Assembly (NCBI GenBank): GCA_964491155.1
Contig: CAZBFG010000001.1
Location: 4,604-68,603, forward strand
DNA from: an uncultured Bdellovibrionales bacterium
Lineage (GTDB): Bacteria; Patescibacteriota; Minisyncoccia; Moranbacterales; UBA1568
Length of the DNA stretch: 64,000 nt
Direction: 5' to 3'
Shown one piece after another: positions 1 to 64,000 of this stretch; position 1 is the first letter of the stretch; each line of letters begins with the position of its first letter. The position numbers and the translations under genes were made by a program. A model generated the notes under the pieces. The model had not been told where the DNA came from. It saw only the letters and a list, made by a program, of their open reading frames with translations, and searched no databases.

Positions 1-1057
1 GGATTCTTTCCGCGGCAATCCGTCCGAGCGCCACTACTTCATCGCTTCGATTCACATAGTAGGCCAGTTCTTTCTTCAGGCCATCCACATCTTTGACGGA
101 GAAAAAGGCACCAGTATTGGCCACAGCTTCCCTGTGCGGTTCGATATCACTCACCAAAGGCATGAGGCCGTGCCCCATCGCCTCCAAAAGCGCCAGGGAC
201 AAGCCCTCCTGTTCTGATGGCTGGACATAGAGGTAGGCATGTGAATAGAGCGTCTCCATGGCTCTCCCGGTTCGTTCGCCCGCAAACACAATGTTCGAGC
301 GCCCTTCTGCCAAGTGCCTCAAAAACTTTTCATAGTCAGGTGTATCGGCATGAGCACCCACGATTACCAATTTGAAATTGTTGGGAATACGATTAGTGTC
401 TTCCAATTCTTTAAAGGCTTTGATCAGATAGTGCGTTCCCTTGTGCGGAACCAAGCGATGAACTGCCAAGAGATACCGTTTTGAACGGAGTCCCAATTCT
501 GTCAGCGTTTCCGTGTTCTCCTCAAAAGCTACTTCGGCTCCACTGGGGATAAAAACCACATCCGTACCATAGGACTCCTTGGCGTATTCAATAAGTGTTT
601 CGCTCGAAACAATCGTCCGCTCAGGTATGCGACAGGTAGCATACTCAGCCATACGAAGAAATAAACGGGCAAAAAATCCCCATTTCTTGTGAGTATAATC
701 CCGGCTGTGAAAGGTGGCTACGACACGGGCCTTCGGCTTGAACAGTCTCGGGAGAACCGACAAAATACTCGGGCCAATGGACTGAAAATGAATGATGTCG
801 TACGAAACAAACAGCGCATGCACGGTCGCACACAGTGCGTGCGTGATAGCATCGAGGTGCTTGGTGTGAATACTCGGCGCATGTACCAGTTTCACGCCCT
901 GAAACTCATGAAGTGTCACGGGTGTATAGTGCGAACGCACATAAACCGTCACGTCGTGCCCCTGAGCTGCCAAACGAGTTGCCAGTTTTTCGACATGCTT
1001 TTCCACCCCACCAGAAAGAGCGGGGATTCCTTTCTGACCGATAAATGCGATCTTCAT
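1..1057 (-). CDS. GT4-family glycosyltransferase; its C-terminus is truncated by the window edge, and its ATG is at 1055-1057
   Basis: Reverse-strand translation reads MKIAFIGQKGIPALSGGVEKHVEKLA...EQEGLSLALLEAMGHG, the typical GT4/GT1 N-terminal and EX7E region; the ORF track misses it because it runs off the window. Confidence 0.8.
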   Translation of the reverse strand, partial: MKIAFIGQKGIPALSGGVEKHVEKLATRLAAQGHDVTVYVRSHYTPVTLHEFQGVKLVHAPSIHTKHLDAITHALCATVHALFVSYDIIHFQSIGPSILSVLPRLFKPKARVVATFHSRDYTHKKWGFFARLFLRMAEYATCRIPERTIVSSETLIEYAKESYGTDVVFIPSGAEVAFEENTETLTELGLRSKRYLLAVHRLVPHKGTHYLIKAFKELEDTNRIPNNFKLVIVGAHADTPDYEKFLRHLAEGRSNIVFAGERTGRAMETLYSHAYLYVQPSEQEGLSLALLEAMGHGLMPLVSDIEPHREAVANTGAFFSVKDVDGLKKELAYYVNRSDEVVALGRIAAERI

Positions 1058-1097
1058 AGGATGATATATCATGAACGAACTTCGAACTCGAAATCGA

Positions 1098-2114
1098 TTA
1101 GAAACCACGGAGGACTGGAGAGGTAGCACCGACATGATTTCCTTCGAGACGGTTGTCATTGACTCCTGTACCTAAAATGATACCACCAAATGACTTGAGA
1201 CCATTCGCTGTACGCGCCATGCGAGCGACACCGTAGCGGCCGTTCCCGACCAGCTGTGCTTTCTTCAAGCCGACATTACCGGCAGCACCATAGGCATTGA
1301 CCTCAACACCTTCGCGTTTGTTGTTTCTGATACTGTTTGATTTGGTCCAAACAGAAGCGCCATCAAGAACTACCTTGATACCACTTCCACCATTGCTGTT
1401 GATACGATTCCCTTCAAACCAGGCTTCCATACCGGCTGCCAAATCGATACCGTCACTTTTGTTGGTATGAATGTTACTATTGATAATAACGATGTCGCGC
1501 TTTTCAGAATAAATACCGGCACGGGCGCTTCCTCGCACTTCGACAGCGTCAATCAGTGCGCGGTGTTTCTTGTCGCGCTTGGCGGCATCAATATGGATAC
1601 CATCACGATTACTGTTTTTTACGGTCACTTTGTAAATCTTGGCTTTGGCATCGTCCTCGATACGCACACCATGGCGACCGCCTTCAACCGTCAAAAAGTT
1701 CAGTTCTGTCTGATGCTTCATAGTGACGGTCGGCTTGTCGCCGTTGGTCGACTTGATGACCACATCACCAATATCTTTTTTCTTACCAAAAAGTTTCACG
1801 CCCTTTGGAAGCGTAATATTTTCTTTGTAAGTTCCTTTGGCAATATGAATATCAGTTCCCTCTTTGGCATTCTTGAGGGCCTTACCGATGCTGCGATAGG
1901 GATGATTGGACGTTCCTTCCTCGGAACCCTTGGCATCCTTATCAACATACACTTGCTTGCTCCCACCAAAAACAATAAGTGGGGCAGCGATTAAAAATGT
2001 AAAAGCAAAACCGAGAATTACCTCTCTTTTAAGCCAAAAGTTGCGAACCTGCATAGGGATAAAATCATGAATTTTTAGACCTTGTATCTTATCAAATTTT
2101 AGGCTTTTTGTCAA
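1098..2114 (-). CDS. Secreted or membrane-anchored right-handed parallel beta-helix repeat protein (pectate-lyase or NosD-like fold)
   Basis: N-terminal hydrophobic anchor; repeated ~22-aa G/N/I-rich turns (GNRINSNGGSGIKV, NSNIHTNKSDGIDL). The start at 2114 is TTG and an alternative ATG lies at 2054. Confidence 0.55.
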   Translation of the reverse strand: MTKSLKFDKIQGLKIHDFIPMQVRNFWLKREVILGFAFTFLIAAPLIVFGGSKQVYVDKDAKGSEEGTSNHPYRSIGKALKNAKEGTDIHIAKGTYKENITLPKGVKLFGKKKDIGDVVIKSTNGDKPTVTMKHQTELNFLTVEGGRHGVRIEDDAKAKIYKVTVKNSNRDGIHIDAAKRDKKHRALIDAVEVRGSARAGIYSEKRDIVIINSNIHTNKSDGIDLAAGMEAWFEGNRINSNGGSGIKVVLDGASVWTKSNSIRNNKREGVEVNAYGAAGNVGLKKAQLVGNGRYGVARMARTANGLKSFGGIILGTGVNDNRLEGNHVGATSPVLRGF

Positions 2115-2181
2115 GAGAGGGGTTTTGCGGTAAAATTATGTTAGTCAAGCCATAAATCCTGGATTATTTAAGATATTTTCT

Positions 2182-4284
2182 ATGAATCTCGCCCCTTTGT
2201 TTTCTCCTCGCTCTATCGCTGTCATCGGTGCCTCGACCAAACCAGGAAGTGTCGGCAATACACTGACAGAAAACTTGCTCCGCTACGGTTACACCGGAAA
2301 AGTCTATCCGATCAATCCAAAAGCCACAACACTTTTTGACCTCCCCTGCTTCGCCAGTATTCACGACATCAAAGAAGCAATAGACCTGGCCATCATCATT
2401 ATCCCCGCTGCTTTGGTGCCACAGGCTCTGCGCGAAGTCGGTGAAAAAGAAATCAAGGCTGCTATCATCATCTCGGCCGGTTTCAAAGAAACAGGTGCGG
2501 CTGGTGCTACTCTCGAAAATGAACTCTGCGAGATTGCAGAAGAATATGGCATTGCCCTCCTTGGTCCAAACTGTCTCGGATTTATTCATCCCAAGCTTGG
2601 ACTCAATGCTTCTTTTGCCAGTGGCATGCCAAAGCAAGGATCGGTGGCTTTTTTTTCTCAAAGCGGTGCGCTCTGTACTGCCCTCCTCGACCTCACTGCC
2701 GAAAAAGTAGGATTTTCCGCCTTTGTCAGTGATGGCAACAAAGCCATCTTGAACGAAAATCATTTTCTTCGTCACTTTGCTGCCGATGAAGAAACAAACG
2801 TCATCGGCTTTTATTCCGAAGGCCTGATCAATGCTCCCGAGGTCATCGCGACTGGGCGCGGTATCCTGGCTCGACCGGAGGCCAAACCAATCATTGCTCT
2901 CAAATCGGGTACTACCTCTGCTGGAACTGCTGCCTCCAGTTCTCATACGGGCGCCCTGGCCGGGAGCGATGCTGCCTATCAGGCTCTCTTTACCCAGGCT
3001 CGTATCATCCGCGCCAGTTCTCTCAAGCACCTCGCCGAGCTCCTCACAGTCTTTTCACAAAATCCACTCCCTCAGGGGAAAAATATCGCCATCCTCACCA
3101 ATGCCGGAGGCCTGGGAGTACTCGCTACGGACGCTGCCGAAAAACACGGACTCAAACTCGCAACCCTCTCCCCTGAAACCACCGCGCGCTTGGATGTCTT
3201 GCCGCCATCGGCTTCACGAAAAAATCCTGTTGATGTCCTCGGTGATGCACTGGCTGATCGCTATCGTCTAGCCCTCGAAGCCCTGGCCGTGGATACACAA
3301 GTAGATATGATATTGGTTATTGTCACACCACAAACCGTGACTCAAGCCAAAGAAACAGCCGAAGCCATTGCTGATACCAAAAAGCACTGTGCCAAACCCA
3401 TCGTCGCTATTTTTGCTGGTGCGGCAGCATTCACTGACGGCTTTCCTATACTCAAGAATAACAACATTGCCACACTGACTTATCCAGAAGATGGTGCTCG
3501 GGCACTGGCAGCGCTCGCCCAGATAGCGGCCTGGCGAAAACAATCCATGCCTACGCCTTTTTCACTCGATGCGCTTGATACAAAAAAAGCGCGAACTATC
3601 ATTGATAGCGCACGAGAAGAGGAGCGCACTACCCTCTACGAAACAGAAGTCTGGGACATACTCTCAGCCTATGGCTTTCAGTTTCTCCGGAGCCACGCCG
3701 TAAAGAGCAAAGAAGAAGCTCTCGAAGCCGCCAAGAGCTTCACCGGAAAACTCGCCATGAAAATCATCTCACCAGATATCACCCACAAATCTGATGCTGG
3801 CGGTGTTTTGCTTAATATAGAGCCACAAGAAGCGGATGTGAAATACGACGAACTCATGGCTCGCGTGACCGAGCGAGTTCCAAGCGCTACACTCGAAGGA
3901 GCGCTCATAGTAGAAATGGCCGAAACCGGTGGCCGTGAAATTATTCTCGGGATGAAAGAAGAACCGGGCCTCGGCAAACTCCTCATGGCCGGTCTCGGCG
4001 GTATCTTTGTCGAAACATTCAAAGATGTGGCCTTTCGTTTTGCGCCACTGACAGAAGAAGATGCCCACGAGATGCTCCATGAGCTCAAGAGTCTACCCCT
4101 CCTCGAGGGCGCCCGTGGACAAGATGGCGTCGATATCCCTACCATCGTCACGGCACTCGGCCGTCTCTCACAACTCGTCACAGACTTCCCGGAAATAGCT
4201 GAACTCGATATCAACCCCCTTCTCTCGTTCAAAGAACCAACCCGCTTCCGTGTCCTTGATGCCCGCATCACACTGAAAAAATAG
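2182..4284 (+). CDS. Acetate--CoA ligase (ADP-forming) / acyl-CoA synthetase (NDP-forming), alpha and beta domains fused
   Basis: 700 aa; N-terminal CoA-binding Rossmann motif (SIAVIGASTKPGSVGN), a succinyl-CoA-synthetase-like middle domain and a C-terminal ATP-grasp domain. Confidence 0.8.
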   Translation: MNLAPLFSPRSIAVIGASTKPGSVGNTLTENLLRYGYTGKVYPINPKATTLFDLPCFASIHDIKEAIDLAIIIIPAALVPQALREVGEKEIKAAIIISAGFKETGAAGATLENELCEIAEEYGIALLGPNCLGFIHPKLGLNASFASGMPKQGSVAFFSQSGALCTALLDLTAEKVGFSAFVSDGNKAILNENHFLRHFAADEETNVIGFYSEGLINAPEVIATGRGILARPEAKPIIALKSGTTSAGTAASSSHTGALAGSDAAYQALFTQARIIRASSLKHLAELLTVFSQNPLPQGKNIAILTNAGGLGVLATDAAEKHGLKLATLSPETTARLDVLPPSASRKNPVDVLGDALADRYRLALEALAVDTQVDMILVIVTPQTVTQAKETAEAIADTKKHCAKPIVAIFAGAAAFTDGFPILKNNNIATLTYPEDGARALAALAQIAAWRKQSMPTPFSLDALDTKKARTIIDSAREEERTTLYETEVWDILSAYGFQFLRSHAVKSKEEALEAAKSFTGKLAMKIISPDITHKSDAGGVLLNIEPQEADVKYDELMARVTERVPSATLEGALIVEMAETGGREIILGMKEEPGLGKLLMAGLGGIFVETFKDVAFRFAPLTEEDAHEMLHELKSLPLLEGARGQDGVDIPTIVTALGRLSQLVTDFPEIAELDINPLLSFKEPTRFRVLDARITLKK

Positions 4285-4349
4285 AGTAAAGAAAAAACAG
4301 CCGACCGTTGTTGCGGGAGACTGCTCTATAAAAATTCGCTCGCAGGCGT

Positions 4350-4862
4350 TCAGGTTCCCAGGGTGCTATGTTTCACTGTTTGCCTGATGATCGAGTCCCT
4401 CACTCGCTCAAAGTGCTGCCTGGAAAAGCTCCGAAGGACCACTCCGACTTCCAGCGGTGTTTGCAAGACGCTCACCGGTGGACGTAGTCCCTTGTCGCCA
4501 AACCACAAAGGAACAGACCCGCACTCAACCCGAAAGTTCGGGGTCTTCCGGTTTTGGAGCACCATAACCTCGCACTTTGCCAAGTGTTCCCGACTGTAAC
4601 CAACCGGCATGGGCACAAGATGCGGAGCAACCTCTTGTTGCAGATCGGCCATCAGCTTCCGCACCCGCTTCGGTTCTTTCCCACCCGGGATAACAAAATC
4701 CACCGGGACATAGATATCCTCTGCCACACCATCCTTGGGGACATACGTGACCGCCAAGTCCGTGGTAGCACCATGCGCGAAACTGCCAATGGCACCAACG
4801 GCCAAAATGGCCAGAGCGAGAATCGCCCAGCCGAGTACCCGCAGAAAAACACCATTCTTCAT
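4350..4862 (-). CDS. Hypothetical exported or membrane protein, in high-GC cassette 1
   Basis: N-terminal hydrophobic segment (WAILALAILAVGAIGSFAHG); the local GC is clearly higher than in the flanking genes; no recognisable domain. Confidence 0.5.
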   Translation of the reverse strand: MKNGVFLRVLGWAILALAILAVGAIGSFAHGATTDLAVTYVPKDGVAEDIYVPVDFVIPGGKEPKRVRKLMADLQQEVAPHLVPMPVGYSREHLAKCEVMVLQNRKTPNFRVECGSVPLWFGDKGLRPPVSVLQTPLEVGVVLRSFSRQHFERVRDSIIRQTVKHSTLGT

Positions 4863-4928
4863 GTCACCCTCCTCAGGGTTGGTTTTGAAACAACTGAACC
4901 ACTTAGAGGCGAGGCCTCTAAGTTGACC

Positions 4929-5933
4929 TTACACTACCTTGTTCCATTTTAGGAACCTTGCGATGTACATGTCAAACCAATGCGTACGAACCGTTGGTTC
5001 ATGTGCGTATTTTTCTTTCAGGTAGGCATAAGTTTTTTCCAAACCTACCTCCAAGCTCGTCATAGGATAAAAACCAAATTCTTCGTTGGCTCGACCGATG
5101 TCGAGCACGATTTTTTGCACATCAAACGGACGCTTTTCCAAACGCTTGATACGGGGCATCGACTGAGTAGTTTTTGATAACATCAGTACCAATTCAAAAA
5201 GAGCAACTCCTCGACCGCTCCCGACATTATAGGTCGAGTTCTTGTGCTGTTCGGAAAAATTTTCAGCAATAAAGCTCGTCACATCCTTCACATAAACATA
5301 GTCACGCACCGTGTTACCATACAAATCAAGCGGCTCGTGCTTCATCATATGTTTCATAAAGATCGGAATTGCCCCCTGAATACCATTGGGATCCTGACGT
5401 TCACCATAGGGATTAGCAATGCGATAAATAACAAATGATAATCCATGCTGCCGACGGTAAAAATGCAAATGCTCTTCAATAGCAAGTTTGGTCACGGCAT
5501 ATGGTGACATAGGACGAGCCTGTGTTGTCTCACTAGCTACTTCTTCCAGAGCATTACCATACACGGCACCACCAGATGAAGGATAGATAATTTTTTTCAC
5601 GCCATGTTTCACGCACAGATCAAGGAGCTGGAGTGTACTCTCCAGGTTAAGTTTGATTTCTTTCTGTGGATCATTGGCCGTCGAAGCGGGCGTGCTGAGT
5701 GAAACGAAATGAAAAACATAATCGACACCCTTAAGGGCACGTGACACGTGCCACTTATTAAGGAAATTGCCTTTGTAAAATTCAATTTTTCCCTTGAGAT
5801 GTTTCAAATTCTTGATCCGTCCTTTTTGGAAACGATCAAACACGCGGACATCGTAACCACGAGCCACAAGATCGTCTATCAGATGACTCCCGAGGAACCC
5901 ATCCCCGCCGAGTACCAGACATTTCTTTGCCAT
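4929..5933 (-). CDS. NAD-dependent epimerase/dehydratase (UDP-sugar 4-epimerase-like, SDR family)
   Basis: Begins MAKKCLVLGGDGFLGSHL (a GxxGxxG motif) and has a YxxxK region; the track start at 5939 is TTG and the ATG at 5933 is preferred. Confidence 0.8.
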   Translation of the reverse strand: MAKKCLVLGGDGFLGSHLIDDLVARGYDVRVFDRFQKGRIKNLKHLKGKIEFYKGNFLNKWHVSRALKGVDYVFHFVSLSTPASTANDPQKEIKLNLESTLQLLDLCVKHGVKKIIYPSSGGAVYGNALEEVASETTQARPMSPYAVTKLAIEEHLHFYRRQHGLSFVIYRIANPYGERQDPNGIQGAIPIFMKHMMKHEPLDLYGNTVRDYVYVKDVTSFIAENFSEQHKNSTYNVGSGRGVALFELVLMLSKTTQSMPRIKRLEKRPFDVQKIVLDIGRANEEFGFYPMTSLEVGLEKTYAYLKEKYAHEPTVRTHWFDMYIARFLKWNKVV

Positions 5934-6007
5934 ATACAAAAACCCGATTGAAAGTTAACGGGTCATCATACACTGTTTTTTGTATTTTGTCAAGTGTCAG
6001 AAAGTGA

Positions 6008-7234
6008 CTATTTTTTGGCTTGTATAAGGGAAGAATAGAGGTCGAGAATGGCCTTGAGATAGGTATGTTCGTCAAGCGACAAAACACTGCTCCGAGCATT
6101 TTCTTGCAAAGTTATTATTGGGACAGTCTGTAAAAATTGTATTTTTTCGGCCAAATCATGAGCATCACCCGGAGTAAAGAGAAGTCCATTGAAACTATCC
6201 TGTACCCGCTCCGGTAAACTCCCCACTCGTGCCGCAATGACCGGCGTCCCCGAGGCCAGTGTCTCAAGGAGTGCGTAGGGCGTGTTTTCGTACCACTCTG
6301 ATGGCACCACCACCGCTCTTGCTGGCAGGAGAATTTTTTGCAGTTCATCACCGTACATCGGACCATGAAAAATCACCCTGTTCTCCAATGCCAGTTCTTT
6401 CGTCAATTGTTTCAAGCGTTCTTCCTCCGGACCAAACCCGACAACAGAAAGTGTCTCGCTATTATGCAATTCAACAAAAGCGCGAATAAGTGTAGCAATC
6501 CCTTTTTCAGCTGACAAACGCCCAAAGTATAAAAAGTTTTTCCCTGTTTTTTCCGGCAACGGTGCTGCCACATCCGGCAGTGGTACTAGCGGCTGTGGCA
6601 AAAGCATGATTGGATAAGGAAACCCCAACCGCTTATACGTATCGATGAGAAACTGACTGAGTCCAATATAGGCATCTACTTTCCCATAGGTACCAAGGAA
6701 ATCATGCAGCCATTTTTCTATGGCACACACCAAGCTTTTTCCAAAAGAATCCTTGACACAACGGTCAGCGAGACAGCGCCATCCCGAGCCGTATTCCCAA
6801 ATCTTGCCTCGTACAAAGAGACTGTAATTAGGCGAAGCCAACTTGTAATCACAGAGTGTCATTACGATAGGTACACCATGTTTTTTAAGTGCCCAGATGA
6901 TCGATGGTGAGAGCTGATGATACGTCACAAAAAGATGTGCCACATCTGGTTTGAATTCAGCTATCAGGGATTCCAGATTGCGCTTGGCCTCCGGATTCCA
7001 GATAATGTTGCGCGCCACCTTCAGTTTTTGCCACAGCGTGAGATGGTTGGCTTCTTCGTAATCCACCTGCTCCACAAAATACTTACTCCACTCGGTCGGT
7101 TCATTTTTGGGATGCGCCATAGCAAAAAAAGCCACCTCGTGACCCTGGGCTCGGAGCAATTTGGCTGTATCAAAATACAGACGCTGCGGACCAGCATACT
7201 GACGGTGATATTTGTCGATCAGGAGAACGCGCAT
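6008..7234 (-). CDS. GT4-family glycosyltransferase
   Basis: Begins MRVLLIDKY with a Glyco_trans_4-like N-terminal half; the C-terminal half has FGRLSAEKG...EWYENTPYALLETLASGTPVIA, a GT1 signature. Confidence 0.8.
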   Translation of the reverse strand: MRVLLIDKYHRQYAGPQRLYFDTAKLLRAQGHEVAFFAMAHPKNEPTEWSKYFVEQVDYEEANHLTLWQKLKVARNIIWNPEAKRNLESLIAEFKPDVAHLFVTYHQLSPSIIWALKKHGVPIVMTLCDYKLASPNYSLFVRGKIWEYGSGWRCLADRCVKDSFGKSLVCAIEKWLHDFLGTYGKVDAYIGLSQFLIDTYKRLGFPYPIMLLPQPLVPLPDVAAPLPEKTGKNFLYFGRLSAEKGIATLIRAFVELHNSETLSVVGFGPEEERLKQLTKELALENRVIFHGPMYGDELQKILLPARAVVVPSEWYENTPYALLETLASGTPVIAARVGSLPERVQDSFNGLLFTPGDAHDLAEKIQFLQTVPIITLQENARSSVLSLDEHTYLKAILDLYSSLIQAKK

Positions 7235-7291
7235 ATTTTGACTTTTTGGCTTAGTAATGGCATTATACAATAAAGTACCACTGAAAACAAT

Positions 7292-7954
7292 ATGATTTCT
7301 GTTATCGACAAAATTGCCTACGCCATATCAGCACGTAGTCGGGAACGCAAATTTTCCCAATTTCTCTCACTCATCATGCCACGAGAGCACGAGTCCATCA
7401 TCGATGTCGGAGTCAATACCACTGAGTACTCTGCTACCGACAACTACCTCGAAAAACACTATTCCCATCCGGAAAACATTACTGCAGTCGGACTCGGTAC
7501 CGACGAGGAAATCACTACTTTCCAAACTCGCTACCCACTCGTCACAACACAAGCCGGTGATGGACGCTCACTCTCCTTTCCTGACAACGCTTTTGATATT
7601 GCCTACTCCAACGCTGTCATCGAACATGTGGGGAATTTTGATGATCAACGCCGCTTTCTCTCCGAACTCTATCGAGTAAGCCGCCGTGGCTACCTCACTA
7701 CTCCCAACCGTCTCTTTCCTATCGAGCTCCACACTCGTATTCCGCTCCTACATCTCCTCCTGTCCAAGAAAAATTTCGACGTTTTTGTCACCAAAATCGG
7801 CAAACCCTGGGCGGCTGGTGACTATATGTCCCTCCTCTCAGAATCTGACCTCCACAGACTCTTTTCCCAGGCCGGTATAAGACACTACACGCTCGTCAAA
7901 AACCGCTTGTGTGGCCTTCCTATGACCTTCACAGTGATTTGGCACAAAGAGTAA
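7292..7954 (+). CDS. Class I SAM-dependent methyltransferase
   Basis: Methyltransf_11-like motifs (IIDVGVN, FPDNAFDIAYSNAVIEHV). Confidence 0.7.
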   Translation: MISVIDKIAYAISARSRERKFSQFLSLIMPREHESIIDVGVNTTEYSATDNYLEKHYSHPENITAVGLGTDEEITTFQTRYPLVTTQAGDGRSLSFPDNAFDIAYSNAVIEHVGNFDDQRRFLSELYRVSRRGYLTTPNRLFPIELHTRIPLLHLLLSKKNFDVFVTKIGKPWAAGDYMSLLSESDLHRLFSQAGIRHYTLVKNRLCGLPMTFTVIWHKE

Positions 7955-8000
7955 ATCCATTCGACATCCGCCGGCTGGCGGATCAGGGCAAACAAACGAC

Positions 8001-9371
8001 ATGAACCATCCTATTATCGACAATACGCTCAAGAATTCCCTGCTGTGGATTTTTCTTGCTCTTATCGTAACTATTGGCATCGCCAGTTCTTTTTTTCTTC
8101 ACTTTTCACCATTATTACCCTTCCTTCTTGCTTTTGGAATCCTCTCTCTCATACTCGCCTTTCGAGCGCCTCTCCTCCTTCTTTTTGGTCTCATTATCGT
8201 CCGCATGTCACTCGACTACTCCTCGCAGTATGTCAGTGTTTCATTCTACAACATCACACTCTCCTTCTCACAGCTCCTCGGAGTCGGTATCGCGCTCTTG
8301 GGTGTCGTCATCCTCATTCTCAAACGCCAGCACCTGTTCCGCTACCCGCTCTTCTTTCCGTTTTTTCTCCTGCTCTTTTGGGGGAGCACGACGCTCTTGT
8401 ACTCATTGTCCCCCACGGATACCCTCCAGGAGCTACTCCGTATCTTTGACCTCTTTACGCTAGGCTTTCTCGCCTACGCCACCATCCGTGATACAGCAGA
8501 CTTCAAACATCTCCTCCAAGCCTTTTTTGTCTCGAGCATCCTTCCCATACTCTTTGGCCTCTACCAATACGCTTTTCACATCGGTCTCTCCGACCAAAAC
8601 GTTTCCATTCTCCGCATCTTTGGTACGTTTAGTCATCCCAACGTCTATTCACTCTACCTCTTTGCACTCATCGTTTTCGGAGGCCTCTACCTGGTCCTGT
8701 TTGCAGACAGCGGCATCCGACGTATCATCACAGCCGGCCTCGTCGCTATTTTCACTACCGTACTCGTCCTCACGTTTGCACGCGTGGCCTGGATAGCACT
8801 CTTCGTCTTTGTTTTCCTCATGGCACTCTTGCGCTATCGACTCCTCCTCTTTCCTCTCTTTCTCATTCCCTTTGTGCTCTATGTTTTTTCTCCCAGCTTT
8901 GCAGAACGCATCAACGAAAGTTTTCATTCCGATCCGGACAGTTCGCTCCTCTGGCGTCAAACACTCTGGGCAGATGTCACTCGTCATTCGCTCCAAGAAG
9001 ACCGCTTGCTTCTCGGTGCCGGTATGGATACGTTTCCCAAGGTCTCCGAAAGTGTCCGTGGTACCAATAACGGCCCCAACGATCCACACAATGATTTCGT
9101 CAAGTTCTTTGTGGAGGGCGGATTGGTTGGACTTGGCATCTTTTTCCTTTACCTCTTCTCACTCGGATATCTTCTTATAAAAAAGTATCGCCAAGCTCGT
9201 CCCGGCAGTGCCCTTCGCTTGGCCTTCGGCGTCATGTTTGTTTTCTTCCTCACGCTCGAACTCTCAGCCCTCACCGACAACATATTCAAAAACACTCCCG
9301 TCCAGTGGCTCTTCTTCACCGCCCTCGGCGCCCTCTTGGCTCTCTCGGAACAAAAAAAGAAGCTCGCTTGA
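8001..9371 (+). CDS. O-antigen ligase / Wzy-like polymerase family membrane protein
   Basis: 456 aa with about 10-12 TM helices and a periplasmic loop of Wzy_C type (FGTFSHPNVYSLYL...RVAWIALFVF). Confidence 0.7.
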   Translation: MNHPIIDNTLKNSLLWIFLALIVTIGIASSFFLHFSPLLPFLLAFGILSLILAFRAPLLLLFGLIIVRMSLDYSSQYVSVSFYNITLSFSQLLGVGIALLGVVILILKRQHLFRYPLFFPFFLLLFWGSTTLLYSLSPTDTLQELLRIFDLFTLGFLAYATIRDTADFKHLLQAFFVSSILPILFGLYQYAFHIGLSDQNVSILRIFGTFSHPNVYSLYLFALIVFGGLYLVLFADSGIRRIITAGLVAIFTTVLVLTFARVAWIALFVFVFLMALLRYRLLLFPLFLIPFVLYVFSPSFAERINESFHSDPDSSLLWRQTLWADVTRHSLQEDRLLLGAGMDTFPKVSESVRGTNNGPNDPHNDFVKFFVEGGLVGLGIFFLYLFSLGYLLIKKYRQARPGSALRLAFGVMFVFFLTLELSALTDNIFKNTPVQWLFFTALGALLALSEQKKKLA

Positions 9372-9391
9372 GCTTCAAAGTGGTATTCGGA

Positions 9392-9434
9392 TAAAAAAAG
9401 AAGGGGCCGGAACGCTGTTGCGTCCTGACCCCTT
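9392..9434 (-). terminator. Putative intrinsic terminator downstream of 9458-10279
   Basis: On the minus strand, a GC stem (aagggg...cccctt) is followed by ctttttttat. Confidence 0.4.
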
Positions 9435-9457
9435 TGTCGATACTGAAGTGTCTGGCG

Positions 9458-10279
9458 TCAGTTCCAGTAAGCCCGAGGGACTCGGATGGTGACGTACTTG
9501 CCACCCGTGTCGCCGACCCATTCGGACATCCACGACTCGCAGTTGTTGGCCGGGTAAGGGCTCCGGTTCTTCTCGCTCTTCGGATCCTCACAGTGCAGGT
9601 CGAACCCGCTGTAGGCATTGTCCATGCCGCGCCACCAGTCGAGGCCGACTTGCAGCCTGGCCGGACCAACGATCGCGACTTCCATCTCCACCAGATAGCG
9701 GGCGTCCCGTTTGTTGTCCAGGCGCCGCCCGGTCCAGTTGTGGAAAAGACGACGAGCGACTTTGCCCGGAAAGACATTGTAGACCCCGCCTTCGTAGTCG
9801 TAGACAAGGTCATTTTCGCCTGTTCCGTCGGTCTCGCCGTACCACTTCTCGACCTCATGACCGCGCGCAGTCATCTGGATCCGCGGAAAAATCCCACCTG
9901 CATCCACGTTTTCTTCACTCGTAGCATTGAACGTGATGGTCTGAAGCAGCCGTTTCGGACTGTTCTTGCCACGCTGTTCGTAGACTTTCCACGAGCGAAT
10001 CGAGACACGAGATGCGCCTCCTGTGTCACAGGGAACAGCGTTTACCACCGTGATGTGACTGATGGCCGCATGAAAGTTCGGTGGCGGCGTTTCCCGACCG
10101 GGATGGTGGTGCTCATTCTTCCAGATGGCACCCGACGGCACCAACGGTAGATTGTTCACTGGTGTCCCCGGAGCACATGGTTTGGTAACCGGGTTTTGTG
10201 CCCACAGTGACGATGAGCACAAGAGCCAGACGATGGCCAAAAAAAACCTCAATGCTTTCGTCACTTGGACTCCTTTCAT
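9458..10279 (-). CDS. Secreted hypothetical protein (high-GC island)
   Basis: Signal peptide MKGVQVTKALRFFLAIVWLLCSSSLWAQ; an AAGGAG ribosome-binding site; about 60% GC. Confidence 0.6.
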   Translation of the reverse strand: MKGVQVTKALRFFLAIVWLLCSSSLWAQNPVTKPCAPGTPVNNLPLVPSGAIWKNEHHHPGRETPPPNFHAAISHITVVNAVPCDTGGASRVSIRSWKVYEQRGKNSPKRLLQTITFNATSEENVDAGGIFPRIQMTARGHEVEKWYGETDGTGENDLVYDYEGGVYNVFPGKVARRLFHNWTGRRLDNKRDARYLVEMEVAIVGPARLQVGLDWWRGMDNAYSGFDLHCEDPKSEKNRSPYPANNCESWMSEWVGDTGGKYVTIRVPRAYWN

Positions 10280-10288
10280 CAGTTAAGT

Positions 10289-10741
10289 TCAGCAGCCCGA
10301 GGACTGCAGGTTCTTGACGTGCATCTCACCGTCGACTCCTTGGAGTCCGATGCGCACGGCGCCGTCCGTCATGTTCGGCGGGAAAACCCATTCCCGCTTG
10401 ACGGATCGGAACTCATCAGACGACCCCTGCTTGAAGTCCGGTGCCCACTTCTGTTTGCCACCGGCCATGATCTCGAAATCGAAATGAGGCCCATGGTAGG
10501 AAGCAGTCCCGCCCTTCACGCCCGTAGCCTTGTACTCGGCCGAGAGCGTGAACTTCTTGCCAGCGCAACTCGCCGGCAAGACATAGATCAGTCGCGGGAA
10601 GTCATCTCCACCGCTCTGACCACGAATGACGTACGTGTCACCGTTCTTAGTGACATCACCACCTTCCATCTTCCACACCACCTGGGCGGTGGCATTGACC
10701 GAAAAAAGAGCGGCCAAAAGCGCTAAAAACTTGGTTTGCAT
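10289..10741 (-). CDS. Small secreted hypothetical protein (high-GC island)
   Basis: Signal peptide MQTKFLALLAALFSVNATAQ; the track start at 10753 is TTG and the ATG at 10741 is preferred. Confidence 0.6.
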   Translation of the reverse strand: MQTKFLALLAALFSVNATAQVVWKMEGGDVTKNGDTYVIRGQSGGDDFPRLIYVLPASCAGKKFTLSAEYKATGVKGGTASYHGPHFDFEIMAGGKQKWAPDFKQGSSDEFRSVKREWVFPPNMTDGAVRIGLQGVDGEMHVKNLQSSGC

Positions 10742-10865
10742 GGTTTGCTCCAATTGAAAAGGACCAGAATTCGTGCGTTCGCATCACGCGAACAAAGAAG
10801 TATAGAATAAAATTCGCTTTCTGTCAATAAAGAGAAACTCGTTTGAGTTTCAGAAATATTTTGGA

Positions 10866-10910
10866 TAAAAAAAGAGGGGTTTCGCAGTACATCGTACTTT
10901 GAAACCCCTA
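10866..10910 (-). terminator. Intrinsic terminator after 10958-11608
   Basis: On the minus strand, aggggtttc...gaaacccct is followed by ctttttttat. Confidence 0.6.
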
Positions 10911-10957
10911 TTGTGTAACCGCGTCATTGACGCGGGACTTGTGGCGGCCTAGCCAGG

Positions 10958-11608
10958 CTACTGGAAGCTGCCGGCGAAGAACTGCTTGGCGGCCTTGGTC
11001 GGCAACACAACCTTGGTAGCCTTGCCGTCGGCACCGCGCTCGACGATGAGCAGTGTGATGGTTTGCCCACGGCTGTTCTTGCCGCGTGACTCACCAAAGG
11101 GGTGGGAACCCCAGGCCCGTGTTCCGTCCTTGAGTTCGATCACAGGGATCGCGCCCAAGAGGTCGTAGTCGCCGGCCACGTCGACCTGATAGGTACCACT
11201 GGCGCCCGTGATGGGTGCGCAGGCAACCCGCGGGTCGTCGAGCTTGAGACTCGGAAGGCTGGCAGTGCCTGGCCAATCACTGCCGCGCTTCAGAATGCAC
11301 TGACGTGCACCTTCGAACGCCGCCGGATTGGTCTTGTAGGACAACACCCAGTCCATGACACCCTTCTTGCCATCCTCGCTTTGCAGCTTGGTAGCGTTGT
11401 AGGTGGCGCCAGGGTCGGTTTTCCACACGGCCGCGATGCCGTGGATGGTCAACTCGACCTTGTCATTGAGAACCGGGCCGATCTGGAGCGTCGTCGCGCC
11501 GGCGCCTTGGGTACCGTTGACCTTGAAGGTCGTCTTGGCCGGTTCGGCCGCGGAAACGCTCAAGGCACATGCGAAAGCCGCGAGCGCGGCGAAGATCTTG
11601 CTGATCAT
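10958..11608 (-). CDS. Secreted hypothetical protein (high-GC island)
   Basis: Signal peptide MISKIFAALAAFACALSVSAAEP; an AGGAG ribosome-binding site. Confidence 0.6.
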   Translation of the reverse strand: MISKIFAALAAFACALSVSAAEPAKTTFKVNGTQGAGATTLQIGPVLNDKVELTIHGIAAVWKTDPGATYNATKLQSEDGKKGVMDWVLSYKTNPAAFEGARQCILKRGSDWPGTASLPSLKLDDPRVACAPITGASGTYQVDVAGDYDLLGAIPVIELKDGTRAWGSHPFGESRGKNSRGQTITLLIVERGADGKATKVVLPTKAAKQFFAGSFQ

Positions 11609-11643
11609 GGTGTGCTCCTAAGTTGCACGGTGGGAAAGTTGAT

Positions 11644-11690
11644 TGCGTCTGTAAAATCAACTCACCCGAGTTGATAGATTCACAGACGCG
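11644..11690 (-). promoter_or_regulatory. Long imperfect hairpin in the 5' UTR of 10958-11608
   Basis: gcgtctgtgaatctatcaactc pairs with gagttgattttacagacgc (8 bp then 6 bp); it lies between the promoter and the ribosome-binding site. Confidence 0.4.
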
Positions 11691-11745
11691 AGGAACTGAG
11701 TTCTCCGATGTTTACCTCTTTGACGAGATACCCACTGGAGGAATC

Positions 11746-11774
11746 AGTATACACCTTTTCTTACTTCTTGTCAA
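11746..11774 (-). promoter_or_regulatory. Sigma70-type promoter, TTGACA-17-TATACT
   Basis: On the minus strand a consensus -35 (ttgaca) is followed by a 17-nt spacer and a -10 (tatact), about 130 nt upstream of the ATG at 11608. Confidence 0.6.
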
Positions 11775-11824
11775 TAGCTAGAAAGAGAATGTTTTAAGGC
11801 TCAAGGGAGCCTAAAAAGATCAAA

Positions 11825-11852
11825 GGCAGGTCGTTCGGATGAACTTCCTGCC
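11825..11852 (-). terminator. Intrinsic terminator after 11995-13617
   Basis: On the minus strand, ggcagg...cctgcc is followed by tttgatcttttt. Confidence 0.5.
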
Positions 11853-11994
11853 CTGATTGCGACGATGTCGCTAACTGCCCTGCTGCGTTTCATTTACCTA
11901 AGCCGATATGTCGCATCCAAATGATTTTCATCATTCGTCTTGGCGCATACCCTTTTTATAGACTTTCGTACAAATTCTACGCAGCTGTGTTCAG

Positions 11995-13617
11995 TCAGTC
12001 GTCAGCGTCAGAGGGCGCGGTCTTCCACTGCTTCTGGGGACTATTCATCCCCTTAGGCAGAATGACCATGCCATCCTTGTCGAGTCGGCCACCGGCCTTT
12101 TCGATCGCGGCCGTGAATTGCGCCTTGCGCGCTTGTTCACGATGCACGTAGACCGTCTTGCGGATGTCCCAGCTCCAGCCGAAACCGAAGAGTGAACCGC
12201 CGTTCAACAGGTCATAGTTGCGACCGAGGCCTATGAAGAGCCGCTCTTCCTTATCGCTCCACTGGAAGCGCCAGTTGGCCGTTTCTGCCAGGCTCGGAGC
12301 CTCTTGGAACCAGCCGAGCGCGAACCAGAGCTTGGTACCGATCTTGTCATCCTCTTCCGAAAGGTCGAGGAGACCGATACGTCCACCCACGTTCACGACA
12401 TGACTGAGCCTGGAGTCCGGGTCGGCCAGTGGTTGACCAAAAACGGAGTGTTCGGCCTCACCTCCCGTCGGCTTGAAGGCCGAAACGAAGAGTTGGTACT
12501 TGAAGAAGGACTTCTCCCCCCTCAACTCGCGTGCGTAGTTGTTGTACGCGAGCGTGATACCACGAAGGTCGAATTGCCGTTGGCTCTTGTAAGCCGCTTG
12601 CTCGCCGTTCTCTTCCAACGTGGCCCACGGCAGCAGCTTGAGACCGAAGTCGTAGCCACCTTCGTAAGCACTGTACTTGTAGGCCGGCCCGTAACCACCG
12701 AGGTGACCACTGAAACCAAAGCCTGTATCAGTCTTGCCGTGCCAGCTGCTGAAAGTGCCGCCGATACCGAACGCGTGTTCGGCACCGGAACCTTCAATGA
12801 AGAGACCGTAGAGCGCTCCAGACACGAACGTCGATTGCGCTGTCCGATCGTACTCCTTGCCGCCCACCAGTTCCCAGTCCCAGCGACGCACTGCCTCTTC
12901 AGGCGGTACTTCTTTGGGTTCGGGTTCTGGTATAACTTCTGGCGTCGGTTCTGGCTCTTTCTGCGGCTGCGGTTCTGGTTCCGGCTGTGGCTCAGGCTGT
13001 GGTTCTGGTTCCGGCTGTGGCTCAGGCTGGGACGTCACCATGAAGGTGATGTTCCCACATGAGAGCATATCGGCCAGCGTCTTGCCGGTCGAGAGCTTCC
13101 ATGTCTCCATCGCTTCGGGTCGCCCACCTTGTTCTGGTGTGCAAACCCTGACGTCACGGAGAAACTTGATCGTACCATCTTTGGAACGGAATGGCATGGC
13201 TTTGAACACCATGTCACTAGATACTAGCTCACGAACTCCACGCTCGAGAGAGACCAGAGCTTTCGCCTCGACTTTCTCTTCTGCCGTCAGATCCGGATTG
13301 GCATCGATTGCCTCCAGCCGAAGCTTGAGAGAGCCATAACGATTCCACGGCGCCCTATTCAAGTTGATGCAGGCTTGGGGCTGCTTCGCTTCGACAGCTG
13401 TACCACGCTCCGGGAACCGGATGATGGCACCAGCCTTGATGACGTTGCAGTCGTCCAGTTGATTGAACAGGCAGAGCACCTGCCAATCATGACCGAACTT
13501 CTTGGCAATCGATCCGAGCGTCTCGCCGGGATTGATTTTGTGAGGCGGCGTTTGATCGCCAGCCCACGCCCCCACCACTCCAAAGAGCAGCAAGAGAACC
13601 ATATACCATTTCTTCAT
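11995..13617 (-). CDS. Secreted LysM-like domain protein with a PEPQ-repeat linker and a Gly/aromatic-rich C-terminal domain
   Basis: Signal peptide MKKWYMVLLLLFGVVGAWAG; a LysM-like segment (INPGETLGSIAKKFGHDWQVL...IKAGAIIRFP); the linker QPEPQPEPEPQPEPQPEPEPQPQKEPEP; a C-terminal ~300 aa rich in G/F/Y/W. Confidence 0.6.
   Translation of the reverse strand: MKKWYMVLLLLFGVVGAWAGDQTPPHKINPGETLGSIAKKFGHDWQVLCLFNQLDDCNVIKAGAIIRFPERGTAVEAKQPQACINLNRAPWNRYGSLKLRLEAIDANPDLTAEEKVEAKALVSLERGVRELVSSDMVFKAMPFRSKDGTIKFLRDVRVCTPEQGGRPEAMETWKLSTGKTLADMLSCGNITFMVTSQPEPQPEPEPQPEPQPEPEPQPQKEPEPTPEVIPEPEPKEVPPEEAVRRWDWELVGGKEYDRTAQSTFVSGALYGLFIEGSGAEHAFGIGGTFSSWHGKTDTGFGFSGHLGGYGPAYKYSAYEGGYDFGLKLLPWATLEENGEQAAYKSQRQFDLRGITLAYNNYARELRGEKSFFKYQLFVSAFKPTGGEAEHSVFGQPLADPDSRLSHVVNVGGRIGLLDLSEEDDKIGTKLWFALGWFQEAPSLAETANWRFQWSDKEERLFIGLGRNYDLLNGGSLFGFGWSWDIRKTVYVHREQARKAQFTAAIEKAGGRLDKDGMVILPKGMNSPQKQWKTAPSDADD
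12936..13034. repeat. Tandem 30-bp DNA repeat encoding the PE/PQ linker
   Basis: ggttctggttccggctgtggctcaggctgt appears in at least two perfect copies plus degenerate copies. Confidence 0.7.
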
Positions 13618-14543
13618 GGCAAACTCCTTGTCTGTAGGTTTCTGGGTGGGTCGCTCGGAAGCAACCCGGCTTGGGTTTCTTCCTTCACGGCGTCACCTTT
13701 CTTCCCGCATCCGTTGTTCGCCACAGATATGTTATGCGGCAACGACAGCACTGCGCCGACAATCATAAACGTCGCGCTGGGCACTGCCGAAGCACTACCG
13801 CATGTGACGAGTCTGTCGAGCTTATTCACGCCCTTTGTCAGGGCGCCAACATGAACGATGTCCGGCTGCGTCGAGAACACTTCCCCATCATCTCCCATCG
13901 GGAGAGGAATGGGGTAGCGTGCTTCCAGCCACACGAAGAACTTGCGTCCTGCGGGGTGGTCGCGCCGGAAATTCGAATACTCAGGAAATGGCGAGGGATG
14001 GGCGGTGAAGAACTGATTACTCAGCTCAAAGGCGCCATTCTCGATATTTACCAAAGCACCCTTGGTCGTCATGACTGTCTTGCCATCATTGAACCGGACG
14101 AGCCAGTAGCCCCGATTGTACTCCGCCACCCTTCCAGGAGGCAAGAGTACAAAAAGCTCTGTTTCGTCAGGATTCATGATGGTGTCAAACACTTCAACTC
14201 TTCCATCGACGTAGTAGGCGGTTCGCCAGACCGAACAGATGACTGGTCGAACTGACTTCCCAACCTTGTACGAGCGACTCGGGTCACGGATCTCACTGCG
14301 CCAGGCCTCAGGGAGAGGCTTGGGCAACTTGATCATGGCGACCGTGTAGCTGAAGGTCTTGGTAACATCACCACGTACTGATACGCAGCGCCACGGCAGT
14401 TGTACACCACCTTGATCGCCTTGCTTCACCTTCGTGGTCTCGATGTTGTAGCCAATATCCTCTCTGACCTCTTCGATCTTCCGATCGATACTGGCGCACC
14501 CCGTGAGGAGGGCCAGAGCGATCATACCAATGATACGCAACAT
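13614..14543 (-). CDS. Lipoprotein of unknown function, overlapping the downstream LysM gene by 4 nt
   Basis: Lipobox MLRIIGMIALALLTGCAS; a GGAG ribosome-binding site ahead of the ATG at 14543; the track start at 14609 is an upstream extension. Confidence 0.6.
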   Translation of the reverse strand: MLRIIGMIALALLTGCASIDRKIEEVREDIGYNIETTKVKQGDQGGVQLPWRCVSVRGDVTKTFSYTVAMIKLPKPLPEAWRSEIRDPSRSYKVGKSVRPVICSVWRTAYYVDGRVEVFDTIMNPDETELFVLLPPGRVAEYNRGYWLVRFNDGKTVMTTKGALVNIENGAFELSNQFFTAHPSPFPEYSNFRRDHPAGRKFFVWLEARYPIPLPMGDDGEVFSTQPDIVHVGALTKGVNKLDRLVTCGSASAVPSATFMIVGAVLSLPHNISVANNGCGKKGDAVKEETQAGLLPSDPPRNLQTRSLP

Positions 14544-14667
14544 GGATATCTCCTTGTGGGTTGCACCAAACAAACTAACTGAACACAAATTGGTAAGGAT
14601 CAAAAACAACAGATCCTAGGAAGAAAGCAGTGGTGACGATGACGCCGCACCGCTCTCTTCCCAGGAA

Positions 14668-14688
14668 CTTAGACATCAGATGTCTAAG
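14668..14688. promoter_or_regulatory. Perfect 21-bp palindrome CTTAGACATCaGATGTCTAAG, a candidate operator
   Basis: 10-bp arms with a 1-nt centre; it cannot form an RNA hairpin with a 1-nt loop, so a DNA-binding site is more likely; it lies about 125 nt upstream of the lipoprotein ATG. Confidence 0.45.
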
Positions 14689-14726
14689 TGCGGGATGACT
14701 CGGCGCTTTAGGAAAGCGCCCGTCAC

Positions 14727-15404
14727 TTAGGCCATTCGGTCATTCAAAGAAACAGTGTCATTGCGAGAAAAAGCAGAGTAGCGAGATTCGTATCTCACAA
14801 CAATAAAGAAAGCTGAGAGAAAGAGTCCGGCTAGAAAGGCGATGAAGACAGTCTTAATCACCTTGGTCAGACTCGGGCTCTGTTCGAGAATCGGACCAGA
14901 GAGGACACGGATCTCGACACTTTTTTCATCACCACCACGGAAGAGTGAGTTTTTTTCGATCAGTACCTGAGCGATACCGTCCATGATACGGGCGACATCA
15001 CGCTCACGTTCACCTTTGACAGTTACGCCGATGATGCCGAGTTCGAGATTTTTTTCGACCGCTACCATCTTGCTCCACTGTGCGAGACGATGCTGTTTGT
15101 CGAATGGCAAGAATTCTTTGTTCACTTTACCAGTCTCTACCAGTGCATCGATGAAACGATCGCTGTACACCGCCTCAGCAAGAATTTTTCCCAAGTACTC
15201 TGAAGATTTGAATTGGGTGTAAAAATCCTGATTGTTTGCATTGGTCTGCACCACCAAAAAATCCATTTTATTCTGAAATGGCTTTTCAGTCATGATAAGA
15301 CCGAAGAATGCAAGTGCGCCAAACAGCGCACCAAAAAGGATAAGTGTTCCCATCCGTGACCGCAATAAAGCGAAGATTTGCTGGTTTTCCATAATTTTTC
15401 TCAC
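14727..15404 (-). CDS. Wzz-like polysaccharide chain-length determinant family protein
   Basis: N-terminal and C-terminal TM helices flank a periplasmic helical domain (Wzz architecture); the track start at 15404 is GTG and an ATG alternative lies at 15390. Confidence 0.55.
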   Translation of the reverse strand: MRKIMENQQIFALLRSRMGTLILFGALFGALAFFGLIMTEKPFQNKMDFLVVQTNANNQDFYTQFKSSEYLGKILAEAVYSDRFIDALVETGKVNKEFLPFDKQHRLAQWSKMVAVEKNLELGIIGVTVKGERERDVARIMDGIAQVLIEKNSLFRGGDEKSVEIRVLSGPILEQSPSLTKVIKTVFIAFLAGLFLSAFFIVVRYESRYSAFSRNDTVSLNDRMA

Positions 15405-15420
15405 AATTTATAGACCTTAT

Positions 15421-15449
15421 ATACTACCAAAAAAATGACAAATTGTCAA
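15421..15449 (-). promoter_or_regulatory. Promoter TTGACAAT-N17-TGGTAGTAT (extended -10)
   Basis: The minus strand reads ttgacaatttgtcatttttttggtagtat; the greA promoter is nearly identical. Confidence 0.5.
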
Positions 15450-15475
15450 TAGCAAAACAATGATTTTTTGATATA

Positions 15476-15508
15476 GCTAAAAACCCCTTAAACAAGGGGT
15501 TTTATGGG
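15476..15508 (-). terminator. Intrinsic (bidirectional-looking) terminator
   Basis: aaaacccctt-aaac-aaggggtttt forms a stem with T-runs on the minus strand. Confidence 0.5.
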
Positions 15509-15524
15509 ATATTATATTGGACTA

Positions 15525-15694
15525 GGAAATATCTTCCCTTTTCTTACCCTTTCTTTCCGACGAACATCCCTGACTCGTTCTGCCGAACAGGGAGCTGTCT
15601 TGTACCAAGGTGTCAATCACGCTCGACTGTTACCGGCTCACTCATCACGGATGTGACCGTCGGAAACCGGAGAAAGAAAATGAAAGAATATTTC
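15525..15694. repeat. Copy 1 of a ~175-nt conserved imperfect-palindrome element (candidate structured ncRNA)
   Basis: About 85% identical to 62242-62422; nested helices (ggaaatat/atatttcc, tccgacg/cgtcgga, acatcc/ggatgt) carry compensatory changes between the copies. Confidence 0.7.
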
Positions 15695-15715
15695 CCATGC
15701 GCTTTTCAGGGCTCC

Positions 15716-16885
15716 CTAAAAAAGCTTGGTGAGTTTCTCGAGAATATCAAACTGAGCAAAATCACGCACGGTCACAAAAAGCATAAGGAGTAAAAGGAGC
15801 ATAAAGCCCACTTGATGAATCATACCCTCCACTCTGCGACTGACCGGACTACCTTTCAACTTTTCAATGAGAATAAAGAGGATACGTCCACCGTCGAGGG
15901 CCGGAATCGGCAGGATGTTGATGATACCAAGATTGATCGAAAGGAGTGCAGCAAACTGAAGGAGATATGGCAGACCGAGGTCACTCATCTGCTTGGTCAA
16001 GTAGACGATGCCGACCGGACCAGTCACATCAAGTGCCGCTTTCTCCGCCCCAAAGAGTGAAGCAATCATTTTACCAAAAGCTTCGAGGATAGCCATGGTG
16101 ATGTTGTAGGTCGCGATGGCGCCACGGTAGATGGCTTCGTACCATGGATATGAAACCACGGCTGTTTCAGAAAACGAAATGCCGAGAGCGCCTTCACTAG
16201 CTGGATATTCAGTTCGGGGTGTTCCAGAAAGCGAAAACGCCTGTCCAAAACGATCCACATCGATACTGATAGATTTGCCCTTGTTCTCACCGATTATCTG
16301 CGAGACCCGTTCGAGACTGTGTATCTTTTCCCCGTTGATAGAGACGATAGCGTCACCCATTGACAGTCCCATGGCTTCGGCTGGCGTCCCCTTCCCGACG
16401 GACAGCACCTGAATTTCCGCATTTGGATACTGACCACGTTCACTCGGCTCGATAGGCTGCGGCATGCCAAGCATGAGCACGATAGAAATGAGGAACCAGG
16501 CAAACAGAAAGTTCATGACCACCCCTGCAGCCAGCACTTTGACACGTACCCAGGCTGACTTGCTCGCAAAACTGTTGGGATCGCTCGTATCGTGTCCATC
16601 CTCTCCAGCAATTTTGACAAACCCCCCGAGTGGAATCCAATTGAGCGAATAGACCGTTTTCCCGCTTGGCATTTCCTTGTTTCCCCACACTATTCTGTAT
16701 TTCCCCGTATCATCCTTGATCACTCCGAACATCCGTGGTGGAAACCCAAAGCCAAATTCGTCTACTCGAATACCGTTTCGTACAGCTGTCACAAAATGCC
16801 CCAATTCGTGTACAAACACCAGGAGCCCAAGGAGAACAATAAATATGAGAACAGTGAGCATAGTCAGAAAATTCCTAATTCCCAA
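15716..16885 (-). CDS. rseP: RIP site-2 zinc metalloprotease RseP (M50 family) with a PDZ domain
   Basis: HELGHF motif in the first TM helix, a PDZ segment, and a C-terminal LDGG motif; the track start is TTG and an ATG alternative lies at 16861. Confidence 0.8.
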   Translation of the reverse strand: MGIRNFLTMLTVLIFIVLLGLLVFVHELGHFVTAVRNGIRVDEFGFGFPPRMFGVIKDDTGKYRIVWGNKEMPSGKTVYSLNWIPLGGFVKIAGEDGHDTSDPNSFASKSAWVRVKVLAAGVVMNFLFAWFLISIVLMLGMPQPIEPSERGQYPNAEIQVLSVGKGTPAEAMGLSMGDAIVSINGEKIHSLERVSQIIGENKGKSISIDVDRFGQAFSLSGTPRTEYPASEGALGISFSETAVVSYPWYEAIYRGAIATYNITMAILEAFGKMIASLFGAEKAALDVTGPVGIVYLTKQMSDLGLPYLLQFAALLSINLGIINILPIPALDGGRILFILIEKLKGSPVSRRVEGMIHQVGFMLLLLLMLFVTVRDFAQFDILEKLTKLF

Positions 16886-16965
16886 TCTCTAATTTCTAAA
16901 AATGCAGAAATTTTATTGGGATTCTTAGTTAGATATTTGATATTAGAAATTAGATATCCCGTTTC
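16886..16965. repeat. Copy A of the CTAATTTCTAA/TTAGAAATTAG palindromic intergenic repeat
   Basis: Inverted pairs cccaat/attggg and ctaatttctaa/ttagaaattag; it lies between frr and rseP. Confidence 0.6.
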
Positions 16966-17523
16966 TTAAACGGTCAGCACTTCTTCTTCCTTCTTCTTCC
17001 GAATCACTTCCAGTTTCTGATTGTATTCATCAACGACTTTTTGCAACTCTTCCTTTCCAAAAAACTTGTCATCCTCAGAGATATCCCCTGATTTTTCAAA
17101 ATCCTGGATATCTTTCCAGATTTCTTCTCGAACATTGCGTATAGCGATGCGCCCCTCTTCTGCCCGTTGATTGAGTGATTTGACCAAGTTTTTTCGCGTT
17201 TCCTCAGTCAATGCTGGGAGTGTGATACGAAGCGCCACGCCATCATTGCCTGGGTTCAGTCCCAGATCAGACTCCCGGATGGCTGCTTCAATGAGTACCA
17301 GACTGCCCTTGTCCCAGGGAGAAATGAGGATCTGACGAGCCTCGGGAATGCTGATACTGGCTATCTGACGGAGCGGTGTACGTGTACCGTAGTAGTCCAC
17401 CGACAAATTTTCCACCAATCCGGGATGGGCGCGTCCTGTACGAATCTTGGAGGCTTCGTCTGCAAAGTGTCCGACCGCATTCTCGAAATTCTGCTTCTTA
17501 TCATCAATCAGTTCCTTTATCAT
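16966..17523 (-). CDS. frr: Ribosome recycling factor
   Basis: 185 aa; full-length RRF-like sequence (MIKELIDDKKQNFENAVGHF...). Confidence 0.9.
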   Translation of the reverse strand: MIKELIDDKKQNFENAVGHFADEASKIRTGRAHPGLVENLSVDYYGTRTPLRQIASISIPEARQILISPWDKGSLVLIEAAIRESDLGLNPGNDGVALRITLPALTEETRKNLVKSLNQRAEEGRIAIRNVREEIWKDIQDFEKSGDISEDDKFFGKEELQKVVDEYNQKLEVIRKKKEEEVLTV

Positions 17524-17542
17524 AGTCTTGCGTTTCGTTATA

Positions 17543-18739
17543 TTACTTGAAATTTCTCAGTCCAACAAACAAATATTCCGAATCAAAGGGATCATAAGAG
17601 ACAAACGATGCACCCCGATCAACTGTCATCCCCGTCACAAACCAGGTCTGTCCGCTATCGATGGATTTGTAAAAAGCTTTGCCGGCTACAAACACGATCT
17701 CATCGGGATTTTTAGGGTTGACTGCGATAGAGCGAATCGGAAACTTCTTGGCACTCTCGATGATATTAATCTCGGTCCAGTATTTTCCAAAATCCGCACT
17801 CTTGAAAAAACCATTGCTCGTACCGGCGTAGATCACCCCTGAGCGAGTCGGATCCGAAGCGATAGAGATGATACCCGCAGGCATCTTGTTCGTTTGATTT
17901 CGTTCAGAGAGCTTGGCGGATTCCTTTTGCAGCCGCTCGGATTCCTTGGCATTGCCATTGGTCGAGGCGTCGCTTGCTCGCTTCTGGAGTGCTGCTACTT
18001 CTTTCTGCTTCTCTTCTTCCCAATCAAGCCAGGCTACTCCACCATCTCGAGAGTAGTAGAGTTTTTGACCAAAGGTCAGGAGATAGGTAGTAAACTTCTG
18101 AGTAGCATCAAACAAAATATCAGAGACCGTACCTTCAATCTTGTTTCCCACGTTCTTCCACGTCTCACCAGCGTCCGTACTCTTGACCACTGTCCCGGTC
18201 GAAGTGCCCGCAAAAATAACATTGATATCAGTCGGGTGCTGGGAAAGAGCTGTGACATTGGCCTGGACACCCGGCTCGGTATAAACTTCCTTCCATTCCT
18301 CTCCGCCATCATCTGTCCGGAAAATCTTGCCCCACTCGCCAACCACTCCCGAAGCAAACATGCGGTTGTCCGGGTCATTACGATCCAAGATGAAACTATA
18401 GATCTTTTTTGGAGGAAAGGAGATAGGTGTCCACTGCTCACCTGCATCTTCCGTTTTGAAAATACCATTGTCTACTGAACCCACATAGATAGTTCCCTGC
18501 GTATGTGGATGATAGGCGATAGAAAGGATGTCTGCCTTGGTGATAGTGGTTGTTTCATCAATCGTTGACTTGACCTCAAAGGTCTGCCCTCCATCACTGG
18601 TCCGCCACAGACTGCCCTTGGCTGGGGCGCCACTCGTAGTTGTCTCCGGCGAAAGAGATCCAGGAAGCGGGATAGTACACCCTGACAGTATAAAAGTACC
18701 CATCGCCAATACTCCTGACAACAATAATCTCTGTACCAT
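17543..18739 (-). CDS. Lipoprotein with BNR/Asp-box repeats
   Basis: Six S-x-D-x-G-x-T-W-like motifs (SDGGQTF, TEDAGEQWT, TDDGGEEWK, STDAGETWK, SRDGGVAWL, SIDSGQTWF); the signal/lipobox reads LAMGTFILSGC; the start is trimmed to the ATG at 18739. Confidence 0.65.
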   Translation of the reverse strand: MVQRLLLSGVLAMGTFILSGCTIPLPGSLSPETTTSGAPAKGSLWRTSDGGQTFEVKSTIDETTTITKADILSIAYHPHTQGTIYVGSVDNGIFKTEDAGEQWTPISFPPKKIYSFILDRNDPDNRMFASGVVGEWGKIFRTDDGGEEWKEVYTEPGVQANVTALSQHPTDINVIFAGTSTGTVVKSTDAGETWKNVGNKIEGTVSDILFDATQKFTTYLLTFGQKLYYSRDGGVAWLDWEEEKQKEVAALQKRASDASTNGNAKESERLQKESAKLSERNQTNKMPAGIISIASDPTRSGVIYAGTSNGFFKSADFGKYWTEINIIESAKKFPIRSIAVNPKNPDEIVFVAGKAFYKSIDSGQTWFVTGMTVDRGASFVSYDPFDSEYLFVGLRNFK

Positions 18740-18831
18740 ATTTGTATATAATTTCCCTTTCAGTATAGCAGAAAACTGAGCCCGAGAAAAGAAAAAACTC
18801 CTCGAGGGAGTTCTTTCCTTTTGATGAGTTT

Positions 18832-18907
18832 TGGTGGGTACAGCAGGAATCGAACCTGCGACCGTTGGCTTAAAAGGCCACTGCTCTACCGACTGAGCTA
18901 TGTACCC
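18832..18907 (-). tRNA. tRNA-Lys (anticodon TTT)
   Basis: Cloverleaf gggtaca/tgtaccc acceptor stem, D-arm gctcagtcggtagagc, anticodon loop cttttaa, T-arm ggttcgattcc, and CCA encoded. Confidence 0.85.
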
Positions 18908-18955
18908 GCAAATCAAAACAATTGTACCTGGAATGAGGCACTTTGGTCAACCCTC

Positions 18956-20278
18956 CTACTGCTTTGGCGCAATAACATCTTTACCAACAAACGGCCGGAG
19001 CACCTCGGGAATCGTCACCGAACCGTCAGCTTGCTGGTAATTTTCGAGGATCGAGATAAAGATGCGTGGGCTTGGGAGAGCGGTGTTATTGAGCATATAG
19101 ACATGTTTTTTGTCGCCGTTCTCGTCTTTGTACTTCACATTGAGCCGGCGAGCCTGCCAGTCGAGGAAATTCGAGGCTGATCCTGTCTCGCCATAGCGAT
19201 TCATCCCGGGCATCCAAGCCTCAAGATCAAAGGCGCGGTACTTGCCGGCGCTCATGTCACCACTACAGATCTGAATCTTGCGATACGGCAGCCCGAGCTC
19301 TTGGTGCATTTCTTCTGAAACAGCAATCATCTCTTCCTGAAGTTTGTTGGCCAGTTCCATATCAGCCGGACACAGTATGACCTGCTCCACTTTCATAAAC
19401 TCATGCACCCGGTACATACCCTTGGTATCTTTGCCGTAACTTCCGATTTCACTCCGGTAGCACTGACTGAAGCCAGCCATGCGCAGCGGCAGATTCTTTT
19501 CTTCTAAAACCTCATCGCTATAGTACGAAAGCAGTGATGGCTCGGCCGTTCCGACCAAGAATTTTGATTCTTTTGAAATGCTGCCATCTACTTCTTTATC
19601 GGATGTCGCTACCTGATAGATTTCATCAATCTCGCCATTGTATTCGCCACCCTTGAAGTAGCCACTCCCGAAAAGCGGAAAGCTTTTTACCAAGGTTGGC
19701 GGGATCATCGGTGTATACCCTTTGGAAACCAGCTTTTGCAATGCATAGAACATCAACCCCATCACCAGGAGCGTCCCTTCATTTTTCAAATAGTAGCCGC
19801 GGTATCCAGACACTTTGGCTCCGCGCTCCAAATCCAAAATATCGAGCATCTTCCCCAGCTCCATATGTGTCCGTGGTGCAAACTCAAACTGCTTGATATC
19901 TCCATACTTTCCCACCTCAACGTTCTCCGCATCACTTTTCCCACGCGGCGTATCCGGAGAAATAATATTTGGCACTTGTACCATGAGCGCATCAAACTCT
20001 TTCTTCACCACAGCAAAGCGCGGCTCAAGTTCATCAATTTTTACTTTGATCTCCTTGCCTTTGGCGATAATTTCAGCGCGCTCTTCATCTGTTTTTGCCT
20101 GCTGAATAAGATCATTGATATCATTCTTGAGCGACTTTAGTTCTTCCAGTTCCTGAAGCAGCGCAATGCGCTCACCATCTTTGGCGAGTAAAGCATCAAT
20201 ATCAAGCGACAAATTCTTTGCCGTCACTGCTTCTTTGATAGCGGCCGTATTAGTACGAATGTATTGGATATCTAACAT
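18956..20278 (-). CDS. serS: Seryl-tRNA synthetase
   Basis: Begins MLDIQYIRTN, with an N-terminal coiled coil and class II core motifs; the track start at 20308 is a GTG extension. Confidence 0.9.
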   Translation of the reverse strand: MLDIQYIRTNTAAIKEAVTAKNLSLDIDALLAKDGERIALLQELEELKSLKNDINDLIQQAKTDEERAEIIAKGKEIKVKIDELEPRFAVVKKEFDALMVQVPNIISPDTPRGKSDAENVEVGKYGDIKQFEFAPRTHMELGKMLDILDLERGAKVSGYRGYYLKNEGTLLVMGLMFYALQKLVSKGYTPMIPPTLVKSFPLFGSGYFKGGEYNGEIDEIYQVATSDKEVDGSISKESKFLVGTAEPSLLSYYSDEVLEEKNLPLRMAGFSQCYRSEIGSYGKDTKGMYRVHEFMKVEQVILCPADMELANKLQEEMIAVSEEMHQELGLPYRKIQICSGDMSAGKYRAFDLEAWMPGMNRYGETGSASNFLDWQARRLNVKYKDENGDKKHVYMLNNTALPSPRIFISILENYQQADGSVTIPEVLRPFVGKDVIAPKQ

Positions 20279-20337
20279 AGGAACGGCTTCATTAGCTTTT
20301 AGCTTCACTAGCTTGTTAGTCTTCTAATTATTTAGGG

Positions 20338-20411
20338 TGGACGACACTGGATTCGAACCAGTGACCCCAGCAATGTGAATGCTGTGCTCTAACCAACTGA
20401 GCTAGTCGTCC
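20338..20411 (-). tRNA. tRNA-Val (anticodon CAC)
   Basis: ggacgac/gtcgtcc acceptor stem, D-arm gctcagttggttagagc, anticodon loop ttcacat, T-arm ggttcgaatcc; the 3' end reads ACCC, so CCA is not fully encoded. Confidence 0.8.
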
Positions 20412-20419
20412 GGCTGTTC

Positions 20420-21880
20420 TTACTCTTTGTCCTTCATTGGTGGAAAGATGACCGTCTCGCGGACGGAGCGATTCATGAGGATAGCAAACAGACGTTCACT
20501 CATCCCGAATCCACAGGCTGGTGGCATACCATACTCCAGCGCCTGGATAAAGTCTTCGTCGAGCATCATCCCCTCCTTGTCACCGGCATCACGAAGCTTC
20601 ATCTGCTCCTCAAAGCGTGCTCGCTGATCAATCGGATCATTGAGTTCTGCAAATCCGTTCCCGAGCTCACTCTTGGCCGCTATCGGCTGAAAACGAAGCG
20701 TCCGACGAGGATTCTTGGGATCACACTTCGCGAGTGGCGACACTTCGATCGGGTGCCCTACCAAGAAACATGGCTGCAGCAATTTTTGACGAACTGTTTT
20801 CTTGTACAGCGTATCAATCATGCGCCCCTTGCCATAATTCTTTTCGTATTTGATATGAAGCTCATCAGCCTTTTTCTGAAGCTGCTCGATGGTCACTTCG
20901 TGAGACAAATCAATACCCGTTTCTTTCTCAAACTCAGTAAAATAGTCGACACGCGGAAATGACGTATTCCAATCAATACTCACTCCCTCATACTCCGTGG
21001 CCATCGTTTCACCGACCACCGCACGCACGATATCTTTGTACAATCGCTCCACTAGTTCCATCCCCTGCTCCATATTCATGTAAGCAGCATAAAATTCCAT
21101 GTGATCGAACTCCTGCAGATGTTCACGGTCTATTCCCTCGTTACGAAAGACCCGACCGATCTCAAACACGCGCTCATACCCGCCGACGAGCAAACGCTTG
21201 AGCGCCAGTTCGAGCGAGATGCGCAGATAAAAGTCAGCATCCAAAGCATTGTGGTGTGTCACAAACGGTTCCGCTTCGGCGCCACCAGGAATGTGCTCGA
21301 GCACCGGCGTCTGCACTTCCAAAAATTTCTGCTCTGTCAGCACTGTTCGGACAGTCTGCCAAAACGCATTTTTCTTGATAAACAACTGTCGCGTCTCTTC
21401 ATTCATGAGCAAATCGAGATAACGACGACGGAGGAGTTCTTCCTCATCTTTCAAACCATAGAATTCTGTCGGGATTGGTCGGAGTGACTTGCAGAGCATC
21501 TGCCATGAGGCCACTCGTACTGATTTTTCATCTTGTTTGGTCAAAAAAACCGCGCCGGTGATAGCCACAAAGTCACCGAGGTCAACCGTTTCTTTAAAAA
21601 GTTTGAAGTCTGTTTCGCCTAACACTTCGAGAGAAAAAAATCCCTGAATTTTTCCACTCCCATCCTCAAGATGACAAAAGGCAATCTTGCCCATGACACG
21701 CAAGGACTTGACGCGCCCCACTACCGACACCTGAGTATCGGTGCCATTCAGGGTCTCAAAAGCATCCAAAACCTCCACGCTCGTATGGGTACGCACCACA
21801 GTATCCGGATAGGCTGTTCCGGTTGCTTGGCGTATTTTCTCAAGCTTTTCGAGTTTCGTTGTCAGAATATCTTCACGCAT
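20420..21880 (-). CDS. lysS: Lysyl-tRNA synthetase (class II)
   Basis: 486 aa; N-terminal OB anticodon-binding domain plus class II motifs 1-3 (FRNEGID, GGxERxxE-like region). Confidence 0.9.
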   Translation of the reverse strand: MREDILTTKLEKLEKIRQATGTAYPDTVVRTHTSVEVLDAFETLNGTDTQVSVVGRVKSLRVMGKIAFCHLEDGSGKIQGFFSLEVLGETDFKLFKETVDLGDFVAITGAVFLTKQDEKSVRVASWQMLCKSLRPIPTEFYGLKDEEELLRRRYLDLLMNEETRQLFIKKNAFWQTVRTVLTEQKFLEVQTPVLEHIPGGAEAEPFVTHHNALDADFYLRISLELALKRLLVGGYERVFEIGRVFRNEGIDREHLQEFDHMEFYAAYMNMEQGMELVERLYKDIVRAVVGETMATEYEGVSIDWNTSFPRVDYFTEFEKETGIDLSHEVTIEQLQKKADELHIKYEKNYGKGRMIDTLYKKTVRQKLLQPCFLVGHPIEVSPLAKCDPKNPRRTLRFQPIAAKSELGNGFAELNDPIDQRARFEEQMKLRDAGDKEGMMLDEDFIQALEYGMPPACGFGMSERLFAILMNRSVRETVIFPPMKDKE

Positions 21881-22002
21881 ATTTCAAAGTTGTTTCACCG
21901 AGCGTATGGTCACATTGTAGCCTCTCCTAAAGCAAAATGCAAGGCACAAAACGAAAGAAGTTCGACTTCCAACTGGAGGTCGAACTTCTCGAAAGAGTGA
22001 AT

Positions 22003-22458
22003 CTAGTTCACAGAAACGATTTCGTACTTGACGGTCGCAGCAGGAGTCGTGACCTCTACCTTGTCTCCCTTACCTTTACCCAAGAAAGCCTGACCCAGGG
22101 GTGACTCATTGGAGATTTTTCCAGCAGCCGGGTCAACTTCGTTCGAACCAACGATTTCAAAATGAAATTCCTTGCCATGGACTTTGACACCTAGCTTGGA
22201 GCCCATACCGATTGTTGAAGCACCCTTGTGTTTGGCAGCAACCACTGAATCCTTGAGCATGCCCTCGAGCTCAGCAATACGAGACTCATTCTCGTTCTGA
22301 TGGTTCTTGGCCTCGCTGTATTCAGCATTTTCAGACAGGTCACCCTGCTCTTTTGCTTCCTTGATAGCTTCCGCAATCTCCTGACGAATCTTCGTCTTGC
22401 GTTCCTCGAGCTCTACAGTCAGTTTTTTCAACCCTTCCTCAGTAAAAATTTTTGCCAT
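22003..22458 (-). CDS. greA: Transcription elongation factor GreA
   Basis: 151 aa; N-terminal coiled coil with the DLSENAEY acidic tip and a C-terminal FKBP-like domain. Confidence 0.9.
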   Translation of the reverse strand: MAKIFTEEGLKKLTVELEERKTKIRQEIAEAIKEAKEQGDLSENAEYSEAKNHQNENESRIAELEGMLKDSVVAAKHKGASTIGMGSKLGVKVHGKEFHFEIVGSNEVDPAAGKISNESPLGQAFLGKGKGDKVEVTTPAATVKYEIVSVN

Positions 22459-22524
22459 AATTGATGTACAAATGAAAATTCTCTCCCGAGGGAAAGAATT
22501 GGATTTAGATATCAGAGTTTCTCA

Positions 22525-22552
22525 ATACTACCAAAATATGAATAATTGTCAA
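22525..22552 (-). promoter_or_regulatory. Promoter TTGACAAT-N16-TGGTAGTAT upstream of greA
   Basis: The minus strand reads ttgacaattattcatattttggtagtat. Confidence 0.5.
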
Positions 22553-22589
22553 TGCCAAACATTTTTGGCTCTAAAAAAGCAAAAAATGA

Positions 22590-24476
22590 CTATTTTTCTC
22601 GATTAAAATACCAATCGTACACTTCTTTCGTCACCGGAACAGCATTGTACCCCTCTTCTCCTTGCCCCTCAACCAGCACGATCATAGCCAGTTCCGGAGC
22701 CTCATAGGGAGCAAAAGAAACGAACCAGCCATGCGTTTTTTCAGCTGAACCAAACTGGGCTGTTCCTGTTTTTCCGGCTACTGCCACTGGCATATCCTTG
22801 AGTGACTGAGCTGTCCCTTCAGTCACCGTCTCTCGCATTCCTTCGCGAACAATATGCAAAATATCCTTGTCCATAAAGTCCTGACGAATGACCTTGGGTG
22901 CCACAGCAGTCACCTTTCCGTCGGCAGAACGGATCTGTGATACAATCCTTGGCTCATAGAGCGTGCCACCATTGGCGATAGCCACCACAGAATTGAGTAC
23001 CTGGAGCGGCGTCGCGGTCACAAACCCCTGCCCGATAGACGCATGGTAGTCGTCACCGATATACCAACGTTCACCGATTTTTTTCTGTTTCCACTCGGCG
23101 CTGGGGATGAGTCCATCTGCCTCACCCAGCATATCAATACCCGTCTTTTGGCCATATCCAAACAGTTCTTCATATTTTTTCATGCGATCCATCCCGAGAC
23201 CACTGATGTTTCCATATCCACCACCGATAGAATAAAAAAACACATCGCTTGAAACAGCGATCGCCCGCCTAATGTCGGTAAATCCGTGTACCTTCCAGTC
23301 CCCAAAGAAAAATTTTCCGATACTGATACCTCCCCGACTCTCGATCTCTGTGTGCTCATTGACAATTCCCTCACGAAGCGCTGCTGCTGCCAAAACCGGC
23401 TTGATGGTTGATCCCGGCGGATACTCCCCCGATACTGCTCGGTTAAAGAGTGGTTCGGATGGATCTTCGATCAATTTTTTGTATTCTTCTCCGGAAATCC
23501 CTCCAGAAAAAAGATTATTATCAAAACTTGGCAGACTGACCAGTGCCCGTACCGCTCCGCTCCGTGGATCGATGATGACAGCGGCCGCTCGTTTCAACTC
23601 ATTTTTTTCCAAAATAGCCTGGAGACTATCAAATGTTTTCTTTTGCAAGTCGGCATCAATATTTAAAATAAGGTCGTTGCCTGGAATCGGCTGCACAATA
23701 CCCAGTGCTTTTTTGATCTTTCCAAACGCATCTACTTCTACCCGTTCAAAACCATGTTTTCCCCGCAGCACCGACTCATAGCTTTTTTCCAAACCCTGCT
23801 TCCCGATAGAATCGGTCAACAGATACTCCGGATGTGTCACCAGCTCTTCTTTACGAATTTTTCCTTCGTAGCCCAAGACATGGGAAAAAATAAGACTGTC
23901 TAGATAGCTGCGCTCGGTTGTCTTGTACAGGCTGACCCCCGGAAAACCCTGGCTGCGACTGAGAAAAATAAGCGTTTCTTCCTGAGTCAGTTTTTCCTTG
24001 AGGAGTATCGGCAACGTTGAACGCGTATCGATCCGACTGAGTATTTCTGACAACACCGCCTCTTCGATGCCAAAATCTCCCAAAAGAGCAGCTCGCATTC
24101 TTTCACGGGCTTCACTATCGGCCGGGATATCCGCAGGTATCAATACCATATCTATACTCGGTACATTTCGTACCAACGGTTTTCCCGAGATGTCATACAC
24201 GATACCGCGTGGAGCGGGCAACACCAGCGCACGCAGGCTATTGCGAAGCGCGGCAGCCTGATACTCACTTCCCTTGATAATGCTCAAATAAAACACTCGC
24301 CCACCGAGCGCCATAAGAGCAAACATCATAACCCATAGAAAAAGAGATGACATCTTCCGATTGAGTGGCCATTCCATTTTGACGGCATCCTTTTCAGTCA
24401 CCGTCAACACGGCATCGTCAATTTCCATGCCACCCTTCTTATGAAGAAATATTCCTTTGCGAACAAAAAAACTCAT
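22590..24476 (-). CDS. mrdA: Penicillin-binding protein 2 (class B transpeptidase)
   Basis: N-terminal TM helix, a PBP dimerisation domain, and the transpeptidase motifs STIKP, SSD and KTGTAQ. Confidence 0.85.
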   Translation of the reverse strand: MSFFVRKGIFLHKKGGMEIDDAVLTVTEKDAVKMEWPLNRKMSSLFLWVMMFALMALGGRVFYLSIIKGSEYQAAALRNSLRALVLPAPRGIVYDISGKPLVRNVPSIDMVLIPADIPADSEARERMRAALLGDFGIEEAVLSEILSRIDTRSTLPILLKEKLTQEETLIFLSRSQGFPGVSLYKTTERSYLDSLIFSHVLGYEGKIRKEELVTHPEYLLTDSIGKQGLEKSYESVLRGKHGFERVEVDAFGKIKKALGIVQPIPGNDLILNIDADLQKKTFDSLQAILEKNELKRAAAVIIDPRSGAVRALVSLPSFDNNLFSGGISGEEYKKLIEDPSEPLFNRAVSGEYPPGSTIKPVLAAAALREGIVNEHTEIESRGGISIGKFFFGDWKVHGFTDIRRAIAVSSDVFFYSIGGGYGNISGLGMDRMKKYEELFGYGQKTGIDMLGEADGLIPSAEWKQKKIGERWYIGDDYHASIGQGFVTATPLQVLNSVVAIANGGTLYEPRIVSQIRSADGKVTAVAPKVIRQDFMDKDILHIVREGMRETVTEGTAQSLKDMPVAVAGKTGTAQFGSAEKTHGWFVSFAPYEAPELAMIVLVEGQGEEGYNAVPVTKEVYDWYFNREK

Positions 24477-24479
24477 ACT

Positions 24480-25022
24480 CTAACGGATATTGCGAAACTG
24501 CTTTTGATTCAAAAAATTGAGATATCGTTCAAACCGATCAATAGTATAGTGCGTAAGCAAAAATACCGGCAAGAAAACTACTAACGAAAATAACAACGTA
24601 TCAACAGACGGTGTCGCCCGCAAGAGAAGCGATGTCTCTGGAGCTATAAAGCGGTAGACCACCAGAGAAAAGAGCCCCTGATACAGCAGGGCGGCGCCAA
24701 ACGCCACCAACCCATACAACATAAGCCCCACGCCCTTATGTTCGAGCAACAGTCGCCGCAACAAAAAACTGGTCACATATGCAAAAAAAACAGCGTAGAG
24801 AGAAAACCAAGACACCCTACCCAAAGAAACAGTGTCGAACAGGAGTGTCAGCGGCAGGGTCATAAAAAGAGCCGAGGGGAAATTTCGTATCAGAACAAAA
24901 GAAATGACTGCTCCCAACAGAAACAACGGTGCTCGAAACCATGGAAAAAGAATATTGAAAAATGAGAGCTGGAGAAACACCAACAGGAGCAAAAAAGATA
25001 TCCGAAAAAAAACGTCTTTCAT
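24480..25022 (-). CDS. mreD: Rod shape-determining protein MreD
   Basis: 180-aa polytopic membrane protein; ATGA overlap with mreC. Confidence 0.7.
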   Translation of the reverse strand: MKDVFFRISFLLLLVFLQLSFFNILFPWFRAPLFLLGAVISFVLIRNFPSALFMTLPLTLLFDTVSLGRVSWFSLYAVFFAYVTSFLLRRLLLEHKGVGLMLYGLVAFGAALLYQGLFSLVVYRFIAPETSLLLRATPSVDTLLFSLVVFLPVFLLTHYTIDRFERYLNFLNQKQFRNIR

Positions 25023-25843
25023 GGTACGAGTGATTTTTTAATAACAAAGACGTAGCGGAGCGTACTGAAATTTACCGGGGAAACAATAGACGCACGCTGA
25101 TACAAATGATCAGAAGAGGGGCGGATATCCTGGATAGCACCAATGACCAGATCCTTGGGAATTTCGCCACCTAGACCGGAAGTAACCAGTCGATCCGCCG
25201 TCTGAAGCACCATATCCTGCGGCACCATATCAAGGACGATCCCAAGTCCATATTCTCCTTTGATAATTCCCTGAGCATTTCCCTCAAGCGTCACTCCACT
25301 CACCACACTCTCGGGGTTAGTCAGGAGCATGACACGCGCACTCCCCGGAAAAACCTCTATCACACGTCCAATCAAAACGCTCCCCGATACCGTTACTACC
25401 ATACCACGCTCAATCCCCTGCAGTGACCCCTGATCAATAGTCAGCCAATTTCCCAAACCGGCAGCGTCCCGCCCGATGACTTCAGCAGCCCGCAGTTCGA
25501 AACGATCTCTCGGCAACAATGACAGTTCTTTTCTCAAGATATCATTTTCGCTCGCAACAGATTGCCACTTCGCGTTCTCACCAGCCAAGCGAATATTTTC
25601 TTGCACCAGGTACTCATTCTCACGCTTCAAATTTCCGATAGAAGTCACAAAAGAAAATTTGTCGCGCACTTCAAACGCTACCGAAGACACCATACCCTGT
25701 ATCGGCCACGCTATAGTCGAAAACACCACGCGTAACGGCTCCATAAGAAAACGTGGTTGCCACACCAAAAAGACCAATAACACTATCGAAACAATAAAAG
25801 CGCGGAAAAATTTTGTTTGAGTAAATTTTCGACGAAGAGCCAT
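25019..25843 (-). CDS. mreC: Rod shape-determining protein MreC
   Basis: N-terminal TM helix, a coiled coil and beta-rich domains; located between mreB and mreD. Confidence 0.8.
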   Translation of the reverse strand: MALRRKFTQTKFFRAFIVSIVLLVFLVWQPRFLMEPLRVVFSTIAWPIQGMVSSVAFEVRDKFSFVTSIGNLKRENEYLVQENIRLAGENAKWQSVASENDILRKELSLLPRDRFELRAAEVIGRDAAGLGNWLTIDQGSLQGIERGMVVTVSGSVLIGRVIEVFPGSARVMLLTNPESVVSGVTLEGNAQGIIKGEYGLGIVLDMVPQDMVLQTADRLVTSGLGGEIPKDLVIGAIQDIRPSSDHLYQRASIVSPVNFSTLRYVFVIKKSLVP

Positions 25844-25949
25844 ATGCCACGCAGGTATACCTGTGAATTTCTAATTACCAATTTCTAATTTCCAAAAAAT
25901 ACCTTTCACGCAAGCATTCATTAGAAATTAGATATTAGAAATTAAATAT
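25844..25949. repeat. Copy B of the CTAATTTCTAA/TTAGAAATTAG palindromic intergenic repeat
   Basis: caggtatacctg palindrome, ctaatttc...gaaattag inverted pair, and a tandem attagaaatta; it lies between mreB and mreC. Confidence 0.6.
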
Positions 25950-27044
25950 TTATCCCAAAGGCTTATTGTCCTCTTCTTCTATCAAAACCTCTTTCAAGTT
26001 TTCCATATCATCAAGCACAATACCCGTACCGCGCACCACCGCCGTGAGTGGGTCCTCCATCATCCGCACCGGTATCCCTGTCTGATTGGCAATCAGTTTA
26101 TCCATACCACGAATAAGGCTGCCTCCTCCTGCTAGGATAATACCGCGCTGCATGATATCTGCCAAAAGTTCCGGTGGCGTTTCTTCGACAATAGTCTTGA
26201 TATTATTGACAATAATTCGAATCGATCGTGACAGCGCCTCACGGATATGTTCGTCTGTTGCCAATACTTCTTTGGGCAAACCCGATACGAGATCACGACC
26301 GCGGAGCGGAAACGTCAGACGCTCCCGCTGCGGATACGCACTGCCGATAGCAATCTTGGCTTCCTCAGCTGTACGCTCGCCTATGAGAATATTGAATTCA
26401 TCACGACTGAAACGGACGATATCTTCATTCATCTCATCACCAGCGATACGGAGACTCCGAGAAATAACCACGCCTCCCAATGATATGACGGCAATTTCGG
26501 TCGTCCCGCCACCGATATCCACTACCATATTGCCGGCAGCATCGGTCACTGGCAAACGCGCACCGATAGCAGCTGCCATCGGCTCATCAATGAGAAAGGC
26601 CTGCCGTGCTCCGGCATTCATAGCTGCCTCCATTACCGCACGCTTCTCCACCTCTGTCACGCCCGAAGGAATACCGATGAGCACTCGAGGGCGCCGGAGA
26701 AAAGAAAAACTGTCCTGATTGACTTTGTTGATGAAATAACGAAGCATCTGTTCGGTTACTTCAAAATCGCTGATGACACCATCAACGAGTGGGCGTGTAG
26801 CCACGATATGCCCCGGTGTCTTGCCTACCATTTTCTTGGCCTCCCGGCCAATAGCCAAGATTTGCCCGGTCCGCTGATTGACCGCCACCACCGACGGTTC
26901 ATTGATCACAATCCCTCTTCCTTTGACGTAGACCAGCGTGTTAGCTGTCCCTAAATCAATCCCGATATCCTGTGACAAATGACTAAAAAACCTATCAATA
27001 AGGCCTTTTTGGAAATTTTTTATGAAGCGCTCAAAACTCGACAT
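25950..27044 (-). CDS. mreB: Rod shape-determining actin homolog MreB
   Basis: Begins MSSFERFIKNFQKGLIDRFFSHLSQDIGIDLGTANT; full actin-fold motifs; the start is trimmed to the ATG at 27044. Confidence 0.9.
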   Translation of the reverse strand: MSSFERFIKNFQKGLIDRFFSHLSQDIGIDLGTANTLVYVKGRGIVINEPSVVAVNQRTGQILAIGREAKKMVGKTPGHIVATRPLVDGVISDFEVTEQMLRYFINKVNQDSFSFLRRPRVLIGIPSGVTEVEKRAVMEAAMNAGARQAFLIDEPMAAAIGARLPVTDAAGNMVVDIGGGTTEIAVISLGGVVISRSLRIAGDEMNEDIVRFSRDEFNILIGERTAEEAKIAIGSAYPQRERLTFPLRGRDLVSGLPKEVLATDEHIREALSRSIRIIVNNIKTIVEETPPELLADIMQRGIILAGGGSLIRGMDKLIANQTGIPVRMMEDPLTAVVRGTGIVLDDMENLKEVLIEEEDNKPLG

Positions 27045-27209
27045 AGACAAAAAGAGGAGAAAAAAGTAAAAAATCAACCGGAAAACACAAAAAGGCACTC
27101 AAAAACAGGACATCCCCCATTCTATCCTATCCTTGAGAATTTTTCCAGTGTAAAAGAATAAGCCCCTCCCATATCGGGAAAAGGCTCTCCTTTCTCTTGA
27201 AGATGGTGT

Positions 27210-28601
27210 CTACTTCTTGAGGGTGATACCGAGTTCGCGAAGCTGTTCGGAAGAAATCTCGGAGGGAGCTTCCATCATCGGATCCTTACCCTCGCCCGTC
27301 TTGGCAAAGGCAATAACTTCACGAATATTTGGTTCATTCTGGAGGAGCATCATGAGACGATCAAACCCAAAGGCCAACCCTCCGTGTGGAGGCGTCCCAG
27401 AGCCAAGAGCCTGGAGCATATGACCAAAGTTCTTTTCGATACGCTCCGGAGAATATCCCATGATTTCAAAAACTTTTTTGAGCGCTTCCGGCCGGTGATT
27501 GCGAATGCCTCCACCACCGATCTCATAGCCGTTTAGTACCATGTCATACTGTGCCGCCACAATCCCGCCGATATTTTTCTCCGCCATCAAGTCTTCCATA
27601 TACTCCGGCTTGGGTGCAGAAAAAGGATTGTGTGTAAACGTCCAACCACCATCGTCAGCCTTTTCAAAAAACGGAAAGTCCACCACCCAGCAAAATGCCA
27701 GAAGATTCGGATCATTCTTGTCTTCGCGGATATCGGGCTTGTCTGAGTTATACTTCTCCATCGCTTCGGAGTAGGTCAAACGAGGAAATGGGAGCGCCTG
27801 AATTCTCTTTTCCGGATACAACTCCGTGACCAGATCCACGATCATCTTTTCATTGATGGCCATGACATCTTCTTGTGTCACAAAACTCATTTCCAAATCT
27901 ATTTGCGTAAATTCTGGCTGTCTGTCGCCACGCGTATCTTCGTCACGAAAGCACCGAGCAATCTGGAAATACCGCTCGAAGCCAGCGGACATGAGGAGCT
28001 GCTTGTACTGCTGTGGAGACTGCGGCAGCGCATAAAACTTGCCCTGATCCAGTCGCGATGGTACCACATAGTCACGCGAACCCTCTGGTGTCGACTTGGT
28101 CATGTTTGGTGTCTCAATCTCGACAAATCCTTCCTGAGTATAAAATCCCCGTACAAAATGCGTGGCGAGATGACGCTTGCGAATATTCTGTTGCATCCGA
28201 TCACGACGCAGATCGAGGTACCGATACTTCAAACGAATCTCCTCATTGATTTCCTTGCCATCAGAAGCGATATCAAACACTGGAGTCACCGCCTCATTCA
28301 GCACTGACAAAGTGAGTGCCTCTATTTCAATAGCGCCATTGGGTTGCTCGGTATTGATCAGCTTATCGGGACGAGCATTGACTTTGCCCACTACTTCAAC
28401 CACCCATTCCGGACGCAGGGTTTCAGCTACTGCTTTGGCTTCCGGGTGGTGTGGCAGAACAACCATCTGTACCTGGCCACTACTGTCACGCAAATCCAAG
28501 AAAATAAGTTTTCCATGATCTCGACGAATATGCACCCAGCCCTGAAGGGTAATTTCTTCTCCAATATGTTCTTTGGCTTCACTCACCAGTGTCCGTTTCA
28601 T
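27210..28601 (-). CDS. aspS: Aspartyl-tRNA synthetase (short, archaeal-type, probably non-discriminating)
   Basis: Begins MKRTLVSEAKEHIGEEITLQGWVH (OB fold); class II motifs (FRDE, GGGIRNH); an ATG at 28601 is preferred over 28616. Confidence 0.85.
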   Translation of the reverse strand: MKRTLVSEAKEHIGEEITLQGWVHIRRDHGKLIFLDLRDSSGQVQMVVLPHHPEAKAVAETLRPEWVVEVVGKVNARPDKLINTEQPNGAIEIEALTLSVLNEAVTPVFDIASDGKEINEEIRLKYRYLDLRRDRMQQNIRKRHLATHFVRGFYTQEGFVEIETPNMTKSTPEGSRDYVVPSRLDQGKFYALPQSPQQYKQLLMSAGFERYFQIARCFRDEDTRGDRQPEFTQIDLEMSFVTQEDVMAINEKMIVDLVTELYPEKRIQALPFPRLTYSEAMEKYNSDKPDIREDKNDPNLLAFCWVVDFPFFEKADDGGWTFTHNPFSAPKPEYMEDLMAEKNIGGIVAAQYDMVLNGYEIGGGGIRNHRPEALKKVFEIMGYSPERIEKNFGHMLQALGSGTPPHGGLAFGFDRLMMLLQNEPNIREVIAFAKTGEGKDPMMEAPSEISSEQLRELGITLKK

Positions 28602-28634
28602 AGTCATACATCTCATGCATTAAAATCCTACACG

Positions 28635-29447
28635 CTACTTCCCCTGAAAATAGTCATTGACAGCATACACCAACTGGCTGGGTGTTATTTCGGTCTTGAG
28701 AAAAGCCTGCGTCACAATACCGGCATCTTTCAACACCTTGACGCTTTCGTCTTCCATGGAAACTGATGCCGACAACAGAAATATAGGAACATTTTTCCCT
28801 TGTTCTTCGTCTCGCAATTTCTTGATGAACTCACGGCCATCCATATTGGGCATCATAACATCAGTAATGATGAGATCAAAAACTTCACTCAGTGCCGCTG
28901 CCAAACCCTGCACTCCATCTTGTTTGGCAACTACTTCATATCCTTCACTCTGCAAGCGCTTACTAAACATCTCAACAAAAACCGGCTCATCCTCAATCAA
29001 AAGAATCTTTTTCTCCAAATGTGCTCTCTCTCCCTGTGGTCGAGCATCATTGGCAGAATTTTTATCCTGCTCATTAAATTGTCGTAAAAATCGTTCAATT
29101 TCACTGACTACCTCAGAAGGTGAAAACTCTGTCTTGGAAATAAAGCCGTTGGCACCCAGTTTCAATACTTGTTCCCGATCTTCGGCACTACTCAAATTGC
29201 TAAACACTACCACTTTCAAAGTTTGGTCGTATTCCTTGTTATGACGCAGCTCTCGTAGGACTTCGATACCACTCATTTCTGGCAATACCAAATCAAGCAG
29301 AATCAAATCAAATTTTTGCTCCTGGACATACTTCAAAACAGCTTTGCCCGAAGTGGCATTGACCGTCTCAAAACCGGACGACTCCAATTTCTTTTGATAA
29401 ATCTCGGCAATAAACGGGTCATCTTCGACGAGGAGAATTTTTGCCAT
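28635..29447 (-). CDS. Response regulator with two tandem receiver domains and no output domain
   Basis: REC1 begins MAKILLVEDDP...D54-like; REC2 reads KKILLIEDEPVFVEMF...; no helix-turn-helix. Confidence 0.8.
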   Translation of the reverse strand: MAKILLVEDDPFIAEIYQKKLESSGFETVNATSGKAVLKYVQEQKFDLILLDLVLPEMSGIEVLRELRHNKEYDQTLKVVVFSNLSSAEDREQVLKLGANGFISKTEFSPSEVVSEIERFLRQFNEQDKNSANDARPQGERAHLEKKILLIEDEPVFVEMFSKRLQSEGYEVVAKQDGVQGLAAALSEVFDLIITDVMMPNMDGREFIKKLRDEEQGKNVPIFLLSASVSMEDESVKVLKDAGIVTQAFLKTEITPSQLVYAVNDYFQGK

Positions 29448-29507
29448 AGGTCATGTTGACATTTAAATCAAATGTAGGATATCAAAAAATTGGCTTATAA
29501 TCAACAT

Positions 29508-31208
29508 TTACAGACTAGCTGCCTTTCCAAGCGTCTCCACTGGGAGCTTGATGATAAACGTCGATCCCTTCCCTGAGCCTTCTGATTCGACAGAGAGCAA
29601 TCCCCCATGAGCTTCCACAAAGTTTTTGCCCACATAAAGACCAAGTCCCGTGCCGGAAACATCCAACTTCATAGTCTCCGTGCTTCTCGTGAATTTCTCA
29701 AAAAGCCGTTTACTCTCCTTTGGATCAACACCAATACCCGTATCCTTTATCCTGACAGAGACACACTTAGTATCTCCTTCAACAGTCACCGTGACACCGC
29801 CTTCTTTAGTATATTTGAGAGCATTATCGATCAAATTGGAAACCACTTCACGAATCTTATTCACGTCCAGTGTCAATTTTGGCAGAGACTTGTTCGGCAG
29901 CTTGATCTTGAGTGATAATTTTTTCTCTTTGGCCATGATCGTGAACATATCGACGATATCAGCCACAATCGGTTCCAGTTGGGCTTCGACAAAATTGTAC
30001 TGCACCCGACCGGATTCAATACGAGAAATACTAAGGAGATCCTCGACCAACTGACCCATGCGATTGTTCACTATATACACTTTGTTCAAAACATCCTGGA
30101 GTGTCATGGGAACTTTGCCATATGAACCCTCAAGTATGAGCGAAACATAACCCTTGATAGCTGTCAGTGGCGTCCTGAGCTGATGCGAAGCGATCGAAAT
30201 AAATTCCGATTTTGCCGCATCCAAACGTTTCAATTCGTTGTTTGCAATGGCCAACTCCTGCGTCAACGCCTGTAATTCCTCCTTACGCTTCACTTCTTCC
30301 TTAACAGATCGAATGAGTATAATTCCAAAGATAGAAGCCAGGATAAAGGTAGTGGCAACCAGTATGTAACTCGTCATCTCCCGGATAAAGAACAGCTGTG
30401 ATCCGATCAAAGATATAAGCCCCACCACCAATGCCTGAGCCCCAATAAGTTTTAGATTAAAAGCCTGATACTTCACAATCAAATAGGTAAGAAACCCAAG
30501 AAAAACCGGCATTCCAAAAAGTCCATACTGAAGAATTTTCCAATTATCTGGATCATCGGGATTGATAACCGAAGCAATACTCCCAGCTATATTCGCCCCG
30601 GAAAAAGAAAGAAGGAATAATACCGAACCAAGAACAAGATATACGGCTTGAACTCGAGCAGAATCTCGCGTTTTAAATATTTTCCAAATTCCATATCCAA
30701 GTAAAGTCAGAAAAAATACCACCTCAAGGAAATAAAAATAGTTAACAAGCACTCCTTGCTGCGCTTCACAAAGAGTCGCATTAAAACCAGTTATATTGTA
30801 TTGTGTGGGCAAAAGAACAAGAAAAGGAACAAAAAGCAAAGCGAATACTGCTTTATATCGCATTGCCAAATCTCGCTTTTCAATGAAAACATAGACGAAA
30901 TACACTGTGAGACAACTCACCATGTTTTCAAGAAGATTAATTATCGACCAAAAAAACATCGTTTTCCGACTGTCAGGACTACTCCAGAGAATCAAATCAA
31001 AGGCAGACCAAAGAGCGAAAAGAACTGTCACCAAAAAAAACAGCCTACTCGAGAGATCTTTTTTATTCTTAAAGAAAATAAACAGTCCCAAAAGCAAAGT
31101 GACAATCGCCGTTGGAATGTGAGAATAATACAAAATCACATTACCACTCAAAATAGAGTCCATTATTGCCTTGCAATATTCCGAGTTTGTAACAAGATTG
31201 AAATTCAT
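29508..31208 (-). CDS. Sensor histidine kinase with an N-terminal ~8-TM sensor domain
   Basis: Polytopic N-terminus, a coiled coil, the HisKA motif (SHQLRTPLTAIKGY) and a HATPase_c domain (N, G1, G2 boxes). Confidence 0.8.
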   Translation of the reverse strand: MNFNLVTNSEYCKAIMDSILSGNVILYYSHIPTAIVTLLLGLFIFFKNKKDLSSRLFFLVTVLFALWSAFDLILWSSPDSRKTMFFWSIINLLENMVSCLTVYFVYVFIEKRDLAMRYKAVFALLFVPFLVLLPTQYNITGFNATLCEAQQGVLVNYFYFLEVVFFLTLLGYGIWKIFKTRDSARVQAVYLVLGSVLFLLSFSGANIAGSIASVINPDDPDNWKILQYGLFGMPVFLGFLTYLIVKYQAFNLKLIGAQALVVGLISLIGSQLFFIREMTSYILVATTFILASIFGIILIRSVKEEVKRKEELQALTQELAIANNELKRLDAAKSEFISIASHQLRTPLTAIKGYVSLILEGSYGKVPMTLQDVLNKVYIVNNRMGQLVEDLLSISRIESGRVQYNFVEAQLEPIVADIVDMFTIMAKEKKLSLKIKLPNKSLPKLTLDVNKIREVVSNLIDNALKYTKEGGVTVTVEGDTKCVSVRIKDTGIGVDPKESKRLFEKFTRSTETMKLDVSGTGLGLYVGKNFVEAHGGLLSVESEGSGKGSTFIIKLPVETLGKAASL

Positions 31209-31244
31209 AGATATTTACACTATTTATATTTTTTACACCATCAG

Positions 31245-32099
31245 TCACTCGCTTTCTTTCATTATAGCAGAAACAACGGTCTTATATTCTTCCGGATAAT
31301 ACCTCCAATAAACATCTTCTTCAGTCTCTGCCGGAACAAGCCTCACAATAAGAGGTCTAACGCCAAAATCAGCAACTATACTCCTATATGTAGGTAAAAG
31401 AATGTTTTTTGTAAGATCACTATAAAATCCGCTCAAGAGGAAATTCTCAAAAAGAACGCCATGACAAATAAAAATTGAAAGGATATATCTATAGTATCTA
31501 CTTGCCTGCCCTCCATTTCTAGCATAATACTCAGACATATCAATTCTATTTTCAGATCCTAAAATAGAAGAAACTATACTGTGATGAAAATTAACAAGGC
31601 TTGTACCTGAAATAATTTTTACATCAGAAATTTTTTTTCCATCAAAAAAATCAAAATCCACAGCTTTTACAGACGATATTTTTCTGCCGCCCTTCTTGCC
31701 GAGTCCTTCATAAAAAACCATTTTTCCTAGATAATATTTATCCTCATTCTTGGTTACAAACTTATCACTGAGATACTCAAATCCTACCGGATCAATACCT
31801 ATACTCTTAACAGATTCTAAAAAATTTATAAGCTCAAAATTTGGACTCATGACATGCCGAGAGATCACTGCTCTCGGGGAAAGCTTCACTACTTCTGGAA
31901 TATCTTGCCCTAAGAATTCTTCTATTTTTGATTTTAACGCCGCATTATTCCACCGCTTCTTTATCTCTTCCTTTGCTTCATCAAGTGACATGTATATAGA
32001 ATCCAGCTCTGCTCTTGCATTCAAATCTTCTTGCGACATAAGACAGACACTATTATTCTCCAGTATTACTCTCAACATTCGTCTCGGGAAATTCCGCAC
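31245..32099 (-). CDS. Hypothetical cytoplasmic protein (AT-rich gene)
   Basis: 284-aa ORF with no recognisable motif; GC roughly 33%. The start is uncertain (GTG 32099, ATG 32078 or ATG 32039) and the first two options overlap the upstream gene. Confidence 0.45.
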   Translation of the reverse strand: MRNFPRRMLRVILENNSVCLMSQEDLNARAELDSIYMSLDEAKEEIKKRWNNAALKSKIEEFLGQDIPEVVKLSPRAVISRHVMSPNFELINFLESVKSIGIDPVGFEYLSDKFVTKNEDKYYLGKMVFYEGLGKKGGRKISSVKAVDFDFFDGKKISDVKIISGTSLVNFHHSIVSSILGSENRIDMSEYYARNGGQASRYYRYILSIFICHGVLFENFLLSGFYSDLTKNILLPTYRSIVADFGVRPLIVRLVPAETEEDVYWRYYPEEYKTVVSAIMKESE

Positions 32100-32553
32100 T
32101 CATCACTTCCTCTTCGGGCTCCAAAACCTCAACTGGCGCATTGAGCATGTTGTACGCTTCCGGATCACTACACTCTGATCCATCCTCCAAACTCGCATCA
32201 CAAAGAGTTATCACACATCCAACTTCATCTTCCTTACACTCAAGTGGCACACAGTCTTCGCTAGCAGGATCACACAGTGGGATATTCTTAGCATTTCTAT
32301 CAATCAGCTTATAATACGAAGTATCTGCCACTGGATCACCTGTGCATTCCTCTACGGTCGCATCACAATGGTACACAAAACAAGCCTCAGTCGTAGGATC
32401 GCACTCTATCTGTGATTGAAGAGGATAGTCTCGTAGAATAAAAAACCGATAGAAAGACAACCCGATTGAAATCGTTGTAGCAATAACAAACACCGCAATT
32501 AGTACCCTGCTACTCCTCTTTACCACAGCATCGCTCTTTGTCTCGATTTCCAT
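32053..32553 (-). CDS. Single-pass membrane protein with a Cys-rich acidic ectodomain
   Basis: TM helix VLIAVFVIATTISIGLSFYRFFIL; about 14 Cys residues in a ~110-aa extracytoplasmic region; acidic C-terminus. Confidence 0.5.
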   Translation of the reverse strand: MEIETKSDAVVKRSSRVLIAVFVIATTISIGLSFYRFFILRDYPLQSQIECDPTTEACFVYHCDATVEECTGDPVADTSYYKLIDRNAKNIPLCDPASEDCVPLECKEDEVGCVITLCDASLEDGSECSDPEAYNMLNAPVEVLEPEEEVMSAEFPETNVESNTGE

Positions 32554-32562
32554 AAAAAAATT

Positions 32563-33516
32563 TTAACTAATCAAGTATATCCCTATCGCAATAATACAAC
32601 ATGCGATGATTTTTGTCTTAAAAGCGACCAGCTGATCTTGATAAATCTGCCTGGATTTCTCTCTATTTGTCTTCAAAAAGATTACGACGAGCAGTAAACT
32701 GAGTACCATTACAAACACTGGCGCCAAGCTTCCGATAACAGCAACAAATGATACGGCCGGACTCAGATCGATGGCTCGCTGCAAAGCCACAACAGCCAAT
32801 AAATTCAAAACTTCAGCGAGAACAAAAACGAGGAAGAAATTCCGACTGATATCGTAGATATGTTTCATCCGAGAGCCTATCGACTTATGATCGAGCAGAG
32901 ATATGAGCAAGCCACTCACGGTAGCTCCAATGGAAAAAAGCAAAAAGCAGCTCCAAAAATCATTCCCTGTCGCTTGAAATGCCATCGTTTGAAACACCAT
33001 GCTTAGGGAAAGGAAAACAAAGGCTCCTATCATCAGGGAAAACACTTTCCCAAAGTTTTTTTCTTTAATTTCACCATGAAATGAAAATAGCATGGCTCCT
33101 GCAAAGGCTATAGCAATACCGATATAGTGCATCACAGATAACTGCTCCCCCACAAGAAGCCAGGCCAAAAATGGTACCAATGGAACGCTCAAATTAGCCA
33201 GCGCCTGCACCACTACCATATCATTCGAGACAAATAGAGTCTTGAAGTAAAAGTAATAGGAGAACATAAGAAAAGCACCGCTTGAGAAAGCGATGCCGGC
33301 AACTGTCCAACCTGGAAAAATAAATTCTACGAGTCCAAATAAAGGAAGGAGCCACGGGAGGAGCTGGAAGAGTGCATTGATGATAACACCGTCCCACTCA
33401 TCCTCATATACACCGCTCACAAAGTAGATGTCTATGATATTCACAAGAGCCCAAAAGAATGGCGCTAGAAATGCGACAAAAATCCAATGACTCCATAAAT
33501 ACCCAAAAAAATCCAT
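32563..33516 (-). CDS. DMT-superfamily (EamA-like) 10-TM permease
   Basis: 317 aa with two repeated 5-TM halves. Confidence 0.6.
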   Translation of the reverse strand: MDFFGYLWSHWIFVAFLAPFFWALVNIIDIYFVSGVYEDEWDGVIINALFQLLPWLLPLFGLVEFIFPGWTVAGIAFSSGAFLMFSYYFYFKTLFVSNDMVVVQALANLSVPLVPFLAWLLVGEQLSVMHYIGIAIAFAGAMLFSFHGEIKEKNFGKVFSLMIGAFVFLSLSMVFQTMAFQATGNDFWSCFLLFSIGATVSGLLISLLDHKSIGSRMKHIYDISRNFFLVFVLAEVLNLLAVVALQRAIDLSPAVSFVAVIGSLAPVFVMVLSLLLVVIFLKTNREKSRQIYQDQLVAFKTKIIACCIIAIGIYLIS

Positions 33517-33539
33517 ATCTGAGAAAAGAAAAATTCTTC

Positions 33540-33929
33540 CTACACAATATCTTGAAGAGGATATTTCTTACCGCGTTCGATAAAATTAACTTCTGTATCT
33601 TTCAGATCAAACTGTTTCACAAAATAGTTGATAATATGATCCTGTGAAAGACCATTCTTGCAGGTATAGACGTCGATACTGACGAAACCACGGGCTGGAA
33701 AGGTATGAATACTGATATGACTCTCGGCGATGACAGTAAATCCACTCCAGCCACCCGGGTCTTTCTTGTCATTTCCCTCAGCAAAGTACACTTCCGGACC
33801 GGCAAGAATATGCATATCGAGCATATCCGGTAAACCTTTGAGACAGTTTAGAACGAGCTCTTTGTCATTCAACTTCTCGTAATTCCCACCATATCCATCC
33901 AACGTCAAGTGCTCACCAAAATGCGTCAT
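33540..33929 (-). CDS. speH: S-adenosylmethionine decarboxylase proenzyme (class 1b, SpeH-like)
   Basis: AESHISIHTFP self-processing motif; about 130 aa when started at MTHFGEHLTLDGYG; the track start at 34019 is TTG. Confidence 0.75.
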   Translation of the reverse strand: MTHFGEHLTLDGYGGNYEKLNDKELVLNCLKGLPDMLDMHILAGPEVYFAEGNDKKDPGGWSGFTVIAESHISIHTFPARGFVSIDVYTCKNGLSQDHIINYFVKQFDLKDTEVNFIERGKKYPLQDIV

Positions 33930-34047
33930 AAAACAAGAGAAAAAATATATTTCACCAACAGAAAAATAATAACACAAAAACACATTTTTGGAAAGAAAAA
34001 AGGACTGCAACTTGTGCAACCCCGTTGAAGTTTAGTAGCCCTCGTGG

Positions 34048-34584
34048 CTACTTCCGTAAACGCAGCACATCGCTGCAGAACCTCTCGGCACATAGCGTGC
34101 CGCGTGTCTTGAAGTCCCGGCTCCCCTGCCGCAGATCGGTCACGAACGGAAAGGACTGTTCGATTTCAAAGTCGACCCCGTACTTCGGAGTGCTGCCCTT
34201 GTCCGCCGAGAGTAACCAGACCTTGAAACGGTAGGAATGCCTGGCATCAAAACACCAGTTTTCCCGATTCAAGCTCTTTGACACGAAGAACCAGCGCTCG
34301 TTTTTCTCGTCACCATCCCGCGCGTGAACAACAAATCCGTGATTCCCCGGTGTGTTGAGGAAAAACGTGCCGATGCAGAACGATCTTGCATTGGAGCGCG
34401 GACTGATGTCAAACTCCACCTCACTGTCCCGAAAAATCGCCGACCACAACTCGGTCTGTGGGGTAGGGGCGATGGAGGATGAATAGACACGAACGTCCGT
34501 GTGGTAACCAGGGTAATCAGCCGGCGTTTGCGCACGCGCCGCCACCGAAACCAGCAAGCAAAGAACCATGGCGATGAGTTGCAT
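34048..34584 (-). CDS. Secreted hypothetical protein, in high-GC cassette 2
   Basis: Signal peptide MQLIAMVLCLLVSVAARAQTPAD; an AGGAGG ribosome-binding site; own promoter at 34620-34648 (TTGACT-17-TATGGT) and terminator. Confidence 0.6.
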   Translation of the reverse strand: MQLIAMVLCLLVSVAARAQTPADYPGYHTDVRVYSSSIAPTPQTELWSAIFRDSEVEFDISPRSNARSFCIGTFFLNTPGNHGFVVHARDGDEKNERWFFVSKSLNRENWCFDARHSYRFKVWLLSADKGSTPKYGVDFEIEQSFPFVTDLRQGSRDFKTRGTLCAERFCSDVLRLRK

Positions 34585-34619
34585 CGCTTCCTCCTATGCG
34601 TCACGGATTGTGACTGTTC

Positions 34620-34648
34620 ACCATAACCTGAAATAAGAAAAAAGTCAA
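34620..34648 (-). promoter_or_regulatory. Sigma70-type promoter TTGACT-17-TATGGT for 34048-34584
   Basis: The minus strand reads cttgacttttttcttatttcaggttatggt. Confidence 0.45.
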
Positions 34649-34677
34649 GAAAAAACAGAGGAGCTGGAAACCCTCTG
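34645..34677 (-). terminator. Intrinsic terminator after the acidic protein gene
   Basis: On the minus strand, cagaggg-tttccagc-tcctctg is followed by ttttttctt. Confidence 0.55.
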
Positions 34678-34706
34678 CTTTTCTTTCTGTCTATCCTCCC
34701 CTTGTG

Positions 34707-36101
34707 TTATTTCCCGATGTTGAAGAACCAACCCAAGAGACTGAGGCGATCACGCTGACCTCCCACAAAATTCTGTAACTTCGATGTCTGTGCCTTGAGC
34801 ACTTCGACCTGATCAAGGATGATGGATTTCATGTCCTGATCTTCCACGGCCTCAGCTGCTTTCAGCAAGGACTCCGTACGAGTCTTGTTCGCAGCGATTT
34901 CTTGTTCCAAGCTATTCAAATCAGCATCACTGGCGCCAAACAATGCCTGCAAGACCGGATTGCGCTTGTCGACTTCTTTGACAGTCTCACCAATCTTCTT
35001 GGTAGCATCCTTATGGTCATCAGCGATACGACGGATTGCCCGTCCAACGTTGTCATCTTCAATATCAGCCACATCATTCAGGTGTTCAGCAATATCGTCA
35101 CTTTCGTCCTCCAGATCATCGTCGAGCTCTTCGTCCGTACCACCCAAGGCATAGATCATTCCTTCAACACTACTCTTGAGACGCTTGACCTTGCGCTCCA
35201 AGGCATCAAGAGAATCCTCCATCGCAGCCAAATCATATCCACCTGCAGCGATAGTAGCCTTGAGTGCTGCCAAATCAGACTCATACGACGCAAGAGTAGA
35301 CTTCACAGAACTACTATCACCTCCAACCGCTTCTAACAAAGCAATCTTGCCATTCGTTTGAGTAATCCGCTTGGCTACTTTGGCGACATCTTCAGCAACT
35401 TCCTTGGCATCATGCAAATCGTCGTTACGAGCGAAATGAGCCAATTTCTTCACTTCTTTGCTCAGCTGCTTGGCAGCTTCAAGATCATTACTATCAAACG
35501 CACCGCCCACTGTTGCTGCCATTATCTTGGCTTCGGCCAATCGAGCCAGGGCCGCCGTCACATCCACTCCTTCAGCCTGCTTCTCGAGAATTTCCTTTTC
35601 TGCTTCAGCAAGTTCTTTATCGAGCTTTGAAAGGGTCTTGGCACGATCCTTGTACATGCCATTGTCACTTCCCTTTCGGTCATCTCCGTCCTCATCCTCC
35701 AATTCGTCAACTCCGTTTTCATCACTGTCATCGTCTGCATCATCACTGTCATCATCCAAGTCATCTAATCCGTCATCGTCGGAAGTCTTTCCTGATCGCT
35801 CAGCCGCTTTCTTGAGCGTTTCACGCTCTCGCTCGGCTTTCTTTTTAGCTTCTTCCTTGGCTTTCTTCTCAGACTTCGACTCCTTATCATCATCTTTATC
35901 TTCGTCATCATCCTTGTCTTCGTCACTATCATCACCCCCATCATCATCTCCATCATCACCGCTCCCACTTTCAGCCAATGAAGTAGGAATGAAATTTAAA
36001 CCATTTTGAGTTGCCAGAGCCATGATACCAACGAACCCACCAAACGAAAGCACTGCTACCAACAATGCCGGCAACAGAGCGACTTTTTTCTTCTCAGACA
36101 T
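34707..36101 (-). CDS. Membrane-anchored, extremely acidic coiled-coil protein
   Basis: N-terminal TM helix; poly-Asp/Glu tracts (GDDGDDDGGDDSDEDKDDDEDKDDD); long heptad-like helical repeats; encoded by GAT/GAC-rich low-complexity DNA. Confidence 0.6.
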   Translation of the reverse strand: MSEKKKVALLPALLVAVLSFGGFVGIMALATQNGLNFIPTSLAESGSGDDGDDDGGDDSDEDKDDDEDKDDDKESKSEKKAKEEAKKKAERERETLKKAAERSGKTSDDDGLDDLDDDSDDADDDSDENGVDELEDEDGDDRKGSDNGMYKDRAKTLSKLDKELAEAEKEILEKQAEGVDVTAALARLAEAKIMAATVGGAFDSNDLEAAKQLSKEVKKLAHFARNDDLHDAKEVAEDVAKVAKRITQTNGKIALLEAVGGDSSSVKSTLASYESDLAALKATIAAGGYDLAAMEDSLDALERKVKRLKSSVEGMIYALGGTDEELDDDLEDESDDIAEHLNDVADIEDDNVGRAIRRIADDHKDATKKIGETVKEVDKRNPVLQALFGASDADLNSLEQEIAANKTRTESLLKAAEAVEDQDMKSIILDQVEVLKAQTSKLQNFVGGQRDRLSLLGWFFNIGK

Positions 36102-36201
36102 ACTTTTTATTTTTATGGCAAGTAGAACAAATTAAAAACCTACTCACCTTATATATTTCTCAGACGTAGTATAGCACAAAATCTTACAGAAACCGTCGCT
36201 C

Positions 36202-36846
36202 CTACTCAGTGGCCGCATTTTCTATGGCTTTTTTAAACGCATCCACACTACTTGGGTTCTCAAGCTTTTTCCCATTCAAAAAGAATGATGGTGTTCCTGA
36301 TATCTTGAGTTCGTTTCCAGTTGCACGGTCTTGATTGATTTTTTCATCCAAAGACGAATCATTCATGTCTTGTTTGAATTTTTCCACATCAATACCAACC
36401 CGGGTAGCGTAGGCAGGAAAAATACTCTTGGTTGGATCATCAGCGCTTGACCATTCTTTCTGATTGGTAAAAAGCATATCGTACATTTCCCAAAACTTCC
36501 CCTGACGGCCAGCTGCCTCCGCGGCCCGCGAGCTCGGTAACGCGTTTTTATGGATCTGAATGAGTGGATAATGACGCACCACAAACTTCATCTTTCCTTC
36601 TAGCTCTTTTGAAAGCTGATCAATGATAGGATGGTATGCCGCACAAGCCGGGCACTGAAAATCAGTATATTCTACCAACGTTACCGGAGCCCCAGCATCG
36701 CCTTTGACTCTGTCTTGCTCCGTGAGAGCGATTGGCCCGCCAAGAGCGACTGATCCTTCATTTTCTCCGGAAAACCCGTACTGCCAAACCGTAAACCCAA
36801 TAAACCCAACTAACGCTACCAATCCCAGCTTTATCAATGCACCCAT
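36202..36846 (-). CDS. DsbA-like thiol:disulfide oxidoreductase (thioredoxin fold), membrane anchored
   Basis: N-terminal TM helix; CPAC active site within FQCPACAAYHP. Confidence 0.75.
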   Translation of the reverse strand: MGALIKLGLVALVGFIGFTVWQYGFSGENEGSVALGGPIALTEQDRVKGDAGAPVTLVEYTDFQCPACAAYHPIIDQLSKELEGKMKFVVRHYPLIQIHKNALPSSRAAEAAGRQGKFWEMYDMLFTNQKEWSSADDPTKSIFPAYATRVGIDVEKFKQDMNDSSLDEKINQDRATGNELKISGTPSFFLNGKKLENPSSVDAFKKAIENAATE

Positions 36847-36894
36847 AGGTATTATGCTTTCAGAAGTTATTCTCTCTCCCTATGATACTCCTTT

Positions 36895-38052
36895 TCAATT
36901 TCCTTTGGCAAGAAAGACATTTACGGTCTCACCTGCTGCCTTTCCCCAAGAAAACCGAGCTGCTTGTGCCAACCCATCCTGTTGCATCCGTGCTGAGAGC
37001 TCCTGATTTTCCAAAACGGACTGCAGTGCCAGATATAGCTCCTCCGGCTGGTAGGGATCGATCATGATACTGGCTTTTCCTACTACTTCAGAAAGAGCCG
37101 AGGAATGACTGGTCACCACTGGGACGCCGCAGGCCATCGCTTCAAGCGGCGGAAATCCGAAACCCTCGTAAAAAGATGGATAAACAAACACGCTAGCCAA
37201 ATTATACAACGCCACCTTGTCTTCATCGGCGATAAATCCAGGGAGTCGGATACGATCTCTGTAGAGCGATGACTCGCAGGCAACAAATACATCCTGACAC
37301 TCCCAGCCGCGCGTACCGGCCAATACCAAATCGTGTTTCTTCGAAATATCATTTCCCGTGCGAAGCAGTGCTTCATACCCATGAATGAGCGAGCTCATAT
37401 TCTTCCGCGGTTCAAATGTCCCCAAAAAGAGGATAAACCGATATGGGAGATAATACTTTTCTTTAACACGCAAAAGCTCGGGGTCATTGCGATCCAACCG
37501 ATGGAAGCGTTTTTCGATGCCGCTGTGAACAACCGTGATCTTTTCCGCCGGCACCCGGTATTCTGTCACTAGATCCCCCTTGGTGGAATGAGAGACGGCA
37601 ATCACGCGATCAGCCCGACGCACCAAACTCCGGAAATTCACTAGGAAATGCCATATACGCTGCTTCCAAGAAAACATCTCTGGAAACCACTCAAATGACA
37701 CATCATGTGCCGTTACTACCAGTTCCGTATCTCGTGATACCGCAGCAAAGTTCAAATTGGGAAGAAAAAACACATCCGTACCTCCGACCAAGCGATCAAG
37801 CTTGGGAAAACCAAAATACCAAAGCGATAGATTGAACAGCTTGTTCGGAAAATGAAATACGCGGAGCGTAACGTTTGGGTACACCTCTACCCATGAAAAA
37901 TCCACTTCTTCGCTGCGCCAAGCATTGAAAAAGAGGATATACTCATTCGTCTGATCACGCTCAAAGACCGCTTTCAAAAGCGCTAGGGTATACTCTTCTA
38001 CCCCAGTACGCTTCCCCTCTGCCAAACACCGTATGTCTATTCCGATACGCAT
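36895..38052 (-). CDS. GT4-family glycosyltransferase
   Basis: Begins MRIGIDIRCLAEGKRTGVEEYT; GT1 C-terminal EGFGFPPLEAMACGVPVV; the ATG at 38052 lies 3 nt after the upstream stop. Confidence 0.8.
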   Translation of the reverse strand: MRIGIDIRCLAEGKRTGVEEYTLALLKAVFERDQTNEYILFFNAWRSEEVDFSWVEVYPNVTLRVFHFPNKLFNLSLWYFGFPKLDRLVGGTDVFFLPNLNFAAVSRDTELVVTAHDVSFEWFPEMFSWKQRIWHFLVNFRSLVRRADRVIAVSHSTKGDLVTEYRVPAEKITVVHSGIEKRFHRLDRNDPELLRVKEKYYLPYRFILFLGTFEPRKNMSSLIHGYEALLRTGNDISKKHDLVLAGTRGWECQDVFVACESSLYRDRIRLPGFIADEDKVALYNLASVFVYPSFYEGFGFPPLEAMACGVPVVTSHSSALSEVVGKASIMIDPYQPEELYLALQSVLENQELSARMQQDGLAQAARFSWGKAAGETVNVFLAKGN

Positions 38053-38054
38053 GC

Positions 38055-38651
38055 CTAGTGCTTCCGTAAAAAGTAATGTCTGAAAAGCACCGCCCAAAAC
38101 CCCACAAACAACCCCAAGGCCAAACCAATGAGCAGCGCTGTACGCAGATTCACCCGAGCATCCTCGAGCACCGGTTCGCTCCCTAGCACCACAAACCAAC
38201 TCTTTTCTTGTCCTTCCGTATTGAGCGTATTGGTATAGCGATTGAGCACGGTAACGAGAGCAGCCGACAATTGTTCCAAGGTCTTCTGATGTTCCCCATC
38301 GTATTTGACGCTAATAACCTGAGAAGAAAGTCTCCCCGCACGAAATGTAGCCCTCTCTGCCGTATCAATATGTGCCTCACGATAAATATCCTCGACGACC
38401 CGTGGTGTACCAAGCCAACGCACCACCGTATCAGCAAACCGCTCATCAGCCTGGAGACGATAAAAACTATCATAGGTGTAGTCGGTCGTTTCACTGACTC
38501 CTGTGCGCCCGATATTGATGAGGAGTGTCGCCTGGTATGATACCGGCTGTGATATTTGCCATACCCAAGCAACCAGAACACACAAACTGATCAACACCAT
38601 ATAGAACATGCGCTGCTTTTTGAATATGTCGAGAAATTCTTTCAGTTCCAT
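38055..38651 (-). CDS. Wzz-like chain-length determinant family protein (short)
   Basis: N-terminal and C-terminal TM helices flank a periplasmic domain; same architecture as 14727-15404. Confidence 0.5.
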   Translation of the reverse strand: MELKEFLDIFKKQRMFYMVLISLCVLVAWVWQISQPVSYQATLLINIGRTGVSETTDYTYDSFYRLQADERFADTVVRWLGTPRVVEDIYREAHIDTAERATFRAGRLSSQVISVKYDGEHQKTLEQLSAALVTVLNRYTNTLNTEGQEKSWFVVLGSEPVLEDARVNLRTALLIGLALGLFVGFWAVLFRHYFLRKH

Positions 38652-38728
38652 ATATCTTGGTTAAAAACACAGATATCAAAGCACAAAAGCCAAACAAAGC
38701 ACAGTTTCCAAAAAAATAATCAAAAAAA

Positions 38729-39895
38729 CTAGGGTGGGGTTTGTGGAATTGTGTTTTGTGTTTTGTTTGGACTTTGGACTCTGTGTTTTGTGTTTTCCAA
38801 ATGCTCATTTAGAGCATTGGTGACATAATTCCGTATTTTAGTCTTAAACTGCTCTTTGTCAAAATGAAGGGCCTGATTCCTGATAAAGACCGGGTCGTAG
38901 CGACTCTCATCAAATCCCTGCACGGCCCCCACTATTGATGCAGTAGTCTGTTCATTGAAAAACACTCCTGTCTCCCCTTCTTTCATATGTTCTACGATAT
39001 CGCCTCCCCGATAGGCAATCACCGGGCGACCCGAGGCCATCGCTTCCATGGCCACAATGCCGAAATCTTCTTCTTGGGGGAAAACAAAGGCCCGACACTC
39101 CGCATAGTACTGAGGCAACGCTTCATCCGAAACCCGTCCCAAAAATTCAATCGTCGGTCCGGCCAATTTCTTCAACCGATCCATTTCCGGACCACGACCG
39201 ATAATCTTCAGTGGAAGCTTGAGAGTATTAAAGGCCTCGATGGCGATATCAAAACGCTTGTAGGCAATCAGTCGGCCTACCATAAGAAAATAAGGCTTGC
39301 GATCTTCCGGCTTGGCAATATAGAACTGATCGACGTTGACCGGCGGGTGGATGACGGTCGCTTCTTTATGATAGTACTTGGCGATGCGCTTCCCCACAAA
39401 CTGCGAATTCGCGAGATAGCGGTCGACCCGATCGGCACTGGCCTTGTCCCACAGACGGATAGGACTCATGAAAAAAGGCACCAGTCGCTTCACGAGACTC
39501 GGGAAACCAAAATCCTGCGTGTATTTCTGGCAGTCATCCCACGCATAGCGCATCGGGGTGTGCATGTAGCAGATGTGGAGCGTCTCCGGTCTGGTGATAA
39601 TGCCTTTGGCATAGCTCGACGAATCAGACAACACGATGTCGTACTTACTAAAATCAAATTCTTCGATAGCGAGCGGCATCAGTGGCGGGAAAAAGCGATG
39701 ATGTTTGCGCGAAAAAGGCATTTTTTGTAGAAACGAGGTATAGATACGTTTCTCTGAAAACTGCCCCCGCATAGCCTGATCGTCGTGAATCAAAGTATAA
39801 ATCGGGGCATAGGGAAAAACCTCGGTAAAGGCCTCGAGTACCCGCTCGGCTCCACCATACTGCACCAAATAGTCATGCACCAGCGCTATTTTCAT
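38729..39895 (-). CDS. GT4-family glycosyltransferase
   Basis: Begins MKIALVHDYLVQYGGAERVLE; GT1 C-terminal EDFGIVAMEAMASGRPVIA. Confidence 0.8.
   Translation of the reverse strand: MKIALVHDYLVQYGGAERVLEAFTEVFPYAPIYTLIHDDQAMRGQFSEKRIYTSFLQKMPFSRKHHRFFPPLMPLAIEEFDFSKYDIVLSDSSSYAKGIITRPETLHICYMHTPMRYAWDDCQKYTQDFGFPSLVKRLVPFFMSPIRLWDKASADRVDRYLANSQFVGKRIAKYYHKEATVIHPPVNVDQFYIAKPEDRKPYFLMVGRLIAYKRFDIAIEAFNTLKLPLKIIGRGPEMDRLKKLAGPTIEFLGRVSDEALPQYYAECRAFVFPQEEDFGIVAMEAMASGRPVIAYRGGDIVEHMKEGETGVFFNEQTTASIVGAVQGFDESRYDPVFIRNQALHFDKEQFKTKIRNYVTNALNEHLENTKHRVQSPNKTQNTIPQTPP
38744..38798. repeat. GT-rich direct repeat (tgtgttttgtgttttg, two copies) overlapping the 3' end of the glycosyltransferase
   Basis: Two copies flank ggactttggactc; they encode the low-complexity tail PNKTQNTIPQTPP. 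Confidence 0.5.
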
Positions 39896-39943
39896 ATATA
39901 CCCACTCTAGCGCAAAATGAGCCTTTCGGCGAGGGTAAGCCAA

Positions 39944-39984
39944 GAAAAAGAAAAGCCCGCGCTTGGTTGTTCACCTTGCGCGGG
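39944..39984 (-). terminator. Intrinsic terminator after 39990-40547
   Basis: On the minus strand, cccgcgc-aaggtgaacaaccaa-gcgcggg is followed by cttttctttttctt. Confidence 0.6.
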
Positions 39985-39989
39985 AAAGA

Positions 39990-40547
39990 TCAGTACTCAG
40001 CGTCGTCCGTGAAGTGTACGAAGTACCACTTCCCGGCGACCGAGCATTTGCCACCGAAGCGCGGGCTCGCCGGATTGCGCCGGTTATTCCACAATTCGGT
40101 ATACTCCACAGAACAGGCCAGCGTGTAGAGTTGCCCACTCATACGGTCAGTGAGCATGATCCAGAGCGTGTCGCCCTGAACACTGATCGACTCGAGCGGA
40201 CCCCGCTTCCACAACCAGTCCGCATGGAAGCGTGGAGTGATCTCCACCACCCAGTGATTCCGCACGTGTTCGGCCGTCCGTTCTATGAACGGATGTTGTC
40301 CCGACGGCGTCTTCAGTCGACGACTCGCGTGACAGAAAACGATGTGTCCGTTCGGGCTGTGCTCGGGGTAGACCTCCCACTCTTCGCCAGCGGAGATCGA
40401 TTGCCGGCGAGGAGGCTCGATGATGAGCTTGTAGTTCTTGCCGTCGAATTCGTACGGCGCCCACAGTTGCCTCTGACTGTTGTGGACACCCTCCCGCACC
40501 GTGACGGTGATGGTGTGGAAGAAGGGAATGTTGCGGTTGGTAGACAT
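39990..40547 (-). CDS. Hypothetical cytoplasmic protein, in high-GC cassette 3
   Basis: 185 aa with no signal peptide; an AAGGAG ribosome-binding site; about 60% GC. Confidence 0.55.
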   Translation of the reverse strand: MSTNRNIPFFHTITVTVREGVHNSQRQLWAPYEFDGKNYKLIIEPPRRQSISAGEEWEVYPEHSPNGHIVFCHASRRLKTPSGQHPFIERTAEHVRNHWVVEITPRFHADWLWKRGPLESISVQGDTLWIMLTDRMSGQLYTLACSVEYTELWNNRRNPASPRFGGKCSVAGKWYFVHFTDDAEY

Positions 40548-40698
40548 CGTAGTCTCCTTGGTTCAGGGGTTGCATCGCTGCATCCCACAGACTTCGGATT
40601 CCACTTGTCCAGAAAAAAATTGAGATGCAGACAGTTGTTCAAAAATCTACATCATATGTGCCAATACATGAGTATCTCCTTTTAAAGTACGAAACGAG

Positions 40699-40727
40699 AT
40701 GATAGCATATTTTCGTATAAAAGTCAA
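40699..40727 (-). promoter_or_regulatory. Sigma70-type promoter TTGACT-17-TATCAT for 39990-40547
   Basis: The minus strand reads ttgacttttatacgaaaatatgctatcat; it implies a ~145-nt leader containing a tiny uORF (MYWHI). Confidence 0.55.
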
Positions 40728-40741
40728 TAGATAAGAGTTCA

Positions 40742-40769
40742 AAAAAGAGGCTTAAAAAATCCTCTTTTA
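40742..40769 (-). terminator. Intrinsic terminator after the metzincin gene
   Basis: On the minus strand, aagagg-attttttaag-cctctt is followed by tttttt. Confidence 0.55.
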
Positions 40770-40806
40770 AATATTTTACATTGAAGTAACCGTACTTTCT
40801 CACGCT

Positions 40807-41766
40807 TCAAACTATTTTATCAACCACTCTCCCCTTCAAAATATTAATCCGTTCCCAAATGATGTCCCAGACAGTCTGATTGCACCGAGTGAGGAGCATG
40901 GCTTTGTCTTCGGATGACAGCGCTATCGGATCGAGAGACTGCTGTTCCATCAAATAGTACATCATCGACTGGGGATCGCTTCCGTGAGCAAACCCCAGGG
41001 CATGCCCAAATTCATGTACCAAGACGGCCCGGAGATGCGAGACATCATCGTACTGATAAATATTGATTTCTTCACCAACATAGTCCCCCTGGTCGAACTG
41101 CGCTGACTGTCCATAGCGCCCGGTATATTCTTCTACCCGCGCATTGTAGTCCTCGACCACTGCCACTTGTTTGGCCGAAAATGAATTAACTTCTTTGGCC
41201 AGTGCATTCACCTCGAGTCGTTTGGCCTCCAGTTCTTTTTCTTCCTTGAGAAGCACCCGCGAGACCTTTTCCAGGTCTTTATAGACATCCTCCGGAGCAC
41301 CGCCTTCGCGATTCCATTTTTCCACCTCAGCATTATAGGCACTCAGTTTTCTCTTGAACGATTCAAACAAACGCTCGTATTCTCTACTGGTCTTTTCGTA
41401 CAAAGAACGGGTCTTTTGCTGCTTTTGTTCCAGAGTTTCTTGTGAAGCCTTTGTTTTTTCCAAAAAAGATTCTAGTTTTTGACCCTCAAGCGTGCGCTCC
41501 TGCCGCTCGTCAAAAACCAGATTTATTTTGAACGCAGCCTCTGGCACAAAGCGAAACAACTCCCGACCCAGTGCACTTTCCCATAGTTCTTCGGCAGCAC
41601 TGGCTTCCTGCAAGAAATCTTCCTGACTGATACCAAAGCGACTATCGAATGCCCCGAGAGCATACTCGATCGGCGTAGCACACGGCACTGGTACGGTTTT
41701 CCACACTAAAACTGTGCCCAAAACAAGGACAACAAAAAGTCCGTACTGGAGAATCTTTTTTATCAT
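40807..41766 (-). CDS. Membrane-anchored metzincin (matrixin-like) zinc peptidase
   Basis: N-terminal TM helix, a coiled-coil spacer, and the HEFGHALGFAHGSD motif (HExxHxxGxxH) followed by a Met-turn (MMYYLM). Confidence 0.7.
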   Translation of the reverse strand: MIKKILQYGLFVVLVLGTVLVWKTVPVPCATPIEYALGAFDSRFGISQEDFLQEASAAEELWESALGRELFRFVPEAAFKINLVFDERQERTLEGQKLESFLEKTKASQETLEQKQQKTRSLYEKTSREYERLFESFKRKLSAYNAEVEKWNREGGAPEDVYKDLEKVSRVLLKEEKELEAKRLEVNALAKEVNSFSAKQVAVVEDYNARVEEYTGRYGQSAQFDQGDYVGEEINIYQYDDVSHLRAVLVHEFGHALGFAHGSDPQSMMYYLMEQQSLDPIALSSEDKAMLLTRCNQTVWDIIWERINILKGRVVDKIV

Positions 41767-41774
41767 ATAAACGG

Positions 41775-44213
41775 CTAGACTCGCAGGCGACCATTGTGAG
41801 TAGCGGCCAGAGCGACGATGCGATCGAAAGCAGCGTCCATTTCCGTGCTGGACAGCGTCCGATCAGGAGCGCCAAAAGACAAATGAAAGGCAAAACTTTT
41901 TTCGCCATCTTTTTCGTAAATATCAAAGAGCTCTGCTCGCTGTAACAGGGGCGCGCCCGCTTCATGGAGTAACCGTTCGACTTCACTCACGGTCATGGCC
42001 CTGGGGAATGTGAGTGAAATATCCCGTAGGGCATACGGAAATTTCTGAAGTGGCGTAAAAACAGTTTCTTTTTGCTGTAGTGAGAGCAATTCTGAAGTGA
42101 TAAATCCCCCCACTGTTACTCGTGGTTCCAAACCAAACGATTTGAGCACTTGCGGATGCACTTCACCGATGATACCGATCACTTGGCCATTCACTGTGTA
42201 GCAGGCACTCCGTGTCGGATGAAGCATGGCCAGTACTGGAATGTCTCTGTGTTTCTCACTCGGTTCGAGTACTACCTTGGATGTGTCGATATGAAGTGCC
42301 GTAAGCATGGCCTCTATCTTCCCTTTCAGAGCAAAAAAGCCCGCTCCTTGTTCGCTTTTTTTAGCAGCAACAGAAATGAGTGAAAGAGCAGAAATTTCAA
42401 CTGGCTGCTTGGTTTTTGGATGTTTAGCAAATACCTTGCCCCATTCGAAGCAGTCAAAACTCTCAAAGTGTCTGGCATTTTCCACTGCCCGACGCAGATG
42501 GAGCGGCACCAACGTCATACGGAGGTACTTTTGATCAGGACTGAGAGGATTTTCCAGCTCTACATGATGATCGAGTGGCAAACGAGTGGCTGCTATTTCT
42601 TTCTCACCATAAAAAGAATAGGTCATGAGCTCATCAAAACCAACAGAAGCGAGATATTCCTTGGCTGCTCGTTCCAACAGTTTGGCTGGGTTCTTCGGAC
42701 GAGCGGAGAGCGGCAGGAGTGGCGCCGTCGCCTCGATACCATCATACCCATGCATGCGACCAATTTCCTCGATCAGATCCCATTCGTCGCGCAGGTCAGG
42801 ACGCCTGGTCGGCACTATCACCGAAACAGCATTTTCACTGGCTACTTTCTTGACCTTGAGCCCCAAGAGTGCCAGATGCTGCACCACCTGAAAGAGCGGC
42901 AGCTTCACTCCGAGTACATGCTCTACCCGATCAAGAGAGAGCGTGATTTTCCCGGGAGTCACTTCTTTGGGGTAGACATCGCGCATCCCAACAATTTTTC
43001 CTCCACAGAGTCCCGGCAAAAGAGCAGCTGCCTCACGAAGCGCCTCACCAACCAGATTCGGATCGAGGTTGCGTTCAAAGCGATAACTGGCATCCGTGGG
43101 CATATTGTGACGATTCTTGGTCCGACGAATAGAAGAACCATCAAAGTTGGCTACTTCTAAGAAGATATTCTTCGTTTCTGCTGTCACAGCCGAAAACTGT
43201 CCTCCCATTACGCCAGCCAAAGCCAAAGCGTGTTTGGTATCAGCAATCACCAAATCTTCGGGAGATAACTTGCGCGTATCGCCGTTCAAGAGTACCAGTT
43301 TCTCATTTTTCTTGGCTCGCCGTACGGTCACCGCCCCTGCAATCTTGTCCGCATCAAAAGCATGCATTGGCTGCCCCGTGAGGAGCATGAGGTAGTTGGT
43401 CACGTCCACGATATTGTTGATCGGTCGCAACCCAGAAACAAGCAGGCGTACTTTGAGCCACAGTGGCGACTCGCTCACCGTCACATCGCGCAGTGCCAGT
43501 GCTCCATAACGCGCACAACCAATTTTATCAGCAATCACGACTTTGGCCGCTTTGTTATACGAAGGAAAATGTACGGGTTTCAGCGATTTCTCCACAAAAT
43601 GCGGTGCGTAGCCATCAAGCGCTGCGATTTCACGAGCCAGTCCTTGATAAGCCAGAGCATCAGAACCACGATCCGGCAGGATCTTGACCTCGATGATACT
43701 ATCATCCAGACCGACATACTTCACAAACGACGCTCCTACTGGCGCCTCTTCATCCAAAACGAGAATACCGGCATGATCATCACCCAGGCCCAGCTCCTTG
43801 GCCGAACAAATCATACCGTTTGATTCGATACCGCGCAATTTCGCAACTTTGATCTCGATACCACCAGGCCCGCCCGCATCGTTACGCGCGGACGCGTCCG
43901 AAGCGTTTCGGGCAGGCAGTTTCGTTCCTGGTAAAGCCACTGCCACTTTCTGACCCTCCACAATATTCGGAGCACCACAAACAATCGTCCGGGTATCTTT
44001 TTTTCCCACCTCTACTTGTGCCACGCGCAATTTGTCAGCGTCCGGGTGCTGCGCCAGTGCCACTACTTTCCCAATCACGACATCATCGATGCCCAGGGAA
44101 AATTTCTCGATGCCTTCTACCTCAAAAGCATGCACCATCAAAAGCTTGGCCAGTTGTTCGGCGCTTTTCTTGGTTCCCGAAAGTTCTTTCAATAGCCGGT
44201 AAGAATATTTCAT
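41775..44213 (-). CDS. pheT: Phenylalanyl-tRNA synthetase beta subunit
   Basis: 812 aa; tRNA-binding OB fold, B3/B4, B5, class II-like and FDX-ACB domains; lies next to pheS. Confidence 0.9.
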   Translation of the reverse strand: MKYSYRLLKELSGTKKSAEQLAKLLMVHAFEVEGIEKFSLGIDDVVIGKVVALAQHPDADKLRVAQVEVGKKDTRTIVCGAPNIVEGQKVAVALPGTKLPARNASDASARNDAGGPGGIEIKVAKLRGIESNGMICSAKELGLGDDHAGILVLDEEAPVGASFVKYVGLDDSIIEVKILPDRGSDALAYQGLAREIAALDGYAPHFVEKSLKPVHFPSYNKAAKVVIADKIGCARYGALALRDVTVSESPLWLKVRLLVSGLRPINNIVDVTNYLMLLTGQPMHAFDADKIAGAVTVRRAKKNEKLVLLNGDTRKLSPEDLVIADTKHALALAGVMGGQFSAVTAETKNIFLEVANFDGSSIRRTKNRHNMPTDASYRFERNLDPNLVGEALREAAALLPGLCGGKIVGMRDVYPKEVTPGKITLSLDRVEHVLGVKLPLFQVVQHLALLGLKVKKVASENAVSVIVPTRRPDLRDEWDLIEEIGRMHGYDGIEATAPLLPLSARPKNPAKLLERAAKEYLASVGFDELMTYSFYGEKEIAATRLPLDHHVELENPLSPDQKYLRMTLVPLHLRRAVENARHFESFDCFEWGKVFAKHPKTKQPVEISALSLISVAAKKSEQGAGFFALKGKIEAMLTALHIDTSKVVLEPSEKHRDIPVLAMLHPTRSACYTVNGQVIGIIGEVHPQVLKSFGLEPRVTVGGFITSELLSLQQKETVFTPLQKFPYALRDISLTFPRAMTVSEVERLLHEAGAPLLQRAELFDIYEKDGEKSFAFHLSFGAPDRTLSSTEMDAAFDRIVALAATHNGRLRV

Positions 44214-44214
44214 A

Positions 44215-45252
44215 CTAGAATTGTCGAATAAAACGAAGGTCGCCGCTCATCAGGAGACGGATATCAGTAATCTTGTACTTCATCATGGCGAGACGTGTCA
44301 TCCCGAAACCCCAAGCAAAGCCCTGGTACACGCCGCGTTTGTAACCCGCCGCCTCAAAGACTCGCTGATTGACCATACCTGCGCCCCCTATTTCGAGCCA
44401 GCCGCTCTGCTTGCACGTTGCACACCCTTTTCCACTGCACAGGATACAACTGATATCAAATTCAAACGAAGGTTCCGTAAATGGAAAAAAGCTTGGTCGC
44501 AATCGCACACTCACTTTTTCTCCAAAAAACCTGCTAAAAAACTCCTCAGCCACATACTTGAATGTCGCCACACTCACTGCGCCCTCCACATCTACCATGA
44601 GGCACTCAAACTGATGAAAGGTATGCTCATGTGAAGCATCAGTCGCTTCATTGCGAAACACCCGACCCGGTACAATCACACGGAGCGGTGGCTTGTGTGC
44701 CTCCATGTAGCGCACTTGGACACCCGATGTATGAGTACGTGGGAGATAATGGTCTTTTACTTTTTTCTCACTTTTTATCCAGAAAGTATCCTGCATGTCA
44801 CGAGATGGGTGATCCTTTGGAAAGTTCAGCGCATCAAAATTGTAACTTTCCGTTTCTACTTCCGGTCCATCAGCAATATCGAAACCCATCGACGAGAAAA
44901 TATCTTCAATGTCGTGTTCGAGACGAGTGATAGGATGCAAATGGCCAGCTCGTGCGGATACACCAGGTGCCGTGATGTCGATCCCTTCGGCTTGCCAATC
45001 GATACTATTTTCAAGCAGCTCCTTTTTCTTGGCATCAAACAAAGCGATGAGCTTCTGCTTGGTACTGTTCCCAAGGGGTCCGACAATTTTCTTTTCCTCG
45101 GGTGACAAATCACGGAGGCCTTTGAGGAGTGTGTTCAGTTCACTCTTGCGACCCAGATATTCAATTTCCCAAGCTTCAAGAAGAGCCATCGTTTTGATTG
45201 CTCCCAATTTTTCCTCCCCTGCCTGACCGATTTTTTCAATCTGTTCTTTCAT
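44215..45252 (-). CDS. pheS: Phenylalanyl-tRNA synthetase alpha subunit
   Basis: 345 aa; class II motifs (FRNE, GxGxGxxR-like region) and a C-terminal catalytic core. Confidence 0.9.
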   Translation of the reverse strand: MKEQIEKIGQAGEEKLGAIKTMALLEAWEIEYLGRKSELNTLLKGLRDLSPEEKKIVGPLGNSTKQKLIALFDAKKKELLENSIDWQAEGIDITAPGVSARAGHLHPITRLEHDIEDIFSSMGFDIADGPEVETESYNFDALNFPKDHPSRDMQDTFWIKSEKKVKDHYLPRTHTSGVQVRYMEAHKPPLRVIVPGRVFRNEATDASHEHTFHQFECLMVDVEGAVSVATFKYVAEEFFSRFFGEKVSVRLRPSFFPFTEPSFEFDISCILCSGKGCATCKQSGWLEIGGAGMVNQRVFEAAGYKRGVYQGFAWGFGMTRLAMMKYKITDIRLLMSGDLRFIRQF

Positions 45253-45292
45253 GATTTCATTCTACCCAATTTTTCCTTTTTTACCTAAAATA

Positions 45293-46501
45293 CTAATCTT
45301 TGAAAACAACCTTCACGAAATCCTTTTTCCCAACTTTCATTACCTTGCCATTATCTTCTTTAGTAAACATCCGTGATCCGACGACAATTCTCTCATCACC
45401 AAGATTCACTCCGCCCTGCTGAATCTTCCTTCTAGCATCAGATTTACTGGTTGCAAGACCAATGCGCGCAATGAAAGATTCAATGTTTTCATATCCCTCC
45501 AAAGCTGGCTCAAGTAGCACTTCTCTTACATTTTGAGGTGTTACACCTTTCGAAAACGTCTCAATAAAATACTGCTCCGCCTGTATCGCTTCGGCTTCAC
45601 CATGGTACAGTTGCACGATTTCCTTGGCCAGACGCACCTTGGCATCCCGCGGATTGCCACCAGTCACCATGTCCTCCGCCATCTTCGCGATTTCCGTCAT
45701 CGGTATACGCGTGCAGTGCACAAAATAATCCGTAATGAGATTGTCCGGCACACTCATCACTTTGCCAAACATCTCATTCGGCGCATCCATGAGATTGATA
45801 GTGTTTCCCCAGCTCGAGCTCATCTTGCGCCCGTCTGTTCCGAGAATCAAGTTCATCATGAGAATATCCTGTGCTGGCTGGCCATGCGCTTCCTGCAATC
45901 GTCGTCCCGCCAAAAGATTGAAACGCTGGTCGATGCCCCCCAGTTCGACATCGGCATTGATGGCGATACTGTCGAAGCCTTGCATGAGCGGATAGAGTAC
46001 CTCGCGCAAAGATACACGCTTCCCTTCGCTTAGTCGTTTCTTGATATTGTCGCGAGAAATGAATTCAGCCAAGGAAAAAACATTTGCTTGCTGTCCAATT
46101 TCTTCATACCCGAGTTTTTCCAACCATGTGGAGTTGTAGTGTACCTCTGCCTGTTCCAAATCGATCAATTTTCCCAGTTGCTCGGTGTAGGTCTGCATGT
46201 TCTGTTCGATAGCATCAGTTGTGAGCATTGGTCGTTCACTCTCTTTGTCAGACGTATCACCGATCACACCCGTGAAGTCACCGACGATAAGCACAATCTT
46301 ATGTCCCAGTTGCTGCAAATCACGCATCTTGAGCAACACAACCGCTCGACCAATATGGATATTGGCGCTGGTCGGATCGATACCAAGTTTGATACGAAGT
46401 GGCTTACCCTCAAGCAAACGCGCCTTCAGATGATCATGGTCGATCACTTCCGCCACGCCTCGAGAAAGAATTTCTTCTACCAATTGTTCTTTATTTTCCA
46501 T
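45293..46501 (-). CDS. tyrS: Tyrosyl-tRNA synthetase
   Basis: HIGH-like motif (GIDPTSANIHIGRAV), KMSSS, and a C-terminal S4 domain. Confidence 0.85.
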   Translation of the reverse strand: MENKEQLVEEILSRGVAEVIDHDHLKARLLEGKPLRIKLGIDPTSANIHIGRAVVLLKMRDLQQLGHKIVLIVGDFTGVIGDTSDKESERPMLTTDAIEQNMQTYTEQLGKLIDLEQAEVHYNSTWLEKLGYEEIGQQANVFSLAEFISRDNIKKRLSEGKRVSLREVLYPLMQGFDSIAINADVELGGIDQRFNLLAGRRLQEAHGQPAQDILMMNLILGTDGRKMSSSWGNTINLMDAPNEMFGKVMSVPDNLITDYFVHCTRIPMTEIAKMAEDMVTGGNPRDAKVRLAKEIVQLYHGEAEAIQAEQYFIETFSKGVTPQNVREVLLEPALEGYENIESFIARIGLATSKSDARRKIQQGGVNLGDERIVVGSRMFTKEDNGKVMKVGKKDFVKVVFKD

Positions 46502-46513
46502 AACGGGTAAAAA

Positions 46514-46813
46514 TTATTTTAACCCAAAACGAGCTTTAGCCAGTCTATACTGATCGTCGGACATCTGACCAGCCTTGCGCATAGCCTCGAGCGACGCCAG
46601 GATTTCGCCTTTGTGCTTTTCAATATTCTTGGGAGTCATAGCTTTGCGCAGGGTTTTTTCACGATCCGCCGGACTCATGTTCATGAGACGCTTCATGGCA
46701 AAACGCTGAAGCATGTTCATGTCCTTGGTATCCGGCATACCTGGAATACTTGGGGTCGCTTCTCCTTTTTTTTCTTCGTCTTGTTCGTCTTTTTTGCTGA
46801 ATGGATTCCACAT
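46514..46813 (-). CDS. Small basic hypothetical protein (99 aa)
   Basis: Lys/Arg-rich helical C-terminus; no recognisable family. Confidence 0.4.
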   Translation of the reverse strand: MWNPFSKKDEQDEEKKGEATPSIPGMPDTKDMNMLQRFAMKRLMNMSPADREKTLRKAMTPKNIEKHKGEILASLEAMRKAGQMSDDQYRLAKARFGLK

Positions 46814-46922
46814 ACACTCTAAATGTCAAAGCTCAAATTACAAATATCAAATCAATTTTCAATGTCTCAATTTTTAAATTTTTTCATTCGGATTTCATTT
46901 GTCATTTGGTATTGGGATTTTG

Positions 46923-47825
46923 TCATTTTCCAGACATCTTCATCTTGTACCGAGACACGAGCAAAGCCGAGGCGATATAGATGGACGAGTACGTTCCAAA
47001 AACAACACCCGAGAGCAATGCGACACCGAAATACTTGATGCTCTCTCCACCAAACAATACGATAGCGATAAGGGTGATAATAACCGTCATCGACGTGTTG
47101 ATCGAACGTCCCATGGTTTCATTGAGCGAGCGGTTCACGATATTTTCAAAATCTTCTTTGTGACTGCTGCGCATCAGATTCTCACGCACCCGATCATACA
47201 CCACGATGGTATCATTGACCGAATACCCGAGAATCGTGAGGAGTGCTGCCACAAAAGGAATACCCACCTCAACATCATAATACTCTCCGAGGATTGCAAA
47301 CAACCCCACAACGATAATGATGTCATGAGCGAGCGCAATAATAGCCCCCAGACCATACTCCCATGACGTCACCACGCCCGAAACACGTCGAAAGGCCCAG
47401 GCAATATAGAGCGCGATACCAACGAGAGAGAGGGCTGTCCCGGTAAAAGCATTGCGTTTAATTTGTTCAGAAACAGATCCCCCGATAAAATCCGTACGTA
47501 GCTGTTTCACCTCCGGATCAAGAGCCACCAATTTTTCCAGTACCAGATCATTGGCTGCCTCATCGGACGCCAGATAGCGGAGCAGCATGCCATTATTTTC
47601 AGTCGGCTGTAGGGTCAAACTCTGAAGCGATAGTTCTGACAAGCTGGCCTCCACTTCCTGCACCTGCGGCACAGGATCTTTCACAAACTGTACCTCCATG
47701 AGCGTCCCGCCTTTGAAATCAATACCCAGTCTCAATCCAAAAAGAACGATACAGACGACGCTGGCCACGGTCAAAACAGTCGACAGGGCGTAGGCGTATT
47801 TTCTTTTTTGAATAATCTTGAGCAT
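46923..47825 (-). CDS. secF: Protein-export membrane protein SecF
   Basis: 6 TM helices; SecD/SecF GG motif region; lies immediately downstream of secD. Confidence 0.85.
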   Translation of the reverse strand: MLKIIQKRKYAYALSTVLTVASVVCIVLFGLRLGIDFKGGTLMEVQFVKDPVPQVQEVEASLSELSLQSLTLQPTENNGMLLRYLASDEAANDLVLEKLVALDPEVKQLRTDFIGGSVSEQIKRNAFTGTALSLVGIALYIAWAFRRVSGVVTSWEYGLGAIIALAHDIIIVVGLFAILGEYYDVEVGIPFVAALLTILGYSVNDTIVVYDRVRENLMRSSHKEDFENIVNRSLNETMGRSINTSMTVIITLIAIVLFGGESIKYFGVALLSGVVFGTYSSIYIASALLVSRYKMKMSGK

Positions 47826-47859
47826 ACTGTACAGTCAACAATCAGCAATTAACAATCTA

Positions 47860-49551
47860 CTATTCTTCCAGCTTCTTCTTGGGTGATACCAACAGCTTTG
47901 GGTGACGTTCCATCCAGTCTCCGGCCAAATACGTCGTCGTGATGCGCACCAGTACCACCGCAGTAAACAATGAGAGGAGGACACCAAGCGCCAAGATGAC
48001 CGCAAACCCCTTCACGAATCCTGTTCCTAGACCGATAAGTATGACTGTGGTGATCAGTGTCGAAACATGACCGTCCCGAATACTTGGCCAAGCCCGCCTG
48101 TAGCCTTCCTTGATAGAGCGGATGACCCCTTTGCCATAGGACAACTCTTCTCGTGTGCGTTCAAAGATAAGCACGTTGGCATCAACCGCGATACCAATCG
48201 AAAGGATAAAGCCTGCGATACCCGAGAGTGTGACCGTGATAGCAAACGGGGTAAACACCGAAAGCTTGAAAATCGTCAAAAGCATCGCTGTATAAAGAAG
48301 CAACGCAAACACGGCTACGAGTCCCAACAACCGATAGTAGAAAATCATAAACACCGCGACCGCCGCCAAACCAACAATTCCCGCAAACAAACTCTGCTTT
48401 AGTGCCACTTCTCCGAGAGAAGCATCGACACTCTGCTGACCGACCAGCGTGATCGGTACTGGGAGTGCTCCCTCATTCAAACGCTTCACCAGGTTATTGG
48501 CCTCCTGCATGGTAAAGTCTCCTGTGATAACAGCCTGCCCGTTCGGTATCTCATTTTGCACCGTTGGCTGACTGATGATTTCGTCATCGAGGAAGATAGC
48601 CACCGGCTTACCGATATTGCGTTTGGTTATTTCCGAAAAAAGAGTCGTCCCCTCATCGTCAAATTGCAGTGCGATCTGCGGCGACCCGACACCCTGCGTC
48701 TGATAGTCCACATAGGCGTTTTTCAAGTGTTTGCCAGAAAGTCCCGTTGCCTTGTAAGCAAGCTTGGGGAAATCCTGGGCGGCGTACTTACGAAACAGCA
48801 CATGCGCCACTTTGACTTCACGCTCATCACCCTCACCGCGCTCATCGAGTTTTTTCATGATATGCCACCCAAAATCCGTTTCTACTAGAGCAGGATGCAC
48901 GCTCCCTTTGGAAAAATTCGGATCAAATGTCACGGCATCAAACTCACCAACGTAATATCCCTTCTTGGCAAAATCATACTCCCCACCATTGTCTTTGGAT
49001 CCCGGGTCTTCACTGAATTGTGTTGCCAGGACAGCAAATTCTTCTCCTTCTTTGGCGCGCGCCAAAATACTTTCTGCCTTGCCACGGTTGGAATCATTCA
49101 GTTGATCGAGCTGTCCCTGCTCTTCCGGAGTGATGTTGCCATCTGAAGATTCACGAAATTCCAAAAACGGCGTTTCTTTGATCATCTTTTTCGCCTGATC
49201 AATATCCTTGATCCCCGGGAGCTCTACGATGATACGGTGTTCCGTACCCGAGCGAGACAGCTGCACGAGCGGCTCTCCCACACCAAAGGCATTGACGCGT
49301 CGTTCGATGACCGCTTCCGCTGCCACGAGCGCATCACTCACCTTTTCACTCTCAATTTGCGACACATCAGCCTTGTACTCGAGGTGGATACCGCCCTGCA
49401 AATCCAGTCCTTTGTTCACCTGCATGGCATCGAACACGTCAAAAACCGGCGGGATAAATTTCACCGCCTGCGGGTACGAAATAACTCCACAGACCAAGCC
49501 AAGAAGGAGTACCGCTATGAATTGATATCGGATTTTTGCCTGTTGTTTCAT
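47860..49551 (-). CDS. secD: Protein-export membrane protein SecD
   Basis: N-terminal TM helix, a large periplasmic domain (LDLQGGIHLEY) and a C-terminal 5-TM bundle. Confidence 0.85.
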   Translation of the reverse strand: MKQQAKIRYQFIAVLLLGLVCGVISYPQAVKFIPPVFDVFDAMQVNKGLDLQGGIHLEYKADVSQIESEKVSDALVAAEAVIERRVNAFGVGEPLVQLSRSGTEHRIIVELPGIKDIDQAKKMIKETPFLEFRESSDGNITPEEQGQLDQLNDSNRGKAESILARAKEGEEFAVLATQFSEDPGSKDNGGEYDFAKKGYYVGEFDAVTFDPNFSKGSVHPALVETDFGWHIMKKLDERGEGDEREVKVAHVLFRKYAAQDFPKLAYKATGLSGKHLKNAYVDYQTQGVGSPQIALQFDDEGTTLFSEITKRNIGKPVAIFLDDEIISQPTVQNEIPNGQAVITGDFTMQEANNLVKRLNEGALPVPITLVGQQSVDASLGEVALKQSLFAGIVGLAAVAVFMIFYYRLLGLVAVFALLLYTAMLLTIFKLSVFTPFAITVTLSGIAGFILSIGIAVDANVLIFERTREELSYGKGVIRSIKEGYRRAWPSIRDGHVSTLITTVILIGLGTGFVKGFAVILALGVLLSLFTAVVLVRITTTYLAGDWMERHPKLLVSPKKKLEE

Positions 49552-49657
49552 GTTCTCGAGTATACCCGAAAGTCAAAATCCAGGCAACTGCAAGCCTTTT
49601 TTGAGATATTTTTTGCCTTTCTACTTTCCGTGTTTTTCTTCCAAACGTTTCAAGACG

Positions 49658-50449
49658 CTATTTTTTCGATATGTCCACATTTCGCACATAGACCGTATTG
49701 TCAGTAGCGATATCCGAATGACGATACTGACCAATTTTCACATAATGTTGATACCCGTTCAACATATTGGCTCCGGTCGCCACAAATATCGGTTCATCCA
49801 ATCCATTTAGGTACACTACTGCTTTACCGGTATCTGATTGCGACCACGTGATATCAATAGTAATCGTGTTCCAGACATTTTTCTTGAGAGGGATGGTCCC
49901 AATGGGAGTATATGCCGTCCCATACGTAAAACTGAGGATATCGTCCTTCCCGTCGTTCCCATACCCAAACAATACAGGTGGACTCTGTGACTCATGACCG
50001 TCCCACGTTTCTCCCTTGCTGATATCTGGTTGATCGTGCCACTGACCTATTACCCACCAACGATTGAGAGGGAAATCTGACGGAAATACTTCAGGTAATT
50101 TGAATTGCCAAGAATAGCGAAGGGTTTCTCCCTCATTGTATGGATAATCAATCGATATTTCTGCCCGTACTCTATCTCGCAGTTTTTTATTCTCCTGAAA
50201 AAGATTGAGGGCGAGCGAATCACCTTCTGTCTCGTGTACGATATCCACGCCTTCCATCTGAGCGATCTCGATATGTGCATATTCTATAAGCGCCTCCGAA
50301 AGAGCTGCCCGCAGATATTGCTCTTCTAGCTGCCTCGTAGCATCATCCACGGGTGAGTCGGTAGAAAGAGTGGTATTTCTCGTACCAAGATATGTGATAC
50401 CTCCCAAAAAAACTATCACCAAAAGAAAAATAATCAAATATTTTTTCAT
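49658..50449 (-). CDS. Secreted concanavalin-A-like (polysaccharide-lyase or glycanase-like) protein
   Basis: Signal anchor MKKYLIIFLLVIVFLGG; a beta-rich ~230 aa region with aromatic/Q/H/Y motifs (QWHDQP, HYVKIGQYRH) reminiscent of PL7 and heparin-lyase-I jelly-rolls; the assignment is tentative. Confidence 0.4.
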   Translation of the reverse strand: MKKYLIIFLLVIVFLGGITYLGTRNTTLSTDSPVDDATRQLEEQYLRAALSEALIEYAHIEIAQMEGVDIVHETEGDSLALNLFQENKKLRDRVRAEISIDYPYNEGETLRYSWQFKLPEVFPSDFPLNRWWVIGQWHDQPDISKGETWDGHESQSPPVLFGYGNDGKDDILSFTYGTAYTPIGTIPLKKNVWNTITIDITWSQSDTGKAVVYLNGLDEPIFVATGANMLNGYQHYVKIGQYRHSDIATDNTVYVRNVDISKK

Positions 50450-50509
50450 ATTTGTTCTTACATATTTCTTTCAGGATATCACACTTCTTTTCAGTAGACT
50501 CTAGGGAAT

Positions 50510-52225
50510 CTACTTTCCATGTTTTTCTTCCAAACGCTTCAAGACGCGAGTCACTTTCGAGAGTGCTTCTTTTTCATAGGTCGCATAGTCGGCCACTACG
50601 GACAGCTGGCCATCTTCCAAGAGATAACTCTGTGTCAATTGCAGACGTTCGAGAAACAAGCGATCATGGGTCACCAACAAAATCGTACCGGGGTAGAGAG
50701 CGAGCGACTCCTCTAGCGCCTCAATGGCTTCAAGGTCGAGATGATTGGTCGGTTCATCGAGAACCAAGACATTGGCGTGCAGCATCGAGAGGAGAGCGAG
50801 GATGAGTCGCACGCGTTCGCCCGGACTCAGGTATTTGATCTTGTCATCGAGCACATCCGGTGAAAACTGAAACTCGGTGAGCTGCAGTGCTACCTCGTAA
50901 GCATCGAAATTCATCAGACGTTTTTTGAACAACTCACGCGGTGTCAGCGCCTGAGAAATATTTTCGTGTTCCTGCATCAAGTATCCAAAAACAATCTGCT
51001 TCCCACAGACGAGCTCTCCTTCCAATGGCGGAAGCGTCCCGGTGATGGTCTGGAGCAGGGTCGATTTGCCCACGCCGTTGTTGCCCAAGATAGCAATACG
51101 CGCCCCGAGCGGAATCTCAAGGTCGATAGGTCCACCCTGAAATGGCTTGGTTCCACCCTTTTTTTCAGCATACCCAAACACCAATTTTTTCAAAAAGATG
51201 CTACTGTCTTCATTTTTTTCCGTCGTCAGAACAATATCAAGCGGTGGTCGCTCCAGTGGTCGTTCGACGCCATCTAGGCGCTTCTCGCGACCCTGCAGAG
51301 CCGTAGCCGCGCCATCAAACTTGCGGATAGCGCGCTCTTTCTTGAAGTTGGCCGTTAGTTTGTCATGATCTGGCGTTTTTCGTTCCTTCACTCGCACCAC
51401 CCATTCTTTCTTTTCATCAATAGACTCAAACAAACGCTCACGCTCGGCCTCTTGCATGCGATACTGTTCTTTATGTTTTCGAAACGCATGTGCCTTCATT
51501 TCGGCAAATTCACTCCAACCACCGGTGTACATAACGGCTTCGCGCTTGAACCAATCAATCTCCACTACTTTCTTCACCACATGATCGAGAAAGCGCCGGT
51601 CATGAGACGCGATGAGACACGTCGCTTTGGAACGACGCAAATAATTCTCGAGCCAGAGGAGAGCCGGCAGGTCGAGGTTGTTGGTCGGCTCATCAAGGAG
51701 CAAGATATCGACACCACGGAGCAATACTCCGGCCAATGCCGCCTTGCGTTTCTCACCGCCAGACAGTTCCGAGAGCGGACGCCTCAGTCCAACATGCGAA
51801 AGAAACAATCCTTCCAAAATACTTTTTGCCTTCCGTTCAAAGTCATAGCCGCCCAAACGTTCGTAGTCATGCTGCACCAACTCGAACTGTGCGAGTATCG
51901 CCTCTTCATCCAAATTTTTTTCCAAACGCTTCATTTCTTTTTCCAGTTCCGCCAAGCCCGCCATGCGCCGCAAGTATTCAATCAGCGTTTCATCCGGCAG
52001 CGCTCCCACTTCCTGTGGCAGATAACCAACCAGACAGCGGTTCGGCACAGTGCGCTCCCCTTTTTCAAATGTTTCCAGTCCGGCAGCAATCTTGAGGAGC
52101 GTCGACTTGCCGACACCGTTTTGTCCGACCAACGCTACTTTCTGTCCCTCGCCCAACGAAAAAGAGACCTTTTCGAGGACGCGGTGAATACCATAAATTT
52201 TCCGAATGTTTTTGAGAACGAGCAT
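50510..52225 (-). CDS. ABC-F family ATPase (tandem ABC domains with a linker; Uup/EttA-like)
   Basis: Two sets of Walker A (GQNGVGKST / GNNGVGKST), LSGGE signature and Walker B motifs; no TM helix. Confidence 0.85.
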   Translation of the reverse strand: MLVLKNIRKIYGIHRVLEKVSFSLGEGQKVALVGQNGVGKSTLLKIAAGLETFEKGERTVPNRCLVGYLPQEVGALPDETLIEYLRRMAGLAELEKEMKRLEKNLDEEAILAQFELVQHDYERLGGYDFERKAKSILEGLFLSHVGLRRPLSELSGGEKRKAALAGVLLRGVDILLLDEPTNNLDLPALLWLENYLRRSKATCLIASHDRRFLDHVVKKVVEIDWFKREAVMYTGGWSEFAEMKAHAFRKHKEQYRMQEAERERLFESIDEKKEWVVRVKERKTPDHDKLTANFKKERAIRKFDGAATALQGREKRLDGVERPLERPPLDIVLTTEKNEDSSIFLKKLVFGYAEKKGGTKPFQGGPIDLEIPLGARIAILGNNGVGKSTLLQTITGTLPPLEGELVCGKQIVFGYLMQEHENISQALTPRELFKKRLMNFDAYEVALQLTEFQFSPDVLDDKIKYLSPGERVRLILALLSMLHANVLVLDEPTNHLDLEAIEALEESLALYPGTILLVTHDRLFLERLQLTQSYLLEDGQLSVVADYATYEKEALSKVTRVLKRLEEKHGK

Positions 52226-52394
52226 TTGAGTAGCTTCCTAGCTGCTTAGCTTTTAGCTTCTTAGTTCTTAGAAGCCGGACTTCTAAGTAATATACGACTT
52301 CACGAACAGATGATTTACTATACAGTAAATCCTGAAAAAAGCAAGAGTTGGTGCATAAAAATACCTATTTCAAGCCATAATTTCCTAAAAAGTA

Positions 52395-52423
52395 TTGACA
52401 GGAATAGTTTTTAGGTGTATAAT
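52395..52423 (+). promoter_or_regulatory. Consensus sigma70 promoter TTGACA-17-TATAAT
   Basis: ttgaca at 52395-52400, a 17-nt spacer, and tataat at 52418-52423, about 70 nt upstream of the 52496 start. Confidence 0.65.
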
Positions 52424-52495
52424 GTTTGGTTGGTGTTTGAGCTTACCTTATAAGATTCAACCCGACAAACTCGTCCTCAACAACTGGAGAAGAAA

Positions 52496-52885
52496 TTGAA
52501 CGAACTACAAGTCGGTCGAAAAATAGCAGATGCTCTCGTCAATCTGTTCGCCCAGCTCGTGGTGGATAGACTTAACAACAATCGCAGACCGGAGGATGGT
52601 TTCTACTCGTTTGTTCCTGACGGGTGCAACCGCTTCGAAATTCTGCTCTCGGCGCCCGGTCTCGGCACGACTCTGAAATCGCAGGTACTGGTGATCATTG
52701 CACTTCCTATCCACCCAGTTCAGCGCCGAGTCATAGGGGTGTTTGTCGACCCTTCGGCTAACACTTTTTTGACAATCAACGAAGTGGATAGATACAAGCT
52801 GATTGTCCGTGAGGCTCTCAAGCAATTCTTCCTGCACTTCAATTTCACAGAAGTACGATTCGGCGACGAACTCATCGGACCGTAA
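52496..52885 (+). CDS. Hypothetical protein (129 aa), starting at TTG
   Basis: A GGAG ribosome-binding site lies 7 nt before TTG; it has its own promoter and terminator; no recognisable domain. Confidence 0.45.
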   Translation: MNELQVGRKIADALVNLFAQLVVDRLNNNRRPEDGFYSFVPDGCNRFEILLSAPGLGTTLKSQVLVIIALPIHPVQRRVIGVFVDPSANTFLTINEVDRYKLIVREALKQFFLHFNFTEVRFGDELIGP

Positions 52886-52917
52886 ACCGAACCACGACGG
52901 TCACGCCGTCACCAAGA

Positions 52918-52972
52918 AGAAAGCCGCACACCGAGGACTCCTCACCGTGCGGCTTTTGAATTTTACTAAACC
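52918..52972 (+). terminator. Intrinsic terminator (bidirectional-looking)
   Basis: aagccgcac-accgaggactcctcacc-gtgcggctt is followed by ttgaatttt. Confidence 0.65.
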
Positions 52973-52979
52973 CTAATTG

Positions 52980-53495
52980 CTAATCGCTAACCCCTGCCCG
53001 GAGATACTCCTCCATCTCACGGAGCACACGCTTGGCGTTGTCAAAGGTGACGCGCTCGAGTGCCGCATCGTACTTCTCCCATATATGTCCCTGGTGTTCA
53101 TGCGAAATCGTCACGGCTTCGGTTGTGGTCTCCGCAGGATAAAAGTGCACTTCCTTGAAAATCCAAATGCCCTGCGCCTTGCCACGCCGTTTGGCACGCT
53201 CTGTTCCCTTGGCCACATAGAAATAGCGGATACTGACCCGATGAGGAAAGACCTGCAAATCCTTGATGCCGGATTCTTCTTCGGTCTCACGTCTGAGTGT
53301 CATTTCCTCGGTTTCACCCTTTTCGACATGTCCCTTGGCAAAATCATAGTGTCCACTGGGATAATGAAGCAACAAATACAGTCGCTCACCGTCCACTCGG
53401 CGAAATACCACTGCTCCCACCGATGTTTCCCATATCACTGGAAAGCTAAAAAATCGAAGAAAAAAATAAAGCCACTTGGAAACTGGTATTTTCAT
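52980..53495 (-). CDS. NUDIX hydrolase
   Basis: Nudix box GHVEKGETEEMTLRRETEEESGI. Confidence 0.8.
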   Translation of the reverse strand: MKIPVSKWLYFFLRFFSFPVIWETSVGAVVFRRVDGERLYLLLHYPSGHYDFAKGHVEKGETEEMTLRRETEEESGIKDLQVFPHRVSIRYFYVAKGTERAKRRGKAQGIWIFKEVHFYPAETTTEAVTISHEHQGHIWEKYDAALERVTFDNAKRVLREMEEYLRAGVSD

Positions 53496-53594
53496 AAATT
53501 TGCGCTTGATTGACAGATACCTCTAATACTTCTACTGTAACATAATACCCTATTTTCCGTCTAAGTATCTATAGTCCCTTAAGAGCTCTCGGCC

Positions 53595-55718
53595 ATGTAT
53601 TTTTTTTCCCGCTACAAACTCAAAAACCCTATTCTGACCTTGTTGTCTGAGATTATTTTTTTCTCATGCCTCGTCGTGCTCGGAGTCATCATCGGCCTCT
53701 TTCTCATCTATTACTACGCCACTCCTAGTATCGACCATATTCGTAACTACCAGTGGAAGCTGCCCTCTATCATCTACGATCGCACGGGCGCAGTCGAACT
53801 GTACCGTCTATACGACGAAGAAAACCGTATCGTTATCTCGCACGACGCCATCCCGGAATCTATTCGTCTCGCCACTATTGCCTCCGAAGATCAAAACTTT
53901 TATACCCACCACGGTGTCGATCCTCTCTCGATTTTGCGCGCGCTGCGTGCCAATCTCTCCAGCGGTCGCATCGAACAAGGTGGATCCACTATCACCCAGC
54001 AGCTGGCGCGCGCCCTCTTCCTCACCAATGAACGTACTTTGGAACGCAAAGTCCGTGAAGCGCTCCTCGCCATCAAAATCGATCGAGCCCTCGAAAAAGA
54101 CGAAATCCTGGATCTTTACTTGAATACCGTCCCCTACGGAGCCAATGCCTATGGTATCGAATCCGCTGCTCATCTCTTTTTTGATAAAAAAGCGCTCGAC
54201 CTGACGATCGACGAAAGTGCCCTGCTCGCCGCTCTCCCCAACGCCCCGACATTTTTCTCGCCCTACAAAAACAACCTCGACGAACTGAAAAATCGCCAGG
54301 AACATATCCTGCTCCGCATGTACACCCTGGGCTACATATCCCGCAGTGAGTACAATGAGGCCATCGCCACTGAGACCCTGGCTCGTATCCTGCCTCGCAG
54401 TGACAGCATCATCGCTCCGCACTTTGTGTTTGCTGTCCTAGATGAGCTCAAGGAAAAATATTCCGAAGCCGACCTTCAAACCAAAGGTCTTCACATTGTT
54501 ACGACGCTTGATCTCGACCTCCAAAAAGAAGCTGAGCGTGTCGTCCGTGAAGGCGCTGAAAAAAACAAAACTCGTGGTGCCGAAAATGCCGCTCTCGTTG
54601 CGATTGATGCCAAGAATGGCGACATCCTGGCCATGGTCGGGTCGCGTGATTACTTTGATACCACCATCGATGGCAACGTCAACGTGACGATGGAAAAACG
54701 TCAGCCGGGTTCGGCATTCAAACCCTTTGCCTACGCCACCGCTTTTTCCAAAGGCTTCCAACCGGAAACCCCCATCTACGATACCCTCATCAACTTTGGT
54801 CCGGATGGTTCGGGCAAAAACTATATTCCTCGTAACTACGATGGCAAATTCCATGGTCGTCTAACTATGCGCCAAGCTCTCGCCATGTCACTCAATGTCC
54901 CGGCCGTTCAAACACTCGCGCTCGCTGGTATCGAAGACACCATCAAACTGGCAACGAATATGGGGATCACCACGCTCACTGATCCCAAACGCTACGGCCT
55001 TGCTCTCGTCTTGGGTGGTGCCGAAGTCCGTCCACTCGACATGGCCAACGCTTTTTCGGTATTTGGACAAGAGGGTCGTACCCACGACACCACCGGTATC
55101 GTCAAAGTGCTCGATCGTACTGGACACGAAGTGGTCTTTCATGAAACCAAAGAATCCAAACAGGTTCTCGATCCACAAGTAGCCCGCAAGGTCAACTCAA
55201 TCCTGACTGACAACGCGGCGCGCACTCCTATTTTTGGCCCTCGCAGTCCGCTCGCGTTTCCGGCCGGCACCGTCGTCGCTGGCAAGACTGGTACCACGCA
55301 GAATTTCCGTGATGCCTGGACAGTCGGCTACACGCCCTCTATCGCTGTAGCTGTGTGGGCTGGCAACAATGACAACCGTCCCATGCATGCCGGTGCCGAT
55401 GGCATCTTTGTCGCTGCTCCCATCTGGCGCGCCTTTATCGATCAGGCGCTCAAAAAATATCCTGTAACCGGCTTTACTGCCTACACACCGACTGTCAGCA
55501 CCCAGGCCATCGCCCGGCCGGAATCTCTCCCCACCAAAACTATTTATATCGATAAAAAAACCGGACGCGAAATCCCGGAAAGCAAGGCCAAGAAAATGAA
55601 AAAGGGTCGTGTTGAAAAAATTTCCACTGGTGATATCAACATTTCGCCCGAAAGCCTCGACGGCACCGTCCCAATGAATCTCAGTGACTTCCAAAGTTTT
55701 TACGCCCAAAACCCGTAA
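53595..55718 (+). CDS. Class A penicillin-binding protein (PBP1A, transglycosylase plus transpeptidase)
   Basis: N-terminal TM helix; GT51 motifs (EDQNFYTHHGVD, GGSTITQQL); transpeptidase motifs (SxxK region, KTGT). Confidence 0.85.
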   Translation: MYFFSRYKLKNPILTLLSEIIFFSCLVVLGVIIGLFLIYYYATPSIDHIRNYQWKLPSIIYDRTGAVELYRLYDEENRIVISHDAIPESIRLATIASEDQNFYTHHGVDPLSILRALRANLSSGRIEQGGSTITQQLARALFLTNERTLERKVREALLAIKIDRALEKDEILDLYLNTVPYGANAYGIESAAHLFFDKKALDLTIDESALLAALPNAPTFFSPYKNNLDELKNRQEHILLRMYTLGYISRSEYNEAIATETLARILPRSDSIIAPHFVFAVLDELKEKYSEADLQTKGLHIVTTLDLDLQKEAERVVREGAEKNKTRGAENAALVAIDAKNGDILAMVGSRDYFDTTIDGNVNVTMEKRQPGSAFKPFAYATAFSKGFQPETPIYDTLINFGPDGSGKNYIPRNYDGKFHGRLTMRQALAMSLNVPAVQTLALAGIEDTIKLATNMGITTLTDPKRYGLALVLGGAEVRPLDMANAFSVFGQEGRTHDTTGIVKVLDRTGHEVVFHETKESKQVLDPQVARKVNSILTDNAARTPIFGPRSPLAFPAGTVVAGKTGTTQNFRDAWTVGYTPSIAVAVWAGNNDNRPMHAGADGIFVAAPIWRAFIDQALKKYPVTGFTAYTPTVSTQAIARPESLPTKTIYIDKKTGREIPESKAKKMKKGRVEKISTGDINISPESLDGTVPMNLSDFQSFYAQNP

Positions 55719-55736
55719 AAAAGTTTCTTTTTTTCT

Positions 55737-56993
55737 TCAATCCCTACGGAGGGCTTCCATGGGAGTGAGCGAGGCGGCGCGATAGGCGGGCGCCAGACCA
55801 AAGATAATACCGACCGCTGTCGAAAATCCGACACCTAAGAAAAATGACTGCAGTGAAAACGAGAGCGGTAGCGCAAAACCGAGAGAGGCAAACACCAGAC
55901 CTAATCCCCAGGTGAGGAGCATACCAAGGACAATTCCGATGAATCCTCCGAGAAGTGTGATGATCAGTGCCTCAAACAAAAACTGCTGCAGAATACTACG
56001 AGACGTGGCACCCACCGCTTTACGCAGGCCGATTTCCGACGTACGCTCGGACACCGAGACGTACATGACGTTCATAATGCCCACCCCACCAACAACGAGC
56101 GAGATGGAGGTGAGAGCGAGGAGAAGAATCGACAACGACCCCAAAACATCACTGAGGGTTTCTTGCGCTTCTTTGGTGGAAGTCACAGAAAAATCATCCT
56201 TATCAGGATTGTCGATATCATGCCGCTTGCGGAGCAGAGCCACGATATCCGCCACCGTCTCTGTCTCGCGTGTGGTATCCTGCATTTTAACCGAAACAAA
56301 CTGCACATAGTCGACACCAAGCAGCTTCTTTTGCAGCGTTTGAACCGGCACATACGTAAAAACATCCAGATTGAAAAACGCGGCTGCTCCACGAGGAGCC
56401 AGCACTCCGATGACTCGATACTTATCCCCCTTGAGCGTAATCGACTGTCCGACCGCCTCACTCTCCCCAAAAAACGTTTCTTTAATTTCACTTCCCAACA
56501 CCACGACCTGCGCCAAACTATAATCTTCTTCATCAGTAAAAAATCGCCCGCTCTCAATCTTGGCGTTACCATCAACCAGAGCCACTCCCGATCCCGTTCC
56601 AAACAGTGAAATACGTTTACCAATGGATCCATACGTCGCTCGTTCTTGTCCGATAGTTCCAGCATACACCGCTTCCACATTCGGGAGCTTGGCAATCGCT
56701 TCACCGTCTTTGACCGTCAGTGTCGTGATCTGTGTCCCCTGGGCTCGTGACGAAGCATTGTCACTCGACATGGCAGTGGTATTGGGAATCTTGACTTCCA
56801 CCTGAATGAGATCTGTTCCAAAACTCTCCACCTGACCAAGAACAAATCCTTTCACCCCTTCACCGAGCGACGTCACCACTACCACGGCAAAGACCCCAAT
56901 CACCACGCCCAAAAGTGCCAGTGCCGTCCGGGCCTTGTGGGTCCGAATAGTTCGGAAAGCAAACAAGAGTGGAATGAGAGTTTTTTTATTCAT
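55737..56993 (-). CDS. MacB/FtsX-family ABC transporter permease
   Basis: Begins MNKKTLIPLLFAFRTIRTHKARTALALLGVVIG; a periplasmic domain then a C-terminal 3-TM FtsX fold; the start is trimmed to the ATG at 56993. Confidence 0.75.
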   Translation of the reverse strand: MNKKTLIPLLFAFRTIRTHKARTALALLGVVIGVFAVVVVTSLGEGVKGFVLGQVESFGTDLIQVEVKIPNTTAMSSDNASSRAQGTQITTLTVKDGEAIAKLPNVEAVYAGTIGQERATYGSIGKRISLFGTGSGVALVDGNAKIESGRFFTDEEDYSLAQVVVLGSEIKETFFGESEAVGQSITLKGDKYRVIGVLAPRGAAAFFNLDVFTYVPVQTLQKKLLGVDYVQFVSVKMQDTTRETETVADIVALLRKRHDIDNPDKDDFSVTSTKEAQETLSDVLGSLSILLLALTSISLVVGGVGIMNVMYVSVSERTSEIGLRKAVGATSRSILQQFLFEALIITLLGGFIGIVLGMLLTWGLGLVFASLGFALPLSFSLQSFFLGVGFSTAVGIIFGLAPAYRAASLTPMEALRRD

Positions 56994-58227
56994 ATCTGAG
57001 TGCTTCCATGGGACTGACACGAGATGCTTTGAATGCCGGGTACAAACCAAAGATAATACCAATACTGAGCGATACGGAAAAACCAATCACCACAGACGAG
57101 AGAGGAATCAGAAACTGCCACTCATACCCCAAACGAGGGATGATCAAAGCCGCCACATAGGCAATAAAAATACCGAAAACAATACCGATAACGCCGCCGA
57201 TAAGCGTCACGCATGCTGACTCGATAAGAAACTGCGTCATGATATGAACCGGCCGAGCCCCTACCGCTTTGCGCAGACCGATTTCGCGGATACGTTGCGA
57301 CACCGATATGAGCATGGAATTCATGATGCCGATACCTCCCACGACCAGTGAAATAGAAGCGATAGCAATCAGAAAATATTTGAGGACATCGGTGATACTG
57401 GTGAGTGCGCCCAGTGCTGCCTTGGTACTTCGCACAGAAAAATCCGACTCTTCTCCTTCTTCGATATCGTGGCGCTTGCGAAGGAGCTCGGTCATATCAG
57501 CCATAGCACGTTCGATATTTTCTGGTGTATCCACCTTGCCGCGTGCAAAATTGAGATAGTTGATGCCGAGCAAAATTTTCTGAGCCGTTTCTAGTGGCAC
57601 AAAAATGAGCGTATCGGGATTGGAAAAAGCCGCTGATCCACGCTCTTCCAGAACACCGATCACTTTGAATGGATTCTTTTTGATGATGATCGTTTCACCG
57701 ATCGGGTCACGATTGGGAAACAGGTCGGCTGCTCGGGTGGCACCGAGCACGACCACACGTGACAAATCCCCTTCTTCTTCCGCAAAAAAGAACCGTCCTT
57801 TGGCCACAGTGATGTTTTCTACTTTTATCATGTCCGGGGAAACGCCCTGAAAGCTCGCTTCAAACGACTCCGTTGCTGATTCCACGGTCGCAGAACCGCT
57901 CACATACCCGGACAAAGCCTCAAGGTGTGGAACATTACGCCGTTCCCGAAGTGCTTTCAAATCATCATTCTTGAACGTCGTAGTAACAATCCCCATGGCC
58001 GAAGCTGGCGGACCCTTTTCTTCCGAGGCACCGGGGAGTACTGCCACTAGATTGGATCCCACGTTTTCCACTTGCGACAGCACCAGTCTTTGTGCACTCG
58101 CTCCGATAGCCATGACCATGATAACTGCCGCCACGCCAATCACTACTCCAAGTACCGTAAGGAGAAACCGCAATTTTGAAGCAGAGAGAGATCGATAGGT
58201 GATCTTGATTGGATCTGAAAACTTCAT
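56986..58227 (-). CDS. MacB/FtsX-family ABC transporter permease, a paralog that overlaps the previous gene by 8 nt
   Basis: Begins MKFSDPIKITYRSLSASKLRFLLTVLGVVIG; same architecture; the track start at 58245 is GTG. Confidence 0.75.
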   Translation of the reverse strand: MKFSDPIKITYRSLSASKLRFLLTVLGVVIGVAAVIMVMAIGASAQRLVLSQVENVGSNLVAVLPGASEEKGPPASAMGIVTTTFKNDDLKALRERRNVPHLEALSGYVSGSATVESATESFEASFQGVSPDMIKVENITVAKGRFFFAEEEGDLSRVVVLGATRAADLFPNRDPIGETIIIKKNPFKVIGVLEERGSAAFSNPDTLIFVPLETAQKILLGINYLNFARGKVDTPENIERAMADMTELLRKRHDIEEGEESDFSVRSTKAALGALTSITDVLKYFLIAIASISLVVGGIGIMNSMLISVSQRIREIGLRKAVGARPVHIMTQFLIESACVTLIGGVIGIVFGIFIAYVAALIIPRLGYEWQFLIPLSSVVIGFSVSLSIGIIFGLYPAFKASRVSPMEALRYE

Positions 58228-58289
58228 ATTTCGTTCAAAACACACATTCTAAAACACAACGCTCAATCGAGACTTGTGTTTGTAAAAAA

Positions 58290-59012
58290 CTACTTTAGTA
58301 ATTCTGTTTCAACATTAGCAAAGCGACGTTTGGCAACCGGTTCGTCACTCACAATACGACCGTCCACCATACGCAAAATGCGTTTGGCATGCTCAGCCGT
58401 TGATGTCTCGTGTGTTACGAGAATAATAGTTTTTCCCTCCTCATTGAGTCGCTGCAAAATTGCCATCACCTGCAAACCAGATTTGGAATCCAAATTTCCG
58501 GTTGGTTCATCGGCAAAAATAATATCAGGATTATTGACCAGTGCTCTGGCGATAGCCACGCGTTGCTTTTCACCACCAGACAACTGACTGGAGAGGTAGG
58601 TCTCCCGATGTGACAATCCAACTGCCTGGAGCGCCGCTTTGACGCGCGCATCATTCGACTCCATGACCGCCTCATCATAGAGGAGAGGTAGCTCGACATT
58701 TTCCGCCACGCTAGTCTTGGGCAACAGATTGAACGCCTGAAAAACAAATCCGATTTTTCTATTTCGCAAACGAGCCAATTCATCGTCCGTAAACTGTGAG
58801 ACTTCTTTTCCATCCAACTGATAACTGCCTCCCGTCGCTCGATCGAGCAGCCCGAGCACTTGCATGAGTGTTGATTTTCCGGAACCCGATGGTCCCATGA
58901 TAGCCAAGAACTCACCCTTTTCGATAGTAAAAGTAGCCCCGAGAAGCGCCCGCGTTTGCACGCCTTCGCTTTCATAGATCTTCTCCAGTGTGGTAGCGGA
59001 AATCAAAGTCAT
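58290..59012 (-). CDS. ABC transporter ATP-binding protein (MacB/LolD-type)
   Basis: Walker A GPSGSGKST, signature LSGGEKQR, Walker B IIFADEPTGNLD. Confidence 0.85.
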   Translation of the reverse strand: MTLISATTLEKIYESEGVQTRALLGATFTIEKGEFLAIMGPSGSGKSTLMQVLGLLDRATGGSYQLDGKEVSQFTDDELARLRNRKIGFVFQAFNLLPKTSVAENVELPLLYDEAVMESNDARVKAALQAVGLSHRETYLSSQLSGGEKQRVAIARALVNNPDIIFADEPTGNLDSKSGLQVMAILQRLNEEGKTIILVTHETSTAEHAKRILRMVDGRIVSDEPVAKRRFANVETELLK

Positions 59013-60010
59013 TTCTTTTGTGTTGCTCCGATGGTCACCTCATCGCCTTCCTTCAGTCCGGATTTTACTTCAATAGTGCCTTCGTCACCTTCCAGTCCGG
59101 TGGTGACTTCTACTTTTTCAAAATTTTCAGCACTTCGTTTTACTTCCGCATACGTTTTACTTCCTTCTTTTGTTAAGGCGCGATACGGTACCCAAAGTAC
59201 GCCAGTACGCTTGGCTGTTTCTACATCGATATTACCAGTCATCCCCTCTTTCAAACGATCATCCTGCTTATTCAAACGAAATTTTACCCTGTAGGACACA
59301 ACATCTTGCACTACGGTAGCAGCCGGATCAATACTCATCACTTCGCCCTCGAAAATATCGTCGTTCGTAAACGCATCAAAGGTAATCGAGGCCTTCATCC
59401 CCAGTTGTATCTTGGCGATATCCGATTCTGGTACTCGTGATTCAAGCAGATAACTCCCCGGCTTGATGACTCGAGCAATCACCTTGCCGAGCGTCACTAC
59501 CTCACCGATACGCGTATCAAATTTTGAAATCTGCCCAGTCATTGGTGACCTTAGAACACTCTGCTTCATTTGTGCCTCTACCGTCCGGACGCTTTCCCGC
59601 GCTTGTTCAGAGAGATATTTCTTGGCTGCCAACTCCTCAGGCGTATAGTTAGTGCGACCACGACGCAGTAATTTTTCATTTTGTTCAGCCACACGCGCAC
59701 CAATACGCGCTTCTTTCAGCTGAGAAAAAAGTACCATCCGATCAAGGGAAGCTATCGCGTCACCCTCTGAGATGCTATCACCAATTTTCACCATCACGGC
59801 ATCGACAGCTCCGGTACTAGAAAATGACAAATCTGCATATTCTTCCGGCACCAGCTCTCCGGTCACGCTCACTGTCTCCGCCACATCACCACGCTTCACC
59901 GTCTCAGTCTGCACGACCGCTCCAGTATCTTTGCGTGTGAAAAAATAATAGCCGCCACCCACAAGAACCAGGAGGATTATAGCGATGATGATTCTTTTTT
60001 TCGTAAACAT
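59009..60010 (-). CDS. HlyD/MacA-family periplasmic adaptor
   Basis: N-terminal TM anchor, a coiled-coil hairpin, and lipoyl and beta-barrel domains; overlaps the ATPase gene in an operon; the start is taken at MFTKKRIII. Confidence 0.7.
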   Translation of the reverse strand: MFTKKRIIIAIILLVLVGGGYYFFTRKDTGAVVQTETVKRGDVAETVSVTGELVPEEYADLSFSSTGAVDAVMVKIGDSISEGDAIASLDRMVLFSQLKEARIGARVAEQNEKLLRRGRTNYTPEELAAKKYLSEQARESVRTVEAQMKQSVLRSPMTGQISKFDTRIGEVVTLGKVIARVIKPGSYLLESRVPESDIAKIQLGMKASITFDAFTNDDIFEGEVMSIDPAATVVQDVVSYRVKFRLNKQDDRLKEGMTGNIDVETAKRTGVLWVPYRALTKEGSKTYAEVKRSAENFEKVEVTTGLEGDEGTIEVKSGLKEGDEVTIGATQKK

Positions 60011-60014
60011 ATGT

Positions 60015-60443
60015 TTAGAGAAGTGACTTTTGTTTTGAGTGCTCATCCATCGATTTGTTGGCTTCGGCATCAGCCCGCGTATTAAATTCTCGTCTGACAT
60101 GAACAAACTCTACTTCGGAAAAATCAAGCATCAGGTTCCAGACCTGAAAAAACAGCGGTTGCAACTTTTCATTTTCAATCTTGTAGATATGATTGAGCTG
60201 ACGACAAGCCAGTTCCGAGTCCATCCGACACTCAACCTTGGCCTTCTTGGCTTTTTCTTTCCCAACAAGAGACTTGATTTTTTTCAGCCCCGCGACGATG
60301 GCGGCGTACTCGGCCTCGTTGTTGGTCTTGGTGCCGAGAAACTCACCAAACGCCACATCAAGCGTCTCAATATAGACACCCAAAGCCGCTGGTCCCGGAT
60401 TCCCCCGCGACCCTCCATCACTGTACATCACAATTTTTTCCAT
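60015..60443 (-). CDS. rnhA: Ribonuclease HI
   Basis: YSDGGSRGNPGPAALGVY and NNEAEYAAIVAGL motifs with the D-E-D-D catalytic residues. Confidence 0.8.
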   Translation of the reverse strand: MEKIVMYSDGGSRGNPGPAALGVYIETLDVAFGEFLGTKTNNEAEYAAIVAGLKKIKSLVGKEKAKKAKVECRMDSELACRQLNHIYKIENEKLQPLFFQVWNLMLDFSEVEFVHVRREFNTRADAEANKSMDEHSKQKSLL

Positions 60444-60468
60444 ATGACCCTATTGTATCAGAAAAGTC

Positions 60469-62184
60469 TTATTTCCGCTTCATATCAACCAGTTTGAGCT
60501 GGAGTGAGGTCGAGCCGTTCCAAGTGTTTTCATCGAGAGTAAAGGCCACATCGAGGACGTCGTTTTCTTTGAGGTCTGGGAAAGTCGTCCCGAGGGAAAA
60601 CCCGATAGCGTCAAAACACTTGATGCCACCCTGTGCGACCAAGGAGAGTTTCCAATGCTTACTACCATTGCCCACCAATCGCGCCTCGCGTACCACCATA
60701 TTTTCCAGAGCAAACACCGGTTCGGGATTCCCTTCACCAAAAGGGGCAAAAGCTACTAAATCACGGTAGAGTTTCGGGGTAAGATGTTCCGGCTTCACCA
60801 CAACGTCTACCCACTGCTCCGGCTCGGTCACGACATCGGCCAGCTTTTTCTCCACCAAGGCATTGAACTTTTCATAAAACGCCCCCATGCGGTCATTTCT
60901 GATAGTCATACCGGCTGCTTGGGCATGACCGCCAAACTTTTCAAGCATATCGCCACACTCCTCAATTGCTTCAATAATGTTGAGTTCAGCAATGCTGCGA
61001 AATGATCCGACACTGGTGGTCTCGCCCCGGGTCATGATACAGGTCGGTTTATTAAATTCTCGGGCGATTCGTCCGGCAATAAGACCAACCACTCCATACG
61101 GGAAGTGTTCGTCGGCTGCGAAAATAAATTTCTTGTTGGCAAATTTCTCAAGCGCAATTTTCCGCACCCGATCCGTCACTTCGGTACTTACTTTCTGCCG
61201 CCTGACGTTACAGTCATCGAGTTCGAGCGCGAGGATACGTGCCTCGGCCTGATCCCGTTCCATGAGGAGCTGGTGGGCCAACATGGCATGCGCCATGCGC
61301 GACGCCGCATTTATACGCGGAGCAATCTGAAACCCGATGGTGTGCGCATCCGGTACATGATCCTCATCGATGGGAATCCGCCCGACCGCGAACATTTCCT
61401 GAAACCCCACTCGTTTCGTTTTGGAAAGCACAATCAAACCATATTTGACGATACAGCGGTTCTCACCAACCAGGGGCATAACGTCAGCCACTGTCCCCAC
61501 GGCCACCACATCGAGGAGCCATTTCAATTGCTCAACTTCTTTCGGCAGGTAGCGCTGGTAGAGTGCTTGCGCCACCTTGAAGCTCGTCCCCGCCCCGCAC
61601 AGTTCCCGAAACGGATAGGTCTCGGTCGGCACTTTGGGATTGATAATAGCATATGCTTCGGGCATCACCTCGGGCACATGGTGGTGATCAATGACAATAG
61701 TGGCGATACCGCGCTTTTTGGCCTCGAGAATCACATCGTGATTCATGATGCCACAGTCGAGCGTCAGCACCAGCTTGATACCCTTGCTCTCAAAGAAATC
61801 CACCGCCAGAATATTGAACCCATGGCCCTCATTCACTTTTTCTGGAATATACACCTGGACCGGTACGCCGATAGCCTGCAGTGCCTCGCGCATAATGACG
61901 GACGATGTCACACCATCGGCATCAAAATCTCCAAACACTCCCACTGTTTCCAGATTGACCCGCGCTTCACCGAGCCGCGTGACGATTTTCTCCATTTCCT
62001 TGAATAGAAACGGGTCATGGATATCTCGATCAAAATTGGGCGACAAAAACAACTCCCGCGCCTCCTTGGTCGTATAGCCCCGATGATTGAGGAGTGCCTC
62101 GGTCACAGGATGCCATTCCTCCTGCCCCGTATGCTGTCCAGTATTTTTGGGCAACTCTGTAATTTTATATTTCCACTCTGGCAT
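60469..62184 (-). CDS. recJ: Single-stranded-DNA-specific exonuclease RecJ
   Basis: DHH motifs (DFDADGVTS, IVIDHHH), DHHA1 (GGHAQAAG) and a C-terminal OB domain. Confidence 0.85.
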   Translation of the reverse strand: MPEWKYKITELPKNTGQHTGQEEWHPVTEALLNHRGYTTKEARELFLSPNFDRDIHDPFLFKEMEKIVTRLGEARVNLETVGVFGDFDADGVTSSVIMREALQAIGVPVQVYIPEKVNEGHGFNILAVDFFESKGIKLVLTLDCGIMNHDVILEAKKRGIATIVIDHHHVPEVMPEAYAIINPKVPTETYPFRELCGAGTSFKVAQALYQRYLPKEVEQLKWLLDVVAVGTVADVMPLVGENRCIVKYGLIVLSKTKRVGFQEMFAVGRIPIDEDHVPDAHTIGFQIAPRINAASRMAHAMLAHQLLMERDQAEARILALELDDCNVRRQKVSTEVTDRVRKIALEKFANKKFIFAADEHFPYGVVGLIAGRIAREFNKPTCIMTRGETTSVGSFRSIAELNIIEAIEECGDMLEKFGGHAQAAGMTIRNDRMGAFYEKFNALVEKKLADVVTEPEQWVDVVVKPEHLTPKLYRDLVAFAPFGEGNPEPVFALENMVVREARLVGNGSKHWKLSLVAQGGIKCFDAIGFSLGTTFPDLKENDVLDVAFTLDENTWNGSTSLQLKLVDMKRK

Positions 62185-62241
62185 AAGCTATTTCTTTTCT
62201 AAAGTAAAAAATTCGTTTATCATTGTTATTCGGTGTTTCTC

Positions 62242-62422
62242 GAAAATACTTTCCATTTTCTTACCCTTTCGTGGCCGTCGAACATTTCTGACTCGCTGCA
62301 CCGAACAGGGAGCTGTCCTGTACCAAGTCGTCAGTCACGCTCGACTGTTACCGGTACGCTCATCAAAAATGTTACCGACGGCACCCGGAGAAAGAAAATG
62401 AAAAGTATTTCCAAGAAACTGT
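62242..62422. repeat. Copy 2 of the ~175-nt conserved imperfect-palindrome element (candidate structured ncRNA)
   Basis: Aligns over its whole length with 15525-15694; helix partners change co-ordinately (gccgtcg/cgacggc versus tccgacg/cgtcgga, and acattt/aaatgt versus acatcc/ggatgt). Confidence 0.7.
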
Positions 62423-62699
62423 TCAAACAGACACTATTTCATCAACAAACGTTTGTTTCCTCTAGAAACTTCCAAGCAAGAATCTTTCAAAGTAACTTCT
62501 GAGAGCCCGCACGGGCACGGTTTTTTCGAAGAAAAAGAGTGCGGGCATAAGGGTAGGGCGCTTCGCCACGCCGGGGCGAGCGACCGGTACTTTGGAAGGT
62601 TGCTTGCTTGGGAAGTTTCTACATTTTATAAAGGAAAGTCTTCATTGCAGAAGCACTCAAATAACATCCCAAAAACAAACAGTCCTTCTAGTCTAACAC

Positions 62700-62747
62700 A
62701 AAATAAAAACCCGCGCTCTCAATAATCGAACGCGGGGATATCTCAAG
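62700..62747 (-). terminator. Intrinsic terminator after dnaJ
   Basis: On the minus strand, cccgcg-ttcgattattgagag-cgcggg is followed by tttttatttt. Confidence 0.6.
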
Positions 62748-62750
62748 AAA

Positions 62751-63839
62751 TCAACGTTTCAAATCCCGCAAAGCCTCAATCAAGCGTTTTTCTTCGGAAG
62801 AAAGCTTTTTAGGAACAGCCAGCGTCACAGAAACCAAGTGATCGCCACGACCATACCGCTGCAGGTGTGGGATACCCTTACCTTTGATCCGAAAGACCTC
62901 GCCTGGCTGGGTGCCAGCGGGAATTTTCATGATCACTTCGCCCTCAATAGTCTCAATAGAAACTTTGGCTCCGAGCGTCGCCTCAGTGAAACTCATAGCA
63001 TACTGCGATACGATATCATCAGCGCGCCGAAGCAGCGTCGCATGCGGTCGCACATGAACATTGACATACAAATCCCCCGGGCGACTGCCAGCTTCTCCGG
63101 CGGCACCATGACCCCCGAGCGACAGCGTCTGTCCATCGCTGATACCAGCCGGAATATCAATCGAAACCTTTTCTTCGCGCTGCGTGCGACCGGCACCATG
63201 ACAGGTACCGCACTGATCAGCATAGGTCTTGCCTCGTCCCTGGCAACGATCACAGAGGACCGCTTGTTGCATAGTTCCAAAGATACTCTGCATCGTGCGC
63301 CGCACCTGCCCCGCTCCCTGACACTGTGAACACGTTGACTCTTTGGATCCTGGTTTGCCGCCCGTTCCATGGCAAGTGTCGCATTCGGACATTTTCCGTA
63401 GCGTAACTTCACGTTTGGCTCCACGCACCATCTCTTCAAAAGAAATCTCTACGTCAATCTGAATATCCGCACCCGCGCGTGAACGACTACGACCGGCACG
63501 TCCTCCAAAAAGATCAGAAAAGACATCCTCAAAGCCGGAACCATTGAAGTCGAATCCTTGGCCTCCATTGAAACCACTAAAATCGAAACCACCGAAACCT
63601 TGGCCAGCGCCCGGGCCACCCTGACCCTGGGTATGATAATCCTGGCCAGTCTGGTCGTAGCGAGCACGCTTTTCTTGATTACTGAGTACCTGATAAGCCT
63701 CATTGATCTCTTTGAACTTCTTTTCGTCTCCTGTTCCTTTGTCCGGGTGGTACTTGTGCGCCAGCTTGCGAAAAGCCTTTTTGATATCGTCTTCCGACGC
63801 GGACCGTGACACTCCGAGCGTACTGTAGTAATCAGCCAT
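62751..63839 (-). CDS. dnaJ: Chaperone DnaJ
   Basis: J domain with HPD (YHPDK), a G/F-rich region, four CxxCxGxG zinc-finger repeats, and a C-terminal substrate-binding domain. Confidence 0.9.
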   Translation of the reverse strand: MADYYSTLGVSRSASEDDIKKAFRKLAHKYHPDKGTGDEKKFKEINEAYQVLSNQEKRARYDQTGQDYHTQGQGGPGAGQGFGGFDFSGFNGGQGFDFNGSGFEDVFSDLFGGRAGRSRSRAGADIQIDVEISFEEMVRGAKREVTLRKMSECDTCHGTGGKPGSKESTCSQCQGAGQVRRTMQSIFGTMQQAVLCDRCQGRGKTYADQCGTCHGAGRTQREEKVSIDIPAGISDGQTLSLGGHGAAGEAGSRPGDLYVNVHVRPHATLLRRADDIVSQYAMSFTEATLGAKVSIETIEGEVIMKIPAGTQPGEVFRIKGKGIPHLQRYGRGDHLVSVTLAVPKKLSSEEKRLIEALRDLKR

Positions 63840-64000
63840 AAAACTTCAATAATAAGCTCTCCAATTACACGTCCATTCTATAATAAAAACAAAAAATTAG
63901 CAATCATCGTATGAGAGTGCTAATTCTACGTAATCTACGGGAGCAATATTTCCTGAACCCGTGGTACACGATCTAACTGTACCCACCCAAAAAAGAGTGC

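What the first reader, a model, noticed from the sequence alone, without database searches (positions are those of the whole stretch)
62440..62640. A second nested-helix region in the same recJ-dnaJ spacer; together the two form about 520 nt of highly structured non-coding DNA
Between the dnaJ terminator (62700-62747) and copy 2 of the element there is a 20-bp long-range inverted repeat: tctagaaacttccaagcaag at 62461-62480 and cttgcttgggaagtttctac at 62603-62622. Inside it is a further pair, ttcaaagtaac with ggtactttgg. There is also a perfect GC stem gcccgcac...gtgcgggc (62505-62546) and a 10-bp palindrome caaacgtttg (62447-62456). No ORF with protein-like composition occupies this region. 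A spacer this large is unusual in a genome that is otherwise packed with 0-50 nt gaps, and it could be a large ncRNA or a cis-regulatory leader for recJ. Eye-scanning for RNase P, tmRNA and SRP consensus motifs found none.
Basis: seen in the sequence. Interest (0 to 1): 0.55.

Follow-up and report, generated by a model that had tools for sequence, protein, structure and literature searches.

The report
New dispersed three-way-junction repeat element
The hairpin-rich stretch upstream of recJ is real: it is one copy of a previously uncatalogued ~160-nt three-way-junction element scattered between housekeeping genes of Moraniibacteriota (CPR bacteria), and it is not a recJ-specific leader.

Summary
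Confirmed. Window 62461-62622 folds into a long closing helix plus two inner hairpins (z = -5.7 on the + strand, -5.1 on the - strand). It has no Rfam match.

It belongs to a family. I found 41 distinct copies in related MAGs and metagenome contigs. 48 of the 55 modelled base pairs show compensatory changes, and 91% of cells are paired against 66% in shuffles. Three unpaired features are conserved: an 8-nt bulge (GGGCACGG here; core GCAYGGU), a CGCYGG hairpin loop and a bulged G. All 41 copies fold better on the CAAGAAU strand. Here that is the + strand, antisense to dnaJ and recJ.

Every copy is intergenic, lies next to unrelated housekeeping genes, and occurs in either orientation. None has a conserved promoter, terminator, terminal repeat or target duplication. 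In close relatives the dnaJ-recJ spacer runs from 71 to about 2800 nt, and the element is absent, present, inverted or doubled. Yet copies persist at orthologous sites between genomes whose flanking proteins are only 61-73% identical.

A second element-plus-neighbour block lies 6.4 kb beyond the window on the same contig.

Best reading: a REP/BIME/ERIC-like, structure-constrained, semi-mobile intergenic module that acts as a folded single strand. The recJ-leader reading is not supported. Function is unknown.

The parts
62461..62622 (+). Element B, type I: the whole three-way-junction element. The structured strand is the window + strand.
   Evidence: The covariance model hits 62463-62620 on the + strand at 159.7 bits, E = 3.6e-39. 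The reverse strand scores only 35.8 bits.
62464..62494 (+). P1, 5' arm. It carries the family-wide CAAGAAUCUUUC segment at 62477-62488.
   Evidence: Of 31 P1 pairs, 25 show changes on both sides across 39 distinct sequences. CAAGAAU is nearly invariant.
62588..62620 (+). P1, 3' arm. It carries GGAAGGUUGCUUG, with the conserved bulged G at 62602 and conserved G.U wobble positions.
   Evidence: Pair 22/240 is UG 26, UA 11, CG 2. Pair 26/236 is UG 13, UA 12, CG 10.
62500..62551 (+). P2: outer and inner helix (62500-62512 with 62539-62551) enclosing the bulge and hairpin P2b (62521-62537).
   Evidence: All 13 P2a pairs and 6 of 7 P2b pairs have compensatory changes.
62513..62520 (+). Conserved 8-nt asymmetric bulge, GGGCACGG here (family core GCAYGGU).
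   Evidence: G, C, A, G (G) were invariant in 32 sequences, although this motif was not part of the search pattern. It is also conserved in types II and III.
62557..62585 (+). P3 hairpin. The stem is hypervariable. The loop is the conserved ACGCCGG (62568-62574; family CGCYGG).
   Evidence: All 4 modelled P3 pairs covary and 97.9% of cells are paired. The stem sequence is almost completely replaced between W, L002, L004 and L010, while the loop is kept.
62420..62460 (.). Central spacer between elements A and B. It contains the palindrome caaacgtttg (62446-62455).
   Evidence: The 26-nt segment GAGGAAACAAACGTTTGTTGATGAAA is identical in the second B-A block of the same contig, although the blocks are only 78% identical overall. 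It is also conserved next to type-I copies in L004, L040, L028 and L023.
62230..62425 (-). An unrelated rod-like structured element, head-to-head with B. Its structured strand is the - strand.
   Evidence: It folds at -96.8 kcal/mol on the - strand against -67.2 on the + strand, z = -10.5. Seven copies give 69 predicted pairs, 31 with compensatory changes. nhmmer finds further copies.
15520..15705 (-). Element A, solo copy (copy 1). It lies between rseP and a terminator-like hairpin.
   Evidence: 83% identical to 62244-62412. nhmmer E = 2.8e-54.
62700..62747 (-). Intrinsic terminator of dnaJ. It is the only part of the spacer conserved in nearly all close relatives.
   Evidence: Sequence. It is conserved in L002-L008.
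60469..62184 (-). recJ
   Evidence: Pfam DHH, DHHA1 and RecJ_OB.
62751..63839 (-). dnaJ
   Evidence: Pfam DnaJ, DnaJ_CXXCXGXG and DnaJ_C.

Best explanation
The region is one copy of a dispersed, low-copy family of ~150-165-nt intergenic elements in Moraniibacteriota.

Shown:
- Each copy folds as a single strand into a three-way junction. P1 is a 30-45-bp imperfect closing helix whose inner part is sequence-conserved (5' CAAGAAUYUUYC / 3' GRAAGRUUGCUUG, with a bulged G and G.U pairs). P2 carries a conserved 8-nt bulge (core GCAYGGU). P3 is capped by a CGCYGG loop.
- The stems evolve by compensatory change.
- The same strand is favoured in every copy.
- Copies sit only between genes, in either orientation.
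- Copies are kept at orthologous sites over long divergence, but are also gained, lost, inverted, duplicated and clustered with other hairpin elements such as element A. This gives mosaics like REP/BIME or ERIC arrays.

Inferred:
- The element works as a folded single strand, most likely RNA made by read-through or antisense transcription.
- The bulge, loop and asymmetric P1 form the docking site for a trans-acting factor: a processing nuclease, a structure-specific binding protein or a recombinase.
- It acts locally on transcript boundaries or on its own propagation, not on recJ specifically.
For: Structure:
- z = -5.7 and -5.1.
- A covariance model built from 11 type-I copies finds 52 sense hits above 40 bits, 41 of them distinct, at E from 1e-7 to 1e-39.
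- 91.2% of cells are paired against 66.3% in shuffles and 39-54% with partners slid. 48 of 55 pairs change on both sides. 0 of 500 shuffles reach the observed values.

Strand:
- 41 of 41 copies fold better on the CAAGAAU strand, mean difference -10.8 kcal/mol.
- G.U 123 against A.C 35 in modelled pairs.

Conserved unpaired motifs.

A family, not a leader:
- Copies flank many unrelated housekeeping genes.
- Orientation relative to co-directional neighbours is 16 antisense to 8 sense.
- Orientation relative to the inferred leading strand is 26 to 15.

Turnover:
- The dnaJ-recJ spacer is 71 to about 2800 nt, and the element is absent, direct, inverted or doubled.
- L010 has a ~260-nt insertion carrying a copy in the recJ-rnhA spacer, which is about 25 nt in W, L009 and L012.
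- A second B-A block, 78% identical, lies between murJ and lepA on the same contig.

Persistence:
- A copy lies upstream of recO in L050 and L051 (RecO 61% identical).
- A copy lies upstream of dnaJ in L013 and L030 (DnaJ 73% identical).
- In both cases the orientation is the same, nucleotide identity is 70-72%, and the stem changes are compensatory.

No known family: Rfam 15 gives nothing for the window copy or across 18 related loci that hold copies of all three types.
Against: - No transcript data. No conserved promoter lies upstream and no terminator downstream. Many copies sit 11-50 nt from genes on both sides. It is therefore unclear how the favoured strand is expressed when it is antisense to both neighbours.
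- Copies within one genome are 47-85% identical, there is only one copy in 64 kb, and termini are not conserved. That is unlike active REPIN or MITE populations.
- Selection for loops at each site over long divergence argues for a host function rather than a merely selfish repeat.
- The covariation counts were made on an alignment fitted to the model, so they lean towards the structure.
- The metagenome sample was drawn with a pattern that fixed three of the conserved motifs.
Confidence: 0.5

Rival explanations
1. A genuine trans-acting small RNA gene family. Each copy would be transcribed from its CAAGAAU strand. Its paired 5' and 3' ends would protect it from exonucleases. The bulge and loop would bind a protein partner or form a catalytic core. 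In the window, B and A would be a divergent sRNA pair driven from the conserved central spacer.
For: - Strand-specific constraint in 41 of 41 copies.
- Conserved unpaired nucleotides across three subtypes.
- Copies retained at orthologous sites with compensatory evolution.
- A 26-nt central segment between the 5' ends of A and B is identical in two paralogous blocks that are 78% identical overall.
- The upstream neighbour is divergent in 22 of 33 cases.
Against: - No sigma-70-like promoter in the spacer.
- No positional -10 signal upstream and no terminator or U-run downstream in 41 copies.
- Flanks of only 11-50 nt in many copies.
- L010 lacks the central segment.
- Several copies carry a nested mini-hairpin inside the conserved bulge.
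Confidence: 0.27
2. A non-autonomous mobile DNA element, moved as single-stranded DNA by a structure-specific HUH/Y1 transposase or a tyrosine recombinase (REPIN-RAYT, IS200/IS605-PATE or attC-like). The bulged G, the bulge and the loop would be the recognition determinants.
For: - Presence/absence and orientation polymorphism among close relatives.
- An insertion in L010 flanked by the imperfect direct repeat TGAAAAAA(A)TC.
- Duplication of the exact B-spacer-A block within one genome.
- A strand-specific fold with a conserved extrahelical base.
- Accessory genes next to the element in the same spacer: a phage GP30.3 gene in L004, a receiver-domain gene in L013 and a 193-aa ORF in L052.
Against: - No conserved termini and no consistent target duplication.
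- Low copy number and high divergence within a genome.
- Only a 26:15 orientation bias relative to the leading strand.
- The R-box consensus of attC is not met and there are no cassette arrays.
- No transposase or integrase was seen in the parts of the window and loci that I annotated.
- Long-term retention at each site under selection.
Confidence: 0.15
3. A cis-regulatory leader or riboswitch controlling recJ.
For: An element of this family lies upstream of recJ in most relatives, down to about 70% RecJ identity (W, L002, L004, L007, L008, L010, L023, L013, L052).
Against: - The favoured strand is antisense to recJ in the window.
- Orientation differs between relatives, and the element is absent in L003, L005 and L011.
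- Most family members flank unrelated genes.
Confidence: 0.03
4. Chance hairpins, terminator remnants or a small protein-coding gene.
For: AT-rich spacers often contain hairpins. An ORF of 90 aa overlaps the region.
Against: - z-scores below -5.
- Covariance-model E-values down to 1e-39 in unrelated contigs.
- Compensatory changes in 48 of 55 pairs.
- Length differences between copies that are not multiples of three.
- No Pfam match.
- No U-tract after the stem.
Confidence: 0.01

Closest known systems
ERIC / IRU (enterobacterial repetitive intergenic consensus) elements
   Same: Both are imperfect palindromes of about 130-160 nt found only between genes, in either orientation, at modest copy number. 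Both are kept at orthologous sites, and their hairpin is preserved by compensatory change. (The ERIC properties are from my own knowledge of the literature, not tested here.)
   Different: There is no sequence similarity. This element has a branched three-way-junction apex with sequence-conserved bulge and loop, a strict favoured strand in all 41 copies, three deeply diverged subtypes, and a different phylum (CPR).
REP / BIME mosaics and REPINs mobilised by RAYT transposases
   Same: Both are intergenic hairpin units that cluster in mosaics with other unit types and alternate in orientation. In both, structure matters more than sequence in the stems. Both are inherited vertically over long periods.
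   Different: REP units are 20-40 nt with a GTAG-type 5' tetranucleotide, and REPINs are near-identical populations of tens to hundreds of copies. Here the units are 150-165 nt, low-copy and 47-85% identical within a genome, with no GTAG rule and no RAYT seen.
MITEs such as the Correia/NEMIS, RUP and BOX elements
   Same: Small size, no coding capacity, intergenic location, long terminal complementarity, and presence/absence polymorphism between strains.
   Different: In MITEs the termini are the most conserved part and are flanked by target-site duplications. Here the termini are the most variable part, the inner helix and loops are conserved, and no consistent duplication was found.
Integron attC sites
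   Same: Both are recognised by structure rather than sequence. Both are imperfect palindromes of 60-140 nt with extrahelical bases and one recombinogenic strand, and long attC sites can have branched tips. Accessory genes sit next to some copies here.
   Different: The RYYYAAC/GTTRRRY boxes are not present (the arms read CAAGAAU and GUUGCUU). There are no cassette arrays and no integrase, and the neighbours are core housekeeping genes.
Orphan structured RNA motifs found by comparative genomics (Rfam 'Gene' or 'Cis-reg' motifs of unknown function)
   Same: A covariation-supported multi-helix fold with conserved unpaired nucleotides and no known function.
   Different: It is not in Rfam 15. Its orientation relative to neighbours is not fixed, and it shows turnover like a repeat element.

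Membership tests
Any Rfam 15 family (including RNase P, tmRNA, SRP, 6S, riboswitches, self-cleaving ribozymes) | A match to the family covariance model at or near the gathering score | tested here: not met
   The whole window at gathering threshold gives only 2 tRNAs. For 62000-62900 at E up to 10, the best hits are 13-24 bits against gathering scores of 35.6-97. Eighteen related loci holding types I-III give only one tRNA.
Cis-regulatory leader / riboswitch of recJ | A fixed position and sense orientation upstream of the regulated gene across relatives | tested here: not met
   Antisense in W, L002, L004 and L008. Sense in L007, L010 and L023. Absent in L003, L005 and L011.
Cis-regulatory leader / riboswitch of recJ | Association with one gene family or pathway | tested here: not met
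   About 24 distinct sites have diverse housekeeping neighbours. The apparent excess of recombination/repair neighbours is post hoc and weak.
REP / REPIN (RAYT-mobilised) | A short (20-40 nt) palindromic unit with a conserved 5' GTAG-type tetranucleotide, paired as an inverted doublet | tested here: not met
   The unit is 150-165 nt with two unlike inner hairpins. GUAG or GCAG occurs in the P2-P3 junction of types I and III only.
REP / REPIN (RAYT-mobilised) | Many near-identical copies per genome | tested here: not met
   One copy in the 64-kb window with filters off. Two copies in 74 kb of the contig. Copies from the same genome are 47-85% identical.
REP / REPIN (RAYT-mobilised) | A cognate RAYT (Y1 transposase) gene in the genome | not testable with these tools
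   Only fragments of the genomes are held. No such gene was seen among the genes I annotated.
MITE | Conserved terminal inverted repeats at the very ends | tested here: not met
   The outer 10-16 bp of P1 differ between copies, while the inner helix is conserved.
MITE | A target-site duplication of fixed length | tested here: inconclusive
   No recurrent duplication at the stem ends. One insertion in L010 is flanked by an imperfect ~10-nt direct repeat.
Integron attC | R'' RYYYAAC and R' GTTRRRY boxes | tested here: not met
   The arms read CAAGAAU and GGUUGCUUG, which share only a few positions with the R'' and R' consensus boxes (sequence; consensus from my own knowledge).
Integron attC | Tandem, co-oriented cassette arrays next to an intI gene | tested here: not met
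   Copies are single or in mixed orientation, between core genes.
Intrinsic terminator | A G+C-rich stem followed by a U-tract | tested here: not met
   The scan finds none in the element. The 3' flanks of 41 copies lack U-runs. dnaJ has its own terminator at 62700-62747.
Hammerhead-type three-way-junction ribozyme | Conserved CUGAUGA ... GAAA core at the junction | tested here: not met
   The junction nucleotides are not conserved, and CUGAGAG in W is absent from other copies. There is no Rfam hit. Self-cleavage itself cannot be tested here.
Proposed new family (element B) | P1 with CAAGAAU / UUGCUUG and a bulged G; a GCAYGGU bulge in P2; a CGCYGG loop on P3 | tested here: met
   The window copy scores 159.7 bits against model R1 and carries all the motifs (coordinates are in the parts list).

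The most novel reading that the evidence does not exclude
Element B is a new class of functional structured RNA specific to a clade of CPR bacteria. It would be a multi-copy, strand-specific three-way-junction RNA whose conserved bulge and loop form the core of a ribonucleoprotein or a ribozyme. It may be paired with element A as a divergently transcribed unit, and may be linked to recombination and repair genes (recJ, recO, recA, ruvX, uvrA are among its neighbours).
Probability: 0.25. Interest if true: 0.75.

Novelty: new variant of a known kind. Interest (0 to 1): 0.58.

Why it matters
CPR/Patescibacteria have tiny, tightly packed genomes, and almost nothing is known about their non-coding repertoire. 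This work found a family with 41 distinct copies in the sequences searched, three subtypes, very strong covariation, conserved unpaired motifs and a strict favoured strand, and it is absent from Rfam. Such a family is either a new functional RNA or the first well-defined REP/ERIC-like repeat system in this radiation. Either way it provides:
- a ready covariance model for annotating these genomes;
- a marker for intergenic turnover hot spots, such as the dnaJ-recJ spacer;
- a concrete target for metatranscriptomics and for protein-partner searches.

Tried and rejected
- **Rfam** at gathering and permissive thresholds on the window, on both copies of element A, and on 18 loci: nothing.
- **Bulge-loop pseudoknot** (RGC with GCY), suggested by RNAalifold. 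I rejected it because copies found without the pattern (L044, L050 5745, L038 1574) change one side only.
- **Promoter and terminator searches** around the window copy and 41 flanks: no signal.
- **Terminal repeats and target duplications:** none consistent.
- **Insertion into pre-existing terminator hairpins**, as an explanation for the variable outer stems. I rejected it because the empty recJ-rnhA site has no hairpin. Gene conversion limited to the homologous core explains the L030 pair better.
- **Viral contigs:** no copy.
- **Orientation** relative to transcription and to the leading strand: only 2:1, not significant.
- **Literature searches** for CPR structured RNAs, MITEs or REPINs: nothing relevant.
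- **TIGR-Tas arrays** (PMC12045711, abstract only) were considered. They are tandem guide-RNA arrays, unlike these solitary 160-nt units.
- **A single MAFFT alignment of all three subtypes** was structurally inconsistent inside P2 and P3, so I built the model from type I only.
- **One look-up failed:** the protein at window 1467-1994 is not on record.

Full report
**Setting.** dnaJ (62751-63839) and recJ (60469-62184) both lie on the minus strand and are confirmed by Pfam. The 566-nt spacer between them is the longest gap in the window; most gaps are under 130 nt. The window comes from a 117-kb metagenome contig (ENA ERZ27247837, k141_762857). The closest genomes found through RecJ are mostly titled Candidatus Moraniibacteriota MAGs; others carry the title 'uncultured Bdellovibrionales'.

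**Checking the observation.** Only the palindrome is one base off; it is at 62446-62455. The repeat finder recovers the long-range arms. Region 62440-62640 folds at -77.8 kcal/mol on the + strand (z = -5.72) and at -67.3 on the - strand (z = -5.14). No shuffle did as well. The fold has three parts:
- a long closing helix (P1);
- a hairpin with a large 5' bulge and an inner hairpin (P2);
- a second hairpin (P3).

The neighbouring 'copy 2' element (62230-62425; I call it A) is a separate rod-like fold. It strongly prefers the minus strand: -96.8 against -67.2, z = -10.5. Its other copy is at 15520-15705. The spacer therefore holds two modules on opposite strands, not one large RNA.

**Known families.** Rfam 15 finds nothing beyond two tRNAs elsewhere in the window. 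A permissive scan of the spacer gives only noise. The overlapping ORFs have no Pfam match.

**Relatives.** In 22 loci fetched through RecJ, the dnaJ-recJ spacer ranges from 71 to about 2800 nt.

| State of the target element (B) | Loci |
|---|---|
| Absent (terminator only) | L003, L005, L011 |
| Same orientation as the window | L002, L004 |
| Inverted | L007, L010, L023 |
| Joined or replaced by a diverged relative of B | L004, L007, L008, L013/L014 |

Aligning the first six copies showed near-identical inner P1, bulge and loop, but almost completely replaced and still complementary P3, P2 and outer P1 stems. All copies folded better on the strand equivalent to the window + strand.

**Family census.** I searched with a pattern built from three conserved segments: CAAGAATYYT, then 70-100 nt, CGCYGG, 12-30 nt, ARRRTTGCTTG.
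- It hit 37 metagenome stretches, of which four proved false on folding (L043, L054, L057, L059).
- It hit no viral contig.
- The GCAYGG bulge was not in the pattern, yet it was invariant in the 32-sequence alignment.

Three subtypes emerged. I built a covariance model from 11 type-I copies with a hand-set structure. It found 52 sense hits above 40 bits, 41 of them distinct. These included types II and III and nine copies the pattern had missed.

On the model-fitted alignment of 39 distinct sequences:
- 91.2% of cells pair, against 66.3% in shuffles and 39-54% with partners slid;
- 48 of 55 pairs change on both sides;
- all four helices covary.

This alignment leans towards the structure by construction, but the margin is very large.

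All 41 copies fold better on the CAAGAAU strand, by 10.8 kcal/mol on average. G.U outnumbers A.C by 123 to 35. Several pairs show the classic CG / UG / UA series. The constraint therefore acts on one single strand, RNA or ssDNA.

**Context.**
- Every copy is intergenic, often with only 11-50 nt to the genes on either side.
- Neighbours are ordinary housekeeping genes. Examples are a class II aaRS and TGT, recA and an SLT-domain gene, nrdD and nrdG, AhpC and an M17 peptidase, BipA and a T4SS pilin gene, GT2 and GT4, MreB, EF-G, RecO, RuvX and UvrA.
- Orientation relative to co-directional neighbours is 16 antisense to 8 sense. Copies also sit in divergent (6) and convergent (3) spacers.
- Relative to the leading strand, inferred from gene bias and GC skew, the split is 26 to 15. 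Neither bias is significant.
- There is no conserved promoter upstream, no terminator downstream, no conserved terminus and no recurrent target duplication.
- The window holds a single copy even with filters off.
- Ten more kilobases of the same contig revealed a second copy at 144 bits between murJ and lepA. It is again followed by the same central spacer and an A copy. The whole B-spacer-A block is 78% identical to the window's block. A 26-nt central segment is identical between the two.

**Turnover and persistence.**

*Evidence for mobility or rearrangement:*
- the polymorphic dnaJ-recJ spacer, with different insertion points in L008 and L023;
- a ~260-nt insertion carrying a copy in the recJ-rnhA spacer of L010, a spacer that is about 25 nt in W, L009 and L012;
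- the duplicated B-A block;
- nested mini-hairpins (CCTGCC-N4-GGCAGG) inside the conserved bulge of three copies;
- a pair of copies with an identical 115-nt core but unrelated outer stems, best explained by gene conversion confined to the homologous core.

*Evidence for long-term retention under selection:*
- a copy upstream of recO in two genomes whose RecO proteins are 61% identical;
- a copy upstream of dnaJ in two genomes with 73% identical DnaJ;
- in both cases the orientation is the same, nucleotide identity is 70-72%, stem changes are compensatory and the loops are intact.

**Interpretation.** The identity is well supported. The region is a member of a new, dispersed family of three-way-junction elements whose fold is under selection on one strand. 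The mechanism is inferred.

A recJ leader is excluded by orientation, by absence in close relatives and by the diversity of neighbours.

The behaviour most resembles REP/BIME and ERIC-type intergenic repeats. That comparison rests on my own knowledge of those systems. The shared traits are mosaics of unlike hairpin units, either orientation, persistence at sites and occasional gain, loss or inversion.

The element differs from every such family in four ways: its size, its branched apex, its sequence-specific bulge and loop, and its low copy number with deep divergence.

Two more specific readings remain open:
- **A true trans-acting RNA gene family.** This is favoured by site-by-site selection and by the conserved central segment between A and B. 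It is weakened by the lack of promoter or terminator signals and by the tight flanks.
- **A non-autonomous element moved as ssDNA by a structure-specific enzyme.** This is favoured by the strand specificity, the extrahelical base and the polymorphism. It is weakened by the variable termini, the low copy number, the weak orientation bias and the absence of any candidate enzyme.

Transcript mapping and a whole-genome census would separate them.

**Novelty.** There is no Rfam family. The full-text searches found no description. I rate it a new variant of a known kind, the dispersed structured intergenic repeat. There is a real chance, about one in four, that it is a new functional RNA class.

Noticed in passing
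window 62230-62425 (-), 15520-15705 (-); L061 4870-5056: Element A is a ~190-nt rod-like structured element with a strong minus-strand preference. Seven copies give 69 predicted pairs, 31 of them with compensatory changes. It has no Rfam match. It lies next to type-I B at three distinct sites (dnaJ|recJ, murJ|lepA, upstream of ruvX). Two of these are head-to-head and one (L025) is tail-to-tail. There is also one solo copy downstream of rseP.
   Followed up: partly
window 62435-62460; L061 about 4828-4853: A 26-nt segment (GAGGAAACAAACGTTTGTTGATGAAA on the minus strand) contains the palindrome AACAAACGTTTGTT. It is identical between two B-A blocks that are otherwise 78% identical, and it is conserved next to type-I B in L004, L040, L028 and L023. 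It could be an operator, a bidirectional promoter or a 5' mini-hairpin.
   Followed up: partly
L010 2323-2535; L007 2594-2775; L032 9362-9529: A tiny hairpin, CCTGCC-N4-GGCAGG, is inserted next to the CATG of the conserved GCAUGG bulge in three B copies. In L032 it is flanked by duplicated CATG. It looks like a separate mini-palindrome that inserts at CATG.
   Followed up: no
L004 1918-2376; L013 2237-2791; L052 3110-3691; L023 1359-1790: The dnaJ-recJ spacer is also a hot spot for gene insertion in relatives. L004 has a phage GP30.3-family gene, L013/L014 a receiver-domain gene, and L052 and L023 have ORFs with no family. Each lies next to a B element.
   Followed up: partly
L004, L005, L006, L008: first 100-200 nt after recJ: The recJ-rnhA spacer is about 25 nt in the window. 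In several relatives it carries other, unrelated long hairpins. In L004 the last 17 nt of recJ form one arm of such an inverted repeat.
   Followed up: no
flanks of B copies in L025, L026, L024, L036, L045, L050, L051, L010: Eight of about 24 distinct sites have a recombination or repair gene as a neighbour (recJ, recO, recA, ruvX, uvrA twice, a PolB-type exonuclease, rnhA). nrdDG and a NUDIX gene are also neighbours. None of the first 20 window genes I annotated is of this kind. The excess is post hoc, and the sample is partly biased by the query locus.
   Followed up: partly
L030 186-337 and 2120-2271; L052 2908-3059; L031 12826-12961: Two copies 1.8 kb apart in inverted orientation share a 100% identical 115-nt core but have unrelated, self-complementary outer stems. 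In L052/L031 the 5' arm has become the perfect complement of the 3' arm (CAAGCAACC), as expected from quasi-palindrome correction.
   Followed up: partly
L009 about 300-2900: A high-GC stretch with a run of N sits between dnaJ and recJ in this MAG. It is probably a chimeric assembly rather than a real insertion.
   Followed up: no
L028 and L010 copies of element A: A 24-nt insertion (GGCCAGCCTCGCCGAGTCTAGGYGG) is shared by the A copies of L028 and L010 at the same internal position.
   Followed up: no
record titles of L002-L009, L011, L014: Several MAGs whose RecJ is 72-91% identical to the window's are titled 'uncultured Bdellovibrionales'. Their closest relatives are titled Candidatus Moraniibacteriota, so the first label is probably a taxonomic mislabel.
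   Followed up: no
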